DNA from: Trueperaceae bacterium
GTDB lineage: Bacteria; Deinococcota; Deinococci; Deinococcales; Trueperaceae
Assembly: GCA_040905465.1 (NCBI GenBank)
Contig: JBBDRK010000049.1
Span: 192,246 to 256,245, forward strand
Length of the DNA stretch: 64,000 nucleotides
Direction: 5' to 3'
In this document: in pieces, positions 1 to 64,000 of the stretch
Position numbering within the stretch: the stretch's first letter is position 1
Layout: every line of letters begins with the position of its first letter
Made by a program: the position numbers and the translations under genes
The notes under the pieces: model-generated
Seen by the model: the letters and a program-made list of their open reading frames with translations, nothing else
Database searches by the model: none
What the model was told of the DNA's origin: nothing

Positions 1-695
1 GCCGCGAACGCGAGAATCAGCAGCAACTGGGTGAAGGCGAACGTCGCCGCCACCAGCCAGGAGGCAACGCCCCACAGCGCCGGCATGCGCAATTCGGCCG
101 GGCGGGGACGCACCAGCGCCAGCACGCCGATTCCGGTGAGGAGCAGGTTCAGCGCGGTGTACCCCATCGGCGGAAAATGAAGGCTGAGCGACTTGTCGAT
201 CACGTTGCCGGCGCCGAAGGCCAAGGCGGCGGCGAGAGCCAGCCATTGGGCGCGATTGAAGCCGAACCGGTCGTGTCCTCCCTGCCCGGCGCGCGACAGC
301 AGCGCCACCGAGGCCAGGATCAGGCCGGCGCCCAGAACGGTGCCGTAGGCGGCACGTTCTCCCAGGAGCACCAGGCCGCCTACGAAGGTCCACAGCGCAG
401 AACTGCGCAACAGCAGATCGATCTCCGACAGTTGCGCCTGCGCCAGGGCGGCGAAGTAGAGCAGGTTGCCGGCAACGTACACCGCCATCATCAGCAACAG
501 TCCGAGGGCGTTGCCCGATACCGGTCCGAGGCCGCCGCCGACCACTGGGACGAGAACGAGGCACAGCAACCCGCCGGTGAGATGGACGGTGCCGGCGGCA
601 ACCTCGGGGCGCACGCGTGCAACCAGGCCCTTCGAGGCCCAGACGTTCACGGCGCTTGCCAAGCCGGCGCTGAGCGCGAAAGCTAGCCAGGTCAT
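1..695 (-). CDS. EamA/DMT family membrane transporter (3'-truncated by window edge)
   Basis: Not in the ORF track. Manual translation from ATG 695: MTWLAFALSAGLASAVNVWASK...GNLLYFAALAQAQLSEIDLLLRSSALWTFVGGLVLLGER...FGAGNVIDK, a hydrophobic repeated DMT pattern. Confidence 0.75.
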   Translation of the reverse strand, partial: MTWLAFALSAGLASAVNVWASKGLVARVRPEVAAGTVHLTGGLLCLVLVPVVGGGLGPVSGNALGLLLMMAVYVAGNLLYFAALAQAQLSEIDLLLRSSALWTFVGGLVLLGERAAYGTVLGAGLILASVALLSRAGQGGHDRFGFNRAQWLALAAALAFGAGNVIDKSLSLHFPPMGYTALNLLLTGIGVLALVRPRPAELRMPALWGVASWLVAATFAFTQLLLILAFA

Positions 696-747
696 AGTCG
701 GCGCACCGTCGGATTCTGCTCCGGGCGCTCGTCGAGAGCAGTAACTG

Positions 748-1623
748 TCACGAAATCACGTCTTTCAGGGTCGGGTCGAGAAGGTCTCTAAGGCCGTCGC
801 CAAGCAGATTGAAACCGAGTGCCGCCAGGAGGATCGCAAACCCCGAGAAAACCGAGGTCCACGGTGAGATCAGCATGTAATCGCGACTCTCGGACAGCAT
901 CAGGCCCAAGGACGGAGTCGGCGGCTGCGTTCCCAGGCCCAGGAAGGACAGCGCTGCTTCCACGAGGATTGCTGTCGAGAGGGAGAGAGACACCTGCACC
1001 ATGATCGGGGCGAAGATGTTCGGCGCCACGTGACGAAACATGATGCGTCTGCCTCGAGCCCCAAGCGCCCGCGCCGCCATTACGTAATCCCAGGAGAGAA
1101 CGCTCAGTGCCGGCCCCCGAGCCAGGCGAGCGAATACCGGTATGTAAACCATGCCTATGGCGAGCGCAGTGTTCCAGGATCCAGGTCCCAGGAGAGCAAG
1201 TATCCCGATCGCCAGAAGGATTACCGGAAAGGCCAGCAACACGTCCATCAAGCGCATCAGGAGTCGGTCGACCCAACCGCCGCTGTAGGCGCCCACGAGA
1301 CCGATGACGCCGCCGATCACGAGGGCAAGCGACACAGCCAGGGCTGCTATCCCGACACTGATTCTGTAACCGTGCAGGACTCGCGAAAATACGTCGCGTC
1401 CGAAGTTGTCCGTACCCATGGGGTGTTCGAGGCTGGGAGCGCTGAAGCGTTCGCGGATGTTCTGTTCCCGCACTCCGTACGAGCTCAGAAGTGGGGCGAA
1501 CAGGGCACTCATTATCACGAGCAGCGACAGGAGCAGGCCACTGAAGCCGACGCGATTTCGGTAGAGGCGGGACACGAACCGAAAGGAGGTACCTAGCCCG
1601 ATTACCAGCGGGACTCCACTCAT
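748..1623 (-). CDS. Peptide ABC transporter permease (DppC/OppC-like)
   Basis: HPMGTDNFGRDVFSR, EAA-like loop, LSFLGLG. ATG 1623 overlaps the upstream stop (ATGA). Confidence 0.92.
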   Translation of the reverse strand: MSGVPLVIGLGTSFRFVSRLYRNRVGFSGLLLSLLVIMSALFAPLLSSYGVREQNIRERFSAPSLEHPMGTDNFGRDVFSRVLHGYRISVGIAALAVSLALVIGGVIGLVGAYSGGWVDRLLMRLMDVLLAFPVILLAIGILALLGPGSWNTALAIGMVYIPVFARLARGPALSVLSWDYVMAARALGARGRRIMFRHVAPNIFAPIMVQVSLSLSTAILVEAALSFLGLGTQPPTPSLGLMLSESRDYMLISPWTSVFSGFAILLAALGFNLLGDGLRDLLDPTLKDVIS

Positions 1624-2570
1624 GAATACTCCACTCGCGGATCTATCCACGCGTACGCCAGGTCGACCAGCAGGTTCACCAGCACGAAAATGGTGGTAAC
1701 CACCAGGATGACACCTTGTACCAGCGGATAGTTCCGCTCGTTGACGGCCCCGATGATCAGGCGTCCGAGTCCCGGGATGGCGAATACCTGCTCGATTACT
1801 ACGACTCCGCTCAACAGATAACCAACCTGAACACCCAACACCGTTATCACGGGGATCATGGCGTTACGGAGGGCATGGCGGTAGACGATTGCACGCTGCT
1901 GCACCCCTTTGGCGCGAGCGGTACGAATATAGTCCAGGTTGAGCACCTCCAGCAGGCTCGACCGAATGATCCTGGTAAGCGCCGCCACGACCGGAAGCGA
2001 CACCGCCACCGACGGAAGCAGCAGTCGCTGCAAATTTCCCACCGGATCGCTGCCGAACGAAACATAGCCGATGCTGGGCCAGGCGGGAATGTAGAGCGAG
2101 AACGCATATATGAACAGCACTCCTACCCAGAACGAGGGCAGCGTGAGGCCGACTATGGAGCCAACGCGCACGAACAGATCGCTCCAACCGCCGCGGGCGC
2201 GCGCTGCCACGATGCCCAGCGGAAAACTGAGGAGCAGTGCGATTGCCAGGGCCAACAGGGTGACTTCGAGGGTCACGGGCAGGCGGCTCGTTATCTCGGT
2301 GCTCACCGGCCGTCCGGTCCAGACGCTGTTGCCGAAGTCGCCTCGAACCACGCCGTAAAGCCATTGAAGGTACTGCTCGTGTATTGGCAGGTGCAGCCCG
2401 AGTTGGCGGCGCAGTGCCTCCACTCGCTCAGGGGTGATGTCGATGTTGGCACCGAGCATGATCGCCACAGCGTCGCCAGGTATGAAGCGCAGCATGAGGA
2501 ACACAAGGATCGACACGCTGAGCAGCACGAAGACCAGGTCGAACAAGCGGCGGATGATATAGACGGTCAC
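1620..2570 (-). CDS. Peptide ABC transporter permease (DppB/OppB-like)
   Basis: PGD, GDFGNS, DYIRTARAKG, HALRNA, EQVFAIPGLG motifs. Confidence 0.93.
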   Translation of the reverse strand: MTVYIIRRLFDLVFVLLSVSILVFLMLRFIPGDAVAIMLGANIDITPERVEALRRQLGLHLPIHEQYLQWLYGVVRGDFGNSVWTGRPVSTEITSRLPVTLEVTLLALAIALLLSFPLGIVAARARGGWSDLFVRVGSIVGLTLPSFWVGVLFIYAFSLYIPAWPSIGYVSFGSDPVGNLQRLLLPSVAVSLPVVAALTRIIRSSLLEVLNLDYIRTARAKGVQQRAIVYRHALRNAMIPVITVLGVQVGYLLSGVVVIEQVFAIPGLGRLIIGAVNERNYPLVQGVILVVTTIFVLVNLLVDLAYAWIDPRVEYS

Positions 2571-2625
2571 TTCAGATCATCCACGCGCGGCGACACGGGA
2601 GTTGCCGGCACCTGCAGTCACCGGT

Positions 2626-3891
2626 TCACCTCCGCCGATTCACAGCGAACGGAGTTTCCGCCTGCGGCTTCAGCCAGGGGTCCACCGCCAGCTCGTCGGC
2701 AACCTGTAGCGCCCGGTAGACGCTGCTCATTATCGGCACTGTGAACCGATGCGGCTCGGCGTAGGGAAGGGCGGAGTGCACGCGGTTGGTCAGGAGCACT
2801 GTGACCAGATCGCTATCGGGATCGATGAAGAGCTGCGTGCCGGTAAAGCCTTGGTGGCCGAACGTTCGCGGTGACTCGGACAGTCGATTGGTCCACCATC
2901 CCAGGCCCTGGCCGGGAGTCACCTTGGGCGTCGTGAACCAAGTGGCGATGTCACGCCGCAGCCAGGCTTCGTCCCGACCGAGCACTGCGTCCAACATCGC
3001 CTCCCCCACCTTCACCAGGTCCTCGGCGTTGGCGAACAGCCCGGCATGGCCGGCTACCCCGTTGAATACGAGATGACAGTTGGCATCGTTGACCTCCGCC
3101 TTCAGTACGTGACCACGCCAATTCGGCAAGTCTTTCACCCCCCGCCGCAGGTCTACCGGAAAGGTGCGTTCGGAACACATCCGCTCCTCCATGCGGTTAC
3201 CCAGCGAGGTGGCGGCAGTGCGCTCACGCCAGGCCTCAGGCGGCCGGTAGCGGCTATGTCGGAGATTCAGCGGCCCCGCTATCCGCTCCTCGAACAGCGA
3301 ATCGAGAGCAACTCCAGCCGCCGCCTCTATGAGTTTGCCCAGAACGACGAAATTTGCGTCGCTGTAGCATCTCTGTCGGCCAGGGGTATAGGTTTGGGGA
3401 AGTCGAGCGATCTGCCCCAGAGAGTCGTCGCCGTTGTCGACGAGGAGGTAGAAGGGCAGCCAGTTGGTAAGCCCGGAAGAGTGGGTGAGCAGGTGCGCGA
3501 CGCTGATCTCTCGCTTCCCGGGGCGGTCGAAGGCCGACAAGTATCGGCATATGGGGTCGGTGAGGCGAAGCGCGCCATCCTGGAAAAGCAGCGCTGTCAG
3601 GTTAGCGGTCGACACGGCCTTGCTTATCGAGGCCAGGTCGAAAACGGTGTCGTTTTCCATCGCCCTCGGCACGGGCAGGGGAACAGCGTGACGGTCGAAG
3701 AGTTCAGCATATCCGTAGGCCGCACTCTTGACGACGTTGCCCTCGTGGACCACCAGCAAGACCGCTCCCGCGAAAGCTCCGTCGTCCGCCGCCTCCTGCT
3801 TCAGCAGCCCGGACACCGTCTCGTCCACGGTAACCCACGCTTTGCCGGCCCCCGTTGCGCTCGACCGACCAGGCTCGCTAGACACCGTCAC
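2626..3891 (-). CDS. Serine hydrolase, beta-lactamase/PBP-like family (AmiE-like amidase candidate)
   Basis: FDLASISK (SxxK), LLTHSSG, YSDANF, GHAGLF, GHQGFTGT, LLTNR. No signal peptide. Confidence 0.85.
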   Translation of the reverse strand: MTVSSEPGRSSATGAGKAWVTVDETVSGLLKQEAADDGAFAGAVLLVVHEGNVVKSAAYGYAELFDRHAVPLPVPRAMENDTVFDLASISKAVSTANLTALLFQDGALRLTDPICRYLSAFDRPGKREISVAHLLTHSSGLTNWLPFYLLVDNGDDSLGQIARLPQTYTPGRQRCYSDANFVVLGKLIEAAAGVALDSLFEERIAGPLNLRHSRYRPPEAWRERTAATSLGNRMEERMCSERTFPVDLRRGVKDLPNWRGHVLKAEVNDANCHLVFNGVAGHAGLFANAEDLVKVGEAMLDAVLGRDEAWLRRDIATWFTTPKVTPGQGLGWWTNRLSESPRTFGHQGFTGTQLFIDPDSDLVTVLLTNRVHSALPYAEPHRFTVPIMSSVYRALQVADELAVDPWLKPQAETPFAVNRRR

Positions 3892-4900
3892 CCGCCCCCG
3901 GCCCCTTGGACCATCGCTCGCTCGTCAGCACCGCTCGCGGATTGTCGACAACCATCGTCTCTACGGTTTGTTGCGACACGCCAGCAGCGAGCAGCCGCGG
4001 GACGAATCGTTCCCAAAGGTATGAATACCCCCACTCTCCAATGGTGGCGGCGTTTGACAGGCCTTCGCTCCACAGGATGTCCGAGGACATTACGATCTGC
4101 GAGGCGAAGCCCTGTCGCAGCAGCTCGACCAATACCTTCAGGCGCTCTTCGTCTTCGATGTGATACTCCTCGAGCAAATAGGCATAGCGTTCATAACCCG
4201 CCTGCTGATGTCGGCGGTAGTGAAAGACTTCCTTGCCGATCGTGTCGAACGCGATCGTCACCCCGGTCTTGAGAATCTGCAGGTGATAGGACGGCTGGCG
4301 ATTGAGATCGCAATGACCAATCACGATTCGAGCTGGATCGACTCCGCTCTCGAGAAGTAGATCGGCCTGTTCCCTGCCCATCGTTCCCAGGGTCGTGTGA
4401 GTGGTTATCGGCAGACCCGTAAGGCGATGAGCCTCTGCCGCGGCCAAAAATATTTTCCGCTCGGTCGCTGTGATAGTCCCCTTGCTGCTGCCTACCTTGA
4501 TGATTCCCGGTTTCACGCCGGTATCCTCGATACCCCGTTCAATCTCCTCGACCATGAAGCGGGTTAGCTCGTGGACGTCGGCCTGGTGCGCGAAGGCCGG
4601 GCAAGCAGGCTCCTTGTAGAAGCCGGTCGCGGCGACAATGGTCATGCCGGTCGACGCAGACAGACGTTGCAAAACCCTCGGTTCGCGCCCCTTGCCGTAC
4701 GGCGTGACGTCTACGACTGTCGAGACGCCGTGGTCGCGGAGCTGACGAACCTCGCGTTCCATCACGTCGATGGTCTGAGAAGGTACGAACGCGTGGCGAC
4801 CCGATGACCGGTCCGAGGCACCGCGCGGCGCCAGGTGCTCGTGCATCATCGTCTTGCCCAGCTCGGAAGCCGAAACCGGGCCCGTTACACTCTGAACCAT
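3878..4900 (-). CDS. Phosphotriesterase-family (PTE/PHP) amidohydrolase
   Basis: HEH metal motif, DVTP..GR, ATGFY, IIKVG (carboxy-Lys position), TTHT, IGHCD, SSD, DNP. Confidence 0.9.
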   Translation of the reverse strand: MVQSVTGPVSASELGKTMMHEHLAPRGASDRSSGRHAFVPSQTIDVMEREVRQLRDHGVSTVVDVTPYGKGREPRVLQRLSASTGMTIVAATGFYKEPACPAFAHQADVHELTRFMVEEIERGIEDTGVKPGIIKVGSSKGTITATERKIFLAAAEAHRLTGLPITTHTTLGTMGREQADLLLESGVDPARIVIGHCDLNRQPSYHLQILKTGVTIAFDTIGKEVFHYRRHQQAGYERYAYLLEEYHIEDEERLKVLVELLRQGFASQIVMSSDILWSEGLSNAATIGEWGYSYLWERFVPRLLAAGVSQQTVETMVVDNPRAVLTSERWSKGPGAGDGV

Positions 4901-4937
4901 GTCCCTCCGGGAAGCTGCCGTACTCGATCGTACTGGC

Positions 4938-4971
4938 CGCCGGAGGAAGAAAGGCGGCTCCTCCTCCGGCG
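4938..4971 (-). terminator. Intercistronic hairpin after SBP gene
   Basis: cgccggagga...tcctccggcg, 10-bp inverted repeat just after the SBP stop. Confidence 0.5.
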
Positions 4972-4982
4972 ATTTGCTGCGG

Positions 4983-6473
4983 CTACTCTACGGTTACATT
5001 CCTGAGGTAGCGAAGGCTCCGCGTCGGTATCTGCTGGAAGCCCTCGACATTGTCCCTCATGGCGCTGAACAGGGTTGCGTATGCCACGTGCACGATTGGG
5101 CCCTCGCAGGCGAGAATCTGCTGGACTTCACGGTAGATTTCCTGCCGTTCCGCCTGATCCACCGTGACCTGGCCACGTTCGAGCAGCTCATCGACCTCGG
5201 GGTTGTCGTAGTTGAAGACGTTCGTTGACCCACCGCTATGGAAGGTCCGGAAGAGATAGCCGTCAGGGTCGACGGTGCCACCGTTACGGCTGGCGAAGGA
5301 GTCGAAGTTCGAGTTGCTCCAGTCCTGCACGAAGGTACCGAACTCCTCGATGTTGATGCTTGCGTCGATTCCGACGTCGGCGTATTGGGCCTGGAGGACC
5401 TGCGCCATGTCGGTGATCGCCTTGATGCGCGAGAACGTGAGGATTTCCATCTGGAAGCCATCGCCGTAGCCGGCCTCCGCCAGCAGATCGCGAGCGGCAT
5501 CCGGGTCGGTATCGTAGCAGGCGAACTCCTCCACGGGAACCGCCCAGTCCTTCAGTGCGGGGCTCAGCGGTCCTGCGGCGACAGCGTCACCGAAGTACAC
5601 GGCATCTACCACCTCACCGCGATCAGTCGCCATGTTTATCGCCCGTCGGACGCGAGGATCGCCTAGCGGCCCACGCTCCAGGTTGAGGCCCAACAGGGCG
5701 TACGCCAAATCGTCGGTCTGCAGCATCTCCACCGTAGGACTGCGCGCAAGCGTCTGAGCGGTAATGGCGTCAACGTCAGGAAGGAAGTCGTATGTGCCGC
5801 TGCGGAGGCCGGCAGCGCGTGCGGTGGCCTCGGGAACGATGTGAAACAGCAATGCCTGCACGCCGGGCTCTCCGTCCCGGTAGTAGTCGGGGTTGGCGGT
5901 CAACAGGACCGAGGTGTCCGGAACCCACTCATCGAACACGAATGGGCCGGTGCCGACGGCGACTTGCTGCAGGTTGCCGTGCTCCTCGACCACCTCGCGC
6001 GGGACGATGGCGAGGTCGGTCAGATTGCTGAGAAACGGTGCGAAGGGGGCGTTCATATGGAACACCACGGTGAGGTCGCCCGTTGCTTCAGCGGATTCGA
6101 CCTGGGAGAAGCGACTGGCAAACGGCGAGCCGGTATCCTCCGCCATCACCCGGTCGAACGAATACACCACGTCGTCCGCAGTGAGCTCGCGGCCATTGTG
6201 GAACTTGACGCCGGAGCGGAGTTGGAAGGTGTAAGCGAGGCCGTCGTCCGAAACTTCCCACGACTCGGCCAGTGCCGGCTCGAGCTGGAGATCGGCGTTG
6301 AGTTCGACCAGGTCCTCATAGACTTGATCGATAATTGCAAAGGTTGCGAAGGCGGTTGCTACGTGCGGATCCAGGCCGACCGGCGACTGATCGACCGCGA
6401 TGTCGAGCGTGCCGCTCTGTGCGGCCACGATTCCACCGGTCGTCAAGAGTAACGCGATTACCCATCTGCGCAT
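4983..6473 (-). CDS. ABC transporter substrate-binding protein, family 5
   Basis: Signal peptide, LDPH, PALAESWEVSDDGLAYTFQLRSGVKFHNG, GTGPF. Confidence 0.93.
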   Translation of the reverse strand: MRRWVIALLLTTGGIVAAQSGTLDIAVDQSPVGLDPHVATAFATFAIIDQVYEDLVELNADLQLEPALAESWEVSDDGLAYTFQLRSGVKFHNGRELTADDVVYSFDRVMAEDTGSPFASRFSQVESAEATGDLTVVFHMNAPFAPFLSNLTDLAIVPREVVEEHGNLQQVAVGTGPFVFDEWVPDTSVLLTANPDYYRDGEPGVQALLFHIVPEATARAAGLRSGTYDFLPDVDAITAQTLARSPTVEMLQTDDLAYALLGLNLERGPLGDPRVRRAINMATDRGEVVDAVYFGDAVAAGPLSPALKDWAVPVEEFACYDTDPDAARDLLAEAGYGDGFQMEILTFSRIKAITDMAQVLQAQYADVGIDASINIEEFGTFVQDWSNSNFDSFASRNGGTVDPDGYLFRTFHSGGSTNVFNYDNPEVDELLERGQVTVDQAERQEIYREVQQILACEGPIVHVAYATLFSAMRDNVEGFQQIPTRSLRYLRNVTVE

Positions 6474-6605
6474 GACTTTCCTCCCAATCTATCTGCTTGC
6501 ATCTCTTCGGTTGTCTGGCTCGAAAGTTCCGGCGGCGATCTCTGCAAGTTCGGTCTCACGCTCCTTCGGGAAGGCTGGCTCGATGCGGCACCAGAAACCC
6601 GGTCA

Positions 6606-7109
6606 TCAGCCCGAGATGGGCCGACCTGGCTTCCGGTATATGCACTCGGTCTGCCCAGTCACGACATAGTCTTCCAGGGCGCCGACCTGATGGTAACCAC
6701 GTCGCTCATAGAAGCGCCGCGCTCTGAGGTTGGTGGCGGTGACCAACAGCAGCACGTCATCATCGTCGCCCAGCAACTCCTCCTCGGCGGCGTCCATGAG
6801 AAGGTCACCGACGCCTTTTGCCTGGTACTCGCGTGCTATTACCAAAAGGCGGATGTAACCGCTCCGTGCGAAGGCTCCGTGCCTCATCAACCACACGAAG
6901 CCCGCCGGCCCGACGTCGCCGTCTGCGACGAGCAGCAGACTGGCACTCTCGGGCATTCGGTCGATCTCGCTGCGCAGACGCGTCGGCGTCGCCCCGTACT
7001 CTGCCAACATCGGATATTCGGTCGCCAGCAGCAGATAACGCTCACTCTCACCGGGAGGACACGCCCTTATGACTATCGGCTGACCCTGCCGCGGCTCCCT
7101 ACACTCCAT
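6606..7109 (-). CDS. GNAT family N-acetyltransferase
   Basis: YQAKGVGDLLM acetyl-CoA motif A, N..ARRFYERRGY. ATG 7109 preceded by GGAG. Confidence 0.85.
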   Translation of the reverse strand: MECREPRQGQPIVIRACPPGESERYLLLATEYPMLAEYGATPTRLRSEIDRMPESASLLLVADGDVGPAGFVWLMRHGAFARSGYIRLLVIAREYQAKGVGDLLMDAAEEELLGDDDDVLLLVTATNLRARRFYERRGYHQVGALEDYVVTGQTECIYRKPGRPISG

Positions 7110-7224
7110 GGCTCTCCCTTCCGACGTCGCTGCGCGAGTTTGGACTGGCGTCGCCGTTGGTCCGATTCCAGCCACACGCGGGCACGCCGAGTACCGTTCG
7201 CGCTGTCGCAATCGACGCGAAAAC

Positions 7225-7264
7225 TATACCATTCCTAGACCACTCGGGTCAATCGTGCTAGTCT
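7225..7264 (+). promoter_or_regulatory. Leaderless promoter (-35 TAGACC, 17 bp, extended -10 TAGTCT) with dre/NagR-like half sites
   Basis: TAGACC at 7236, TAGTCT at 7259, ATG 6 nt later. TATACC (7225) and TAGACC (7236) are 11 bp apart. Confidence 0.55.
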
Positions 7265-7270
7265 CGCGCC

Positions 7271-8431
7271 ATGAGCCTGCCGAAGGCGGAAAGCGTGTTG
7301 AGATCGGCCATCCGAGACGGCGTGACGGTCGCAGCGGTAGCAGCCGCCGGTCGGCAGGCGGGCAGCGGCGGCGGCCCGCCGGAAAGCACTCTGGCGCTCG
7401 GCCTGTGCCGCGAGAACGGTCCCGTGACGAGCACCGACACGCGCTTCGATCTCGCCTCGTTGACCAAGGTGGTGGCCACATTGCCGTCGGTGTTGAGGCT
7501 CGCTTCGAACGGCGAGCTGTCGCTGGACGACCGGATCGGGCGCTTCTTCAGCAACGCCGGCTGGTTCCAGTCACCTTCGCTGGCCGACGCCACCATTCGA
7601 GAGCTTCTCACTCACACCTCCGGGCTGCCGGCCTGGCGCCCGCTGTTCGCGGAGATGGACGAACGCCACACCGCAGTTGCGGCAGTTCTGCAGTCGAGGC
7701 TCGAGCATCCCGGCAGGTTCGTGTACAGCGACCTCGGCTTCATGCTTCTGGGAACGTTGGTCGAGCGCGTAGCCGGAGTCCGACTCGACCGGTTCGCCAG
7801 GCACGAAATCTTCGCTCCGCTGAGCATGGACCGGACCCGCTTCGGTCCCATCAGCGGAGTACCTGTGGCGGCGACCGAGGACTGCGGATGGCGCGGCCGG
7901 CTGCTGGAGGGCGAAGTGCACGACGAAAACGCTACCGTCTGGGATGGCGTGGCCGGACATGCCGGGCTGTTCGGAACCGCCGCCGACCTCGCGACATATT
8001 GCCGTGCCTGGCTCGAGCTCGACTCGAGGTTGGGCAGCGAGGCACTGCTGGTCGAGGCAACCAGCGAACAGGCCCGGGGCGACGACGGCAGTCGCCGCGG
8101 CCTCGGCTGGATGCTGGCGTCGGAGGGTTGCTTCGCCGGGCATGGTGCACGCGGCTACGGCCATACCGGTTTCACCGGTACCTCGCTATGGCTCGAGTCG
8201 GACGCGAAGGCGGGGGCTGGCGGCAGTTTTGCCGTCCTGCTCACCAACCGGGTTCACCCTCACCGCGACCGGCGCACGGGCATCGCCGAACTGCGGATCG
8301 CGTTCCACGAGGCGCTCCGGACCGGCAGCGACGGACCAGGAGGCGAAAATGGGAGGGACAAGCACCAGAGGGACGACGATACGACAAGCGACGCTCCGCG
8401 GCGCGCCGAACCGGAAGGGGGCAAGAGGTGA
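7271..8431 (+). CDS. Serine hydrolase, beta-lactamase/PBP-like family (AmiE-like amidase candidate)
   Basis: FDLASLTK, LLTHTSG, YSDLGF, VHDENA, GHAGLF, GHTGFTGT. Coupled to anmK. Confidence 0.87.
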   Translation: MSLPKAESVLRSAIRDGVTVAAVAAAGRQAGSGGGPPESTLALGLCRENGPVTSTDTRFDLASLTKVVATLPSVLRLASNGELSLDDRIGRFFSNAGWFQSPSLADATIRELLTHTSGLPAWRPLFAEMDERHTAVAAVLQSRLEHPGRFVYSDLGFMLLGTLVERVAGVRLDRFARHEIFAPLSMDRTRFGPISGVPVAATEDCGWRGRLLEGEVHDENATVWDGVAGHAGLFGTAADLATYCRAWLELDSRLGSEALLVEATSEQARGDDGSRRGLGWMLASEGCFAGHGARGYGHTGFTGTSLWLESDAKAGAGGSFAVLLTNRVHPHRDRRTGIAELRIAFHEALRTGSDGPGGENGRDKHQRDDDTTSDAPRRAEPEGGKR

Positions 8432-9600
8432 ACGTGGGCGAGCTGCCGGAGATAACGGTAATGGGGCTGATGTCGGGCACGTCGGCCGACGGGGTGGATG
8501 CAGTAGTTGCAAGGCTGCGGCTGACAGGCGGCCGGCTCGACTGGGAGGTTCTCGAGCGGCGTTCGGCGCCGTACCAGGCCGAGTTGCGCCAACGCCTGCT
8601 GCTTGCACTCAAACCGGAGACGTCCAACGTTTCGCTGATCAGCCAGCTCCACGCCGAGGTCGGCCACGCCTACGCCGAGTTGGCCGCATCTCTTGCCGAG
8701 CAGATGGCGGGAACACATTCGGTCGATCTCATCGCCCTCTCCGGCCAGACGGTGTATCACATCCCCCGACCCGATCCGGACAGGGGATGGCGAACAATCT
8801 CCACCCTGCAACTGGGCGAGGCGGCGCTCACGGCGGAGCGTTGCGGTGTTCCGGTGATGTGCGACTTCCGCCAGGGCGACCTGGCCGCCGGCGGCCAGGG
8901 AGCGCCGATGGTGTCGTTCGGAGATCTCCTGCTATACGGCGAGCCGGGCGTGAACCGCGCGATACACAACCTGGGAGGCATCTCCAACCTCACCTATCTG
9001 AGCGCGACCGGTACCGGCGACGACGTCTTCGCCTTCGACACCGGTCCGGCAAACTGCCTGATGGACGACGCGATGGAACGCTTCACCGGCCGCGGCTTCG
9101 ACGAGGGCGGCAAGCTTGCGGCGGACGGACACGTGGACCGCCGGCTGCTCGAGCGCTGGCTCGAGCACCCTTACCTGCGGCTCTCTCCGCCCAAGACCAC
9201 CGGTCGCGAGGTGTTCGAACTCTCCGGCTTCCTCCCCGAAGACGCCTCCGCGCCCGAGCCCGCCGACTTGCTGGCCACGCTCTGCGCCTACAGCGCCGAG
9301 TCGATCGCGCATGCCTACCGCGACTTCGTGCGGCCGCACGGCCTCGACGAGGTGCTGCTTGCCGGTGGCGGCGCCCTCAACCCGGCATTGGTCGGAATGC
9401 TGCGCGAGCTGCTGCCGGTACCGGTGCGGACCTTCGCGGAGCTCGGTTGGGACGCACGCGACCGCGAAGCTCTGGCGTTCGCGGTGATGGCCTACTTTGG
9501 CTTCCACGGGCGGGCGAACACCCTGCCGACCGCGACCGGTGCCAGACGCGCCGTGGTCGCCGGAAAGCTGGTGGATCACCGGCCGCGAGGCCTAGGCTGA
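8428..9600 (+). CDS. anmK: Anhydro-N-acetylmuramic acid kinase
   Basis: GLMSGTSADGVD, GQTVYH, DFRQGDLAAGGQGAP, NLGGISN, FDTGPAN, PPKTTGRE, GGG..N, REALAFA. GTGA overlap start. Confidence 0.95.
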   Translation: MNVGELPEITVMGLMSGTSADGVDAVVARLRLTGGRLDWEVLERRSAPYQAELRQRLLLALKPETSNVSLISQLHAEVGHAYAELAASLAEQMAGTHSVDLIALSGQTVYHIPRPDPDRGWRTISTLQLGEAALTAERCGVPVMCDFRQGDLAAGGQGAPMVSFGDLLLYGEPGVNRAIHNLGGISNLTYLSATGTGDDVFAFDTGPANCLMDDAMERFTGRGFDEGGKLAADGHVDRRLLERWLEHPYLRLSPPKTTGREVFELSGFLPEDASAPEPADLLATLCAYSAESIAHAYRDFVRPHGLDEVLLAGGGALNPALVGMLRELLPVPVRTFAELGWDARDREALAFAVMAYFGFHGRANTLPTATGARRAVVAGKLVDHRPRGLG

Positions 9601-9611
9601 CAGCTCTGCAT

Positions 9612-9672
9612 TAGACCACTTGTAGACCCCTTGTAAACCGCCCTATCGTCCATTATGGTTGAGGCCTATACA
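9612..9672 (+). promoter_or_regulatory. Promoter TTGTAA-17-TATGGT overlapped by phased TA(G/A)ACC repeats
   Basis: -35 at 9631, -10 at 9654. TAGACC 9612, TAGACC 9623, TAAACC 9634, TATACA 9667, all in 11-bp phase. Confidence 0.55.
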
Positions 9673-9699
9673 ATCTGCCCCCGCATCACGGAGGTCGTA

Positions 9700-11475
<1,776 letters not shown>

Positions 11476-11490
11476 CAAGCAAGCAACCTC

Positions 11491-11547
11491 CTTCTCGTTT
11501 CCCCGGGCGTGTTGTCAACGTTGCAACGCGCCCGGGGAAACGAGAAG
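11491..11547 (+). terminator. Strong 24-bp intercistronic stem-loop
   Basis: cttctcgtttccccgggcgtgttg / caacgcgcccggggaaacgagaag with one G-U pair and a 9-nt loop. Confidence 0.75.
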
Positions 11548-11652
11548 CCCAACTGCCTGCCGGGTTCGCTGGACCCCGTGGCGGAACCGGAGGCGGGACT
11601 CCGGCGCCTCGATTTCATTCGGGGCAGCATGGTGGCCCGGTAATCTGATTCA

Positions 11653-12624
11653 GTGCTCATCTTCCTGATCCGCAGAATCCTGGTGATGTTGCCGACGCTG
11701 CTGCTGGTGTCGGCGGTATCGTTCGCGATCATCCAGATGCAGCCCGGGAGCTTCCTCGACCGCTTCCTCGAGGATCCACGGATGAGTCCGGCGACGGTGC
11801 AGCGCATAAACGTCCAACTGGGGCTGGACAAGCCCGCCTGGGAGCAGTACCTGCGCTGGGTCGGAGGAATCGTCACCCGCGGCGACTTCGGCTACTCCTT
11901 CTTCGCCAACCGGCCGGTAGTGCGCGTGATCGGGGAAGCGCTCGGCTGGACGGTGGTGGTGGGCCTCATCACCCTGGTGTTCTCGTGGCTGGTTGCCATC
12001 CCCCTGGGCATTCTCACCGCGCTGCGGCGAAACGGCTTCACCGACTTCGTCGCCTCGCTCGTAGGCTACATAGGGCTGGCCGTGCCCGACTTCCTGGTGG
12101 CGCTGCTGCTGGTGGCGCTGGTACTCAACACCGGCGGCACCCAGGTCGGCGGACTCTTCAGCCCTCGCTTCATCGCCGCGCCCTGGAGCCTGGCCAAGCT
12201 GCTCGACTTCCTCAACCACATGTGGATTCCGGTACTCGCTATCGGCACCTCGGGCGTGGCGGTGATCATGCGCCAGATGCGGGCAAACCTGCTCGACGTT
12301 CTCACCGCCGACTATGTGCGAACGGCCCGCAGCAAGGGGCTGGCAGAGCGACAGGTAGTGAACCGGCACGCCGTTCGCACCGCCATCAACCCGCTGGTGT
12401 CGATGGCCGGACTGTCGCTCCCCGAGGTGATCAACGGCACCATCATCGTCTCCATCGTCCTGAGCCTGCCCACTTTGGGGCCGGTGCTCTACGACTCCCT
12501 TCTCGCCAAGGATCAGTACGTGGCGATGACCGTGCTGCTGCTGGCGTCGCTTCTGCTGATGATCGGCAACCTGCTCGCCGACCTGGCGCTCGCCTGGATC
12601 GACCCCCGTATCCGCTATGGCTGA
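11653..12624 (+). CDS. Peptide/oligosaccharide ABC permease (OppB-like)
   Basis: GDFGYS, DYVRTARSKG, DPRIRY. Confidence 0.93.
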   Translation: MLIFLIRRILVMLPTLLLVSAVSFAIIQMQPGSFLDRFLEDPRMSPATVQRINVQLGLDKPAWEQYLRWVGGIVTRGDFGYSFFANRPVVRVIGEALGWTVVVGLITLVFSWLVAIPLGILTALRRNGFTDFVASLVGYIGLAVPDFLVALLLVALVLNTGGTQVGGLFSPRFIAAPWSLAKLLDFLNHMWIPVLAIGTSGVAVIMRQMRANLLDVLTADYVRTARSKGLAERQVVNRHAVRTAINPLVSMAGLSLPEVINGTIIVSIVLSLPTLGPVLYDSLLAKDQYVAMTVLLLASLLLMIGNLLADLALAWIDPRIRYG

Positions 12625-13750
12625 ACGAGCTCCCGATCCCCGGCACCGTACCGAAGCCGGAGGCCTCAAGGGCCCATCGCAGGAACGCTCGTCCGGTTCC
12701 CTGGCGATGGCATGGCGACGCTTCCGCCGTTCACCCATGGGCTCGATAGGCTTGCTCGTCCTGGCCCTCCTCTATCTCATCGCCCTGCTGGCGCCGTTCC
12801 TTGCGCCCTACGGCATCACCGTTCAGCACAGCCGCAGCGTCTACCAGCCGCCTCAGGGAGTGCACTTGTTCCGCGAAGGCAGGCTGGTGCGACCGTTTGC
12901 CTACGCGCTCACCCGCGAGCGCGACCCGGTGACGTTCCAACGGGTCTACGTCGCGGACGAATCGCAGCCCATGCCGATCCGCTTCTTCGTTCGGGGCGAG
13001 AGCTACCGCTACTTCGGTATCCGCACCGACCTGCACCTGTTCGGCGTGAACGAAGGCGATTTCTTTCCGCTCGGGACCGACCGCTTCGGCCGCGACCTGC
13101 TTTCACGGATCCTGGTGGGCGCTCAGGTGTCGCTGACAGTCGGACTGCTGGGTATCCTCATCTCGTTCACCATCGGAATCCTGGTGGGCGGAGCGAGCGG
13201 CTACTACGGGGGACGGATCGACTCGCTGCTGCAGCGCCTGGTGGAAGTCCTGCTGTCGTTTCCCCGCCTGCCCATCCTGCTGGCGCTGGCCACGGTGATC
13301 CCGGCCAGTTGGCCGTCCACCTGGGTATACGTGGGGATAGTCGCGGTGTTGTCGCTGATCGGCTGGGCCGGACTGGCGCGGGTGGTACGCGGCCAGGTGC
13401 TGGCCGTTCGCCAGATCGAATACGTCCACGCCGCCAGGTCGCTGGGTGCAGGCGACCTCAGGATAATCACCCGGCACGTGCTCCCCAACCTCACCTCGTA
13501 CCTGGTGGTTGCCGCCACCCTGGCGCTGCCCGGTTACATCCTGGGCGAGAGCGCCCTGTCGTTCCTCGGGCTCGGCATCAAGGAGCCCATGACCTCGTGG
13601 GGGCTGCTGCTCAAGGACGCCCAGAACTTCGAAGCGCTGCGTCTGTACCCATGGTTGCTCACCCCAGGTGCGATGATCGTGCTGTCGGTGCTGGCGTTCA
13701 ACTTCGTCGGCGATGCACTTCGCGACGCCGCCGACGTTCGCACTCGCTGA
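12617..13750 (+). CDS. Peptide/oligosaccharide ABC permease (OppC-like)
   Basis: LGTDRFGRDLLSR, ESALSFLGLG, GDALRDA. Confidence 0.93.
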   Translation: MAERAPDPRHRTEAGGLKGPSQERSSGSLAMAWRRFRRSPMGSIGLLVLALLYLIALLAPFLAPYGITVQHSRSVYQPPQGVHLFREGRLVRPFAYALTRERDPVTFQRVYVADESQPMPIRFFVRGESYRYFGIRTDLHLFGVNEGDFFPLGTDRFGRDLLSRILVGAQVSLTVGLLGILISFTIGILVGGASGYYGGRIDSLLQRLVEVLLSFPRLPILLALATVIPASWPSTWVYVGIVAVLSLIGWAGLARVVRGQVLAVRQIEYVHAARSLGAGDLRIITRHVLPNLTSYLVVAATLALPGYILGESALSFLGLGIKEPMTSWGLLLKDAQNFEALRLYPWLLTPGAMIVLSVLAFNFVGDALRDAADVRTR

Positions 13751-13757
13751 ACCGTCC

Positions 13758-14231
13758 TCACTCGCGAGCAGGGGCCTCGAATCTTCGTTCGGGCGCCTTC
13801 CGCTCGCTCACCGTCGCTCCCTTGCCGACGCGGTCGGGGTATACGAAGCCGATGAGCCACAAGAGCCACAGGGCGAGCACCCGCATCGGTCGCAAGAGCA
13901 GCACGGCAGCGACTACCCCGACCCCCACGAGGACCCAGGTCACTCCGGGGAAGAAGCCGAAGCGGAGGATGAGGGCCAGTGCCACGAGAAAAGTGGCCAG
14001 GCTGGCGACGAAGAAGCTCAGCGAGATCGAGATGAGTTCGTTCCCTTCGAGCCGCTTGAAGCGCGAGCCGCATTTCGAGCACTGGTCGCGCACGCCGACC
14101 CAGCCTCTGGTCACCTTCGAGCCGCCGCAAGCCGGGCAGCGGAGCCCGAAGTTGGTCGTGAAGAAACGGCGGAAGGCCAAGCCGGCGTCGTCGACCGGCA
14201 CCTCTCGGTAGAAGACCTGCATTTCCGTCAC
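13758..14231 (-). CDS. DUF983-like zinc-ribbon membrane protein
   Basis: CPACG...CSKCG followed by two hydrophobic helices. Confidence 0.7.
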   Translation of the reverse strand: MTEMQVFYREVPVDDAGLAFRRFFTTNFGLRCPACGGSKVTRGWVGVRDQCSKCGSRFKRLEGNELISISLSFFVASLATFLVALALILRFGFFPGVTWVLVGVGVVAAVLLLRPMRVLALWLLWLIGFVYPDRVGKGATVSERKAPERRFEAPARE

Positions 14232-14305
14232 CCGGCGTCTGCCACGCGATCACTATAATGCCGGGTCGATACAATGCCCTGCGGCTGGAGGACGATGATG
14301 ACAAG

Positions 14306-15898
14306 ATGATCGGCGATTCGGGCAACCTCGCGCGCCTGCAGATGATCGACCTCTCGGGCCAGCAGCTCACGCCCGACGAACGCGCGTTCCTGAGCGAACG
14401 CCGCCCCGGCGGCGTGTGCCTGTTCGGCCGCAATGTGGCCGACCGGTTCCAGGTGGCCGAACTGGTGGCCGAATTGCGCTCGCTGGCCGGCCCGGACCTG
14501 CTGGTTGCGGCCGACCAGGAGGGCGGCGGTGTGATCCGTCTTTCCGACCTGCCCTATCCTCCGGGCGCCATGGCCTTGGGCGCCGCCGACGACCCGCTTC
14601 TCACCAGGCAGGTTGCCGCCGCCACCGGCCGCGGACTGCGCGCGCTGGGGATAAACGTCGACTTCGCGCCGGTCGCCGACGTCAACTCCAATCCGGCCAA
14701 CCCGGTTATCGCCGATCGCTCGTTCGGTGCCGATCCCGAACATGTCGCCAGGCACGTGGTGGCGTTCGTGCACGGGCTGCAGGAAACGGGGGTAGCCGCC
14801 ACGGTAAAGCACTTTCCCGGGCACGGGGACGTTGCGCGCGACTCTCATCTGGAACTGCAGACGCTCGCCCGCTCGGCCCAGATGCTGGAGCGGCTCGAGC
14901 TCCCGCCGTTCCTGGCAGCGATCGCAACCGGCGTCGCCGCGGTTATGAGCGCCCACATCGTCCTCTCGGCCATCGACCCGGAAGCGCCCGCCACGCTCTC
15001 GGCGCCGGTTCTCACCGGCCTGCTCCGTGACCGGCTCGGATTCTCAGGGGTCGTCTTTACCGACGCGCTCGACATGCGCGCCGTCGCCGCCAACTGGGGA
15101 GCGGCGGAAGCGTCCGTGCGAGCACTGGCCGCCGGGGCCGACATGCCCGTTCACGTGGGGCCGGTGCGAGAACACGAGGAGGTGGCGAGCGGGCTCGAGC
15201 GCGCGCTGGCGGAGGGGCGGCTCGACGGCGCCGCACTGGCCGCGTCCAGCGAGCGCCTGGCCCGACTCTCGAACGCATATCCCGCTCGCCCCGACGTCGG
15301 AAGCGCATGGCGTGACGGCGACGATCGTTTGCTGGACGAGGCTGCGCGCCGCTCGTTGCTCCTTCTGGGAAGGCTGCCCCGGATGGTGCCGGGCTCACGG
15401 GTGCTGCTGGTTGCGGCGGAGGCGGTACGTCAGAGCGCGGCCACTCAGGCCACGGTCCGACCCGCCGGCTACCTGGCGGAAGCGCTTCGGGAGCAAGGCG
15501 TGACCGTCGAGGAGCTCGAGTATTCACCCGCGGACGCGCTGGCCGTTGCCCAGCAGGCGCGAGCTGCCGCGCGGGGGTGCGACGTGGTGATCTTCGCTTC
15601 CAGCAGCCGGACGGCGCTGACCGCTGACGAGCGCGAACTCGGCAGGCGGGTAGCGGCCTCGGCCGGAACCGTGGGGAACGAGACAGAAGGGGTCAAGCCG
15701 CCCAATGCGGCCACGGCCGGCTTCGTGCATGTTGCCCTGTGGAACCCGTACAGTGTGGCGGAACTGCCCGGGCCGGCGCTGGTTTCGTTCGGCTGGCGCG
15801 AACGCTCGGCACGTGCCGTGGCGTCCGCCCTGACCGGCGGCCCGGTCACCGGCCGAGCCCCTGTGCCCCTTCGCACTTTCGACGACATCGAGCGCTGA
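14306..15898 (+). CDS. nagZ: GH3 beta-N-acetylhexosaminidase
   Basis: DQEGG, FAPVADVN, RSFG, KHFPGHG, DSH catalytic dyad, TDALDM. The start could instead be 14258. Confidence 0.9.
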   Translation: MIGDSGNLARLQMIDLSGQQLTPDERAFLSERRPGGVCLFGRNVADRFQVAELVAELRSLAGPDLLVAADQEGGGVIRLSDLPYPPGAMALGAADDPLLTRQVAAATGRGLRALGINVDFAPVADVNSNPANPVIADRSFGADPEHVARHVVAFVHGLQETGVAATVKHFPGHGDVARDSHLELQTLARSAQMLERLELPPFLAAIATGVAAVMSAHIVLSAIDPEAPATLSAPVLTGLLRDRLGFSGVVFTDALDMRAVAANWGAAEASVRALAAGADMPVHVGPVREHEEVASGLERALAEGRLDGAALAASSERLARLSNAYPARPDVGSAWRDGDDRLLDEAARRSLLLLGRLPRMVPGSRVLLVAAEAVRQSAATQATVRPAGYLAEALREQGVTVEELEYSPADALAVAQQARAAARGCDVVIFASSSRTALTADERELGRRVAASAGTVGNETEGVKPPNAATAGFVHVALWNPYSVAELPGPALVSFGWRERSARAVASALTGGPVTGRAPVPLRTFDDIER

Positions 15899-16049
15899 TC
15901 GCCACGGACAGCAGCGCAGACAGTAAGGCACGCAAGGGTGGCGTCCTGGCGGGCAAGGTAGCATTGCCGGCGGGCCGGTGGCGGGGTTTTTCCGAACGGC
16001 CGGCGGCGGCAGGCACGGCAGGCGATGGACCGCCGCGAGATTGGAACCG

Positions 16050-17642
16050 ATGTTCGAGCAATACGAGCTTGACGAGCGCGTGATAAACGCGCTCAGGGAC
16101 AGAAATATCACCGACCCTACGCCGGTGCAGGCGGCAGCCTTGCCGCACGCGCTGGATGGGGGCGACGTACTGGGCCAGGCGCGAACCGGCACCGGCAAGA
16201 CGCTGGCGTTCGCCTTGCCGATCTCCCAGCGGCTGCAGCCCGACAATAGCCGCGGCCGCGCACCGCGTGCATTCGTGCTTGCCCCGACCCGTGAGCTGGC
16301 CCTGCAGGTAGCTGGCGAGCTCGGCTGGGTGGCACCGCACCTGAACGTGACGACGGTGTACGGCGGCACCGGCTACGGCACCCAGGCCAGCAGCCTCAAA
16401 CGCGGCACCGACGTGGTGGTGGCAACGCCGGGGCGGGCGATCGATTACCTCGATCGCGGCGTGCTCGACCTGTCCGCCGTGGAGATCGCCGTTCTGGACG
16501 AAGCCGACGAGATGCTGTCGATGGGCTTCGAGGAGGACGTCGAGAAACTGCTGGGAGCAACTCCGTCCGAGCGGCAGACGCTGCTCTTCTCGGCTACCCT
16601 GCCGACCTGGGCCAAGCGGCTCTCCGAGAGGCACCTGCATGAGCCGCTGACGGTGAACGTGGTTCGCGAAGAAGCGGTCGGCTACCACGAGCTCGCCATC
16701 GAGACGTCTTTGGGGAGCCGCACCACGGTGCTGGCCGACGTGCTCCACGCCCACGGTGGCGCACGCTCGATAGTCTTCTCACACACCAAGGCCGAGACCG
16801 ACAAGCTCGCCCAGGCCCTGACGCAAGCAGGAATTCCGGCCGAGGCCATACACGGCGACCTCAACCAGGCGCAACGGGAGCGCGCGGTGGAGCGACTCCG
16901 TTCCGGAAACGTCAAGGTCCTGGTGGGGACCGACGTCGCAGCCCGTGGGCTCGACATCCCCGCCGTCGACCTGGTAGTGCACTTTCGGCTGCCGACCGAC
17001 CCGTCGAGTTATCAGCACCGTTCCGGAAGAACCGGCAGGGCCGGCCGGAGCGGCAAGGTGGTCGTCTTCCATGGACCCCGCGAGCGCAGCGCGCTCGGCA
17101 GGCTCGAGCGAGCCATAAAGCGTCGCTTCGACCACGTTCAGCCGCCCCGCCCGGAGGAGGTCCAGGACGCCAAGCTCGAGGGGTTGCTCGCCCAAATCGA
17201 CGAGCAACCCGAGGCGGACCGAGACGCCTGGCGCGGTGTCGCCCAGCGCTGGCTCGAGCAGAGGAACGAGAAGGCGTTGGCCGGCCTGCTGGCGCTCGCC
17301 CTGGGCGGCAAGCCTGCCGGCCGGAGCCTGCTCACCGGCGAGGAAGGGTGGGTCACGCTGCAGATCAAGGGGGCGCCGTTGCGCGTTCCGCAGGTGATGA
17401 GGCTCCTCAAGGAGACCGGCGCCAAGGAGGTCGGACGGATCGTCGAAGCGGGTCCGGCCGGCGCGCTCGCCGACGTGCGCCCGGAGGATGAGGCCAGGCT
17501 GGTAGGTGCCGCGACCGCCGGATTCGACATCGTGAAGGCCACCCACGTGCCGCGCCAGGCGGAAGGCGATCGCGGCGGCGGGCGCTCCCGGGACCGCAAG
17601 GACGGGCGCGGAGCCCGGGCGTCCGGCGGTTCGCGCCGCTGA
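16050..17642 (+). CDS. DEAD-box RNA helicase (Thermus Hera-like)
   Basis: Q motif, GTGKT, PTRELA, DEAD, SAT, ARGLD, HRSGRTGR. The C-terminal LALALGG..RSLLTGEEGW resembles the Hera dimerisation/RNA-binding region. Confidence 0.93.
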   Translation: MFEQYELDERVINALRDRNITDPTPVQAAALPHALDGGDVLGQARTGTGKTLAFALPISQRLQPDNSRGRAPRAFVLAPTRELALQVAGELGWVAPHLNVTTVYGGTGYGTQASSLKRGTDVVVATPGRAIDYLDRGVLDLSAVEIAVLDEADEMLSMGFEEDVEKLLGATPSERQTLLFSATLPTWAKRLSERHLHEPLTVNVVREEAVGYHELAIETSLGSRTTVLADVLHAHGGARSIVFSHTKAETDKLAQALTQAGIPAEAIHGDLNQAQRERAVERLRSGNVKVLVGTDVAARGLDIPAVDLVVHFRLPTDPSSYQHRSGRTGRAGRSGKVVVFHGPRERSALGRLERAIKRRFDHVQPPRPEEVQDAKLEGLLAQIDEQPEADRDAWRGVAQRWLEQRNEKALAGLLALALGGKPAGRSLLTGEEGWVTLQIKGAPLRVPQVMRLLKETGAKEVGRIVEAGPAGALADVRPEDEARLVGAATAGFDIVKATHVPRQAEGDRGGGRSRDRKDGRGARASGGSRR

Positions 17643-17810
17643 GAGAGTGCCTTAACGCGACAACGACGTGAAGCGAAGCCATAGCAGCCTCGCTTCACGT
17701 CCGCCCCCCGGCGTCCGGCCCGTGATCGGGCCGCCCCGATTAAACCCCGATGCACCCGACGCCCGTAGTGGCGCCCGTACCGCACCCGCTGGTATTGAAG
17801 TACTGGTCGA

Positions 17811-18980
17811 CTAGAGTCCAAGCCCCCGCTCGCGTGCCCAGACCACCGCCTCGACCCGCGACCTGACATCGATCTTCTCGTACACCGAGGTGATGTAGTT
17901 GCGGACCGTCTGTGCTGCTATTCCAAGCTCGGACGCGATCTCGGCGTTGCTGCGCCCCCTCGCCACACGCTCCAGCACCTGACGCTCGCGCCGGGTGAGC
18001 TCGGCGACCCGGGTGGTGTCCACCGTACCGGCACGAATCTCCGCGAGCCGCTCCACCACCGAGCGCGAGAACCAGCTCGCGTCCTGCATCACGTCCTGGA
18101 TCGCCTGCATCAGCTCGTCCTCGCTCCGCTTGCGCTCGGTTATGTCGAAGAACATCACCAGGCTGCCGTGTTTGCCGTTGAGAGGAACCGGCACCTCGGA
18201 CGCGAGGACGGTACGGGTCTCGCCGGCCTTGGTGCGAAGTTCCAGTTCCTCATTGCGAAAGCCGTCTCTACCCGCGCCCATCTGCTCGATCCGGGCGGTG
18301 GTCTCCGCCGAGTACCGGTTCGCAACGTTCTCGATCGTCCCGCCGGCCACCTCGTCGGGAAGATATCCCGTCAGGCTGCAGAAGGCGTCGTTCACCTCGA
18401 GCACCCTCCCGTCTCCGGAGCCGATCACCACCGCAGCAAAGGGGCCGGCTCGGAAGATCGACGCGAACAGCGCCTCGCCCCGGCGCAACTCCTCCACCGT
18501 CTCGCGCAGCTCGGTAGTTCGCTCCTCCACCCGCCGCTCGAGCTCGGCATGGGCACGCTGGAGCGCATCTTCCGCCTCCTTCTGGGCCGTGTTGTCACGT
18601 AGCACCTTCACATAGCCGATCACCTTGCCATGTGGATCGCCGAGCGCCGTCAGCACGCCGTTCGCCCAAAAACGGCTGCCGTCCTTGCGCAGGTGCCAGC
18701 GGTTATCGGCCGCCATGCCCTCGCGCGCCGCCGCCTCCATCTCCCTTTCGGGAACGCCCTCCTCGACGTCTTCGGGAACGAACACGGTGTTTCCCGACAG
18801 CCCCACGAACTCCGACCGGCTGAACCCGAACACCTGCTCGACGCCGCGATTCCACGAGGCGACTATGTTGTTGGGCATGAGCAGGAAGATGGCGTACTCG
18901 CGTACGCTTTCCAACACCTCTCTATAGCTCGGATATGGTGCGAACGGGATCTCATCGGCGTTCCTGTGGTCGCGACCCAT
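17811..18980 (-). CDS. PAS-PAS-LuxR one-component transcriptional regulator
   Basis: SWNRG..FG, RKDGSRFWANG (PAC), coiled coil, second PAS (DITERK), LTRRERQVL...SNAEIA...TVRNY HTH. Confidence 0.88.
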   Translation of the reverse strand: MGRDHRNADEIPFAPYPSYREVLESVREYAIFLLMPNNIVASWNRGVEQVFGFSRSEFVGLSGNTVFVPEDVEEGVPEREMEAAAREGMAADNRWHLRKDGSRFWANGVLTALGDPHGKVIGYVKVLRDNTAQKEAEDALQRAHAELERRVEERTTELRETVEELRRGEALFASIFRAGPFAAVVIGSGDGRVLEVNDAFCSLTGYLPDEVAGGTIENVANRYSAETTARIEQMGAGRDGFRNEELELRTKAGETRTVLASEVPVPLNGKHGSLVMFFDITERKRSEDELMQAIQDVMQDASWFSRSVVERLAEIRAGTVDTTRVAELTRRERQVLERVARGRSNAEIASELGIAAQTVRNYITSVYEKIDVRSRVEAVVWARERGLGL

Positions 18981-19037
18981 GGCAGCGAGAGTAGCCGTCC
19001 TGCGCGGCGGTGAAAGTGGTTCCGGGTTAAGAGTCGA

Positions 19038-20057
19038 TCAGAACCCGCCACCCTCCTCCACGAAGCTCAGCGCCTCGTCCTCGAACGCCATGAAGTTGGC
19101 GCAACCGTGACGGGTGACCACGATCGCCCCGCAGGCGTTGCCCATGCGCGCGCTGCGATACCAGTCCCAGCCGTTCAGCCTGCCGTAGATCAGCCCGCCG
19201 GCGAAGGCGTCACCGGCACCCAGGACGTTCTGCACCTCGACCGGAAACCCCGGCACGCGCAACACGTCCTCGCCGCGCCGGTGAACGGTAGCGCCGGCCG
19301 AACCGCGTTTCGCAACCACGACCTCGGGTCCGGCGGTGAGCGCCAGAAGCGCCTCGATGTTGGCCTCCACGTCTCCGCCGATCTCCGGCGCCGACACCTG
19401 TTGATCGACCACCCGGAGTTGTGCCGGGTCCGTGAGCATGGCCGCGTTGATCTCCTCCTCGGTGCCGATGGCCACATCCACGTTGCGCAGCAGCGCCCGG
19501 ACGTTCACTCCGTAGGCGCGCGCGTCGTGCCACTGGTCGGCACGAAAATCGAGGTCCATGAACACCGTGGCGCCCGACTCACGGGCTCGCTCGGCGGCGA
19601 GGAAGGTAGCGCTGCGGCTGGGCTCGCGACTGAGGCCGGTTCCCGAGATCTCGATGGCGCGCGCTCCCGCCAGCGGCAGGGCCAGCACATCGTCGATGTC
19701 GATCTGCATGTCGGCGGCGTTCTCCCGGTAGAACACCAGCGGGAACCGGTCGGGAGGCTCGATTCCCAGCAATACCGCGCTGCTCCGGGCTTCTGGTTTG
19801 CGCGCGACAAAGGAAGTATCGACGCCCTCGTCGGCCAGGAACCGGAGGATGAACGAACCCACCTTGTCGTCACCCACCGCCGTCAACAGCGCGACGTTCA
19901 AGCCAAGGCGCCGGGCGGCCACCGCGATGTTGGTGGGGCTCCCTCCCACATAGGCGGCGAAGCTCTCGATCTCCTCGAACGGTCGGCCGATTTCATTCGC
20001 GTAGAGATCTATCGACGAGCGGCCGATGGTTATCAGGTCGAACGAGGGCTCGCTCAC
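19038..20057 (-). CDS. iolC: 5-dehydro-2-deoxygluconokinase
   Basis: DLITIGRSSIDLY, YVGGSPTN, FPLVFYREN, GAGDAF PfkB signature. GTG start at 20057. Confidence 0.92.
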   Translation of the reverse strand: MSEPSFDLITIGRSSIDLYANEIGRPFEEIESFAAYVGGSPTNIAVAARRLGLNVALLTAVGDDKVGSFILRFLADEGVDTSFVARKPEARSSAVLLGIEPPDRFPLVFYRENAADMQIDIDDVLALPLAGARAIEISGTGLSREPSRSATFLAAERARESGATVFMDLDFRADQWHDARAYGVNVRALLRNVDVAIGTEEEINAAMLTDPAQLRVVDQQVSAPEIGGDVEANIEALLALTAGPEVVVAKRGSAGATVHRRGEDVLRVPGFPVEVQNVLGAGDAFAGGLIYGRLNGWDWYRSARMGNACGAIVVTRHGCANFMAFEDEALSFVEEGGGF

Positions 20058-20088
20058 TCGCTCATCCGTTCGCCGGCGGGCAGCCGCA

Positions 20089-21576
20089 TCAGAACCGCCG
20101 GCTCCACTCACTGGGCCAGCGCTCCACGACCACCTTCGTTTCGGTGTAGAACTCCACGCCATGCCGGCCCTGGGCGTGCAGGTCGCCGAAGAAACTGTCG
20201 CCCCAGCCGCTGAACGGGAAGAACGCCATCGGCGCGGCCACGCCCAGGTTGATGCCGATGTTGCCGGCGCGAACCCGGTGGCGGAATGCGCGGGCGGCCG
20301 CGCCCGAGGCGGTGAACAGGCACGCCTGGTTACCGAACCTGCGTGCATTGACGATCTCGATCGCCTTCTCGACGGAATCCGCATGCGTCATCGACAGCAC
20401 CGGACCGAAGATCTCGGTGCCGGCGATCTCGCTGGCTGGGTCGACCTCCTCCAGAATGGTGGGGTGCATGAAGTAACCGTTCTCGAACCCCTCCACCCGG
20501 CGCCGGCGTCCGTCGACCCGCAATTTGGCCCCCTCGCTCACGCCCTTGTCCACCAGTTGCGAAATCCGGTCGCGACTTTCGGCGCTGATCACCGGACCCA
20601 TCTCCACGTCCTCCTCCAGCCCGTAGCCGACCCGGCGATCGGAGGCGATCTGGGCAATTCGCTCGCCCAGCTCCTCTCTGGCAGCGCCTACCGTGACAGC
20701 TACCGAAGTCGCCAGGCAGCGCTGGCCGGCGCATCCGAAGGCGCTGTCGGCCAAGATCTTCGAGGTCATCTCCATGTCGGCGTCCGGCAGGATCACCGCC
20801 GGATTCTTCGCACCACCCTGGCACTGGGCACGCTTGCCGTTGGCCGTCGCCCGCGAGTAGATGTACTTCGCCACCGGAGTCGAGCCCACGAACGAGACGG
20901 CCCGCACGCCCTCGTGGTCGAGCAGCGCGTCCACCGTGGGCTTGCCGCCGTTCACCAGCTGAACCACGCCGGCCGGGAAGCCCGCCTGCTCGATGAGCCG
21001 GAACATCAACTGGGTGGTCATCGGGACCTTTTCGCTCGGCTTCAGGATGAAGCAGTTGCCGGTGGCGACAGCGTAGGGAAGGAACCAGAGCGGGATCATC
21101 CCCGGGAAGTTGAACGGCGTGATCGCGGCGACCACGCCCAGCGGCTGGCGGAACATATGCTCATCTATCCCGGAGGCGATGTCCTCGTTGTTGTACCCCT
21201 GCATGAGGATCGGCGCGCCACAGGCGACCTCGACGTTCTCGATGCCGCGCCTGAGCTCGCCGACGCTCTCCTTGTAGGTCTTGCCGCACTCGTCGGTGAC
21301 GGTTCGCCCGAACTCGTCGAGATGATCGTCGAGCAGGGACTTGAGCCGAAACAGGTGCTGGATGCGGTCGACCACGGGAGTGTCGCGCCACCCCGGGAAC
21401 GCCTCGACCGCCCTCTGCACGGCCTCGTCCACCTCGTTCGCGGCGCTCAGCGGCACCCTGGCGATCACCTCACCCCTCGCGGGATTGTGAACCGGACCGT
21501 ATTCGCCGGTCGCCGTGCGCTTCCAGGTTCCACCGATGTAGTTCAGCAGCTCGACGCCGGTTGCAGTGCTATCCAT
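20089..21576 (-). CDS. iolA: CoA-acylating malonate/methylmalonate-semialdehyde dehydrogenase
   Basis: ITPFNFP, KPSEK, FVGST, GGAKN, GQRC, EIFGP. Lies within the iol operon. Confidence 0.92.
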   Translation of the reverse strand: MDSTATGVELLNYIGGTWKRTATGEYGPVHNPARGEVIARVPLSAANEVDEAVQRAVEAFPGWRDTPVVDRIQHLFRLKSLLDDHLDEFGRTVTDECGKTYKESVGELRRGIENVEVACGAPILMQGYNNEDIASGIDEHMFRQPLGVVAAITPFNFPGMIPLWFLPYAVATGNCFILKPSEKVPMTTQLMFRLIEQAGFPAGVVQLVNGGKPTVDALLDHEGVRAVSFVGSTPVAKYIYSRATANGKRAQCQGGAKNPAVILPDADMEMTSKILADSAFGCAGQRCLATSVAVTVGAAREELGERIAQIASDRRVGYGLEEDVEMGPVISAESRDRISQLVDKGVSEGAKLRVDGRRRRVEGFENGYFMHPTILEEVDPASEIAGTEIFGPVLSMTHADSVEKAIEIVNARRFGNQACLFTASGAAARAFRHRVRAGNIGINLGVAAPMAFFPFSGWGDSFFGDLHAQGRHGVEFYTETKVVVERWPSEWSRRF

Positions 21577-21645
21577 GAATTCTCCCTCTGGGCGCCGTCA
21601 GGCGCGCCCTCTTGCCTACAAGCTATTGCATGCCAGCGAGGTGAG

Positions 21646-22590
21646 CTACAGGCCGATCGAGCTCAGGTACTCCCGGTTGCGCCGTGCGCTCTCCCTGGGA
21701 CTGCCCATCCCCGGCAGAACGTCCTGCTCCACGGTGATCCAGCCGTCGTAGCCGAGACCACGGAGTTTCGCCAGCACCGCCTCGAAGTCCACGCTGCCGC
21801 GGCCCAACTCGCAGAAGACGCCCGCTCCGACCGCGCGCCGGTAATCCCAGCCCTCGACGCGCGCTCGCCCGGCCACCCGCGGATCGCAGTCCTTGAAGTG
21901 AACGTAGCTTATCCGCTCGCCGAAGGCGTCGATCGCTTCCAATACGGACCCGGCCTCGTCGGCGCCGGTGCCGTAGAGGAAGTGCCCGGTGTCGAACACG
22001 ATGTCGAGCTCGCCGGGATCGGTGAGGTCGAGCAGCCGTTCGATCTCCGCCGGGGTCTCCACGAAACCGGCGCAGTGGGGGTGGAACACTGTGCGCAGGC
22101 CCGTCTCGCCCTGCACCGCCGCCGCGATCTCACCTGCCCCTCGCGCGAATGTGCGCCACTGGTCGTCGTCCAGCGACATCTCGGGGGTCACTCGGCCGGC
22201 GTTGTCGAATCGTTGCCGGTTGCGACCGTTGTCGTCGGCGAGAACCAGCAGCGGCTGCCAGTTCGTATCGCCCAGATCGGCGACCGCGGCAAGCAGGCGT
22301 GCGTTGCGAAGAAGCCGCGCCTTGCCGCCGGCATGTTCCTCCGGATCGACAAGCCTGACTCCCTCGAATCCGCCCAGCATGGTGAGTTGCCGCCGCCCCA
22401 GCTCTTCGCGCAACAGCTCCGCGTCGGTGGGCATGAAGCCGTAGTCGCCCAGCTCCGTGCCGTGATAACCGCACGCCACCAGCTCGTCGAGCATCCGCGA
22501 GTAGGAAACGCGCTCCCCCGCGCCTCCCTCGATGTTGTCCTCGATCGTGCCCCACGAACAGGGCGCGTTGCCTACCCTGCGCGTCGTCAC
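21646..22590 (-). CDS. iolE: Myo-inosose-2 dehydratase (TIM barrel)
   Basis: NAPCSWG, GTELG, HPH...VET, DTGH, HFKD, VEQD. GTGA-coupled to iolB. Confidence 0.82.
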   Translation of the reverse strand: MTTRRVGNAPCSWGTIEDNIEGGAGERVSYSRMLDELVACGYHGTELGDYGFMPTDAELLREELGRRQLTMLGGFEGVRLVDPEEHAGGKARLLRNARLLAAVADLGDTNWQPLLVLADDNGRNRQRFDNAGRVTPEMSLDDDQWRTFARGAGEIAAAVQGETGLRTVFHPHCAGFVETPAEIERLLDLTDPGELDIVFDTGHFLYGTGADEAGSVLEAIDAFGERISYVHFKDCDPRVAGRARVEGWDYRRAVGAGVFCELGRGSVDFEAVLAKLRGLGYDGWITVEQDVLPGMGSPRESARRNREYLSSIGL

Positions 22591-23438
22591 CTTCCGGTTC
22601 CCTCCAGCGGAATACGCAGCCGTTCGGCGGCGCCCTCCCAGCTCCCGCGCACCCAGGCGAGCTGCGGCTCGTCGCGAGCGATCCACGACGGCGTCTCGCC
22701 GGCCAGGAAGTTCAGGTAGTAGCAGTCGTAGCCGGGAGCTGTCACTACCGGGTGGTATCCCTGGCGCACCAGGACGGTGTCCCCGTGCTGCGCCAACACC
22801 ACCTCGTCGAGCGAGCGGTCGTCGTTGTAGAGCCGCTGCAGCGCCCAGCCGTCGTGCGGCTGCACCCGGTAGTGGTAGATCTCCTCGAGGTCGACCTCGT
22901 CGGGAGGCGCCTGGACGTCGTGCTTGTGCGGCGGGTAGGAGCTCCAGTTTCCCGACGGCGTGTAGACCTCCACGCACAACAGGTGCTCGGCGGCACCCGG
23001 ATCGAGGATGTGGCTGATCTGCCGAGTGGCGTTGTGGCCACCGCGGATCTCCACCTTCACGTCCTCGGGGCGGATGAGCCGCGGAGGGAGCAGGCCGTCG
23101 GCCGGGGCGCCGGCGAACGCTACCTCCATGTCGGAGTCCGCTCGGATCCGGTAGCTCTCGCCGGGCGGCAAATAGACGGCGAAGGGCAAACCGGCGAACA
23201 CGTCGCGGCGGCCCTGGACGCTCCACGAGTTGCCGGCCGCCTCTACCGTGGCGTCGCCGGACATGAACACGAGGCACAACTCGCTCCCGCCGGTTTCGCC
23301 CTCGATCGTGGCGCCGGCGCGGTGGCGTTCTACCCGGAAATCGAGGCTGTGCCAGCCCGCCCTCTCGGGGGTAACGTGCACCAGCGACTTGCCTTCGGCC
23401 GCGGCCGCGATCTTGTGCTCGGTTCTGGTATCTGTCAT
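22587..23438 (-). CDS. iolB: 5-deoxy-glucuronate isomerase
   Basis: EVYTPSGNWSSYPPHKHD, LEEIY, GYHPV, YYLN. Confidence 0.95.
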   Translation of the reverse strand: MTDTRTEHKIAAAAEGKSLVHVTPERAGWHSLDFRVERHRAGATIEGETGGSELCLVFMSGDATVEAAGNSWSVQGRRDVFAGLPFAVYLPPGESYRIRADSDMEVAFAGAPADGLLPPRLIRPEDVKVEIRGGHNATRQISHILDPGAAEHLLCVEVYTPSGNWSSYPPHKHDVQAPPDEVDLEEIYHYRVQPHDGWALQRLYNDDRSLDEVVLAQHGDTVLVRQGYHPVVTAPGYDCYYLNFLAGETPSWIARDEPQLAWVRGSWEGAAERLRIPLEGTGR

Positions 23439-23463
23439 CTGGGCTCCCCTCTTCGTTTCAACT

Positions 23464-24507
23464 CTAGTTGCCGGCGACGTCAACGTCCGCCACCCGGACG
23501 GGCTGGCCGCTCCGCAAGCTGCGGGTGGCGGCGACCGCTACCCGCAACGACTCGACCGCGTCGCGGCTGCCCGGTTCGGGTCGGCGACCTTGGCGCACGG
23601 CGTCGACGAACGACTGCACTTCCAGGCGATAAGCGTCGCGGAAGCGCTCGATGAAGTAGTAGACGTAGTCACCGCGAATGCCGCCCTGGTCGTAACGCCA
23701 CACGTTGGTGGCGCGCTCGGCCTCTGTTACCAGCTTTCCGCCCTGACAGTGCACCTCTACGCGCAGATCGTAGCCGAAGACGGTGCGACGGGTGTTCTGC
23801 AGCACTCCGATCGGGCCTGCCGCGGATTCCCCGGCGGAGCCCTCGGCAGCGAACTCCAGGGTCAGGACGCTGGTATCGATGTCGCCCAGCTCGCCCAGGT
23901 ACGGCTCCACCAGCACCCGGCCCAGGGCGGTCACCCTCTCCACCTCGCCCACCACGAAGCGTGCGGTGTCGATGTCGTGGATCACCGAATCGAGGAAGAT
24001 ACCGCCGGAGACGGCTGCGTACTCTCGCGGTGGCGGGCTGGGGTCGGAGGATTGGCTGCGAAACATCTCCACCCGGCCCAACTCGCCGGCGTGAACCGCT
24101 CGCGCCAGCTCTGCGTACCCGGGATCGAAGCGGCGGTTGAAGCCGATCTGAAAGGGCACTCCGGCACGCTCGACCGCGTCCATCGCCTCGACCGTCTCCG
24201 CCAGGTCCAGGGCTATCGGTTTCTCGCAGAAGATCGCCTTGCCGGCGGCCGCTGCCGCTTTCACCTGCTCGGCATGAAGCGATGTCGGCGAGGCGATCAG
24301 CACGGCGTCGATGGTGCCGTCGGCGAGTATGCGGTCGACGTCGCCGGTAGCGTAGGCGTTGCCGAAGCCGGCCCTCTCGGCGGCCTGGCGGTCGGCATCC
24401 ATGACCGCGACCAGGTGGGCGCCGTCTATTGAACCGGCTATGTGCCGAGCGTGCAGGCCGCCTATGCGTCCCGCGCCGATCACCCCGAATCCCAGCGACG
24501 CCTTCAA
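23464..24507 (-). CDS. iolG: Inositol 2-dehydrogenase (Gfo/Idh/MocA)
   Basis: GAGRIG, CEKP, GFNRRFDP, SGGIFLDSVIHDID. TTGA-coupled start. Confidence 0.85.
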   Translation of the reverse strand: MKASLGFGVIGAGRIGGLHARHIAGSIDGAHLVAVMDADRQAAERAGFGNAYATGDVDRILADGTIDAVLIASPTSLHAEQVKAAAAAGKAIFCEKPIALDLAETVEAMDAVERAGVPFQIGFNRRFDPGYAELARAVHAGELGRVEMFRSQSSDPSPPPREYAAVSGGIFLDSVIHDIDTARFVVGEVERVTALGRVLVEPYLGELGDIDTSVLTLEFAAEGSAGESAAGPIGVLQNTRRTVFGYDLRVEVHCQGGKLVTEAERATNVWRYDQGGIRGDYVYYFIERFRDAYRLEVQSFVDAVRQGRRPEPGSRDAVESLRVAVAATRSLRSGQPVRVADVDVAGN

Positions 24508-26381
24508 GGCACCCTCTGCTTCCGGCGCTGCCGGTCGTAATCGCGCTTGGCCCGCTGCACGCTCTCCTGCGACGTAATCTCGGCGATCGGCACGTCCCAC
24601 CAGCCTTCGAACGAGGGTATCCGCCTGTCGGGATCGACCGGCACCACGATCACCGTGACCGTGTCGGCGTCGCCGGCCTCGGCGAGCGCACGCCGCAAAT
24701 CATGCTCGTTGTCCGCCGCCAGCGCCGTGGCACCCAGCGAGCGCGCATGGGCAACGAAGTCGACGGGTACGTACTCGCCGTCGAGGCGGCCGCTCCCTGG
24801 ATCGCGATAGCGCAGTTCATTGATGAACGAAGGCGTGCCGGAGGCCAACTGCAGCCGGTGGATCGATTGGAAGCCGCGGTTGTCCACGAGCACCACCGTG
24901 AATCGCAGACCCTCGGCCACTGCCGTTACAATCTCGCTGTTGAGCATCAGGTAGGTGCCGTCGCCGATGAACACCACGACCTCGCGCTCCGGCTCGGCCA
25001 GTTTGATCCCCAGGCCGGCCGGTATCTCGTAGCCCATGCAGGAGAAGCCGTACTCCAGGTGGTACGCCTTGGGGTCCTCCGGCCGCCACAGCTTCAGCAG
25101 GTCGCCCGGCATGCTGCCGGCGGCGCAGACAACCGAGGCGTGCCCACCGACGGCATCGTTGACGATCCCCATCACCTCGCTTTGCGCCAGGCGCTGCGGG
25201 TCTCGGACGACCCGCAGGTCGTCCACCGCACGCCGCCACTCGCCGTTCAGCTCGGAGACCCGCTCGCGATACTCGGCCGCCGTGCCCTGATAGTCCGCCG
25301 CGGCCAGGAACTCGTGCAGCGCCTCCAGACCACGTCGGGCGTCGGCCACCAGCGCAACCGAACGCAGCTTGTGGGCGTCGGCAGGCGCGACGTTCAAAGA
25401 GACGAAGTGAACGGCGGGATCCTGGAAGGCGGTCTTGGATGCTGTCGCGAAATCACCCAGCCGGGTTCCGACCGCAAGCACCAGATCTGCGCTGCTGGCC
25501 AACCTGTTGGCGGCCAGACCGCCGTTGGCGCCGACAGGGCCCGCGTTCATCGGGTGATCCCAGGCCAGCGCACCCTTTCCCGCTTGCGTCTCGCATACCG
25601 GTATGTCGTAGTCGGCGGCCAACGCGGCGAGCTCGGCGCCGGCCCCCGAGTAGATGACGCCGCCACCAGCCACGATCAGCGGCCTACGCGACTGCTGCAA
25701 CAGACGTGCGGCCCGGGCGAGAGGTTCGGGCTCGGGTACCGGCCGCCGCACTCGCCAGACGCGCCGTTCGAAGAACTCCGCCGGCCAGTCGTACGCCTCG
25801 GTCTGCACGTCCTCGGGCAGTGCCACCGTCACCGCTCCCGTTTCTACCGGATCCGTCAGTACGCGCATGGCCTCGGGGAGGGCGGAGAGAAGCTGATCGG
25901 GACGGCTGATTCGGGTGAAGAACCGCGACACCGGTCGGAAGGCGTCGTTGACGCTCACGTCGTGCTCGCTCGGGTGCTCGAGCTGCTGCAGAACCGGGTC
26001 CGGTATGCGGTTGGCGAAGTAGTCGGAGGGGAATAGCAAAACTGGCAACCGGTTGATGGTTGCGCCCGCGGCGGCGGTGAGCATATTCGTCGAGCCGGGG
26101 CCGATCGAGGCGGTGCAGGCGAAGGTCGCCAGCCGGTCCTTGTGCTTGGCGAAGGCCGCGGCGGCATGGACCATACCCTGCTCGTTCTGCGGACGGTAGG
26201 TGGGCAAGCCGGCCTCGTGCCCCAGCTCCTGCAGGGCCTGGCCCAGGCCGGTCACGTTGCCGTGGCCGAGGATCGCCCAGCAGCCGGGGATGAGCCGCTG
26301 CTCCACCCCGTCGCGTTCGCTGTACTGTGCCGCCAGGAAGCGAACAATCGCCTGCCCGACGGTAAGGCGTTCGGTAGTCAA
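24504..26381 (-). CDS. iolD: 3D-(3,5/4)-trihydroxycyclohexane-1,2-dione acylhydrolase
   Basis: RLTVGQA, GHGNV, NEQGM, SIGPG, EYGFSCMGYEI, GDGTY ThDP motif, WWDVP. TTGA-coupled start. Confidence 0.95.
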   Translation of the reverse strand: MTTERLTVGQAIVRFLAAQYSERDGVEQRLIPGCWAILGHGNVTGLGQALQELGHEAGLPTYRPQNEQGMVHAAAAFAKHKDRLATFACTASIGPGSTNMLTAAAGATINRLPVLLFPSDYFANRIPDPVLQQLEHPSEHDVSVNDAFRPVSRFFTRISRPDQLLSALPEAMRVLTDPVETGAVTVALPEDVQTEAYDWPAEFFERRVWRVRRPVPEPEPLARAARLLQQSRRPLIVAGGGVIYSGAGAELAALAADYDIPVCETQAGKGALAWDHPMNAGPVGANGGLAANRLASSADLVLAVGTRLGDFATASKTAFQDPAVHFVSLNVAPADAHKLRSVALVADARRGLEALHEFLAAADYQGTAAEYRERVSELNGEWRRAVDDLRVVRDPQRLAQSEVMGIVNDAVGGHASVVCAAGSMPGDLLKLWRPEDPKAYHLEYGFSCMGYEIPAGLGIKLAEPEREVVVFIGDGTYLMLNSEIVTAVAEGLRFTVVLVDNRGFQSIHRLQLASGTPSFINELRYRDPGSGRLDGEYVPVDFVAHARSLGATALAADNEHDLRRALAEAGDADTVTVIVVPVDPDRRIPSFEGWWDVPIAEITSQESVQRAKRDYDRQRRKQRVP

Positions 26382-27163
26382 GGTATCTCCTCCATCAGAG
26401 CGTGATTCGCTTCCGTCACCGCGGCGTAAAGTTCGAGCACCGCCGCGATGTCTTCGTGCGCCGACACGGCTTCGACCCGTGCCTGCAGGCGCTCGTCGCC
26501 GTTCGCCGGAGCCACCGCCACGCCGCACAACTCGAGCCAGGGCAGGTCGCCGACGCTGTCGCCAATGCCGGCAACCTCGCCGGTCGATACGCCGACCTCT
26601 TCCGCAAGCCACCGCAACCCCAGGCCCTTGTCGACCCCCGGCACCAGTATGTTCACGCACTCGTGCGCCGGATCGATCAGCAGCTCCAGTCCGTGGCGCT
26701 CCAGGAGCTCCGCCACGGTCCGCTCGACGTCGGCGATACGCGCTGTTGGCTCAGCGGGAAACACCGTGAGCGAGGCGCTCTTTCCCGGCTGGACGGTCAA
26801 CCCGGGCAGCCGCGCCAGTTCGGTCGCCAGCTTGGCGAGCGCCCCGCGGCCGCGCTCGACTTCCTGACGATAGCGCGCGTGGTAAGGCGAGCGCACCGCC
26901 AGGCCGGCACCATTTTCGAATATCGCCGGCACGGTGATGTCGAGCAGCTGCATTAGAGCGTCGACATAAGGGTGCGGCCGTCCGCTGAGGATGGTCAGGG
27001 GCGGCACCGCGCGCTCTATGCGGCTCCGCCGGTTGAGTTCCGCCAGTCGGGCAAGCGCCGCCAGGTCGTAACTGGCGTGCTCGACGGGCACGAGGCAACC
27101 ATCGATATCGACGACAAGGAGCCGAATCGGTGCGCTCAGGCGCCCGGTATCGATGAGTGGCAT
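26378..27163 (-). CDS. HAD-superfamily (IIB/Cof-like) phosphatase
   Basis: DIDG, SGR, ENG, DKG, GDSVGD. Translationally coupled to iolD. Confidence 0.85.
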   Translation of the reverse strand: MPLIDTGRLSAPIRLLVVDIDGCLVPVEHASYDLAALARLAELNRRSRIERAVPPLTILSGRPHPYVDALMQLLDITVPAIFENGAGLAVRSPYHARYRQEVERGRGALAKLATELARLPGLTVQPGKSASLTVFPAEPTARIADVERTVAELLERHGLELLIDPAHECVNILVPGVDKGLGLRWLAEEVGVSTGEVAGIGDSVGDLPWLELCGVAVAPANGDERLQARVEAVSAHEDIAAVLELYAAVTEANHALMEEIP

Positions 27164-27188
27164 GCGGCCGGATCGTTCCACCGGCAGG

Positions 27189-28385
27189 CTACTCGCCCTG
27201 CGCGGCCGGCAGCAGGTAGATGCCGGCGGGCCGGAAAACGACCCTGACCTCCTGGCCCCGGGCAAGCTCGGACCTCCCCTCACCAGTGACGCTGGCGTTC
27301 AGTTCACCCACCGCGGTCTCGAGCACCACGTCGGTAGCGAGTCCCAGGTAGCCGACACTCTTCACCGTTGCTTCCAGTCCGTTCACCTTTGGAGCCGACT
27401 CGTGGGAACGCTCCGCCTGAGATCGCACCGCTTCGTGATCCGCCACGCCGCCGCCCGCGGCACCGTCAACGTCGGGGTCGGAAGTTGCGTCGGAAGTTGC
27501 GTCGGGCTCGTCCCCGTCCAGCACCACTCGCACCGCTTCGGGCCGCACCATCACGCTCACCTCGCCGGCGCTTACCGCCTGCGGATGTCTGAAGCTGTAA
27601 TCGGCCACCCGCACGCTCTCGCCGTCGTAACTGCCGGGCAGGAAGCTGGCCGATCCGATGAAGTCGGCCACGAACCTGTTCACCGGCCGGGTGTAGAGCT
27701 CGAACGGCGAGCCCGTCTGCTGCACCTGCCCCTGATGCATGACCACGATCACGTCGCTTATGGCCAGCGCCTCCTCCTGGTCGTGAGTCACGTAGACGCT
27801 GGTGATTCCCAGCCGCTGCTGCAGGTCGCGGATGTCCTGGCGCACACGCCGCCGCAGCTTGGCGTCGAGGTTGGAGAGGGGCTCGTCGAACAGCAGCACG
27901 CGCGGCTGCATCACCAGCGCCCGGGCCAGCGCCACCCGTTGTTGCTGGCCGCCCGACAACTCGGCTGAGCTGCGCCTCTCCAACCCCTGCATGCCCACCA
28001 TCTCCAGCGCTTCGTCCACCCGCCGCGCCAGGTCGGCGCCGGACACGCGGGCCACGCGCAGGCCGTAGGCCACGTTGTCGAACACGTTCATGTGCGGGAA
28101 CAGCGCGTAACTCTGGAAGACCATGGTCACGTCGCGCAGGTTGGCGGGCAGGCGAGTGACGTCCTGGTCGTCGATCAGGATCCGGCCGGAGCTGGCTCGC
28201 TCGAGCCCCGCGATCATCCGCAGCGTGGTGGTCTTGCCGCAACCGGACGGCCCGAGCAGGGTCACGAGCGACCCCGGCTCGATCGCCAGGTCCAGCGCGT
28301 CGACCGCCACGACGTCGCCGCCGAAGCGCTTGGTCACCCCTTCGAGCCTGACCGGTGCCGGTTCGTTTGCCTGCGTCAGCGTCAC
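27189..28385 (-). CDS. ABC ATPase, AfuC/FbpC type
   Basis: GPSGCGKT, LSGGQQQR, DEPLSNLD, TOBE-like C-terminus with an acidic insertion. Confidence 0.92.
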   Translation of the reverse strand: MTLTQANEPAPVRLEGVTKRFGGDVVAVDALDLAIEPGSLVTLLGPSGCGKTTTLRMIAGLERASSGRILIDDQDVTRLPANLRDVTMVFQSYALFPHMNVFDNVAYGLRVARVSGADLARRVDEALEMVGMQGLERRSSAELSGGQQQRVALARALVMQPRVLLFDEPLSNLDAKLRRRVRQDIRDLQQRLGITSVYVTHDQEEALAISDVIVVMHQGQVQQTGSPFELYTRPVNRFVADFIGSASFLPGSYDGESVRVADYSFRHPQAVSAGEVSVMVRPEAVRVVLDGDEPDATSDATSDPDVDGAAGGGVADHEAVRSQAERSHESAPKVNGLEATVKSVGYLGLATDVVLETAVGELNASVTGEGRSELARGQEVRVVFRPAGIYLLPAAQGE

Positions 28386-30598
28386 GGGACCACCTCTCCT
28401 GACCCCAACCCGCGCTTTCGCGTCAACAACATCAGTAGCAGAATGACGGTGAGCATCGTCATGATCAATAGAGTACCCATTGCCGCGGCCCTGCCTATCT
28501 GACCCTGTTCGACCCAGCCGAGCAGGAGCACGGTGGTCAGCATGTTGCCCGGGCTCACCACGAATATCACCTGGCTGATGGCGGTCATCGCCCGCACGAA
28601 GGCGAAGATGAGGCCGGCGACCAGCGGAATTATCAGCAGCGGGATGAGCACCAGGCGCAGCGTCCGGCCGGTGCTCGCCCCCAAGGTGGTGGAGGCCTCT
28701 TCGAGGCTCGGGTCGATCTGGGCCAGTCCGGCAACGCCTCCGCGGATGGCAACCGGCATGTTCCGAAAAATGAACGCCAGGACGATGATTACCGCGCTCG
28801 ACGTCAACAGCCAGGGCCCGGTGTTGAAGGCGAGGATGTAAGCCACCCCCATCACCGTGCCGGGAGTCGCGAACGACAGCATGGAGCCGAACTCGAGGAA
28901 GCGCCGGCCCCAGAAGTTCTGACGCACTACCAGGTAGGCGATCAGGAATCCGAGCAGCGCTGCCGGCACCGCGCTGATAGCGGCGATGCGAGCGGTGTAG
29001 AGGAACACCGGTATGCCGGTGTTGGACAGGTCGCGCCAGTGCCTGAGGGTAAGGGTGCTATTGACGCCCCAGAGCTGCACGAACGAGCCGTAGACGATGG
29101 ACGCGTAGAGGCCGATCACGGCGACAGCCCACAGGACGAAGCCGACCAGGAGCGTTACCTCGAGCGCCCGTGGCAATGGCGAGAAGCCTCCCAGCGACGG
29201 CTTGCCGGTAACCGTCACGAACGAGCTCTGGCCCAGCCAGCGGCTCTGGGCGTAGAACACCAGAAGGACGATGATCAGGAGGACCACGCCGTAGACCGCG
29301 GCCTCGCTCGGGTCGAAGCGCGCAGCGAAGGCGGAGAAGACCTCGGTGGCCAGGTAGTTGCGGTCCCCGCCGAGGATGAGCGGGTTGCCGAAGTCGGCGA
29401 ACGATTCGATGGTGCTCAGCAGGAATGCGTTCGCCAGTCCGGGCCGCAGCAGCGGCCAGGTAATGGTCCGGAAGGTGTGCCAGCGGCTCGCCCCGAGCGT
29501 GACCGACGCCTCCTCCAGCGCGGCGTTGAGACCGGCAACCGACCCCTGGATGACCAGGTAGGCGATGGGGGTGAAAGCCAGTATCTGGGCCAGCGCGACG
29601 CCTGGGAGACCGAAAATCCAGCTGTTCGACATCCCGAGCATGTCGTGGGTCAACAGCCCGCGGCGGCCGAGGAGGAAGATCATCGCGAAGGCCAGGATGA
29701 ACGGTGGCGTGATTATAGGGAGCAGGCTGATGGCGCTCATCGACCTGCGTACGAAGGCGATCCTGGTGCGCTGACCGAGCAGGGCGAAGGCGAGGCCCAG
29801 CACGGTGGAGACGGTGGCCGCGATTACGGCCAACAGCAAGCTGGTCGCGATTGCTCCGCGCCCGAAGAGCATCACGCCCACTACCAGGCCGGCGACTCCG
29901 CCACCTGACACCATCAGTAACGCTCGAGACAGGGCGGCCCGCCTGAACAGCGCCCAGGCCAGGAAGGCGGCGGCCCCGACCGGGATGCCCGACATCGCCA
30001 ACGCGAACTCGCTCCGCTCGGTAAAGGGGTTCTCCAGGAACAGGAAGCGTGGGCCGCTGATCGTGGCCAGGATCTTCTCGAAGGTGAAGCGGCCGTCTAT
30101 CACCACCGCCGTCTGCAGCACCGTGAACAGCGGATAGATGATCAGCAGCACGATCAGCAGGGCCACGAACAGGATGCTCGAGGCGATGAAAGGGTCGCCC
30201 TGGACGCGGCCGGACAGGCTCAACCCGTAGCCGCCGACGACCACCAGCGCGGCGAGAGTGAAGACCGCACCCAGACCGAAGGGCACGCCTGTCGCGATCA
30301 GCCAGCCGCTACCGGCTACGAACCCCGTGGTACCGGTCAGGATGAGGATGTTGCCGCGCCGGGTCGAATCCAGCGGCAGCAGGGCCGCGGCCAGCGCCAC
30401 GACAGACATGAGCGGCACCAGCCATAACCAGGGGCCGTCGAGGTTCCACGGCCTGAAGGCCGGGTCGATGGTCAGGAATGCCCGTCCGGGACGGCCGAAA
30501 GGTAGAGCGAGGAAGAATACCAGCGATGAGAGCGCAAATATCCAGGCGGAACTGGTGGTCGCCAAGGAGCGTGACTGGATGATCGAGCGGACGGCCAA
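28382..30598 (-). CDS. Fused double ABC permease, AfuB/FbpB type
   Basis: Two EAA loops (LEEASVTLGA, LEEASTTLGA), ITPPF, DFGNP. Confidence 0.9.
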   Translation of the reverse strand: MAVRSIIQSRSLATTSSAWIFALSSLVFFLALPFGRPGRAFLTIDPAFRPWNLDGPWLWLVPLMSVVALAAALLPLDSTRRGNILILTGTTGFVAGSGWLIATGVPFGLGAVFTLAALVVVGGYGLSLSGRVQGDPFIASSILFVALLIVLLIIYPLFTVLQTAVVIDGRFTFEKILATISGPRFLFLENPFTERSEFALAMSGIPVGAAAFLAWALFRRAALSRALLMVSGGGVAGLVVGVMLFGRGAIATSLLLAVIAATVSTVLGLAFALLGQRTRIAFVRRSMSAISLLPIITPPFILAFAMIFLLGRRGLLTHDMLGMSNSWIFGLPGVALAQILAFTPIAYLVIQGSVAGLNAALEEASVTLGASRWHTFRTITWPLLRPGLANAFLLSTIESFADFGNPLILGGDRNYLATEVFSAFAARFDPSEAAVYGVVLLIIVLLVFYAQSRWLGQSSFVTVTGKPSLGGFSPLPRALEVTLLVGFVLWAVAVIGLYASIVYGSFVQLWGVNSTLTLRHWRDLSNTGIPVFLYTARIAAISAVPAALLGFLIAYLVVRQNFWGRRFLEFGSMLSFATPGTVMGVAYILAFNTGPWLLTSSAVIIVLAFIFRNMPVAIRGGVAGLAQIDPSLEEASTTLGASTGRTLRLVLIPLLIIPLVAGLIFAFVRAMTAISQVIFVVSPGNMLTTVLLLGWVEQGQIGRAAAMGTLLIMTMLTVILLLMLLTRKRGLGSGEVVP

Positions 30599-30624
30599 AA
30601 CAGACTCCTGGAGCGTGAAATAGG

Positions 30625-30671
30625 GCGTCCCGCCGCCGACCCCGGTTCAGCCCGGGTCGACGGCGGGACGC
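30625..30671 (-). terminator. Intercistronic hairpin after SBP gene
   Basis: gcgtcccgccgccgaccc...gggtcgacggcgggacgc inverted repeat. Confidence 0.6.
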
Positions 30672-30678
30672 AGCAGGG

Positions 30679-31686
30679 CTAACGGGGAACCGGGAAGATT
30701 TCGTTCGTCCAACGTGAGACTATGCGATCACGCACCTCGGGGTCGCCGAACTGCTCGAAGTCGTAGTCGATCAGGTTGAGGCTGTCGAGGTCGGGTGAAG
30801 CCGGATGAACCGGAGTGTTCCGGTTCGACTGCACCTGATACGACTCGCCACTCTCGGCGGCGATGAGTTGCGCTTCCGGGGTGAGCGCCCACTCGATGAA
30901 ACGGGTCGCGGCGTCGCGGTTCGGCGCGCCCTCTATCAGGCTGAGGCCGCCGATTTCGAAACCGGTCCCCTCACAGGGCGCGATGTTGGTGAGCGGAAAG
31001 CCCTGCTCGGCGAACTTCACCCCGTCGTGCAGGAACTGGATGGCGATGGCAACGTCGCCGCGTCCGGCCAACTGTCCCGGCGCGCTGCCAGAACGGGTGT
31101 ACTGCTGGATGTTCTGGTGCAGTTCACCCAGGTACTCGAACGCCTCGTCCTCGCCCATTATCTGCACCAGGGTGGCGATGGTGGTGTACGAGGTGCCGGA
31201 GGAGTTCGGGTCGGACATCGCGATCAGGTCCTTGTAGGCGGGATTGGTGAGATCCTCCCAGCAGCGGGGCACGGGTGCACCCTCTTCCTCGAGCACGCCC
31301 TCGTTCACGACGAAGCCGATGGCGCCGGTATAGAGCGGGATGTAGGTCTCGCCCACGGCGTTGGTCAGGCTCGGCAGCAGCTCGTCCCAGGCCGACGGTT
31401 TGTAGAACTCGGTGACACTTTCGTGGAACGCCACGAGGTGGGGGTCGCCGGTCCCGCCGAACCATACGTCGAAGACGGGGTTGGCGGCCTCGGCGCGCAA
31501 CCGGGCGAGCGCCTCGCTGGAACTGAGTCGCACGAATTCCAGATCGATGCCGGTGGCCTGCTCGAAGGCTGGGCCGAGGGCCTCACACCAGGCGAGGTCG
31601 GGGCTGCACAGCACGTTCACGCGTTGGGCGAACGCGCTGCCTGCCAACACCAGGAATAGCGCCAGAACGAGGGACAAGCGTTTCAT
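30679..31686 (-). CDS. AfuA-like sugar-phosphate-binding ABC protein
   Basis: Signal peptide, RLSSSE, DVWFGGTGDPH, SSGTSY, FLHD, PCEGTGFEIGG. Confidence 0.82.
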   Translation of the reverse strand: MKRLSLVLALFLVLAGSAFAQRVNVLCSPDLAWCEALGPAFEQATGIDLEFVRLSSSEALARLRAEAANPVFDVWFGGTGDPHLVAFHESVTEFYKPSAWDELLPSLTNAVGETYIPLYTGAIGFVVNEGVLEEEGAPVPRCWEDLTNPAYKDLIAMSDPNSSGTSYTTIATLVQIMGEDEAFEYLGELHQNIQQYTRSGSAPGQLAGRGDVAIAIQFLHDGVKFAEQGFPLTNIAPCEGTGFEIGGLSLIEGAPNRDAATRFIEWALTPEAQLIAAESGESYQVQSNRNTPVHPASPDLDSLNLIDYDFEQFGDPEVRDRIVSRWTNEIFPVPR

Positions 31687-31762
31687 CGGTAACCTCCCAG
31701 GAGAGAAATGATGCCTGATGTCGAAGGATTGCTTGGTGGAGTCGAGTTGTAGTTACCAGAGC

Positions 31763-31791
31763 ACAATAAGCCCGGTTCTGCAACCTGTCAA
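31763..31791 (-). promoter_or_regulatory. Sigma70 promoter of the afu/iol operon
   Basis: Minus strand TTGACA (31791-31786), 17 nt, TATTGT (31768-31763). Confidence 0.7.
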
Positions 31792-31945
31792 CAAAGCGTC
31801 GTCGTCGGTTGCTAAACCTCGGTCGGCGTTACCCGAGCGCTCGCAGCGCGGATGGTCGAAAGGCGAGACCTCGACGCTCGACAGGCCGACGCTCGAGCGG
31901 TAAGGGCTCGAGCCGGTGACATCGGCGGCCGGCGACCGCGGTACG

Positions 31946-32968
31946 TCATTCCGGAATCCCGGCGGGACCGAACTCCGAGACAGCCACCGTCTCGCCGCTT
32001 CGCAGCGCGTGCTGGGCGGCGAAGGCAAGCCGCAGGCTGAGCCAGGCGTCGAGCGGATCGGGCGACAGCTCGGCGCCGGAGCGTACCCGTGCCACGAACT
32101 CCGCGAGCTCGAGCCGGTAGGCCTGCTCGAATCGTTCCTCGAAGTTGCGCGGTCGGTCGAAAGAACCTCCCTGCTCGCCGTACACGAGCAGGTCGGGCCG
32201 CCGGTCGGTCTCGATGAGCAGCCTGCCGCGCTCACCCAGCACCTCGGCGCGGATTTCGTAGCCGTAGACGGTGCGCAGCGCAACCTCGAGGGTGCCTACC
32301 GCGCCGTTCTCGAACCTCAGGGTCGCCACCGCCGTGTCGACCAGCCCGTGCTCTGCCAGTTCCGGGACCGCCAGGGCCCCGCCCACGGCGTGTACCGACG
32401 CGACCTCGCCGACCAGGAAGCGGGCGCTGTCCAGGTCATGGATTCCCATGTCTACCAGCAGGTCTCCGCTTCCCAGGAGGTAGTCGAGCGGCGGCGGAGA
32501 CGGGTCGCGCCCCACGGCACGGAACCCCTCGAGCCGCCCCAGCTCGCCGGCGTCGATGCGTCTGCGCGCTTCGACATACGGGGGATCGAAGCGGCGTTGA
32601 AAGCCGACTTGCCCCGGTGTCCCGTATCGCCTCACGGCCTCGACCACCCGCCAGCCGGCCTCGAGGTCGGCGGCGAGCGGTTTCTCCAGGAAGAACGGTT
32701 TGCCGGCGGCAGCGGCCGCTTCCGCCAGCGGGGCGTGACTCGGCGCCTGGGTGGCAATAACCACCGCGTCGATGTCGGGGTCGTGGAGCGCCGTCTCGGG
32801 ATCATTCGCCGCGGCCGCCCCGAGTGACTGGGCGACCTGCTCGGCCCGCTCGAGACTGCGGTCCACGACGAGCACCAGTCGGCACTCCGGAATGGCGGCC
32901 AGCCTCCGTGCGTGGGAAGCGCCGATCCTGCCCGCTCCGATCAACGCAACGCTCAACCGTTTCGGCAT
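31946..32968 (-). CDS. Second inositol dehydrogenase-like Gfo/Idh/MocA oxidoreductase
   Basis: GAGRIG, LEKP, GFQRRFDP, DMGIHDLD. TAGTGT 5 nt before the ATG (leaderless). Confidence 0.85.
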   Translation of the reverse strand: MPKRLSVALIGAGRIGASHARRLAAIPECRLVLVVDRSLERAEQVAQSLGAAAANDPETALHDPDIDAVVIATQAPSHAPLAEAAAAAGKPFFLEKPLAADLEAGWRVVEAVRRYGTPGQVGFQRRFDPPYVEARRRIDAGELGRLEGFRAVGRDPSPPPLDYLLGSGDLLVDMGIHDLDSARFLVGEVASVHAVGGALAVPELAEHGLVDTAVATLRFENGAVGTLEVALRTVYGYEIRAEVLGERGRLLIETDRRPDLLVYGEQGGSFDRPRNFEERFEQAYRLELAEFVARVRSGAELSPDPLDAWLSLRLAFAAQHALRSGETVAVSEFGPAGIPE

Positions 32969-33220
32969 GACCCACACTACCGCGACACCGCAGACGCCAC
33001 TGCGTCAGGCCGGCGGCATTTTCGCTGTAGAGTTGCCGTGGAACACATATCCGGCCGGGCAGGCGGATTCGTTCGCATTGCGACGAGCGCTTGCCGGAAA
33101 AGCACGTCCGCCTCGCGCCAGGTGGAGCGGAAGTTGTCGGTCGACCAGGCCCTGACAACGCCCCGCTGTCACTTCGGAAGGAACGATTCCCGGTCGCCGG
33201 GAGATGGGAAAGGACAGACA

Positions 33221-34510
33221 ATGAAGAGACTCTCGCTGCTGATCCTAGCCGCCTTGCTGCTCGCTTCGGCCGTCGGCCAGAACCGACCGACACTCCGCTA
33301 CTTCTCCTGGAACCCTACCGTCACCGAGATCGAGGAGCCGCTCATCGAACAGTTCGAGGAGCGTCACGGGGTCGATGTGCAAGTCGAGGCCCTGCCGCCG
33401 GACCAGTACTGGCCGAGGATGAGCGCACTGGCAGCAGCCGGCCAGCTCCCCGACGTCTACTACATGTCGAGCGGCTTCATAGACACCTGGCAGTCCGACG
33501 GCCTCCAGGCCAACCTGCAGCCGTTCGTCGACGAGACCGACCTCGAGGAGTACTACTCCGGGGTGCTCTCCACGGCGCGCTTCCCCGACAAGCAGGATGG
33601 CGACGTTTATGCCTGGCCGATCAACTGGGTAGGCGCGGTCCTGTTCTACAACATGGACGCGTTCGACGCGGCCGGTGTTTCCTATCCCGACGACGACTGG
33701 ACCTGGGACGAGTTCCTGGAGGCCGCCCGCGCAACCACCGTTGACGACAACGGCGACGGACGGGTCGACCAGTACGGTTTCTGGCTGTACGGCCGCTACG
33801 CCCAGATCGAGCCGTGGGTTTTCCAGAACGGCGGCTCGCTGCTGAACGAGGCGCGCACCCGGGTCGATCCGGACGAGGGAGCCCGCGAGGCCCTCCGGTT
33901 CCTTAGCGACCTCACCAACGTGCACGAGGTAGCGCCCAAGCCTAGCGATATGGAAGGTGTTCGGCAGCAGGACGTATTTCCTCTAGGCATGGCAGCCATG
34001 TGGGTAGACGGCACGTGGAATATCGAGAACAACCGCGACATCACGGGAGATTCCTTTCGCTGGGGCATCACCAAGGTGCCGCGCGGTCCCCAGGGCAGCG
34101 AGGACATCGCCTATACCTGGCCCGACATGCTCGCCATCAGCCCCACCTCGCAAAACAGCGAGCTCGCCTGGGAACTGGTCAAGTTCCTTACCGGACCGGA
34201 GCGCCCCGCCAGCCTCTACCTCGGCGGAACCGTTCCCTTCTACCGCGCCACGGCCGAGTCCGAGGAGTGGCTCGAACGCGACAATCAGCCCGCCAACAAG
34301 GAGGTCATCCTCGAACTGGGCGGCCTTCCCAGCCGCACGAGCTTCACGCCCAGCTGGGGCGACTGGCGCGGCTACGCTGCCGCCGAAGGCAGCGGAATGA
34401 ACGGCGAGCTCGACCAGGTCTTCAATGGCGAGCAGGACATCGACGCGGCTATCGACGGTTTCGTCGAATACGGCAACCAGGTACTCTCGCGGGTCTACCC
34501 AACCCCCTGA
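33221..34510 (+). CDS. Carbohydrate ABC substrate-binding protein (family 1)
   Basis: AAGGA RBS, signal peptide, PDV, LFYNMDAFDAAG, WTWDEF. Confidence 0.9.
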   Translation: MKRLSLLILAALLLASAVGQNRPTLRYFSWNPTVTEIEEPLIEQFEERHGVDVQVEALPPDQYWPRMSALAAAGQLPDVYYMSSGFIDTWQSDGLQANLQPFVDETDLEEYYSGVLSTARFPDKQDGDVYAWPINWVGAVLFYNMDAFDAAGVSYPDDDWTWDEFLEAARATTVDDNGDGRVDQYGFWLYGRYAQIEPWVFQNGGSLLNEARTRVDPDEGAREALRFLSDLTNVHEVAPKPSDMEGVRQQDVFPLGMAAMWVDGTWNIENNRDITGDSFRWGITKVPRGPQGSEDIAYTWPDMLAISPTSQNSELAWELVKFLTGPERPASLYLGGTVPFYRATAESEEWLERDNQPANKEVILELGGLPSRTSFTPSWGDWRGYAAAEGSGMNGELDQVFNGEQDIDAAIDGFVEYGNQVLSRVYPTP

Positions 34511-34529
34511 GTCCTTCCGCCACCGTACT

Positions 34530-34559
34530 TGAGGGACGCGCAGCGTGGCGTGTCCCTCA
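34530..34559 (+). terminator. Intercistronic hairpin after SBP gene
   Basis: tgagggacgcgc-6 nt-gcgtgtccctca. Confidence 0.55.
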
Positions 34560-34576
34560 CCCCTGAGGTCCGGCTC

Positions 34577-35446
34577 GTGCGCTATCGGCCGTACGTTCCA
34601 TATCTGTTCATCGCCCCGATGCTATTGGGGCTGATACTGTTTCGCCTCGGCCCGATGCTCGTTTCACTGGCCGCAAGCTTCACCGACTGGAACATCATCT
34701 CCGCGCCCACCTGGCTGGGCTTGCGAAACTATCGCGAGATGCTGTCCAGTGCCGCTTTCTGGGAGGTGCTGGGAAACACCTCGCTCTATGCACTGTTCTA
34801 TGTGCCGGGCGTCATGATCCTGGGGCTCGCCCTGGCGGTGCTGGTCAATCAACGACTGCCGGGCAGCACGTTCTTTCGCGGGTTTTTCTTTCTGCCCTAC
34901 ATCACCTCGACGGTAGCGGTGGCGCTGGTATGGAAGTGGATCTTCGCCACCCGATTCGGATTGCTCAACGCACTCCTGCACGCCGTCGGCGTCGATGATC
35001 CGCCCTCGTGGCTGGGGGACGCCGATTACGCGCTCGTCTCGGTGGCCGTCGTAGCGGTTTGGCAGCACGCCGGCTTCCAGATGCTGCTCTTTCTGGCGGG
35101 ACTGCAGAACATCGACGATGGCCTCAGGGAAGCGGCACGCATCGACGGCGCCACCGAGTTCCAGATCTTCCGCCGCATAACGCTGCCCCTCCTGTCGCCG
35201 GTGACGTTTTTCATCCTGATCATCTCGCTGATCGCCTCGTCTCAGACCTTCGAGGTGACCTATGCCCTCACCGGAGGCGGTCCGCAACGCGCCTCCACCA
35301 CCCTTGCCTTCTACATCTACCAGAACGCCTTCGTGCACTTCCGCATGGGCTACGCGAGCGCCCTGGCTTACGTGCTGCTTACCCTGGTCGGCACGATAAC
35401 GCTGGTCAACTTCGCACTGCGGCGAAGATGGGTGTCCTATGGCTGA
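34577..35446 (+). CDS. Carbohydrate ABC permease (MalF-like)
   Basis: GLRNY, EAARIDGA, GGP. GTG start after the hairpin. Confidence 0.92.
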   Translation: MRYRPYVPYLFIAPMLLGLILFRLGPMLVSLAASFTDWNIISAPTWLGLRNYREMLSSAAFWEVLGNTSLYALFYVPGVMILGLALAVLVNQRLPGSTFFRGFFFLPYITSTVAVALVWKWIFATRFGLLNALLHAVGVDDPPSWLGDADYALVSVAVVAVWQHAGFQMLLFLAGLQNIDDGLREAARIDGATEFQIFRRITLPLLSPVTFFILIISLIASSQTFEVTYALTGGGPQRASTTLAFYIYQNAFVHFRMGYASALAYVLLTLVGTITLVNFALRRRWVSYG

Positions 35447-36332
35447 CGTAGCCGCGCCTCTCCGGACGCGGGCGACCGTGCGGCACCGGGACAAGGGCAT
35501 GCGCAAAGCGCGGCGCGGCCTCGTCGTCTACCTGTTCCTGTTCGCCTACGCCGTCATCACCCTGGTCCCGTTCGCATGGATGGTGCTCACCTCGTTCAAG
35601 GAGCCGGGCGACGTGTTCCGCGTCCCACCCACCGTCAGCCCCACCCTCCTGTACGGTGAAGAGCCGTTCCAGAACTACCGCGAGGTGCTCACCCGCTACA
35701 GCTTCGCCCGCTATCTGCTCAACTCGCTGTTCGTCGCCGGAACCGCCGCGCTGGGCCAACTCGTCACCTGCTCGCTGGCCGGCTTCGCGTTCGCCCGCAT
35801 GCACTTCCGCGGCAAGAACATCCTCTTCGCGCTCGTGCTCGCTACCATGCTGGTGCCGACGGAGATAACCATAATTCCCGAGTTCCTCCTGATGGTTCGC
35901 CTCGGCTGGCTGGACACCTACCTGCCGCTGATCGTCCCGTCGCTGATGATCGGTGCGTTCGGCACCTTTCTCCTGACGGAGTTCTTCAAGACGGTGCCGC
36001 GCGAGCTCGAGGACGCCGCCGTCATCGACGGCGCCACCCCGTTCGGCGCCTACCTGCGGATCTTCCTGCCGTTGGCGGGGCCGGCGCTGGCGAGCCTCTT
36101 CGTAATCGCCTTCATCACCAACTGGAACGAACTGCTGCGGGCGGTGCTCTACATCTCGGACAGCGACCTGCGAACCCTGCCGCTGGGCCTGACCGCGCTC
36201 CAGGGCCAGTACGAGTCGCGCTGGACGCTGCTGATGGCAGGCGCCGTCGTCTCGGTGCTGCCCATGATCCTCGTTTACCTGGCGGCACAGAAGTACATCG
36301 TTCGCGGATTCGTCAGCTCGGGCCTGAAGTGA
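35439..36332 (+). CDS. Carbohydrate ABC permease (MalG-like)
   Basis: LEDAAVIDGA, WNE, QKYIVRG. Confidence 0.92.
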   Translation: MADVAAPLRTRATVRHRDKGMRKARRGLVVYLFLFAYAVITLVPFAWMVLTSFKEPGDVFRVPPTVSPTLLYGEEPFQNYREVLTRYSFARYLLNSLFVAGTAALGQLVTCSLAGFAFARMHFRGKNILFALVLATMLVPTEITIIPEFLLMVRLGWLDTYLPLIVPSLMIGAFGTFLLTEFFKTVPRELEDAAVIDGATPFGAYLRIFLPLAGPALASLFVIAFITNWNELLRAVLYISDSDLRTLPLGLTALQGQYESRWTLLMAGAVVSVLPMILVYLAAQKYIVRGFVSSGLK

Positions 36333-37732
36333 TCCGACGCCTGCGTGTCGAGGAACGCCGCTTCGGCTCAGGCGTCGCGCGCGTCGTCACCTTCGCCGCC
36401 GACGACGTCAGGCCGCGCTCGTTGAACATGCCGGCGAGGCTTCGCGCGGTCGAAGTGGCCGAGCAGCTCTGCGCACTTTACGGGGGCCGGTTCGTCACGT
36501 TGGCCCTGCCTCCTGCGCAACTGCGTGCAGCATCCGCAGCGAAGTCGTTGCGCTGGACGAAAGAGGGCGAAGAGCTCCTGTCGCTACGGTCACTTTTCGC
36601 CTACCACGCGGGGAACGCGTCGGAACCGGAGAGGTTCATGCGGTCGGCGCCCGCGGAATTGCTCGAGCTTTCGCGCAAAATCGCACGTCGCGGACTGCTT
36701 GCGCAGGCGGCTCGGGGCCAGGGCGACTCCGCTGCGTTCGTGCCGGTGGGAAGCCTGGGAGCGCCGCGGCGGGTAGGTCCGTTCCTCCGGCCGGCCATCG
36801 TGACCAACGCTCACTTCTTCGTAATCTTGCCTGGTGAGGTGGATTCGCACCATGTGCCGGTAGGCGAGGCAGTCGGTTTGACCGCCGCTTCCGGTGTTAT
36901 CGGCCGACCGCCCACCGCATCGCGATCGGTTTTGCTCCGCGCCCGAGACGGCTGGCGTGTAGAGAAGATCGGACTCGACAGACTGGTAGTCGTCCTGCCC
37001 GGCGGTCGCGAGCTTCACGGCTCCAGCGTCGGCGAACTCTACGTGCGCGGGCAGGAACTCCCCGGGGGCCGTACGCCCAGAGCGCCCGAGGCGTTCGAGG
37101 TGACGATAGTGGGCCGCTGGCCCGTTGGGGCGGCCCCAGGCGGCGGGCTCCGCGTTCCTCACGCAGCGCTTGTGGCCAGCTTGCACTCCCGCCGCGACTC
37201 GGTCGAGATCGCGGCACTTCGCCTCGGCGCGCCGGTGACTTATCGGATCGCCGGCGTCGACGACCTGGAGGTTGCCCTGCAGGCCGGGCCGCGCCTGCTG
37301 GCCGCCGGCAGGATCGCGTTGGAGGAGTCATCGTTCGCCGCCGAGGCGTTTTCTTCGAGCGGCGCCGGCGAGCCCACCATCCCGACCGTCTTCCCTGCCG
37401 ACGCGGGCCGTACCGCCGCCGCTCGCCTGGGCGTGGGCGTGAGCGCCTCCGGGGAGTTGCTGGTGGCCGCGGTCGAAGGGGAGTCGGCCTTGCACGGCCG
37501 AGAACGAGCTGGAGAGCCCGGCGGAGACGGTCGCGGCAGTGCCGGCTGCACCCTGCTCGAGCTTGCCGAGTTGCTCCTCGGGCTCGGAGCGCGCGAGGCA
37601 GTGAACCTCGATGGCGGCGGTTCGGTACAGGTAGTCGTCGGATCGGGCGCCCTGCTGCGATCGGCCGACTCCCGCGGCGTGCCCGGAGCTTCGTATGATA
37701 GGCCGGTGCCTACGGTGGCTTCGTTCACATGA
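36329..37732 (+). CDS. Phosphodiester glycosidase (NAGPA/DUF2233) family protein
   Basis: NAHFF, AGPRLL, ARLGVG, G.TL.ELA, AVNLDGGGS, RPV. No signal peptide. GTGA-coupled. Confidence 0.72.
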   Translation: MIRRLRVEERRFGSGVARVVTFAADDVRPRSLNMPARLRAVEVAEQLCALYGGRFVTLALPPAQLRAASAAKSLRWTKEGEELLSLRSLFAYHAGNASEPERFMRSAPAELLELSRKIARRGLLAQAARGQGDSAAFVPVGSLGAPRRVGPFLRPAIVTNAHFFVILPGEVDSHHVPVGEAVGLTAASGVIGRPPTASRSVLLRARDGWRVEKIGLDRLVVVLPGGRELHGSSVGELYVRGQELPGGRTPRAPEAFEVTIVGRWPVGAAPGGGLRVPHAALVASLHSRRDSVEIAALRLGAPVTYRIAGVDDLEVALQAGPRLLAAGRIALEESSFAAEAFSSSGAGEPTIPTVFPADAGRTAAARLGVGVSASGELLVAAVEGESALHGRERAGEPGGDGRGSAGCTLLELAELLLGLGAREAVNLDGGGSVQVVVGSGALLRSADSRGVPGASYDRPVPTVASFT

Positions 37733-38532
37733 GCAGGGCGGTCTCGTTCGACCTCGACGGTGTCGTCATGGACAACCCCTTTGCAACCTGTGTGCTGCCC
37801 AGGATCAGGTTGCTCGTCCGCGGCGGTTCCCGGCTCTCCGAACTCCCTTGTGAGCAGGCCGACGAGCTGATCGACGCCGCCATCTACGAGCAGTGGGCGG
37901 GCCGCATGGCGCGCGGCGAAACGGTAGCCGCCTTCGACTGGGACTCGATCTACAACATCGTCAGCCGCAACTTTGGGGGGCCGCTAATGCCGAGCGTGGC
38001 CGGTCTGGTCGAGGAGTGCTGCCGGCCGGATTGTATTCGGCTGCTGGCCGGAGTTCACGAGGGAATCGAACTGTTGAGGCAGGCCGGCTACCGGACGCTT
38101 GCCTTGACCAACGGTTACAGCCACTACCAGGCCCCGGTGCTCGCGGCTCTGGGGGTGAGCGAGCTCTTCGACCAACTGGTGGCACCCAACGACGTCGACT
38201 CTGCCAAGCCGGATCTCGCCATCTTCCGTGCCGTGCCGGGACTGGCGGCCCATGTGGGCGATACCTTGTATGCCGATGTCCTGGGGGCCAGGCAGGCAGG
38301 GTTGATGGCCGTCTGGCTCGCCGGCACGGTTCCACCGAAGTTGCGGGCGCTCACCCCGGTCGAACGGCTGCGTGATCCCGGCTTCGCCGCATTTCTGGCC
38401 GAGCGCCTGAACCTCGACCCGCACCGCGAGTGGTACAGCGAGGCCACGCCCGATCTCCTCCAGTGCCACGCCGTGGCGCAAGACGTAAAGGAGGCCGCGG
38501 AGGCCGTGATCGAGGTTTTGGGTCCGGCCTAG
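37729..38532 (+). CDS. HAD-superfamily hydrolase (IA)
   Basis: FDLDG, LTN, KPD, HVGDTLYADVLGA. Confidence 0.87.
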   Translation: MSRAVSFDLDGVVMDNPFATCVLPRIRLLVRGGSRLSELPCEQADELIDAAIYEQWAGRMARGETVAAFDWDSIYNIVSRNFGGPLMPSVAGLVEECCRPDCIRLLAGVHEGIELLRQAGYRTLALTNGYSHYQAPVLAALGVSELFDQLVAPNDVDSAKPDLAIFRAVPGLAAHVGDTLYADVLGARQAGLMAVWLAGTVPPKLRALTPVERLRDPGFAAFLAERLNLDPHREWYSEATPDLLQCHAVAQDVKEAAEAVIEVLGPA

Positions 38533-38728
38533 CTCGTCTCGCAGCGTTTGCCGTCAGGCGATGCGCGATTCCTTGTGCTACCATGTCTCCAGCAAAACAG
38601 GTTGAATGCGTGACGGCAGTACCTCCAGGTGTCGCGGCTCAGGTTGCGCTACCGGGACTCGAGGCGCCGGCTTTCCGATGCGGTCCCGGCCCTGTGCCTG
38701 GTCCTTCCGCCGTTCACCAGCAGGCCTA

Positions 38729-38742
38729 TCGAACCGGTTCGA
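38729..38742. promoter_or_regulatory. LacI-type palindromic operator
   Basis: Perfect 14-bp palindrome TCGAACCGGTTCGA with central CG, directly upstream of the LacI RBS. Confidence 0.7.
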
Positions 38743-38754
38743 AAGGAGCAGTCG

Positions 38755-39738
38755 GTGGCAACCATCAGAGACATCGCCAGGCGGGCGCAGGTGTCGGTGT
38801 CGACTGTTTCGCTGGCTCTGAACGACGACGGCAGGGTCCGTCCGGAAACCCGGCAGCGAGTCCTGGAGGTGATGCGCCGCCTCGACTACCGACCCTCGCG
38901 CTCGGCGCGCAGCCTTTCGAGCGGCCTGGCCTACAGCATTCACCTGCTCGACCCGCTGGGTGGGCAGGCGCTCACCAGCGGCTTCCTCACGCGCTTCGTG
39001 CGCGGCCTGCACGACTCCGCCCGGGAGCGCTCCTACACCGTCGCATTCTCGATCGTCAACGATGAGCGGGAGGCGGCCGAGCACACCAAGACGCTCATCA
39101 GCGAACGCTGGACCGACGGGATCGTTCTGCTGAACCCGAGCGACAACTCGGCGCTTCTGGACCTGATCGCCGCGCGGGCGTTCCCCTACGTGGTGCTGGG
39201 GCGCGAGCCGGAAGGGCGCGGCCTCAGCGTCGACAACGACAACCACCAGGTGGGCTACGACGCCGCCCGCCACCTTATCGCTGCCGGTCGCAGCAACCTC
39301 GCCTTCGTCAACGGCGCCCACGCGCAGACCTTCGCCCGCGACCGCGCCGGTGGCTTCCTCAGTGCCGTCAACGAGTACGGGGTGACCGGTGAGGTGCACT
39401 ACAATGACGGCACGCCCGAAGCGGCGGCCGAGTTGGCGCTGCAGGCGCACCGCAACGGTTGCGACGGCCTGCTCGCCGCCAGCGACCCCCAGGCCGTGGC
39501 CGCGCTGCGCTCCCTGCTGAGCGCCGGGGCGAGCGTGCCCGATGGCGTTTCCCTGATGGGCATGAACAACGATGCGCTGGGAGAGTATGTCGATCCGCCC
39601 CTCACCAGCATGGACCTGAGCGCTTATCGGCTCGGCCTCGAAGCCGCGGCGCTGCTGCTCGAGCGGGTTGAGAATCCCGACCTGCAAAACGAGCGACGCC
39701 TGGTCCCCCACGCAATTACCGTCCGGGAGTCCGCATGA
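38755..39738 (+). CDS. LacI family transcriptional regulator
   Basis: TIRDIARRAQVSVSTVS HTH, ARSL hinge, periplasmic-type sugar-binding domain, PPLTS. Confidence 0.95.
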   Translation: MATIRDIARRAQVSVSTVSLALNDDGRVRPETRQRVLEVMRRLDYRPSRSARSLSSGLAYSIHLLDPLGGQALTSGFLTRFVRGLHDSARERSYTVAFSIVNDEREAAEHTKTLISERWTDGIVLLNPSDNSALLDLIAARAFPYVVLGREPEGRGLSVDNDNHQVGYDAARHLIAAGRSNLAFVNGAHAQTFARDRAGGFLSAVNEYGVTGEVHYNDGTPEAAAELALQAHRNGCDGLLAASDPQAVAALRSLLSAGASVPDGVSLMGMNNDALGEYVDPPLTSMDLSAYRLGLEAAALLLERVENPDLQNERRLVPHAITVRESA

Positions 39739-42566
39739 GCCGCCACAACGTGACCGTCGTTCCTCACACCCACTGGGACCGCGAGTGGTACCAGCCGTTC
39801 TCGGTATTCCAGGCACGCCTGATAGAGACGGTCGACCAGGTGCTCGACCTTCTCGACGACGATCCGAGCTTCACCCACTTCATGCTCGACGGGCAGGCGG
39901 TGGTGCTGGACGACTACCTCGCCATACGTCCGGAAGCGGAGGAACGCATACGGGCGTTCGTGGCCAACGGCCGACTGGCGATAGGCCCCTGGTACACCCT
40001 GGCCGACGAGTTCCTCGCCAGTCCCGAGGCCCTGGTGCGGAACCTGCAGATGGGGGTATCCGTCTGCCGCCGCTTCGGCGAACCGATGCCGGTGGTCTAC
40101 ACCCCCGACTCGTTCGGCCATATCTCCCAACTCCCGCTCCTCGCCCATGGCTTCGGATTCGACAGTCTGGTGTTCGAACGAGGTGTCGGCGACGAGGGCG
40201 AGGAGATAGGCGGCGAGTTCAGGTGGCGGACCGCCGACGGCAAGAGTTCGGTGCTGGCTGTACATCTGCTCACGACCTACTCGAGCGGGGCCGGGATCGG
40301 CTACCGCGACTGGAGCAGCTACGAGGGATTCGATGCCGACCGGGCGTCCGCTCACGCCGACAAGGCGCTATACGGCAGCACCGAACAGATCGGCATGGAG
40401 GCCTGGCTGGACGAGTCGCTCGACCGGATTCCGGGCGGAAGCAGCGCCTACGCCAGCGGCAGCAACCTGCTGCTCCTCAACGGCTCGGACCATCTGCCGC
40501 CCCAGACCGACCTGCCCATGGTCATCGACCTCCTCAACGAGCGGATCGAGGGCGCCCACTTCCGCCTGGGGCGGCTGCGCGAGTTCATAGACGGGGTGCT
40601 GGCCGAGGACGGCGATCTGCGCGAACACCGGGGGGAGTTCCGCGGCAGCCGCTACCACCACGTCCTGAGCGGCGTATTTTCCGCCCGCCTCTATTTGAAG
40701 CAGGCGAACCATGCGGCGCAGCAGAGTCTCGAGCGCTATGCCGAGCCGCTCTCGGTCCTGGCCTACCGAGCCGGCGCCCCCTACCCCGACGCCGTTCTGG
40801 CGAACGCCTGGCGCGACCTCCTGCTCAACCATTGCCACGACTCGATCTGCGGCTGCTCGATCGACGCGGTTCACGACGAGATGATGCCCCGCTTCGCCGG
40901 CACCCTGGCCAGCACCCGTTATCTCGGGCGCAAGGCGCTCGCTCACCTGAGCGGCGGAAGATGGTCGGTCGCACCCGACCCACTGATCGAAGGCCGGCTC
41001 AGCCCGCCGCGAGTCCACGGCAAGATCGCCGACCGGCCGGGCAACCTCACGGTTTTCAACCCCCAGCCGCGGCGTTGGCGCGGCGTTCTCGAGGCACTAT
41101 TGCCCGTCCCAGAGGGTTTTCATCCGGTCGCCCTCAGCGACTCTGCCGGCAACGTGGTGAGCGCAGAAGTCGAGCGGCTCGAGGCGGACGTACCGGGCGA
41201 CGTCCGTTACCGCGAAACCCAGGCGCGCGTGCGCTGGCTGGCCGAGCTGGAACCGTTGTCGGTAACCTCCTTCCGGCTTGCCGAAACGTCTGCTGCGCAA
41301 ATCAGCCGCACGGCGACCCCCGCGGCTGCCGGAGCCGCCGGCAGTGCGGCATCCGATTCAACCGATGGGACCGCCGAAGGCGCCGCCTCGCCTGGACAAA
41401 GGCCAGTCCTGGCTTCAACCGATCGCGGGCATTCCCTCGAGAACGAACACCTGCTGCTGGAGACCACGGAAACCGGGCTCCTCCTCAGCCACAAGCGGAG
41501 CGGACGGCGCGTGCGCGCCCGCCTGTCGCTGGTGGACGCCGGAGACGCCGGAGACGAATACGACTTCTCGCCGGTGAACGGCGAGCAACCGCCTACGCTC
41601 GCGTTCGACCTCGGCACCGCGGCGACAACCGGTCGGGGCAGCAACCTGGAAGCGGGTCTCCGGCTCTCTGGCGAAATGCCGGTGCCGGCACGGCTAAGCG
41701 ACGACCGGCAACGCCGGGAGGGCGAAGTCCGCATGCCGTTCGAGCTGACAGTGAGGCTCGCGGCCGGCGATCCGTTCGTCCGGCTCGACCTGCGCCTGGA
41801 GAACCGGGCGCGCGATCACCGACTGAGACTTCGGGTGGACAGCGACGTGGCGAGCGAGACAGTCGCCGTGGAGGGGCACTTCGACGTGCTCGAGCGGCCC
41901 GTCTCCCTGCCGGCGACGAACGGCTGGTTCCAGAAACCGAGCGGCGGGAATCACCAGCGGCGCTTCCTCGCCGCCTCTGACGGAGTTCGCGGCCTGGCCG
42001 TGTTCAACGCCGGGCTCCCCGAGTACGCCGTCGAGCCGACCAACGAAGGAGTTGGCCTTGCCGTGACCCTGCTGCGCAGCGTGGGCTGGCTCTCCAGAAG
42101 CGACCTCGCCTCCCGCCCGCAAGGCGCCGGTCCGGCCCTGCCGACGCCCGGTGCCCAGTGCCTCGGCGAGCACCGCTTCGAGCTTGCCCTGATGCCGTTC
42201 GCCGGCGAGTGGGACGCAGCCGGAGTACCGGCCGCTGCCGACCGCTTCACCACCCCGCCAATGTTCGACGCCACTTCGGGCACCGGGAACGGAGCAGGAC
42301 TCCTCGAGCTTCCCGAGGGCCTGCTGCTGTCGGCTCTGAAGAAGGCGGCGGAAGGCAACGAGCTGATCCTCCGCTTCTGGAATCCGGGCCGGCGCGCAGT
42401 AGCAGGGAGTCTGCGCCTGAAGCGCCAGCCGGAGACCGTACGGCTGGTCGATCTGAGTGAATCACCCCAGCGGGAACTGACGCCGCAGGCGGAAGTCCCG
42501 CTTTCCGTAGATCCCAAAGAGGTCGTCTCGATGGCCATTCGTTTCGGGGGTGAGGCCATGGGTTGA
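39735..42566 (+). CDS. GH38 alpha-mannosidase (MngB-like)
   Basis: HTHWDREWY, LDGQ, GPWY, DSFGH nucleophile, HDSICGCS, DAGDEY, TLLRS. Confidence 0.92.
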   Translation: MSRHNVTVVPHTHWDREWYQPFSVFQARLIETVDQVLDLLDDDPSFTHFMLDGQAVVLDDYLAIRPEAEERIRAFVANGRLAIGPWYTLADEFLASPEALVRNLQMGVSVCRRFGEPMPVVYTPDSFGHISQLPLLAHGFGFDSLVFERGVGDEGEEIGGEFRWRTADGKSSVLAVHLLTTYSSGAGIGYRDWSSYEGFDADRASAHADKALYGSTEQIGMEAWLDESLDRIPGGSSAYASGSNLLLLNGSDHLPPQTDLPMVIDLLNERIEGAHFRLGRLREFIDGVLAEDGDLREHRGEFRGSRYHHVLSGVFSARLYLKQANHAAQQSLERYAEPLSVLAYRAGAPYPDAVLANAWRDLLLNHCHDSICGCSIDAVHDEMMPRFAGTLASTRYLGRKALAHLSGGRWSVAPDPLIEGRLSPPRVHGKIADRPGNLTVFNPQPRRWRGVLEALLPVPEGFHPVALSDSAGNVVSAEVERLEADVPGDVRYRETQARVRWLAELEPLSVTSFRLAETSAAQISRTATPAAAGAAGSAASDSTDGTAEGAASPGQRPVLASTDRGHSLENEHLLLETTETGLLLSHKRSGRRVRARLSLVDAGDAGDEYDFSPVNGEQPPTLAFDLGTAATTGRGSNLEAGLRLSGEMPVPARLSDDRQRREGEVRMPFELTVRLAAGDPFVRLDLRLENRARDHRLRLRVDSDVASETVAVEGHFDVLERPVSLPATNGWFQKPSGGNHQRRFLAASDGVRGLAVFNAGLPEYAVEPTNEGVGLAVTLLRSVGWLSRSDLASRPQGAGPALPTPGAQCLGEHRFELALMPFAGEWDAAGVPAAADRFTTPPMFDATSGTGNGAGLLELPEGLLLSALKKAAEGNELILRFWNPGRRAVAGSLRLKRQPETVRLVDLSESPQRELTPQAEVPLSVDPKEVVSMAIRFGGEAMG

Positions 42567-42620
42567 GGTAGACGCTGTGGACTTGGCTACTGGATTCCGA
42601 TCTAACAGGAGGAGGAAGTC

Positions 42621-43973
42621 ATGAAACGAGGAATATTCGCTCTCACCACCGCGCTGGCGGTCCTTGCGCTGGCTGGCGCCGGGTTCGGCCAGACCGTGAC
42701 CATCACCTGCCGCTGCGTTGCGGACGGGGTAAACAGTCAGATGGTCCAATGGATCCGCGACTATGTCATCCCCGAGTTCGAAGCGGCCAAGGGCGGCGAC
42801 GTCAGCGTCGAACTCACGGAGTTCGGTGGCACCGACGAGGCCATGAAGGAACAGTACGCTCTCGACCTTTCGGTAGGCGGCGGAGCCGACGTGCTGGCAT
42901 TCGACGGCTTCTGGGTGCCGGAGTTCGTGGCGGCCGGGCTGCTCGAGCCACTCTCTGCGGTCGGTGGCCAGCAGGCCGAAGACTGGGAGGGCTGGGGCCA
43001 TATTCCCGATGGCCTCGAGGAGCTGCTCTCCTACGAAGGTGAACGCTACGGCATAGCCCTTGGCACCGATTACAGGATGTTCTTCTACCGCAAGGACATG
43101 CTCGAGCAGGCCGGCGTCGAGAACGCCGACGACTGGCAACCGCAGTCCTGGGAAGATGTACTCGACGCCGCCCGCAAGGTGAAGCAGACCAACAACAACG
43201 CTTCGCCGCTGCAGATCAACGCCGGCACCGCGATGGGTGAGGCGACCACCATGCAGGGCTACTTCCCGATGCTGCTGGGCACCGGCCACTTCCTGCAGGA
43301 CGATCAGGGACGCTGGATCGTCCGCTCCCAAGGGATCCTCGACACGCTCGAACTCTACAAGACGATCTATGTCGACGAGCAGCTCGGCGACTCGCGCCTG
43401 CAGCTCACCCAGGATGGCCGCAACCGCACCTTCGCCAACTTCCGCGACGGCAACACCGCCATACTGCTCGAGGGCGACTACTTCTACCGTGGCCCGACTG
43501 CTCCCGACGCGGAGTTCGAAGTGGCCAATCGCGACGAAGTGATGGGCTGGGCGGCGATCCCCGCGATGGAGCCCGGTGCCGGCTTCCGCGGCCAGGACTT
43601 CGTCACCATCTCGGGCGGCACCGGATTCGTGGTGAACCCCAAGAGCGCCAACCGTGAGCTGGCCTGGGAGCTTCTGGCCTTCATGAACTCGCAGGAGTCC
43701 TTGGCTGTCGCGCAGGAGACTCAGCCGCGCATTCGGGTCCGTGACGACGTACCGGTACCCGACAACGCATTCCTCACCAATACCGCTGCGGAGCTCGGGC
43801 CGTTCACAACTGCCCGGCCCAACGACCCCGACTACCCGCAGATCTCCTACGAGGCCCAACTCATGACCGAGCGAGTGGTTTCGGGCGAGATGACTCCCGA
43901 GGAAGCGATGGAAGCTTACGCCCGTGCGGTTACCGACATCGTCGGCGCCGACAACGTGGTCGACCTGAACTGA
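42621..43973 (+). CDS. Carbohydrate ABC substrate-binding protein
   Basis: AGGAGGAGG RBS, signal peptide, FYRKDMLEQAG, SGG. Confidence 0.9.
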   Translation: MKRGIFALTTALAVLALAGAGFGQTVTITCRCVADGVNSQMVQWIRDYVIPEFEAAKGGDVSVELTEFGGTDEAMKEQYALDLSVGGGADVLAFDGFWVPEFVAAGLLEPLSAVGGQQAEDWEGWGHIPDGLEELLSYEGERYGIALGTDYRMFFYRKDMLEQAGVENADDWQPQSWEDVLDAARKVKQTNNNASPLQINAGTAMGEATTMQGYFPMLLGTGHFLQDDQGRWIVRSQGILDTLELYKTIYVDEQLGDSRLQLTQDGRNRTFANFRDGNTAILLEGDYFYRGPTAPDAEFEVANRDEVMGWAAIPAMEPGAGFRGQDFVTISGGTGFVVNPKSANRELAWELLAFMNSQESLAVAQETQPRIRVRDDVPVPDNAFLTNTAAELGPFTTARPNDPDYPQISYEAQLMTERVVSGEMTPEEAMEAYARAVTDIVGADNVVDLN

Positions 43974-43990
43974 ACTGCACGCATTCGACT

Positions 43991-44017
43991 GCACGGGGCC
44001 GCTGGGCGGCCCCGTGC
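43991..44017 (+). terminator. Intercistronic hairpin after SBP gene
   Basis: Perfect 12-bp stem gcacggggccgc-tgg-gcggccccgtgc. Confidence 0.65.
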
Positions 44018-44082
44018 CCCACTCCGTCTCCCAACTCGTTTCCGAACCGCGGCAGCCACGTCGCCGCGTACAGGAGGTCGCC

Positions 44083-44991
44083 TTGCAACAACGCCGTCCC
44101 CTGCTCCCGCTGACCACCGGAACGGTATTCCTGTTGCCCGCGGCGGTCTTCGTATTTTTCTTCATCGTATTGCCGTTTTTCTGGATCGCGGTCGTCTCCT
44201 TCAGCAACCGCACCCTCACCGGCCGTACCGCCCGCGATCCCGACTGGGTGGGACTCCAGAACTATCTTTCGCTCTTCGATCCCAGCTCCTTCATGCAGCG
44301 CGGCGAGTTCGGCCACTCGCTTCTCGTCACTGGACAGTTCGTGCTGTTCTCGGCGCTGCTGGGTCAGGCCGTGCTGGGACTGCTGCTGGCGCTGCTCTTC
44401 TATCGCCGCAAGGGCTGGGTGCGCGAAAGCGTGACCACCCTGGCGATCGTGGCCTGGATAATGCCCGACGTCGTGGTGGCGTTCGCCTGGTTCGCATTCC
44501 TCGATTGGCAGGGCGGTACGCTAAACCAGTTGGCCGCCGTGCTGGGGTTGGTCAAGCTCGACTGGCTCATCGACTATCCGCTGCTGTCGATCGTCATATT
44601 CAACATCTGGCGCGGAACGGCGTTCTCGATGCTGCTGTTCTCCAGCGCGCTGGGCTCGATTCCACCGAGTCATCTGGAGACGGCCGAGGTAGCCGGCGCC
44701 AACTTGTGGCAGAAGCTGCGCGATATCGTGCTGCCGCTGATCAAGACCCATATCGCCACCGACCTGATCCTGATCACGCTGTGGAGCTTCAACACATTCA
44801 CGCCGTTCCTGCTCACCGGCGGCGGGCCCAGCTTCCGCAGCGACCTGGTGTCGATCTTCACCTACCGCACCGCTTTCCGCTTCTTCCGTTTCGGCGAAGG
44901 GGCGGCGGTCGGCATGATCATGATGCTGATCAATCTGGTGTTCGCGCTCGTATACCTGGCGCTGCTGAGGCGCGAGCGGAGGACTACATGA
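44083..44991 (+). CDS. Carbohydrate ABC permease (MalF-like)
   Basis: AGGAGG before TTG 44083, VGLQNY, ETAEVAGA, TGGGP. Confidence 0.9.
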   Translation: MQQRRPLLPLTTGTVFLLPAAVFVFFFIVLPFFWIAVVSFSNRTLTGRTARDPDWVGLQNYLSLFDPSSFMQRGEFGHSLLVTGQFVLFSALLGQAVLGLLLALLFYRRKGWVRESVTTLAIVAWIMPDVVVAFAWFAFLDWQGGTLNQLAAVLGLVKLDWLIDYPLLSIVIFNIWRGTAFSMLLFSSALGSIPPSHLETAEVAGANLWQKLRDIVLPLIKTHIATDLILITLWSFNTFTPFLLTGGGPSFRSDLVSIFTYRTAFRFFRFGEGAAVGMIMMLINLVFALVYLALLRRERRTT

Positions 44992-45073
44992 GCAGACCCG
45001 CCAACCTCGCTGGCAGGTATGCGCGATGGCCCGGGTGTGCCGGCGGGCCGGCCGGCTCGTCCCGGAGAGCGGC

Positions 45074-45901
45074 ATGAGCCTGCGCCAGATATTCGGACGC
45101 GTGCTGTTCTACGCGCTGGCCACGGTGGCGGCGTCGTTTTTCGCCCTGCCGCTACTATGGTTGCTGGGAGCGCCGTTCAACCCACTGGCCGTGCTTTCGG
45201 TGCACATACCCGAGAACCCCAGCCTGCAGAACTTCGAAGCGGTCTTCCGCAACACCTTCGCCATGCGGGCGCTTTTCCAGAACAGCATCATCCAGGGTGT
45301 GGGCGGGATGCTGCTGGTGACGCTAGCCGCGGCGATGGCCGCCTACGCCCTCTCGCGCTCGAGCATCCCGGGAACGACCACCATCACCTACGGCCTGGTG
45401 CTGTTCTCGTCGATAGTCACCGGAACCGCGGCGATGGTGCCGATCTTCCTGCTCGTCTTCCGGCTCGGTCTGATCGACACCCACCTGGGCGTGATCCTGG
45501 TGTTCACCGGCGGACTGCTGCCGGCGGCGATCTTCATCATGAAGGACTTCGTAGACTCGATACCGCGCTCCTACGAGGAGAGTGCGCTGGTGGCTGGCGC
45601 GAGCTCCTGGCGGATATTCAGCGACATCGCCCTGCCGATAATCCGGCCCGGAATGATGGTCGTTGCGGTGTGGGCCTTCGTCAACATCTGGGGCAGCTTC
45701 CTGATCCCCTTCATCCTGCTGCGCAGCTCCACCAAGATGCCCGCCAGCGTTGCGATCTACTCGTTCTACAGCGAGGCCGGGACGCCAATCATCACCCTCA
45801 CCGCGGCCTACTCGCTGCTCTACACGCTGCCGGTGCTCATCCTCTACCTCTTCGTCAACTGGCGCTACGGCTTCCGCTTCTTCGGGGGGATCAAGTCGTG
45901 A
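45074..45901 (+). CDS. Carbohydrate ABC permease (MalG-like)
   Basis: YEESALVAGA, membrane helices, GGIK end. Confidence 0.9.
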   Translation: MSLRQIFGRVLFYALATVAASFFALPLLWLLGAPFNPLAVLSVHIPENPSLQNFEAVFRNTFAMRALFQNSIIQGVGGMLLVTLAAAMAAYALSRSSIPGTTTITYGLVLFSSIVTGTAAMVPIFLLVFRLGLIDTHLGVILVFTGGLLPAAIFIMKDFVDSIPRSYEESALVAGASSWRIFSDIALPIIRPGMMVVAVWAFVNIWGSFLIPFILLRSSTKMPASVAIYSFYSEAGTPIITLTAAYSLLYTLPVLILYLFVNWRYGFRFFGGIKS

Positions 45902-46019
45902 CCGCGGCTTTCGAAACCTTGGGCGGTCGCCCTTGCCCGACTGGACCCACCCGTTGGCCACCAGGACCGGCTGGCGGCAGATCGCCGTCCACTTCGTTAA
46001 TCGGCACTCAGGAGCATGC

Positions 46020-47105
46020 ATGGCAACGGTAACCTTCGAAAACATCAGCAAGCGCTTCGGGAGCTTCACGGCCGTCAACGACGTGAGTTTCGATATCCCC
46101 GAAGGCGCCTTCGTGTGTCTGCTGGGCCCGTCGGGCTGCGGGAAGACCACCACCCTGCGGATGATCGCCGGCCTCGAGAACCCCAGCTCCGGCACCATCC
46201 GCATCGGCGGCCGCGACGTAACTCGCGAAGCGCCGCGCCAGCGCGACGTAGGGATGGTGTTCCAGGACTACGCCCTCTACCCGCACATGACCCTGAGCGA
46301 GAACATCTCCTACCCTCTCAAGGTGCGCGGCCAGGACAAGCGTTCGCGCTCGGACCGAGCTGCCGAGGTAGCACAGAGGCTGCAGATCGGGCACCTGCTG
46401 GAACGCCGGCCCGCGGAGATCAGCGGTGGCCAGCAGCAGCGCAGCAGCGTGGCCCGAGCCCTGGTGCACACGCCTCAGGTGTTCCTGTTCGACGAACCGC
46501 TGTCGAACCTCGACGCCAAGCTGCGGCTCGAGGCGCGCAGCTTCATCAAGCACCTCCAGAAGGAGGTGGGGGTAACCGCTATCTACGTGACCCACGATCA
46601 GTCCGAAGCGATGGCGCTGGCCGACACCATCGCCGTAATGGACAAGGGAAAGATCGTGCAGTTGGGGCCGCCGCTGGAGGTTTACCACCGGCCGGCCACC
46701 ACCTTCGTGGCCAATTTTCTTGGCAGCCCGCCGATGAACCTGCTGCCGGTACGAGTGGAGCGGGAGGCGGACGGCGCGACGATGCTGGTAGGCCAGGGTT
46801 TCCGGATGCCGTCCGGCAACGGGCTCGCTGACGGCCTCGAAACCGGCCTGGCGGTGCAGATGGGAGTGCGGCCCGAGCACCTGCGGATCGCCAGCGCGGA
46901 GGAACGGCACGCCATCCCGGGGTCGCTCTACGCCGTCGAACCGCTCGGACCGGAGTCGCTGGTGACGGTGTTGATCGGCGAGGCGCTGGTCACCGCCCGC
47001 ATCTTCGGCGACGAGCAGCCCGAACTTCCGGTGGACCTGGCTCTCATCGCCGATCCCCAGCGGTTGCACCTGTTCGGGGAGGACGGCGCGCGGCTCGCCG
47101 GGTGA
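46020..47105 (+). CDS. Carbohydrate ABC ATPase (MalK/MsmK-like)
   Basis: GPSGCGKT, ISGGQQQR, DEPLSNLDAKLR, GSPPMN. Confidence 0.93.
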   Translation: MATVTFENISKRFGSFTAVNDVSFDIPEGAFVCLLGPSGCGKTTTLRMIAGLENPSSGTIRIGGRDVTREAPRQRDVGMVFQDYALYPHMTLSENISYPLKVRGQDKRSRSDRAAEVAQRLQIGHLLERRPAEISGGQQQRSSVARALVHTPQVFLFDEPLSNLDAKLRLEARSFIKHLQKEVGVTAIYVTHDQSEAMALADTIAVMDKGKIVQLGPPLEVYHRPATTFVANFLGSPPMNLLPVRVEREADGATMLVGQGFRMPSGNGLADGLETGLAVQMGVRPEHLRIASAEERHAIPGSLYAVEPLGPESLVTVLIGEALVTARIFGDEQPELPVDLALIADPQRLHLFGEDGARLAG

Positions 47106-48526
47106 AAGAGCTCGTGCACGAGGGGCTGGTGATGCCAGCCGACGCGGCGGCAAGCCCCTACCTCTACCTGCCGGTCGAGGTTTTCGAAGGCATCACTCGC
47201 ATCGACGTGCGACTCGAGCACGATCCCGGGAGCGTCATCGACCTGGGACTCCTCGACCCGAGGGCTACCGGTTTCCCGTCCCGGTCCGGATTCCGCGGTT
47301 GGAGCGGAGGAGCCCGCGACCGCATTTTCGTTGCCAGCGACGACGCCACTCCCGGCTACATCCCGGGCCCGATACCGGCGGGCACCTGGCACGTGGTACT
47401 CGGGCTCTACCGAATCAGACCGGAGGGATGCCGCTACCGGGTGGAGGCGGTACTCGACGACTCCCCACGGCAGACGATCCCGCCGGCGCCGGCGCAGCCG
47501 TCGTTCCCGGTCGCGCCCGGATGGTACCCCGGGGACCTGCAGAGCCACACCTGGCACAGCGACGCCAAGGGTAGCCTCGAAGACCTGGTCGCAGCGGCGC
47601 GCAGCCGGGGACTGAGGTTCCTCGCCGTGACCGACCACAACACCATCAGCCACCATCGCTACCTGGCGTCTGCCAGCTCAGCGGAGTTGTTCCTGCTGCC
47701 GGGCGAGGAGGTGACCACCGATCGCGGGCATGCCAACGTCTGGGGCGGGCGCGACTGGGTGGACTTCCGCATCACCGAAGACGACCAGGTGAACACGGTC
47801 GTGCAGCGAGCACACGAGCTGGGCGGCCTGATTTCGATAAACCATCCCAAACCGGGCGGGCCCGACTGGCGTTACCCGGTGCCGGCAGGGGTAGATTGCG
47901 TCGAGGCGTGGCAGGCGCCGTGGCCCGCCGGCAACGAAACCTCGCTCGAGTTCTACGACCGCATGCTGGGCTCCGGTGCACGCCCGGTACTCGTCGGCGG
48001 AAGCGACCGGCACCAGCCCGGCTGGCCCGACACCGACCCGCCCTACCTGCAGGTGGGCTCACCGACGACCTGGTTGTGGCTGGAGGAGCTGTCGGTGCCG
48101 GCATGCCTGGCGGCGCTCAAGAGCGGACGGGTCTTCGTGAGCGAGAGCCCCGAAGGGCCGCGGCTCGAGCTCTGGCTCGAGGGGGTGGCGATGGGCGGAA
48201 CGTTGCAAGTTGACGGTGCGTTTCCTGAGGGGGCGTTTGCTGATAGGGCAGCGCCAGGAGCGGAAGCTGCTGGGCCGGCCGGCGGGAATGTTGCCGCGAC
48301 GGCATCGCTGCGCATCGAGTCGCACGAGCCGGTGCTGCTGCGACTGATGGGTAGATCCGGCGAGCTGGTGCGGCGGCGGCTTCCCGCCGGCAAGCAGTCG
48401 GTGGAGCTCGAGCTGCCCTTGGCCGAAGCCGGGCCGTTCATGCGGGCCGAACTGTGGGACGCCGAGGAGAACCGGGTGGTGGCGCTATCCAACCCGGTCT
48501 TCATCCAGCCGCAGCCAGCGCGATAG
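47102..48526 (+). CDS. PHP-domain metallohydrolase (CehA/McbA-like)
   Basis: GDLQSHTWHSD, TDHNT, GHAN, NHP, GGSDRH, SNPV. Confidence 0.83.
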   Translation: MKELVHEGLVMPADAAASPYLYLPVEVFEGITRIDVRLEHDPGSVIDLGLLDPRATGFPSRSGFRGWSGGARDRIFVASDDATPGYIPGPIPAGTWHVVLGLYRIRPEGCRYRVEAVLDDSPRQTIPPAPAQPSFPVAPGWYPGDLQSHTWHSDAKGSLEDLVAAARSRGLRFLAVTDHNTISHHRYLASASSAELFLLPGEEVTTDRGHANVWGGRDWVDFRITEDDQVNTVVQRAHELGGLISINHPKPGGPDWRYPVPAGVDCVEAWQAPWPAGNETSLEFYDRMLGSGARPVLVGGSDRHQPGWPDTDPPYLQVGSPTTWLWLEELSVPACLAALKSGRVFVSESPEGPRLELWLEGVAMGGTLQVDGAFPEGAFADRAAPGAEAAGPAGGNVAATASLRIESHEPVLLRLMGRSGELVRRRLPAGKQSVELELPLAEAGPFMRAELWDAEENRVVALSNPVFIQPQPAR

Positions 48527-48553
48527 ACTAAGTGGACTAACCGGGGTCGAATC

Positions 48554-48955
48554 GTGGCCAAATTCATAAACGTGCATGACGCCAAGACGCACCTGTCTCG
48601 CATTTTGGATCGGGTCAAGAATGGCGAGGAAATAATTCTGGGCAAGGCGGGGAAACCTTATGCCCGACTTGTTCCGCTCGAAGAGCGCCAGCGCGTGGGA
48701 GCTGGGAATCAAACACCGGCTGGGCAGGCTCGAGGGCGCGGAGTCCGTCCTGGAGGATTTCTCCGGCAACGTGAAACGACTCGGCGCCGGAGCGCTCGAC
48801 ATTACGGCAGAACATGCGTTTGCCGCATCCGCGTTACCACTTCATCACCGCGACCCGTTCAACCGAATGCTTATTGCCCCAGCGCGTGCCGAGAAGCGAC
48901 GTTGATCAGTAGTGACGAGAGGTTCGACCAGTACGAGGTGACGTTGCTTTGGTGA
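48554..48955 (+). pseudogene. Collapsed vapBC toxin-antitoxin locus (Phd/YefM antitoxin N-terminus joined to a truncated, frameshifted PIN toxin)
   Basis: INVHDAKTHLSRILDRV..GEEI..GKPYARLVP, then in another frame SASAWELGIK...HHRDPFNRMLIA, then the tail LISSDERFDQYEVTLLW back in the first frame. Confidence 0.82.
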
Positions 48956-49160
48956 ACGGCCCCTGTGCGCGCGGTAGTCGGGCCGGCGACTGGCTCCTGA
49001 ATGCGCCGCTCTTTTTCGGACTGCGAATCGGGGTGCGATTTTGGCCGCCGTGCCGGCGGCGGTGTTAGCAGCGTTACCGGCTGACCGGGCGGTCCGCCAG
49101 ACAAGGCCGACAATGAAGAAGCTCATCCCTGGCGGCCGCTCTCCGTCCTAGGCTCGACCA

Positions 49161-49631
49161 ATGAACGAGCCGTTTATTTCCCGCCTGACCGGTACCATTC
49201 GCGCCGTTCTCTGCGGCCTCGCGCTGAGCCTGGCCTCGGCCGCATCTGCTCAACTGCTGATCGAGGTCTCGGTCGTCGCAGCCGCGTCCGCTCAACTCAA
49301 CCCGGCGATCCAGCTTCCGGCGGGCAGCTACCGTGTAACCGGCAACGTGCCTCCCGGCCTGCTCAGAAAGATCGACGGGGGTTCCGGCTTCCGGGACTGG
49401 GAGGCGTACTCCGCGCGGGGCCTGGCGGCCCGCCTGTTCCCGGCCCACCTGCACCAACTCACCAACTCGTTTGCGATGGCCGGTTACTTCGAACAGAGCC
49501 GCAACGAACGCAAGAAGGGCAAGGAGAAGCACGTCAGCCGGGTGTTCGTCGGCGACGATGGCAGCCGCACGCTGCTTTACGTGATCGAGACCCCGGACGA
49601 GCTGGTCTGGTTGATCGCCAGGGGCGACTGA
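49161..49631 (+). CDS. Hypothetical exported protein
   Basis: Signal peptide ending ASA, GC-biased codons, TAGGCT 6 nt before the ATG. Confidence 0.65.
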   Translation: MNEPFISRLTGTIRAVLCGLALSLASAASAQLLIEVSVVAAASAQLNPAIQLPAGSYRVTGNVPPGLLRKIDGGSGFRDWEAYSARGLAARLFPAHLHQLTNSFAMAGYFEQSRNERKKGKEKHVSRVFVGDDGSRTLLYVIETPDELVWLIARGD

Positions 49632-49757
49632 GACTGGCGCTCGAGACGGCGGCGCCAACCCCTCTTAGCCGCTCCACCAGCACCACCCGATTGACCTCCG
49701 AGTAGTTGATCGTGGCGTAAGTTCCCGCCGGCCCCCGCCCGGAAGTACAATCTCGTA

Positions 49758-50408
49758 ATGAGACAGCTCCGTGTACCGCTGGCGCTGCTGGTGGTCGCTG
49801 CCTGTGCGGCCGGCAACGCACAGGTCTTGCCTGACGGGGTCAGCGAGATACCGTTCCTGTGCGCGGAAGACGGCAGGAATCGTCCCGAACCGGCCAGCGA
49901 GGCGGAGCGACTCGAGGCCGAGCGCCGGGCGCGCTACCGGGCGGTGTTTCCCGCCTACCTCGCGGCCGTGCCGCCGGAACCGGAACCGTCGTTGCTGATG
50001 CCGGTCGCCGGCGTGAGTGTGCGGAGAGTGATCGACACCTGGGGAGGCCTTCGCGACGGCGGTCGGCTCCATGAGGGGCAGGATATCTTCGCTGCGGCCG
50101 GTACGCCGGTGATGGCGGCCGCAGCAGGCTACGTATATCGGATCGGTCCCAACCCCCGCGGGGGTAACGTCGTGGTGGTGGTGGCGGCCGGTGGCCGGCG
50201 CCACTACTATGCCCATCTTCAGGCGTTCGGCGATATCCGCGAGGGCCAGGCCGTGCACGCCGAGACCGTACTGGGTTACGTCGGCGTCACCGGTAATGCC
50301 GCCGGCACGCCTCCGCACCTGCATTTCGGAGTGTACGAGGGACCGGCCGACGCCTGCGACTGGAACGCCATCGATCCACTGCCGATGCTGGTCGATCGGT
50401 CGCCCTGA
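49758..50408 (+). CDS. M23 family metallopeptidase
   Basis: HEGQD, YYAHL, HLHF, signal peptide. TACAAT 6 nt before the ATG. Confidence 0.9.
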   Translation: MRQLRVPLALLVVAACAAGNAQVLPDGVSEIPFLCAEDGRNRPEPASEAERLEAERRARYRAVFPAYLAAVPPEPEPSLLMPVAGVSVRRVIDTWGGLRDGGRLHEGQDIFAAAGTPVMAAAAGYVYRIGPNPRGGNVVVVVAAGGRRHYYAHLQAFGDIREGQAVHAETVLGYVGVTGNAAGTPPHLHFGVYEGPADACDWNAIDPLPMLVDRSP

Positions 50409-50412
50409 CCTG

Positions 50413-50449
50413 CCATCCCGGCCTTTGCGGTCAGGGCCGGGATGGTTTT
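50413..50449 (+). terminator. Rho-independent terminator
   Basis: ccatcccggcc...ggccgggatgg followed by tttt. Confidence 0.75.
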
Positions 50450-50509
50450 CAGTACGGTTCAGCTAATTTGCACTCGGACGCCCCGCTCGACTTCCGAACT
50501 TCGTTGCGG

Positions 50510-52636
50510 TTACTTGAGGATCCCACCGAACGTCATCTGGCCGATTGTCGAGGGAAAGTTATACGTGAAGGTATGGAACCAGACGGTCTCCTCATCCGTT
50601 GTCACGCTCATCCCAAAATTTCGGCGGTTGACGTGAGGGTCCCACTGTTCCTTCAGGAGCACCTGCCAGAGTGCATCCCCGGATCGGTTGTACTTCTTGA
50701 TGACGAGATCTTCGTTTACTCCTTCCGCGGTGCCGACCACGTACAAGTCGCCATGCGCGTCAAGCGCGATGTCTTCAAAGTTTGCCCGGAGGAATTGACT
50801 TCCCCAAACATCGTTCCAGAGTTCTGTGCCCGAGCTTGTGACCTTCATCAATATGGCTCCAGTATTCGTATTGACGAAAGTTCCGGCGAGGTAGACATCA
50901 CCGTCTTCATCGATCTGGATCCGCCGAATCTCCATTGATGGCTCATATGTCTGCGTGTGGTACTGCTGGTACCACTGTGGGCTGCCGTCAGAACTGAATT
51001 TCTGAATGAAGAAGCTGTTGTCTAATTGAGCGGGATCCGTGTAGTGGGGGTCGCGCCGGCCGGCCACGTAGAAGCTTCCATCGCCAGGATCCGCCGCCAC
51101 ACGCTGCACTGTCCAGTCTCCTGCGTCGTAGTAAACAGCCTCTTGTTGCGCGTAGGTGTGATAGTTTCGCCAAAGTTCGGTACCTGCATGATTGAATTTG
51201 GCGGCGATTGCTCCTGAACTCCGTATGCCTGGAGAGTGGCCGCAGCAGCGGGCGAAGCTACCGGCCAGGATGACGCTGCCGTTGCTGTCAACACTTACGG
51301 CGGAGTGATAGTGAGTAGTACTGCTTCCGTCTGCGTGCTCTCGGTAGATCGGTTCAACGACCGTCCAAATGGGGGCGCCATCGCTATCGTACTTGTGTAA
51401 CTCGTATTGAACGCCTGGATTCGTGTCGATCCCCTTCGTCACAAGAATAATAATGTCGTTGGTGGCAGGGTCGAACGCCACGTCCAGCAACCCCAAGCTC
51501 GTGCCGACCGGCCTCTCGAGCGCGAGCCTTGACCACACGGTCTCGCCGCTACGGGTGAGCTTCTTGATCTGTATGCCAACCGCCGTGCTTTCCGCAAAGT
51601 ATAAGTGGCCGTCCGTGCCCGCCTCGAGCAGGAAGGGGCTGTAGGGACTGTCGGAGTCGCCCACTTCCCATAGCGTAGGCTCACCGGTTCCGCCGCCAGT
51701 GGCGCCATCTACTACCAGTATCTGTACGCTGTCGTGTCCACTTCGGCCAGAGGAATCCGTGACCTCTGCGGTTATCACGTGCTCCCCAGCCGACAGCTCA
51801 TCCACGTCGATGCTCGTCCCCTGACCCAAATCGCCGTCTATGCTGGAACTCCAAAGGATGGATGCGGACAAGTTGCCGTCCTCCAGGTCGGTAGCCGTCG
51901 CCAGAAAACTAACGGTTTCGCCGGTAGCATAGTCAGTGCCGTCGTCGGGTTGCTCAACGACCACTGATGGAGTGGTATTGGCAGCACCGGTCGCAATATG
52001 CAGTTTGACAGGAAGGAACCGCGCCGCCACCACGTCGACCACCTTCGCCTCGGCAGTTGTGTTACCGCGCGCCCCTGGCTGCTGCCTTCTTGCTTGTCCC
52101 AGGTTCTGCCACAACTGCAGGTCGACGAACGCCACACAGCCCGCATCTACATTGGCAGTAGCAGGATTGCAGGCGGGCTGATCCTCTGGCGCGTTGGCCA
52201 AGCGGAACTCAATTCGAACCGAGGCTCCGTCGCTACGATTGAGTGCCTTGGTATCCAACTTCGCGAAGTAGTGCTCTTCGACCTCAGGGACGTTCGTCAC
52301 GACAATCGTTCCATCGACTGTCGAATAGCGTGGCCCGACAGGAGCTCCAAATGCCTCTTGCGTAACCGGATCGAGATCAAAGACCGCCAGGAACAGGCCC
52401 ACGCTGTCGTCGAAGTTGCCCGTCAACACCTCTCCGTGGCCAAGAGGGGGCTGGAAAGCTACAGCCGCGACGCTATCAATTGCCTGCGTGCCGAAATTTG
52501 ACGCATCGTTCGTCACGCTACATCCAGCCATGCCCAAAAGAGCCAGTAGTAAGACAAGAGCATGCAAGATTAACCGGGCGTTGGTGAGGTGCCAGCGACG
52601 CAAAAAGACCATTTTCGATGCCACGGACCATCGCAT
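50510..52636 (-). CDS. Surface lipoprotein with an Ig/PKD-like domain and beta-propeller (SBBP-like) repeats
   Basis: Lipobox LLGMAGC; ATATDLEDG...WSSSIDG...GEHVITAEVTDSSG; repeats VDSNGSVILAG, IDEDGDVYLAG, LDAHGDLYVVG. Start codon uncertain. Confidence 0.72.
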   Translation of the reverse strand: MRWSVASKMVFLRRWHLTNARLILHALVLLLALLGMAGCSVTNDASNFGTQAIDSVAAVAFQPPLGHGEVLTGNFDDSVGLFLAVFDLDPVTQEAFGAPVGPRYSTVDGTIVVTNVPEVEEHYFAKLDTKALNRSDGASVRIEFRLANAPEDQPACNPATANVDAGCVAFVDLQLWQNLGQARRQQPGARGNTTAEAKVVDVVAARFLPVKLHIATGAANTTPSVVVEQPDDGTDYATGETVSFLATATDLEDGNLSASILWSSSIDGDLGQGTSIDVDELSAGEHVITAEVTDSSGRSGHDSVQILVVDGATGGGTGEPTLWEVGDSDSPYSPFLLEAGTDGHLYFAESTAVGIQIKKLTRSGETVWSRLALERPVGTSLGLLDVAFDPATNDIIILVTKGIDTNPGVQYELHKYDSDGAPIWTVVEPIYREHADGSSTTHYHSAVSVDSNGSVILAGSFARCCGHSPGIRSSGAIAAKFNHAGTELWRNYHTYAQQEAVYYDAGDWTVQRVAADPGDGSFYVAGRRDPHYTDPAQLDNSFFIQKFSSDGSPQWYQQYHTQTYEPSMEIRRIQIDEDGDVYLAGTFVNTNTGAILMKVTSSGTELWNDVWGSQFLRANFEDIALDAHGDLYVVGTAEGVNEDLVIKKYNRSGDALWQVLLKEQWDPHVNRRNFGMSVTTDEETVWFHTFTYNFPSTIGQMTFGGILK

Positions 52637-52751
52637 ACTTTCCCCTCTCGAAGCGCTTTCGCGCCTTCTAACCCGTCCAACAGGAGCCTCGACCGAGAGA
52701 ATCCTCTCGTTCTCGTTCCTCTTGCCTTGCCCACGATCGGACACCCGATAA

Positions 52752-52797
52752 AGCCTATGATCACGACTCCGTCCAATGCCCGTCCACGAACCGTCCA
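52752..52797 (-). promoter_or_regulatory. SARP-type activator promoter: 3x TGGACGG at 11-bp period plus -10 TAGGCT
   Basis: Plus-strand CCGTCCA at 52769, 52780 and 52791; -10 at 52757-52752. Confidence 0.7.
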
Positions 52798-52879
52798 GTA
52801 CAAGCACGAACACCGCAGCCCCACAACGGTTGCGGTTGGCCAAGTCAGTGGTAGCGATACTCCTGAGGCGACCCCAGGC

Positions 52880-55855
52880 TTATTTCGCAGTAGGCAGGTC
52901 GCCAAGACCCACCACGGAAGTCATCAGCAGATCAACCGGCAGGCTGGCACCGCGAGCGATCTCGACCTTCGCTTGGGCCGCCCCGAGCTGCCGAACCAGC
53001 CTCGAGTGCAGACGTTCGGCGCGTTGCTTGCCCCACACCGGAGTAGCATTGTGCGCGGTAATCGCACCGACGAGCACCCCGGCCCTGGTATGCTCTCCTC
53101 GCTCGAGATACAGATCGGCAAGCCACGGCAGGACCCAGAACAGCGTCAGCCAGTTCCGCGTTCGCCACGGTGGATGCAGCGCCTCTCGAAAGCTGTCATC
53201 GGCTTCGTCGAGCCTGCCGTCGCGCAGTGCGAAGCGGCCGAGCATCCCCTGCAACATCGCCAAGCTCATCTGCTCGCCGCTCGCCCGCGCCTGCGGTGTG
53301 GCCTCGCCACAAACGTAGCGCGCCTCGGCGATCAACGCCTCGTCGGCCTCGGCCAGGCCCAACTCGAAGAGTGCGTGTGTGAGCTGTGACTTCAGCAGGG
53401 GGATGGTGCCTGCGTACCCTATCTCTTCGCTGACCTGAATGCCGAGCCGGACGTCATCGCGGGCCCGCTGCCACTCCTCCAGGCAGATGTAGATGGCCCC
53501 GGAGCACATCAGCGTGGCGACAAGATCCATGCTCCTGGGAATCCGGCCGGTTTCATACAGGCTCAAGGCCTCCTTGGCGTGCTCGAGCGCCGGACCGAGC
53601 TCACCGAGGAATCCTTCGGCATACGCTGTGCTCACGAGGAACCGATTCAGCCTCACCGGATCGTCGTCCCGTTCACGCGCATAAGCGAGTCCTTCCAGGG
53701 CAGGTGACAGCGAGTCGTGGTAGCGACCGCCGAAGAAAAAGGACTGCGCGAGGAGATCCAGTCCCCGCATCAGCTCCACCTCGGATCCGGGAGCTCGAGC
53801 GAGTTCGACCGCACGGGCAGCGTTCCTCATCGCCAGCTCGACGTCGCCTACCAAGCGGCTGAGCCAGGCATGGCTCACCAGCAGGCTGGACAGCGCTCTC
53901 TCGGTCTTGGGGCGCGTAACCGGTAGCTGCTCGATCGCCCCGCCGAACACCCTGATGCCGTCATGGAAGCGCCCGCTTTGCGGGAAATACCAGAGGAGCG
54001 GCTCGCTGAGAAGCAACAGCTCTTCGCTGCGCTCATTCGCCACCGCCCAATCGAAAAACGCCAGCAGGTTGCTCTCTTCTTCAGCCAGGAGTGCGAACAG
54101 CTCTGCGAACGCCGCGCCATGCGCTTGCGCCTGCGTCCTCATGAGGAGTTCGGTGAAGTAAGCACCGTGCTTCTCCAGGGCCTCGCTCTCCTCCAGCGGG
54201 TGCTGCGACAGCATCTCGCGCGTGAACTGGGCAAGCAGCGCGTGCTGGTCGAAGCGCCCGTCCGGCAGCACGCGTAGGAGGGACTTGTCCACCAGGCCTA
54301 CCAGGTCGGGTATGGTCGCCCCCGCCACCACCGCCGCCGCCTCACGTCGGAAACCACCGCGAAAGACTGCAAGTCGCCGAAGCACAACCTGCTCACGCGC
54401 CGTCAGCAAATTCCAGGAGTGCTGAAAGGCGCTCAAGAGGCTTCGATGCCGCGTACTCACGTCACGCAACGTAGTATCGAGTACCGTCACGCTCTCCTCG
54501 AGCGTAGCGGCGAGATCGGCCAGAGGCATCGCCCGAACCCACGCCGCCGCCAACTCCACGCCAAGCGGGAAGCCGTCCACGGCACGACAGATCCTCAGCA
54601 CGAACGGTAAGTCGGCTGCGGTCGGCGCAAACGACAGCCGCACTCGTTTGGCCCTCTGCACGAACAGGTTTACTGCGTCACCGGCAAGAGCATCGGTGAG
54701 GCCCGCCTCGTCGTCGGGCACAGGAAGGCCGTCGAGAGTCAGCAGCCACTCCGCTGTCAGGTTCAGGCGTTCCCGCGAGGTGACCAGCAGCGTCAACTCC
54801 GGGCAGCCGCTCAACAAGTCGTTCAGCCGAGGCGCGACCGAGATCAGATGCTCGGCGTTGTCGAGGACGAGGAGCAGCCGCCGGTTCGCCAGTTGTTCCA
54901 CCAGCAACACCCAAGGATCGCTGGATGCCAGCGGCGGCAGCGCCAGCGCAGAAGCGATCGCATGCGGCAACTGTTCCGGGTGCGTGAGCGCCTCCAGCGG
55001 TACGAATGCCGTGCCCTCGGAAAACGCCGGTTCCCCCAAGTGTTCATACGCCGCCTGCACGGCCAACCGCGTCTTCCCGACCCCGCCGGCACCGTGTACG
55101 GTGAGCAGGCGGCAGTTTCGATAGGCGAGGGCGCCGGCGATCTCGACGAGCTCCAGGTCCCGCCCGACAAGCGGGGTATTCAGCTCGGGAAGAGTGTGCC
55201 GAACGGATACCCCTTCGAAGACGGGTACGGCTTTCGCTTCGGCATCTACATCGATGCCGAAGCGTGCGGCGTCCTCGCGAACTTCCGCCGCCCTGCCGTC
55301 ACCAACGGCCTGGAACAACCGGTAGAGGCGATTGAGATCGTGCGGCTCCGGTTCGGACGCCTCCGTGAGCGTATACGCCCAGCGGCAATGTCGTGCCGCA
55401 GGCTCGCGTTCTCCGCGAGCCAGTGCCGCTTCGGCAAGATGCAAAAGGGCTCCACGGACCCGCTTGGCCAGGTACTCGCGCGTGGCATAGACCCACTCTT
55501 CGAGCTCTCCAAACAGAGCCGTTCCGAGGCCCTCGACGAATGGACCCTTGTACAGCTCGAGCGCCCTCTCGTACTCGCCGGCATCCAACAGGGTCAGGAG
55601 TTCGTTGGCATCACAGGGCAACGTGCATGCCAGGAAACCTTCGTCGACTGCGATGGCTTCGGCCGAGCTTCCAAGCCTCCGGACCGTCGTCGACAGGGAA
55701 TCAGCAGGATCCTTTGCCTCGGCGAAGAACAGTTCGGCCATGAACTTACGCGGCTTCCGACCCTCCAACGCCAGGTACGTGAGCAGCAGCAGAGGTTTCG
55801 GACGCGTCAACCCGCTCCCAGGAATCTGGAGCCGTCCAAGCGCATTGATTTGCAT
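52880..55855 (-). CDS. SARP/AfsR-like regulator: wHTH-BTAD, STAND (NB-ARC-like) ATPase, TPR-like repeats
   Basis: KPLLLLTYLAL, DSLSTTVRRL, YKGPF, GAGGVGKT, LLVLDNAEH, VTSR, GFPLGVELAA, helical C-terminus. Confidence 0.88.
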   Translation of the reverse strand: MQINALGRLQIPGSGLTRPKPLLLLTYLALEGRKPRKFMAELFFAEAKDPADSLSTTVRRLGSSAEAIAVDEGFLACTLPCDANELLTLLDAGEYERALELYKGPFVEGLGTALFGELEEWVYATREYLAKRVRGALLHLAEAALARGEREPAARHCRWAYTLTEASEPEPHDLNRLYRLFQAVGDGRAAEVREDAARFGIDVDAEAKAVPVFEGVSVRHTLPELNTPLVGRDLELVEIAGALAYRNCRLLTVHGAGGVGKTRLAVQAAYEHLGEPAFSEGTAFVPLEALTHPEQLPHAIASALALPPLASSDPWVLLVEQLANRRLLLVLDNAEHLISVAPRLNDLLSGCPELTLLVTSRERLNLTAEWLLTLDGLPVPDDEAGLTDALAGDAVNLFVQRAKRVRLSFAPTAADLPFVLRICRAVDGFPLGVELAAAWVRAMPLADLAATLEESVTVLDTTLRDVSTRHRSLLSAFQHSWNLLTAREQVVLRRLAVFRGGFRREAAAVVAGATIPDLVGLVDKSLLRVLPDGRFDQHALLAQFTREMLSQHPLEESEALEKHGAYFTELLMRTQAQAHGAAFAELFALLAEEESNLLAFFDWAVANERSEELLLLSEPLLWYFPQSGRFHDGIRVFGGAIEQLPVTRPKTERALSSLLVSHAWLSRLVGDVELAMRNAARAVELARAPGSEVELMRGLDLLAQSFFFGGRYHDSLSPALEGLAYARERDDDPVRLNRFLVSTAYAEGFLGELGPALEHAKEALSLYETGRIPRSMDLVATLMCSGAIYICLEEWQRARDDVRLGIQVSEEIGYAGTIPLLKSQLTHALFELGLAEADEALIAEARYVCGEATPQARASGEQMSLAMLQGMLGRFALRDGRLDEADDSFREALHPPWRTRNWLTLFWVLPWLADLYLERGEHTRAGVLVGAITAHNATPVWGKQRAERLHSRLVRQLGAAQAKVEIARGASLPVDLLMTSVVGLGDLPTAK

Positions 55856-56101
55856 TACGAGTGTAGTTTACGCCTACTCGCTACCGTAAAGTGCCGTTCT
55901 ATCAGCGTTCCACTGGCGATACCTCGCTCGGCAAAACCCGTTGCCGGCACTTCTGTAGCACTCACTGCTCTGTCATGCCGCTACGGTCACGTGACATCCG
56001 GCGATTTGGGGTGTGCAAGGCCCATTCCACGCACTACCGAAGGCCTGAACTCTGCCCTGACTGGGCCTTGTGCGAGGATGAAATGTTGCTTACACTCCCT
56101 T

Positions 56102-59089
56102 ATGTATCTTCGGACACTAGGGGGCCTAGTGCTCGAAGGCAGTACGCTGCGTCGTCCCAAGCCACTTCTCCTGCTGGCGTACCTCTCCCTCGAGGGCCCA
56201 AAGAGTCGACGGCAGTTGGCAGAGTTGTTCTGGATGGATTCCAAGGACCCACGGGACAGCCTCAGCACGACGATACGGCGACTCAATGTGGGTGGGCAGG
56301 TAACTCTGCTGACAAGCGGCGACCGGGTGGAGACCAGCGTCCTCTGCGACGCCGTCCGATTCCAGCAGTCAGCGAATACCGAGGCGCCAGCAGTGTTGCT
56401 GGAACTCTATACCGGTACCTTCCTCGACGGCATCGACGCCGCGCTCGGAGAAGAGATTGAGGAGTGGCTGTACGCTACTCGCGAGCGGCTGGCCCAACTT
56501 GCCCGGCGAGCGCACCTCGAGATGGCCGCCACCTTCTTGGAAGCGGAGAATATACAGGCCGTCGCACTCCACGCGGAGTCCGCCTTGGACGTCGAGCAGG
56601 CCCCGCCGTGGAACTTTAGGGAACTTGCCGAGGTCACGCGACTCCTCCAGGCCAGTGACAGCCCACGCAGCCGCGAAGCGATTCGAGAGACTCGCGAGAT
56701 GGGCATTTCACTCTCTCACGATAACGATCCGGCCCGCCGGAAGAGGGTCGAGGCCGTCGACCTGCCTCGCGTGGGGACGTCGTTCGTCGGCCGTCACGTG
56801 GAACTGGCGGCGATCGTCGCGGCGCTAGCAACACCCCACATTCGCCTACTCACGCTGCATGGGGCGGGCGGGGTCGGCAAGTCTCGGCTGGCAATCGAGG
56901 CCGCACGCCGTGCCGTCCACGACGCTCACACTCAAGACGGCGCCTATTTCGTGGCGCTCGAAACGGTGCCCGATCCGACAGGTGTTGCCGCCGCCATAGC
57001 CGGCGGCATGCGGTTGATCCTGGCTGCCGACAGACCGCCGGAGCAACAGGTGATTCAAGCGATCGGAGCGAACCCTACACTGCTGGTGCTCGACAACGCA
57101 GAGCACCTCGTCGACAGCAGACCCTTCCTGTCAGCCATCCTGCGCCAGTGCCCCAATGCGCGCCTGCTCGTCACCTCGAGGATCAGCCTCAATCTTGCAG
57201 AAGAGCACGTAGTGAGCGTCGAAGGGCTGGAGCTGAACTCCCCATCTGGCGAAGGGGCCGCCGTCCACCTCCTATACGAGCGCATGAGGCAACACGGGTC
57301 ACTCGAGCGACTCACGTCCGACGAGAAATGGACGGCGTCGCAGGTTTGCCGACTGCTCGATGGCACGCCGCTTGCTATTGAGCTCGCGGCTGCACTCACG
57401 AGAGTCATGCCCCTCTCGGAAATCGCGCGGGAACTCGAAACCGGCCTCGAGGTGTTGGTGAACCAGGATCCGACGGCAGGCCCGCGGCACCGCAGCCTTC
57501 ACGCCGCCCTCGACGTGTCCTGGAACCTGCTCGCCGCCCCCGAGAAGCGAGCGCTCGCTCGACTCTCGGTCTTCGAAGGTGGCTTCAGCCGAAACGCCGC
57601 AAGCGCCGTCGCAGGTGTCGAAGCTAACGTACTTGCCGTCCTCATCGACGCCTCTCTGCTGCGGCTCCTTCCGTCCGGCAGATACGCGTGGCATCCCTTC
57701 ATCAGGCACCATGTCAGCCTCAAGCTTGCCGAACGCCCGCAGGAGGAGGCTGTCCGCAAGCGTCACGCCCGGTACTACCTGGAACTGGTCGGATCACACG
57801 ACCACGACATTCTCGGCGCCACCGCAATGGGCACGGCCCTGTGGATCGAAGAGGAGTTCGCAAACCTCAGAAGCGCCTGGGCGTGGGCGGTGGAACAGGG
57901 TGACTTCGACCGGATGTGCCGTTCTGCCTGGCCACTGGTTCACTTCGCAGAGATGCGTGGCCGCTTCGGCGACGTAGCAACGTTCTTCGAGCAGGCCGCG
58001 GCCGCCCACTCCACACGTGCTCTAGACGAACCCGGGCGTCGCGCGCTCGGCAACATTCTCGGTTGCAATACGTTCCTGTCGTTTAGACTCGGCCGCTACG
58101 AAGCCGCGCTCGAAAGCGGGGAGGCTTCTCTCGATCTGCTCGGTACGCTGCAGCCGCGCGACGGAAACTGGGGTGTGTGGGCGGCACGCCAGGGCCTGGC
58201 GGTCGCTAACGCCTACCTCGGTAGGCTGGACGAGGGTCTCCGGTACGTTACCGAGAACATCGTAATGACCGAAGCCGATCACAAGTTGGTAGGGCGTGAC
58301 GAGCGCCTTCGTCGTATCGTCGAGGTAATGGCCGGAACATCGCACGAGACGGTAGCGGCTATTGCTATCCAGGGCGGTTCCTACAGTCAGGCACTGAAGC
58401 ACCTCGGCCCCGCCGTACGTTTGCTCGAACCGCACGGGGCGTATGGACTCGGGTACGTCTACTGGAGCCTGGGTCAAGCCCACCTGGGAATCGGGTCCGT
58501 CGCCGAGGCGAAGGCGTACCTGGAGGAGGGCTTGCGGTTCGCCCACCAAACGGGATTCCAGACACAAGTAGGCTACCTCCTCAACGAGTTGGCCCGGGTG
58601 CACCTGGCGCTCGGCGACGTGCCCCGAGCCGAGTCGACCTGCCTCGAGGCCCTCGGCCTCGCGCTCGCTAGCGGCGACGCAGCACTGGAGACCGGAGCGC
58701 GTGCAGCCTACGGGCGCGCTGCCCTGATCGACGGGCGCTTCGCCGACGCCCGCGACCGACTGGTGTCGGCGGCAGCAGCAGCGCGGGCCTACTCTTGCTA
58801 TCCATTCGCCATCGAGGCGTTAGAGGGCCTTGCAGACCTCGACGTGAAGGACGGAAGGATCGAGGAGGCTATTAGGCTGCTGGCTTTCGTGAAGCACTCA
58901 TCCTTCACGCTGGAGGCAAAGGCGAGCGCAGCGGCGACGTCTCTGCGCGCGCTCAAGGAGGGCGTGCCGGAAGCTGCATTTAGTGCGGCGTACCGCCAAG
59001 GCGAGGCGGCAACACCCGAGCAGGCGTTCTCCGTTGGCGGCTGGCCGTGGACTACTCGCCCCGCTCGTACTCCCGTGAACCCAAGGTAA
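56102..59089 (+). CDS. SARP/AfsR-like regulator paralogue: wHTH-BTAD, STAND ATPase, TPR-like repeats
   Basis: ATG 56102 (MYLRTLGG). KPLLLLAYLSL, DSLSTTIRRL, GAGGVGKS, LLVLDNAEH, GTPLAIELAA, TPR helices. Confidence 0.88.
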   Translation: MYLRTLGGLVLEGSTLRRPKPLLLLAYLSLEGPKSRRQLAELFWMDSKDPRDSLSTTIRRLNVGGQVTLLTSGDRVETSVLCDAVRFQQSANTEAPAVLLELYTGTFLDGIDAALGEEIEEWLYATRERLAQLARRAHLEMAATFLEAENIQAVALHAESALDVEQAPPWNFRELAEVTRLLQASDSPRSREAIRETREMGISLSHDNDPARRKRVEAVDLPRVGTSFVGRHVELAAIVAALATPHIRLLTLHGAGGVGKSRLAIEAARRAVHDAHTQDGAYFVALETVPDPTGVAAAIAGGMRLILAADRPPEQQVIQAIGANPTLLVLDNAEHLVDSRPFLSAILRQCPNARLLVTSRISLNLAEEHVVSVEGLELNSPSGEGAAVHLLYERMRQHGSLERLTSDEKWTASQVCRLLDGTPLAIELAAALTRVMPLSEIARELETGLEVLVNQDPTAGPRHRSLHAALDVSWNLLAAPEKRALARLSVFEGGFSRNAASAVAGVEANVLAVLIDASLLRLLPSGRYAWHPFIRHHVSLKLAERPQEEAVRKRHARYYLELVGSHDHDILGATAMGTALWIEEEFANLRSAWAWAVEQGDFDRMCRSAWPLVHFAEMRGRFGDVATFFEQAAAAHSTRALDEPGRRALGNILGCNTFLSFRLGRYEAALESGEASLDLLGTLQPRDGNWGVWAARQGLAVANAYLGRLDEGLRYVTENIVMTEADHKLVGRDERLRRIVEVMAGTSHETVAAIAIQGGSYSQALKHLGPAVRLLEPHGAYGLGYVYWSLGQAHLGIGSVAEAKAYLEEGLRFAHQTGFQTQVGYLLNELARVHLALGDVPRAESTCLEALGLALASGDAALETGARAAYGRAALIDGRFADARDRLVSAAAAARAYSCYPFAIEALEGLADLDVKDGRIEEAIRLLAFVKHSSFTLEAKASAAATSLRALKEGVPEAAFSAAYRQGEAATPEQAFSVGGWPWTTRPARTPVNPR

Positions 59090-59267
59090 CGGTGCGGCAA
59101 CCGCGTGTCGCACGTCAAACGCCAAGCAGAGCTCTGCGGGAAGCTCCGAGGTCTCGAGCAATTACTTGCGCGCTCCGGCCTCCCCTCGACCGGTCATGCG
59201 CTTGCCCACTGGGCGGACGACGCTCGGTTCGACCAACCCGCAACTCCTCCTACAGCGGACTACGCAA

Positions 59268-60398
59268 TTACTCGTTCTGCGGTTCGTATTGAAGGTCTAC
59301 GCCGCGGTCCAGCAACGCCTGAATCTGTTGCTGCACAGTGGGGTCATTGAGATCGAGAGAGTTTCCCGTTACGTCGACAAAGTCTCCTTCGCCGATACCT
59401 GCGTTGTCGACGAGAAAGCCGAGGTCGATCAGGTCGTTGTCGTCTACGATCAGCAATTCCAGTTCGCTGAAATCGCGAAGGAAGTCGACATCGGCATTTG
59501 CCAGCCCAAGCGAGTACACTCGCAACTGCTTCAGCTCGCTGAGCCCTTGGATGGGGGTGAGATCGACCACGCCGGACCCGCCGATGTCGAGTTCGAAGGA
59601 AAGCATCGCCATGCCCTCGAGGACGGAGAGGTCCGTGACCCCCGCGTTCCCCCACAGCTGCAGGCGCACCAGGTTCTTGTCGGCCAGAAGCGCCATATCG
59701 CCATCGTCGAACCCGGTACCGCCGGCGAGCAACGCGCTGAGATCGGTCATGTCTTCAATTACCGAGAAGTCTTCCAGGTCTGGGTTGTGGTTCACCCACA
59801 AAAAGGTAAGCTCCTTGCCCTCCAGCACGCTCAGATCCGTAAGTCCCATATCGCTGGCCCCGAAGAAGGTCAGATTCGGGAAGTTGTCGACAACAGAGAT
59901 GTCGCTCGTCGGGTTACCGCCCAGAACAACCCACTGCAGCTTGGTAAGGGGCGCGAGCACGGAGAAATCCTCGATCTGGGCATTCCACAGAAACAGGGTA
60001 TCGAGTTCGGTAAGACCGGTGACAGGAGTGATATCGGCAATTGGATTGTCGTCGAGATGGAGAGCCTCGAGCGACGTCAGTTCGGCGAGTGGAGAGAGAT
60101 CCTCGATCTCGTTCCGTTCAACCGCCAAGCCAGTGAGGTTGCTCGCATACTGCAGCCCCTGGAGGCTCTGGATCTCTTGATCTCTGGCTATGAGCAGGGT
60201 GAGTGCCTCGAGGTCGTCGCAAGTAGGCTCTGCAGAGAGCTCCAGTGCGTTCTGGACCGCCGTTGCCAGATTGGAATCCTCTAGAGGAGTGTTGGAGGGG
60301 CTACTGCAGGCGTTCGCCGTGCCCGAGGGAGTGTTCGTACAGCTGGCAAGCAGCAGCGACGAAATGAGCAAACTACACAGTGTCGTAGGCAGTCGCAT
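59268..60398 (-). CDS. Internalin-like leucine-rich-repeat lipoprotein
   Basis: Lipobox LLLASC, cap EDSNLATAV, 22-aa LRRs (LTSLEALHLDDNPIADITPV). AGGAGG RBS. Confidence 0.88.
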   Translation of the reverse strand: MRLPTTLCSLLISSLLLASCTNTPSGTANACSSPSNTPLEDSNLATAVQNALELSAEPTCDDLEALTLLIARDQEIQSLQGLQYASNLTGLAVERNEIEDLSPLAELTSLEALHLDDNPIADITPVTGLTELDTLFLWNAQIEDFSVLAPLTKLQWVVLGGNPTSDISVVDNFPNLTFFGASDMGLTDLSVLEGKELTFLWVNHNPDLEDFSVIEDMTDLSALLAGGTGFDDGDMALLADKNLVRLQLWGNAGVTDLSVLEGMAMLSFELDIGGSGVVDLTPIQGLSELKQLRVYSLGLANADVDFLRDFSELELLIVDDNDLIDLGFLVDNAGIGEGDFVDVTGNSLDLNDPTVQQQIQALLDRGVDLQYEPQNE

Positions 60399-60420
60399 AG
60401 AACCTCCTGGATTTCAGGGA

Positions 60421-60465
60421 ACAGTACGACGCCCGATCCGACCGCGGTCCGACCACGCTCCGACC
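60421..60465 (-). promoter_or_regulatory. SARP-type activator promoter: 3x GGTCGGA at 11-bp period plus -10 TACTGT
   Basis: Plus-strand TCCGACC at 60437, 60448 and 60459; -10 at 60426-60421. Confidence 0.72.
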
Positions 60466-60543
60466 GCGAGAGTGTTGCCCACATGTGCCCTCGCTTGGCA
60501 ACGGGGACTGGCGAGGTATGAGGGGCGGGGTAGTACTGACCGC

Positions 60544-61416
60544 TCAGCGCGGAAACAGCGTTGCCATCTCCCGTCGTTCCACCAACGACTGCATCTCCTC
60601 GTCGCCGGGGCGCTGGCCGCTGTCCTCGCTGAGCCGGGCCGCCGCGTCCAGCACCTTCGGCAGCACGTGAATATCGCCGACGCTGTTCAGGAACAAGGCG
60701 GGCCTGCTCAGCACCCAACGCACAGCCAGATCGATGTCCGGCTGCTCCTCGAGAGGTTCGTACCAGGTCGCGCGGTTCGGCTGCCGGTCTCCCCACGGCG
60801 CCGCGGTGATCGCCTTGATGGTCTGTACCGCCACGTCGCGTTCACGGCAGATCGTCACCAGCGCCTCGAAATCGGCCGCATACTTCGCATCCTGCATCAC
60901 CGTGAAGTTGTACGGCAGCAGCACAGAGTCGAAATCGAATCGCTCCAGGCTTTGCAAGTGGCGTTCCGCTACCGCCAGCCCATGGCCCGTCACGCCGATC
61001 CGGTCCACGAGCCCCTCGTCGCGTGCTTCGACCGCGGCCTCCAGTGCGCCTCCCGGCCCCAGCGCCCGGTCCCACTCGACGGAATCGACCAGGTTGTGCA
61101 GCTGGATCAGGTCGACGCGGTCGACACGCAGGCGTTCCAGTGAACGGCGAATCTCGTCTCTTGCCTCGGCGTATTCGCGCTCGCCGGTCTTTGTGGCCAG
61201 AAAGATGTCATTGCGATTGTGCTCGAGCCAGGGGCCCAGCCGCAGCTCCGAGTCGCCGTAACTGGCGGCAGTGTCGATATGGTTCACGCCGAAGCGGGAA
61301 ATCAGCTCCATGGTCCGGTCGGCGTCCGCTTGAGTGACGTTGCTCAAGGCGGCTGCGCCGAAGATGGTTCGGCTGCTTTGATGATCGGTTCGGCCGAAGC
61401 GTTCTCTGGGAATCAC
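60544..61416 (-). CDS. Aldo/keto reductase
   Basis: [30 protein letters not shown]. Confidence 0.9.
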
Positions 61417-61524
61417 GAGTGACCTCCTCTCCCCTCGAAGCCTATGCCCTCACGGAGACAGAATAGCCAGTCGCGGCTCCAACGAGGGCGAGATCGAGGC
61501 CTGTAGCGACGACCGCGCGTCAAC

Positions 61525-62349
61525 CTAGATGATCGCCTGGCGCACCTTGGCGGAAACCCATTCGCTTATCAGCACGAGCAGAAAGATCACTATGAAGATC
61601 ACGCTCGCCTGGGACCAGCTCAGCGTGTTTACCGAGGCGTCGAGCGCCAAACCGATACCACCGGCGCCTACCAGGCCCACGACCGTGCTCTCGCGGATAT
61701 TGATGTCCCAGCGGAACACGGAGATCCCGGCGAAGGTAGGCATCACCTGCGGCACCACGGCGTAGGCCAGGGTCTGCGAGCCGGAGGCGCCTGTCGCGGC
61801 GATAGCCTCGCCCGGGACGATATCGATTTCCTCGATCGCCTCGTAGAGGAGCTTGGCGATGAAGCCGATCGAGCGGAGCCCGATGGCCACCACCCCGGCG
61901 AACACGCCGGGGCCGACCAGGAAAACGATGAAAAGCGCCCATATCAGCGAGTGAATCGAGCGCGAGGTGACGATTATCAGCATCGCCGGACCCCGTAGCA
62001 ACGGATGGAGGGTCGTGTTGCGAGCCGCCATGAAGGCGACCGGAACCGCCAGCACGATTCCCAGCAGCGTCCCGAAGGTGGCGATCGCCAAGGTGTCCCA
62101 GATCGGGCCCCATAACTGGTTTATGTACCCCCACTTGGGCGGCACCATGCGGCTCATCAGGTCCACGGCCTGGCGCGGGGCGTCCTCGACGAAGATCCAC
62201 AGGGTGCGCTCCGAGATGAGCTGCCAGCAGAACGCCACGACCAGAACACCGAGCGCCCATCCGAAGGCGTGCAGGAGTTGCCGACTGAGCGTCTTCTTCT
62301 GCCACAGCCGCCGCCCGTCGACCGCCCGGACCGGCACTATTGCACCCAC
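61525..62349 (-). CDS. phnE: Phosphonate/phosphite ABC permease
   Basis: AARN, GFIAKLLYEAIE, RWDINIRES, GAGGIG. Confidence 0.9.
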   Translation of the reverse strand: MGAIVPVRAVDGRRLWQKKTLSRQLLHAFGWALGVLVVAFCWQLISERTLWIFVEDAPRQAVDLMSRMVPPKWGYINQLWGPIWDTLAIATFGTLLGIVLAVPVAFMAARNTTLHPLLRGPAMLIIVTSRSIHSLIWALFIVFLVGPGVFAGVVAIGLRSIGFIAKLLYEAIEEIDIVPGEAIAATGASGSQTLAYAVVPQVMPTFAGISVFRWDINIRESTVVGLVGAGGIGLALDASVNTLSWSQASVIFIVIFLLVLISEWVSAKVRQAII

Positions 62350-63140
62350 TTTCTAAGGACGCTCGAGCCGAACTCGAGCAACAGCACTATCACGATGACC
62401 AGGGCGAGAATTGCGCCGGCCGTGTCGAAGTCGTAGCGCTGCATCGAGGTCCGCAAGGTCGCTCCAATGCCGCCTGCTCCGACGATGCCCAGGATCGCAG
62501 ACTCCCGAAAGTTGATGTCGAGACGATAGGCCGACAGTCCGATGAAGCGAGCGGTCACCTGCGGAACCACGGCGTAGAGGATGACCTTGGAGGTCGAGGC
62601 TCCCGTCGCTCGCAGGGCTTCGAGCTGTTCGGCGTCTATCTCTTCGATATCCTCAGCCAGCAACTTGGCGATGAAGCCGATCGAGGCGAGGGTGAGGGTG
62701 ATGACGCCGGCCAGCGGACCGAAGCCGACCATGACGACGAAGACGAGGGCGACTATCACCTCGGGAAATGTCCGCGCCAGGATCACGAAGGCGCGGCACA
62801 TCAGATAGACCGGTGTGGGCGCCAGGTTCCTGGCCGCGCCGAGGCTTACCGGCACGGCCAGGACTACGCCCACCGCGGTAGACACCACCGTCATCGTGAT
62901 GCTCTCGAGCAGGCCGATCCTTATGTCCGTCCAGCGGGTCACGAAGTCGGGCCGGAAGAAGTCGCCGAACAGACGCTGGGTCCGCGGCCATCCGGCGGCG
63001 ATTCGAGCGCCGTCGATTTCGATCGAGGCACCGGCCAGAAGCAGGTACGCGACGCCACCGAGAAGCAAGCCCCAGCGAAGCCATGGGTTCCGAATCAGCG
63101 GGGGCGGCGACCAGGTCCGCCTCTTCGTGCCGCTGGTCAT
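62337..63140 (-). CDS. phnE: Phosphonate/phosphite ABC permease
   Basis: [24 protein letters not shown]. Confidence 0.9.
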
Positions 63141-63967
63141 CCGGCGGTTCCGTTGCGGAGAGTGGGATCAGCGGCTGTGGCTTCGGCGGCCGCAGCTTCG
63201 GCCGGAGGGGCCTCGAGCGCTTCGCTCCAATCCTCTTCACCGTAGATTGTAGTCAGCACCTTGTCGTCGAGCGCTTCGGGACCCCCGTCGAACACGATCT
63301 CGCCGAGTCGGAGACCGACTACCCGTCGGGCGAACTGCTGGGCGAGGCTCACGTCGTGGATATTTATGATCGCCGCCACACCGTGCTCGCCGGCAAGCTC
63401 GGTGATGAGCCTCATTATCTGCCGGGAGGTCTTGGGGTCGAGCGAGGCGGTGGGTTCGTCCACCAGCAGCAGATCGGGATCCTGCATCAGCGCCCGGGCG
63501 ATACCTACCCGCTGCCTTTGCCCGCCGGAAAGCGCATCGGCACGCTTGTCGACGTAGGCGTCCAGGCCCACCCGGTCGAGCAGTTGAAACGCCCGGTCGA
63601 TATCGGACTGCGGAAAACGGCGCAAGTACGAGCGCCAGAACCCGGTGTAGCCAAGTCGGCCCGAGAGTACGTTTTCCATGACAGTGAGCCGCTCGACCAA
63701 GGCGTACTCCTGGAAAATCATGCCCATCTTGCGGCGGGCGCGACGCAGCCCGGCCGACTTCAACCGGGTCAGCTCCTCGTCACCCAGGAATATCGCACCC
63801 CGGGTCGGTTCGACCAACCGGTTGATGCAGCGGATGAGGGTGCTCTTCCCTGCTCCTGACGGCCCGATCAGCGCCAGAACCTGCCCGGGCGGTACGGTCA
63901 GGCTCACGCCGTTCAGGGCGAGATCGCCCGTCGGGTAGCGCTTTTCGAGGTCGCGTATCTCCAGCAT
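63137..63967 (-). CDS. phnC: Phosphonate ABC ATPase
   Basis: [34 protein letters not shown]. Confidence 0.92.
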
Positions 63968-64000
63968 TCGGCTCCCTAAGAAGCGGGGGGGGGGGGGGGG

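Follow-up and report, generated by a model that had tools for sequence, protein, structure and literature searches.

The window, a stretch of 64,000 nucleotides from a Trueperaceae genome (G000), harbors two large regulator genes, here named RegA and RegB, together with two lipoprotein genes, each preceded by a triple repeat and a putative -10 box. The closest relatives are found in Trueperaceae and in Deinococcota MAGs, and the Deinococcota host supposed by the initial annotation is correct. The features are the following:

50510-52636, (-) strand: target gene 1, predicted SBBP beta-propeller lipoprotein, 708 aa, lipobox ..GMAGC judged by eye
52752-52757, (-) strand: putative -10 box 1, TAGGCT, 11 nt downstream of operator 1
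52769-52796, (-) strand: candidate operator 1, GGACGG three times with an 11-bp period, units at 52769-74, 52780-85 and 52791-96
52880-55855, (-) strand: RegA, 991 aa, predicted SARP-fold wHTH and BTAD, NB-ARC-type NOD and TPR array; domains from sequence and model, wHTH and BTAD 1-200, NOD ~232-550, TPR ~553-982
55856-56101, no strand: intergenic region between the divergent RegA and RegB genes, phased repeats not found
56102-59089, (+) strand: RegB, 995 aa, same architecture as RegA
59268-60398, (-) strand: target gene 2, predicted LRR (internalin-like) lipoprotein, 376 aa, lipobox LLLASC, Pfam LRR_4 at 2.7e-18
60421-60426, (-) strand: putative -10 box 2, TACTGT, upstream of target gene 2
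60438-60465, (-) strand: candidate operator 2, GGTCGG(A) three times with an 11-bp period, 11 nt upstream of putative -10 box 2

RegA and RegB are divergently oriented paralogues sharing 32-33% identity, in agreement with the initial annotation, which had described two divergent proteins of about 990 aa with near-identical recognition helices. These predicted helices were located as DSLSTTVRRL in RegA and DSLSTTIRRL in RegB, their sole difference being V/I. RegB starts at the ATG at 56102 and not at the upstream end of the enclosing 1413-aa ORF. Target gene 1 follows RegA downstream in the same orientation, and target gene 2 is convergent with RegB. The former starts at the ATG at 52636 behind GAGGGG, with a leader of ~110 nt, and its product scores 1.1e-20 against NF047494, the NCBIfam model for SBBP beta-propeller lipoproteins, under the cut-off of that model, and 0.005 against Pfam SBBP. 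In the latter, AGGAGG stands 5 nt ahead of the ATG and the leader is ~17 nt. The Ig part of the Ig/beta-propeller lipoprotein proposed previously was left unconfirmed by Pfam.

The N-terminal domain resembles the SARP domain in fold. An AF2 model of RegA residues 1-230 (pLDDT 89.6) combines an N-terminal beta-sheet with three helices and a beta-hairpin wing. When it was compared with the PDB using Foldseek, all six matches with E<=0.001 were either the AfsR SARP domain (8hvr, 8k60) or EmbR (2fez, 2ff4), with a TMq of 0.62-0.66 in four cases and of 0.39-0.40 in the two 2ff4 chains; the matches that follow are generic TPRs with E>=0.05. The structural alignment with AfsR spans the whole SARP domain (247 columns). 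At the sequence level, Pfam Trans_reg_C has no match at E<=10, and the BTAD profile (PF03704) matches RegA at 7e-4 (20.4 bits, under the 22.1-bit cut-off) and does not match RegB; P0002, an 80%-identical homologue, carries PF03704 in precomputed Pfam. A HMMER search against the PDB returned no relevant relative, only weak unrelated matches (FlhD, E 0.012; a spike-derived construct, E 0.022). Judging by the model, an OmpR-type wHTH is present at the level of fold and not at that of sequence, and by sequence the membership of both proteins in the SARP family is weak. The wHTH assignment of the initial annotation is borne out by the predicted fold, for which nothing other than AfsR and EmbR was found at E<0.04, and a BTAD is probable. 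No receiver domain was found by Pfam in either protein and the wHTH occupies the extreme N-terminus (residues 1-80), so that RegA and RegB were rejected as OmpR/PhoB two-component response regulators.

Beyond the N-terminus, both sequence and model point to an NB-ARC-clade STAND module followed by TPRs, as had been supposed from the letters. In the NOD, AAA_22 is matched by Pfam at 8.8e-9, with NACHT and NB-ARC under their cut-offs, and the Pfam matches of RegB include TPR_MalT, NB-ARC and NACHT. Six residues are invariant in 30/30 aligned homologues, namely G255, G258, G260 and K261 (Walker A G255-K261), D332 and H538; the Asp following the MHD-like His538 is not kept, the pair being H-A in RegA with a consensus of H-P. 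The full-length model of RegA (pLDDT 85.1) matches in Foldseek the STAND-TPR structure 6mfv, plant NLR resistosomes, CED-4, Apaf-1 and Avs3. Its residues 553-982 are modelled as an all-helical repeat array matching LGN and TPR structures, and in RegB TPR_MalT (3.4e-8) and TPR_12 (2.1e-6) are both matched under cut-off.

Both lipoprotein genes are preceded by sites with one and the same geometry, as first noted, i.e., GGACGG-N5-GGACGG-N5-GGACGG-N11-TAGGCT at site 1 (52752-52796, - strand) and GGTCGG-N5-GGTCGG-N5-GGTCGG-N11-TACTGT at site 2 (60421-60465, - strand). At each site the cores are identical and the spacers unlike between units. The bare GGACGG/GGTCGG triple occurs exactly twice in the genome of 3,534,856 bases, both times at these promoters, with ~0.01 occurrences expected from hexamer frequencies; a relaxed scan adds two matches with one mismatch and 11 with two, and the site pattern was not reproduced in any of 100 window shuffles, even with one mismatch allowed. 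The start of the unit lies 17 nt from the start of the -10 box. Taking this box as -12 to -7, the units would occupy positions ~-29 to -19, -40 to -30 and -51 to -41. They would thereby fill the -35 region, as had been claimed, and searches of 52500-53000 and 59000-60600 for a -35/-10 consensus promoter gave nothing. In the intergenic region between RegA and RegB, neither inspection by eye nor the genome-wide scan revealed phased repeats, and hence nothing hints at autoregulation via the triple-repeat motif.

This arrangement is close to that of published SARP targets, which, in the accounts drawn on here, consist of direct repeats spaced by 11 or 22 bp that overlap the -35 region, the 3' one being 8 bp away from the -10 box. 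The geometry found here equals this rule (11-bp period, 8 bp to -10) when WCGGNNN is taken as the heptamer. The afs box of AfsR is described as spanning -40 to -19 ahead of the afsS -10 box CACTGT, and the sites of DnrI, ActII-ORF4 and PimR as also having a third unit. The SARP-promoter parallel drawn by the initial annotation stands within these accounts, the two proximal units falling at afs-box positions.

In related genomes, the recurrence of the motif depends on how it is defined. Bare GGWCGG triples number 24 in the family of the host (f1) against five for the reversed control, and phylum-wide 29 against 29, the enrichment being confined to that family. Outside G000, TAnnnT stands exactly 11 nt downstream in 3/27 registers and CAnnnT in 1/27. 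Five such loci were fetched, two of which directly adjoin a RegA homologue: the site in G140 is divergent from it at 49 bp, and that in G361 lies just beyond its 3' end. For two geometry-positive sites no regulator lies close by (none within 10 kb in G297; an 8-kb contig in G306), and several GGWCGG triples in other genomes, e.g., those in G067, G269 and G349, are simple tandem arrays with an 11-bp period that lack a -10 box. With the pattern WCGG-N7-WCGG-N7-WCGG-N11-YANNNT, 22 matches were obtained in 128 genomes versus 12 for the control (~2-fold), eight of the 22 lying within 5 kb of a regulator.

De novo scanning of the surroundings of 80 regulators (80 loci, 1.006 Mb in all) yielded 23 matches at the true offset versus 9-14 at offsets >=5. 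Six of the 23 fall in the 200-bp divergent window, which makes up 0.79% of the search space (binomial P 2e-8, a value that overstates significance as genomes of one family are kin), and this count drops to 0-2 at offsets >=4. Exact WCGG triples at regulator loci have YANNNT at the expected offset in 3/4 cases and at none of 19 other offsets tested; with one mismatch allowed the offset peak is weak, with four at the true offset and 0-3 elsewhere. In the host genome, the loose de novo criterion gives no excess (8 at offset 0 versus 6-13 elsewhere) and strict criteria give 5 at the true offset versus 0-3. The N-terminal domain is found in 109/128 genomes, one of which has as many as 17 matches, and ~6/79 regulators have a strict adjacent site. 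The same architecture with other hexamers recurs beside paralogous regulators of further genomes from the Trueperaceae and Deinococcales. Together with the helix co-variation described below, these comparisons, which were beyond the reach of the initial annotation, support the link between regulator and promoter.

The recognition helix co-varies with the neighboring hexamer. All regulators paired with xxWCGG have D-x-L-[STG]-[TS] in common in this helix, which ends with RRL in 4/5 of those paired with GG-WCGG, and the helix SLR[TV]A[IV][NS]QL is common to the two GTTGAC loci. Three G000 proteins carry this N-terminal domain; RegA and RegB are the only ones with an xxWCGG-class helix, and no such site was found adjacent to the third. 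Since the helices of RegA and RegB differ only by V/I, it is proximity that would assign RegA to GGACGG and RegB to GGTCGG(A).

With signal peptides and lipoboxes judged by eye, the genes downstream of the sites seem mostly to encode exported proteins: a lipobox or signal-like N-terminus is present in 10/10 downstream products of a first set, including the two G000 targets, and in 13/19 of a second. At one fetched relative locus, the downstream gene encodes a predicted FN3-LRR lipoprotein 34% identical to the product of target gene 2, and the site in G306 precedes a PhnD-like phosphonate-binding lipoprotein gene. Surface interaction or adhesion proteins were first envisaged as targets; in relatives, the candidate targets extend to exported proteins at large, adhesin-like or not.

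Among characterized systems, AfsR of Streptomyces coelicolor, a large SARP, is the nearest, with the same three-module SARP-NOD-TPR architecture, the best structural match to the RegA SARP domain (E 4.6e-5, TMq 0.66) and a conserved MHD-like His. Its operators, in the accounts used, are likewise 11-bp direct repeats on one DNA face at -40 to -19, with a weak or absent -35 and a -10 such as CACTGT. However, SARP-domain identity is only 16-18%, the operators here have three units instead of two with the core GGWCGG, the host belongs to the Trueperaceae and not to the Actinomycetota, and control would be directed at single neighboring genes, whose products are lipoproteins or exported proteins, and not at afsS or antibiotic clusters. 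The AfsR NCBIfam equivalog NF053617 matches RegB at 2.4e-17 with 62.2 bits versus a cut-off of 1430, over residues 206-550 (the NOD part only), and has no match in RegA at E<=1. Orthology to AfsR was rejected on these scores, and by sequence RegA and RegB would be analogues or distant homologues of AfsR.

The small SARPs DnrI, ActII-ORF4, VlmI, FdmR1 and PimR are described as binding three direct repeats with 11-bp spacing overlapping the -35 region, the layout of the candidate operators here. The WCGGNNN reading also retains their 4-nt spacer and 8-nt distance to -10. Unlike RegA and RegB, small SARPs, whose heptamer is TCGAGXX, are devoid of NOD and TPR modules and lie inside biosynthetic gene clusters. 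EmbR from Mycobacterium tuberculosis (2fez, 2ff4) has the wHTH and BTAD fold in common (E ~2-3e-4) but possesses a C-terminal FHA, is kinase-controlled and has no STAND or TPR module. The logic of a ligand-gated STAND switch is described for MalT, GutR and PH0952. The STAND-TPR protein PH0952 (6mfv) is the best full-length structural match (E 2.3e-9), although the matched part has no DNA-binding domain, and MalT differs by its C-terminal LuxR-type HTH and, in the descriptions used, another promoter geometry.

Taken together, RegA and RegB are probably AfsR-like large SARP activators that switch on the flanking lipoprotein genes through triple-repeat promoters. At rest, they would be ADP-locked, autoinhibited monomers. 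Binding of an intracellular ligand to the TPR array would permit nucleotide exchange and oligomerisation, and the SARP domains would then sit side by side on one DNA face over the three 11-bp units (GGWCGGNNNNN) at ~-51 to -19. There, they may substitute for the absent contact between a -35 box and sigma region 4 and bring RNA polymerase to the lone -10 box (TAGGCT or TACTGT). Each promoter would turn on one lipoprotein gene, RegA presumably serving the GGACGG promoter of the SBBP beta-propeller lipoprotein and RegB the GGTCGG(A) promoter of the LRR lipoprotein. The analysis itself establishes the sequences, the predicted folds, the geometry, the uniqueness of the sites in the genome, their recurrence beside paralogues and the co-variation of helix and operator; binding to the repeats, activation as opposed to repression, the pairing of regulators with promoters, the ligand and what the lipoproteins do are all inferred.

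The repeats could instead be the boxes of an unlinked OmpR/PhoB-type response regulator, with the SARP-STAND genes as coincidental neighbors. Such regulators likewise bind 10-11-bp direct repeats replacing a -35 box, G000 encodes 10 or more classical Trans_reg_C proteins in the size range of response regulators, the G306 site drives a gene typical of the Pho regulon and that in G297 has no SARP-STAND gene within 10 kb. This is nevertheless unlikely, as a global regulator would be expected to have more than two sites per genome and the only two flank RegA and RegB, as the 200-bp divergent window of SARP-STAND genes is enriched in sites, and as the hexamer changes with the recognition helix of the neighboring regulator. 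RegA and RegB might also bind as repressors or roadblocks over the -35 and spacer, the ligand relieving repression; according to the AfsR paper, in the part drawn on, repressors usually occupy such positions. We regard this as quite improbable, given that there is no -35 element to occlude, that helical phase and -10 distance are conserved across hexamer classes, as expected for contact with RNA polymerase, and that SARPs are described in the literature consulted as activators.

It is very unlikely that the genes form an antiviral, Avs-like STAND defence module with the wHTH as effector and unrelated lipoprotein genes. The match to Avs3, one among other STANDs, and a Phd/YefM antitoxin gene 4 kb away would fit it, but PADLOC families returned no match for RegA, RegB or either lipoprotein, the N-terminus has a transcription-activator fold in place of a nuclease or other killing domain, and the matching operators point to gene control. 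That the repeats arose by chance or as neutral tandem duplications devoid of function is scarcely conceivable: plain 11-bp arrays exist in other genomes, as mentioned above, but here the spacers differ while the cores are identical, shuffling and hexamer frequencies do not account for the sites, and the same -10 distance is kept between the two sites despite their different cores, as well as in several further genomes.

The locus is probably a genuine SARP-type class-II activation module with a new regulon, in a phylum new to such modules, in which binding and activation would proceed as outlined. More tentatively, it is possible that Trueperaceae have expanded divergent AfsR-like NLRs on the principle of one sensor, one private operator and one exported protein, the hexamer co-evolving with the helix. 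Each STAND-TPR receptor might read its own intracellular cue, possibly, by parallel with bacterial STAND pattern-recognition receptors, a phage or other foreign protein, and switch on the adjacent surface or secreted protein with no cell killing; RegA and RegB would be a duplicated instance in which the heptamers GGACGG(G) and GGTCGGA insulate the channels. Two Trueperaceae sensors look set to drive surface lipoproteins via promoters built like the targets of Streptomyces antibiotic activators and, if the tentative reading is true, they might be infection-responsive sensors turning on surface proteins instead of killing the cell.

The genome that hosts the module (3.53-Mb, 65% GC) carries two paralogous SARP-STAND-TPR (NLR-like) regulators, RegA and RegB, flanked by two lipoprotein genes that are their putative targets. 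The window covers C49:192246-256245 of that genome, and the features of the module are, in window coordinates:

50510-52636, minus strand, SBBP-repeat lipoprotein gene (708 aa)
52752-52796, minus strand, operator/promoter 1, GGACGG-N5-GGACGG-N5-GGACGG-N11-TAGGCT
52880-55855, minus strand, RegA (991 aa)
56102-59089, plus strand, RegB (995 aa)
59268-60398, minus strand, LRR lipoprotein gene (376 aa)
60421-60465, minus strand, operator/promoter 2, GGTCGG-N5-GGTCGG-N5-GGTCGG-N11-TACTGT

The twin paralogues of about 990 aa described in the initial annotation are thus found at 991 and 995 aa; they are divergently oriented and 32-33% identical. The real start of RegB is the ATG at 56102, the longer ORF enclosing it being artefactual. 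Of the two lipoprotein genes, the SBBP one lies downstream of RegA and shares its strand, and the LRR one converges with RegB. The LRR lipoprotein proposed at annotation is supported (Pfam LRR_4, 2.7e-18), internalin-like NCBIfam models remaining below their cut-offs. The SBBP assignment is weaker: of the Ig/beta-propeller architecture first proposed, the beta-propeller is retained weakly (NCBIfam NF047494, 1.1e-20, under its cut-off) and the Ig part is not found with Pfam or NCBIfam. The ~110-nt leader of the SBBP gene contains a palindromic hairpin with a 6-bp stem (CGAGAGAATCCTCTCG, 52694-52709). It lacks a U-run on the strand of the mRNA and may form a structured leader. The neighbours of the module are ordinary, namely ABC transporters, a Phd/YefM-type antitoxin (48554-48955, plus strand; Pfam 2.3e-9) and an M23 peptidase (49758-50408, plus strand; Pfam 6.5e-23) just upstream, and an aldo-keto reductase. 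The gene of the latter (60544-61416, minus strand) lies upstream of the LRR-gene operator and, since no terminator-like site can be found in the 78 bp between them (60466-60543), read-through into the LRR gene is possible.

At the level of sequence, the SARP label is weak. Pfam Trans_reg_C matches neither regulator, Pfam BTAD gives 20.4 bits for RegA (cut-off 22.1 bits) and no match for RegB, and the NCBIfam AfsR model matches the NOD of RegB only, with a score of 62 bits where the cut-off is 1430. HMMER searches of PDB sequences with RegA and with the N-terminal profile A1 returned only weak unrelated matches (FlhD, a spike construct). In the predicted fold, it is clear. AF2, given a 24-sequence alignment, models RegA 1-230 with a pLDDT of 89.6 and a wHTH-wing-helical-bundle topology. 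Foldseek matches this model to six PDB entries or chains at E<=0.001, every one of them from the SARP domain of AfsR or from EmbR, generic TPR proteins coming next. The full-length model (pLDDT 85.1) combines a P-loop NOD with a long TPR array and best matches 6mfv (a STAND-TPR protein), plant NLR resistosomes, CED-4, Apaf-1 and Avs3. In 30/30 homologues, Walker A, the Asp of Walker B and an MHD-like His (H538) are unchanged; in AfsR, an autoactive variant of the MHD-type His has been used. Of the domains read in the initial annotation, the SARP-type N-terminal domain is borne out at the level of fold, and the NB-ARC-like STAND ATPase is borne out as well. PADLOC found nothing.

The geometry ascribed to both promoters, i.e., three cores at an 11-bp period, then 11 nt and a TAnnnT box, is present as described and absent from 100 shuffles of the window, even with one mismatch tolerated. 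At both sites the cores are identical while the spacers differ among units. The bare GGWCGG triple occurs twice in the whole host genome, at these two lipoprotein-gene sites, against an expectation of about 0.01 from hexamer frequencies. A consensus scan detected no -35/-10 consensus promoter in either intergenic region. Autoregulation through the motif was considered and rejected, the RegA/RegB intergenic region being without phased repeats.

This arrangement closely resembles that of known SARP targets, in which, according to the available text of two reports, direct repeats are spaced by 11 or 22 bp, and 8 bp separate the 3' repeat from the -10 box (PMC10936776, PMC11301090). The same texts describe the afs box as two 11-bp repeats (-40 to -30 and -29 to -19) over a poor -35 box, with CACTGT as the -10 box. 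In both operators here, 17 nt separate the start of the proximal unit from that of the -10 box and, if the -10 box is assumed to lie at -12 to -7, the units would occupy -29 to -19, -40 to -30 and -51 to -41. Transcription would then be predicted to begin about 7 nt beyond TAGGCT or TACTGT, close to 52745 and 60414. Set against the SARP heptamer rule, a WCGGNNN reading leaves a 4-nt spacer and 8 nt to the -10 box. Whereas the afs box of AfsR has two repeats, the operators here have three units; three-repeat sites are listed for DnrI, ActII-ORF4, VlmI, FdmR1 and PimR in the part of a review available (PMC10972967).

The relatives of RegA and RegB are mostly found in Trueperaceae and Deinococcota MAGs, in agreement with the Deinococcota host first proposed. 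P0002 is 80% identical to RegA, and JGI labels one homologue "SARP family transcriptional activator". The N-terminal domain occurs in 109/128 genomes of the host's family, a single genome having as many as 17 matches. The count takes in G324, an unpublished genome that none of the claims depends on. The family holds 378 regulator matches, of which 150 are among the matches listed and 30 + 80 loci were read. The host itself has three proteins with this domain (RegA, RegB and a paralogue on contig C69). It also has at least 9 further BTAD-containing ORFs over the Pfam cut-off, several of ~1000-1100 aa. A small SARP (Pfam Trans_reg_C + BTAD) with one in-frame TGA is encoded at C53:6026-6607 (plus strand), 2.2 kb from a third triple-repeat promoter of this genome, a TGTTGAG triple (C53 about 3715-3760, minus strand) that is followed by 11 nt and CACACT upstream of a 142-aa membrane protein.

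The module itself looks species-specific. In the congeners G287 and G288, the best N-terminal identity is 44-45%, and neither a GGWCGG triple, synteny of the module surroundings nor an LRR-lipoprotein orthologue can be found. The only match is a 33-aa open frame in G288 (L153, G288:C46, 1501-1599), 64% identical to the LRR-lipoprotein C-terminus, which might represent either a remnant or a C-terminal motif in common. As the module is missing from both congeners, there is no orthologous footprint; likewise, none of 64 pattern matches to close RegA relatives in a metagenome scan was confirmed, so that the scan supplied no orthologous promoter for comparison.

Comparative evidence for the wiring comes from more distant relatives. 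In a scan of 364 genomes from the phylum, the bare triple and its reversed control are equally common (29 and 29); inside the host's family, the figures are 24 and 5. Outside the host genome, 3 of 27 registers have TAnnnT and one CAnnnT exactly 11 nt downstream, and two more have TAnnn[AG]. Geometry-positive sites are homotypic in 8/8 cases (AAA or TTT), and A follows GGTCGG in 11/12 units. Five such loci were read. In G140, the site and a RegA homologue are divergent and 49 bp apart, and the site of G361 lies just past the 3' end of a homologue, as with RegA and the SBBP gene; no regulator is within reach at the G297 and G306 loci. Among 30 regulator loci, triples of TATCGG, GATCGG and GGACGG adjoin regulators with CAnnnT at 11 nt. 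So does a TGATCG/GATCAG triple, whose -10 box (CACAAT at 11 nt) emerged from the motif-free scan described below; L047 (G324), one of the 30, gave no match.

Family-wide, WCGG-N7-WCGG-N7-WCGG-N11-YANNNT has 22 matches against 12 in the control, 8 of the 22 being within 5 kb of a regulator. In 80 named loci (1.006 Mb in total, some re-sampled: L073=L045, L083=L053, L119=G252:C96, L124=G140, L109=G361), four exact WCGG triples occur, and 3 of them have YANNNT at the expected offset, which is the sole one of the 20 offsets compared to give any; with one mismatch, the offset peak is weak. A motif-free scan (three units, at least 5/7 identical columns, YANNNT at a fixed offset) yielded 23 matches at the true offset against 9-14 at offsets of at least 5. 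Enrichment beside SARP-STAND genes in relatives, as proposed at annotation, is seen here: 6/23 matches fall in the 200-bp divergent window upstream of a regulator, i.e., 0.79% of the space (P 2e-8, which is generous because loci from kin are not independent). About 6/79 regulators have a strict adjacent site. Genome-wide in the host, the loose de novo criterion gives no excess (8 at the true offset, 6-13 at others), and strict criteria give 5 against 0-3. The hexamers differ between paralogues (GGTGAC, GTTGAC, TTTAGT, GGGCAG, GATCAG and others).

One operator has more than three units. In L073 (about 6530-6625; L045 3607-3661, a Trueperaceae MAG), 5-6 units of GGTTA[CT]G at 11-bp intervals are followed by 11 nt and CACCCT, the regulator being 1.4 kb off. 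In three different MAGs (L092, L138, L152; about 3885-4040 each), GGGCAG x3 + 11 nt + CATCGT, ~4 kb upstream of regulators, drives a conserved secreted protein of ~240-260 aa; these operators look orthologous and conserved, and the L092 protein matches no Pfam family.

Recognition helices seem to vary with the operators. RegA and RegB have DSLSTTVRRL and DSLSTTIRRL, and all regulators paired with xxWCGG have D-x-L-[STG]-[TS]. RRL ends the helix in 4/5 regulators paired with GG-WCGG, and RGL, GYL or RLM is found in the partners of GATCGG and TATCGG. Two GTTGAC loci share SLR[TV]A[IV][NS]QL. The C69 paralogue belongs to a different helix class (NSLSVALSQL), and its 3.8-kb locus has no triple repeat. 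Helix residues do not assign GGACGG or GGTCGG to RegA versus RegB.

Downstream genes in the first set have a lipobox or signal-like N-terminus in 10/10 cases (by eye, one protein being partly masked): the two targets here, an RCC1-propeller/InlB-repeat lipoprotein, a SnoaL-like protein, a PhnD-like lipoprotein, an FN3-LRR lipoprotein (G307, 34% identical to the LRR target here), an OsmC-like protein and three of no known family. Among 19 further sites, 13 products look exported or membrane-bound (e.g., a LysE exporter, a PKD/Big lipoprotein, an alpha/beta hydrolase), a methyltransferase of cytoplasmic type accounts for one more, and 5 are unclear or without ORF. Upstream of the PhnD-like phosphonate-binding lipoprotein, two tandem GGACGG triple-repeat promoters lie 91 bp apart (L040, G306:C87, 6551-6686; -10 boxes TAGCAG and TAGCCT), and a link to phosphate or phosphonate supply is possible.

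Considering these data, it is probable that RegA, RegB or both act through the repeats as direct activators of the two lipoprotein promoters. The mechanism proposed is already familiar from SARPs. Novelty lies in the phylum, the divergence of the sequences, the family size, the wiring of one regulator to one adjacent exported protein and the readable helix/hexamer relation. In the available text of a 2024 review, SARPs are "exclusively found in actinobacteria" (PMC10972967), and a 2026 survey of AfsR-like proteins, so far as its accessible portion goes, covers Actinomycetota alone. In the paper library searched, we found neither SARP/AfsR-like regulators nor this operator described for Deinococcota; the "SARP" of a Thermus/Deinococcus comparative paper is, in the text available, an unrelated apoptosis-related domain (PMC1274311). 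Pfam BTAD exceeds its cut-off in 7/14 control genomes and has some match in 8/14, including E. coli, B. subtilis, Thermus and Deinococcus, and the claim of phylum novelty is tempered because BTAD proteins are not confined to Actinomycetota. SARP promoter logic is seen here in Deinococcota, carried by proteins too divergent for Pfam thresholds. While the excerpts available present SARP and AfsR-like activators as controlling antibiotic and developmental genes of Actinomycetota, the putative outputs here are lipoprotein and exported-protein genes. A testable operator code relating helix residues to hexamers is predicted, by which hundreds of uncharacterised NLR-like regulators could have their regulons read from sequence, and the module offers a tractable bacterial NLR case whose output would be the transcription of cell-surface proteins.
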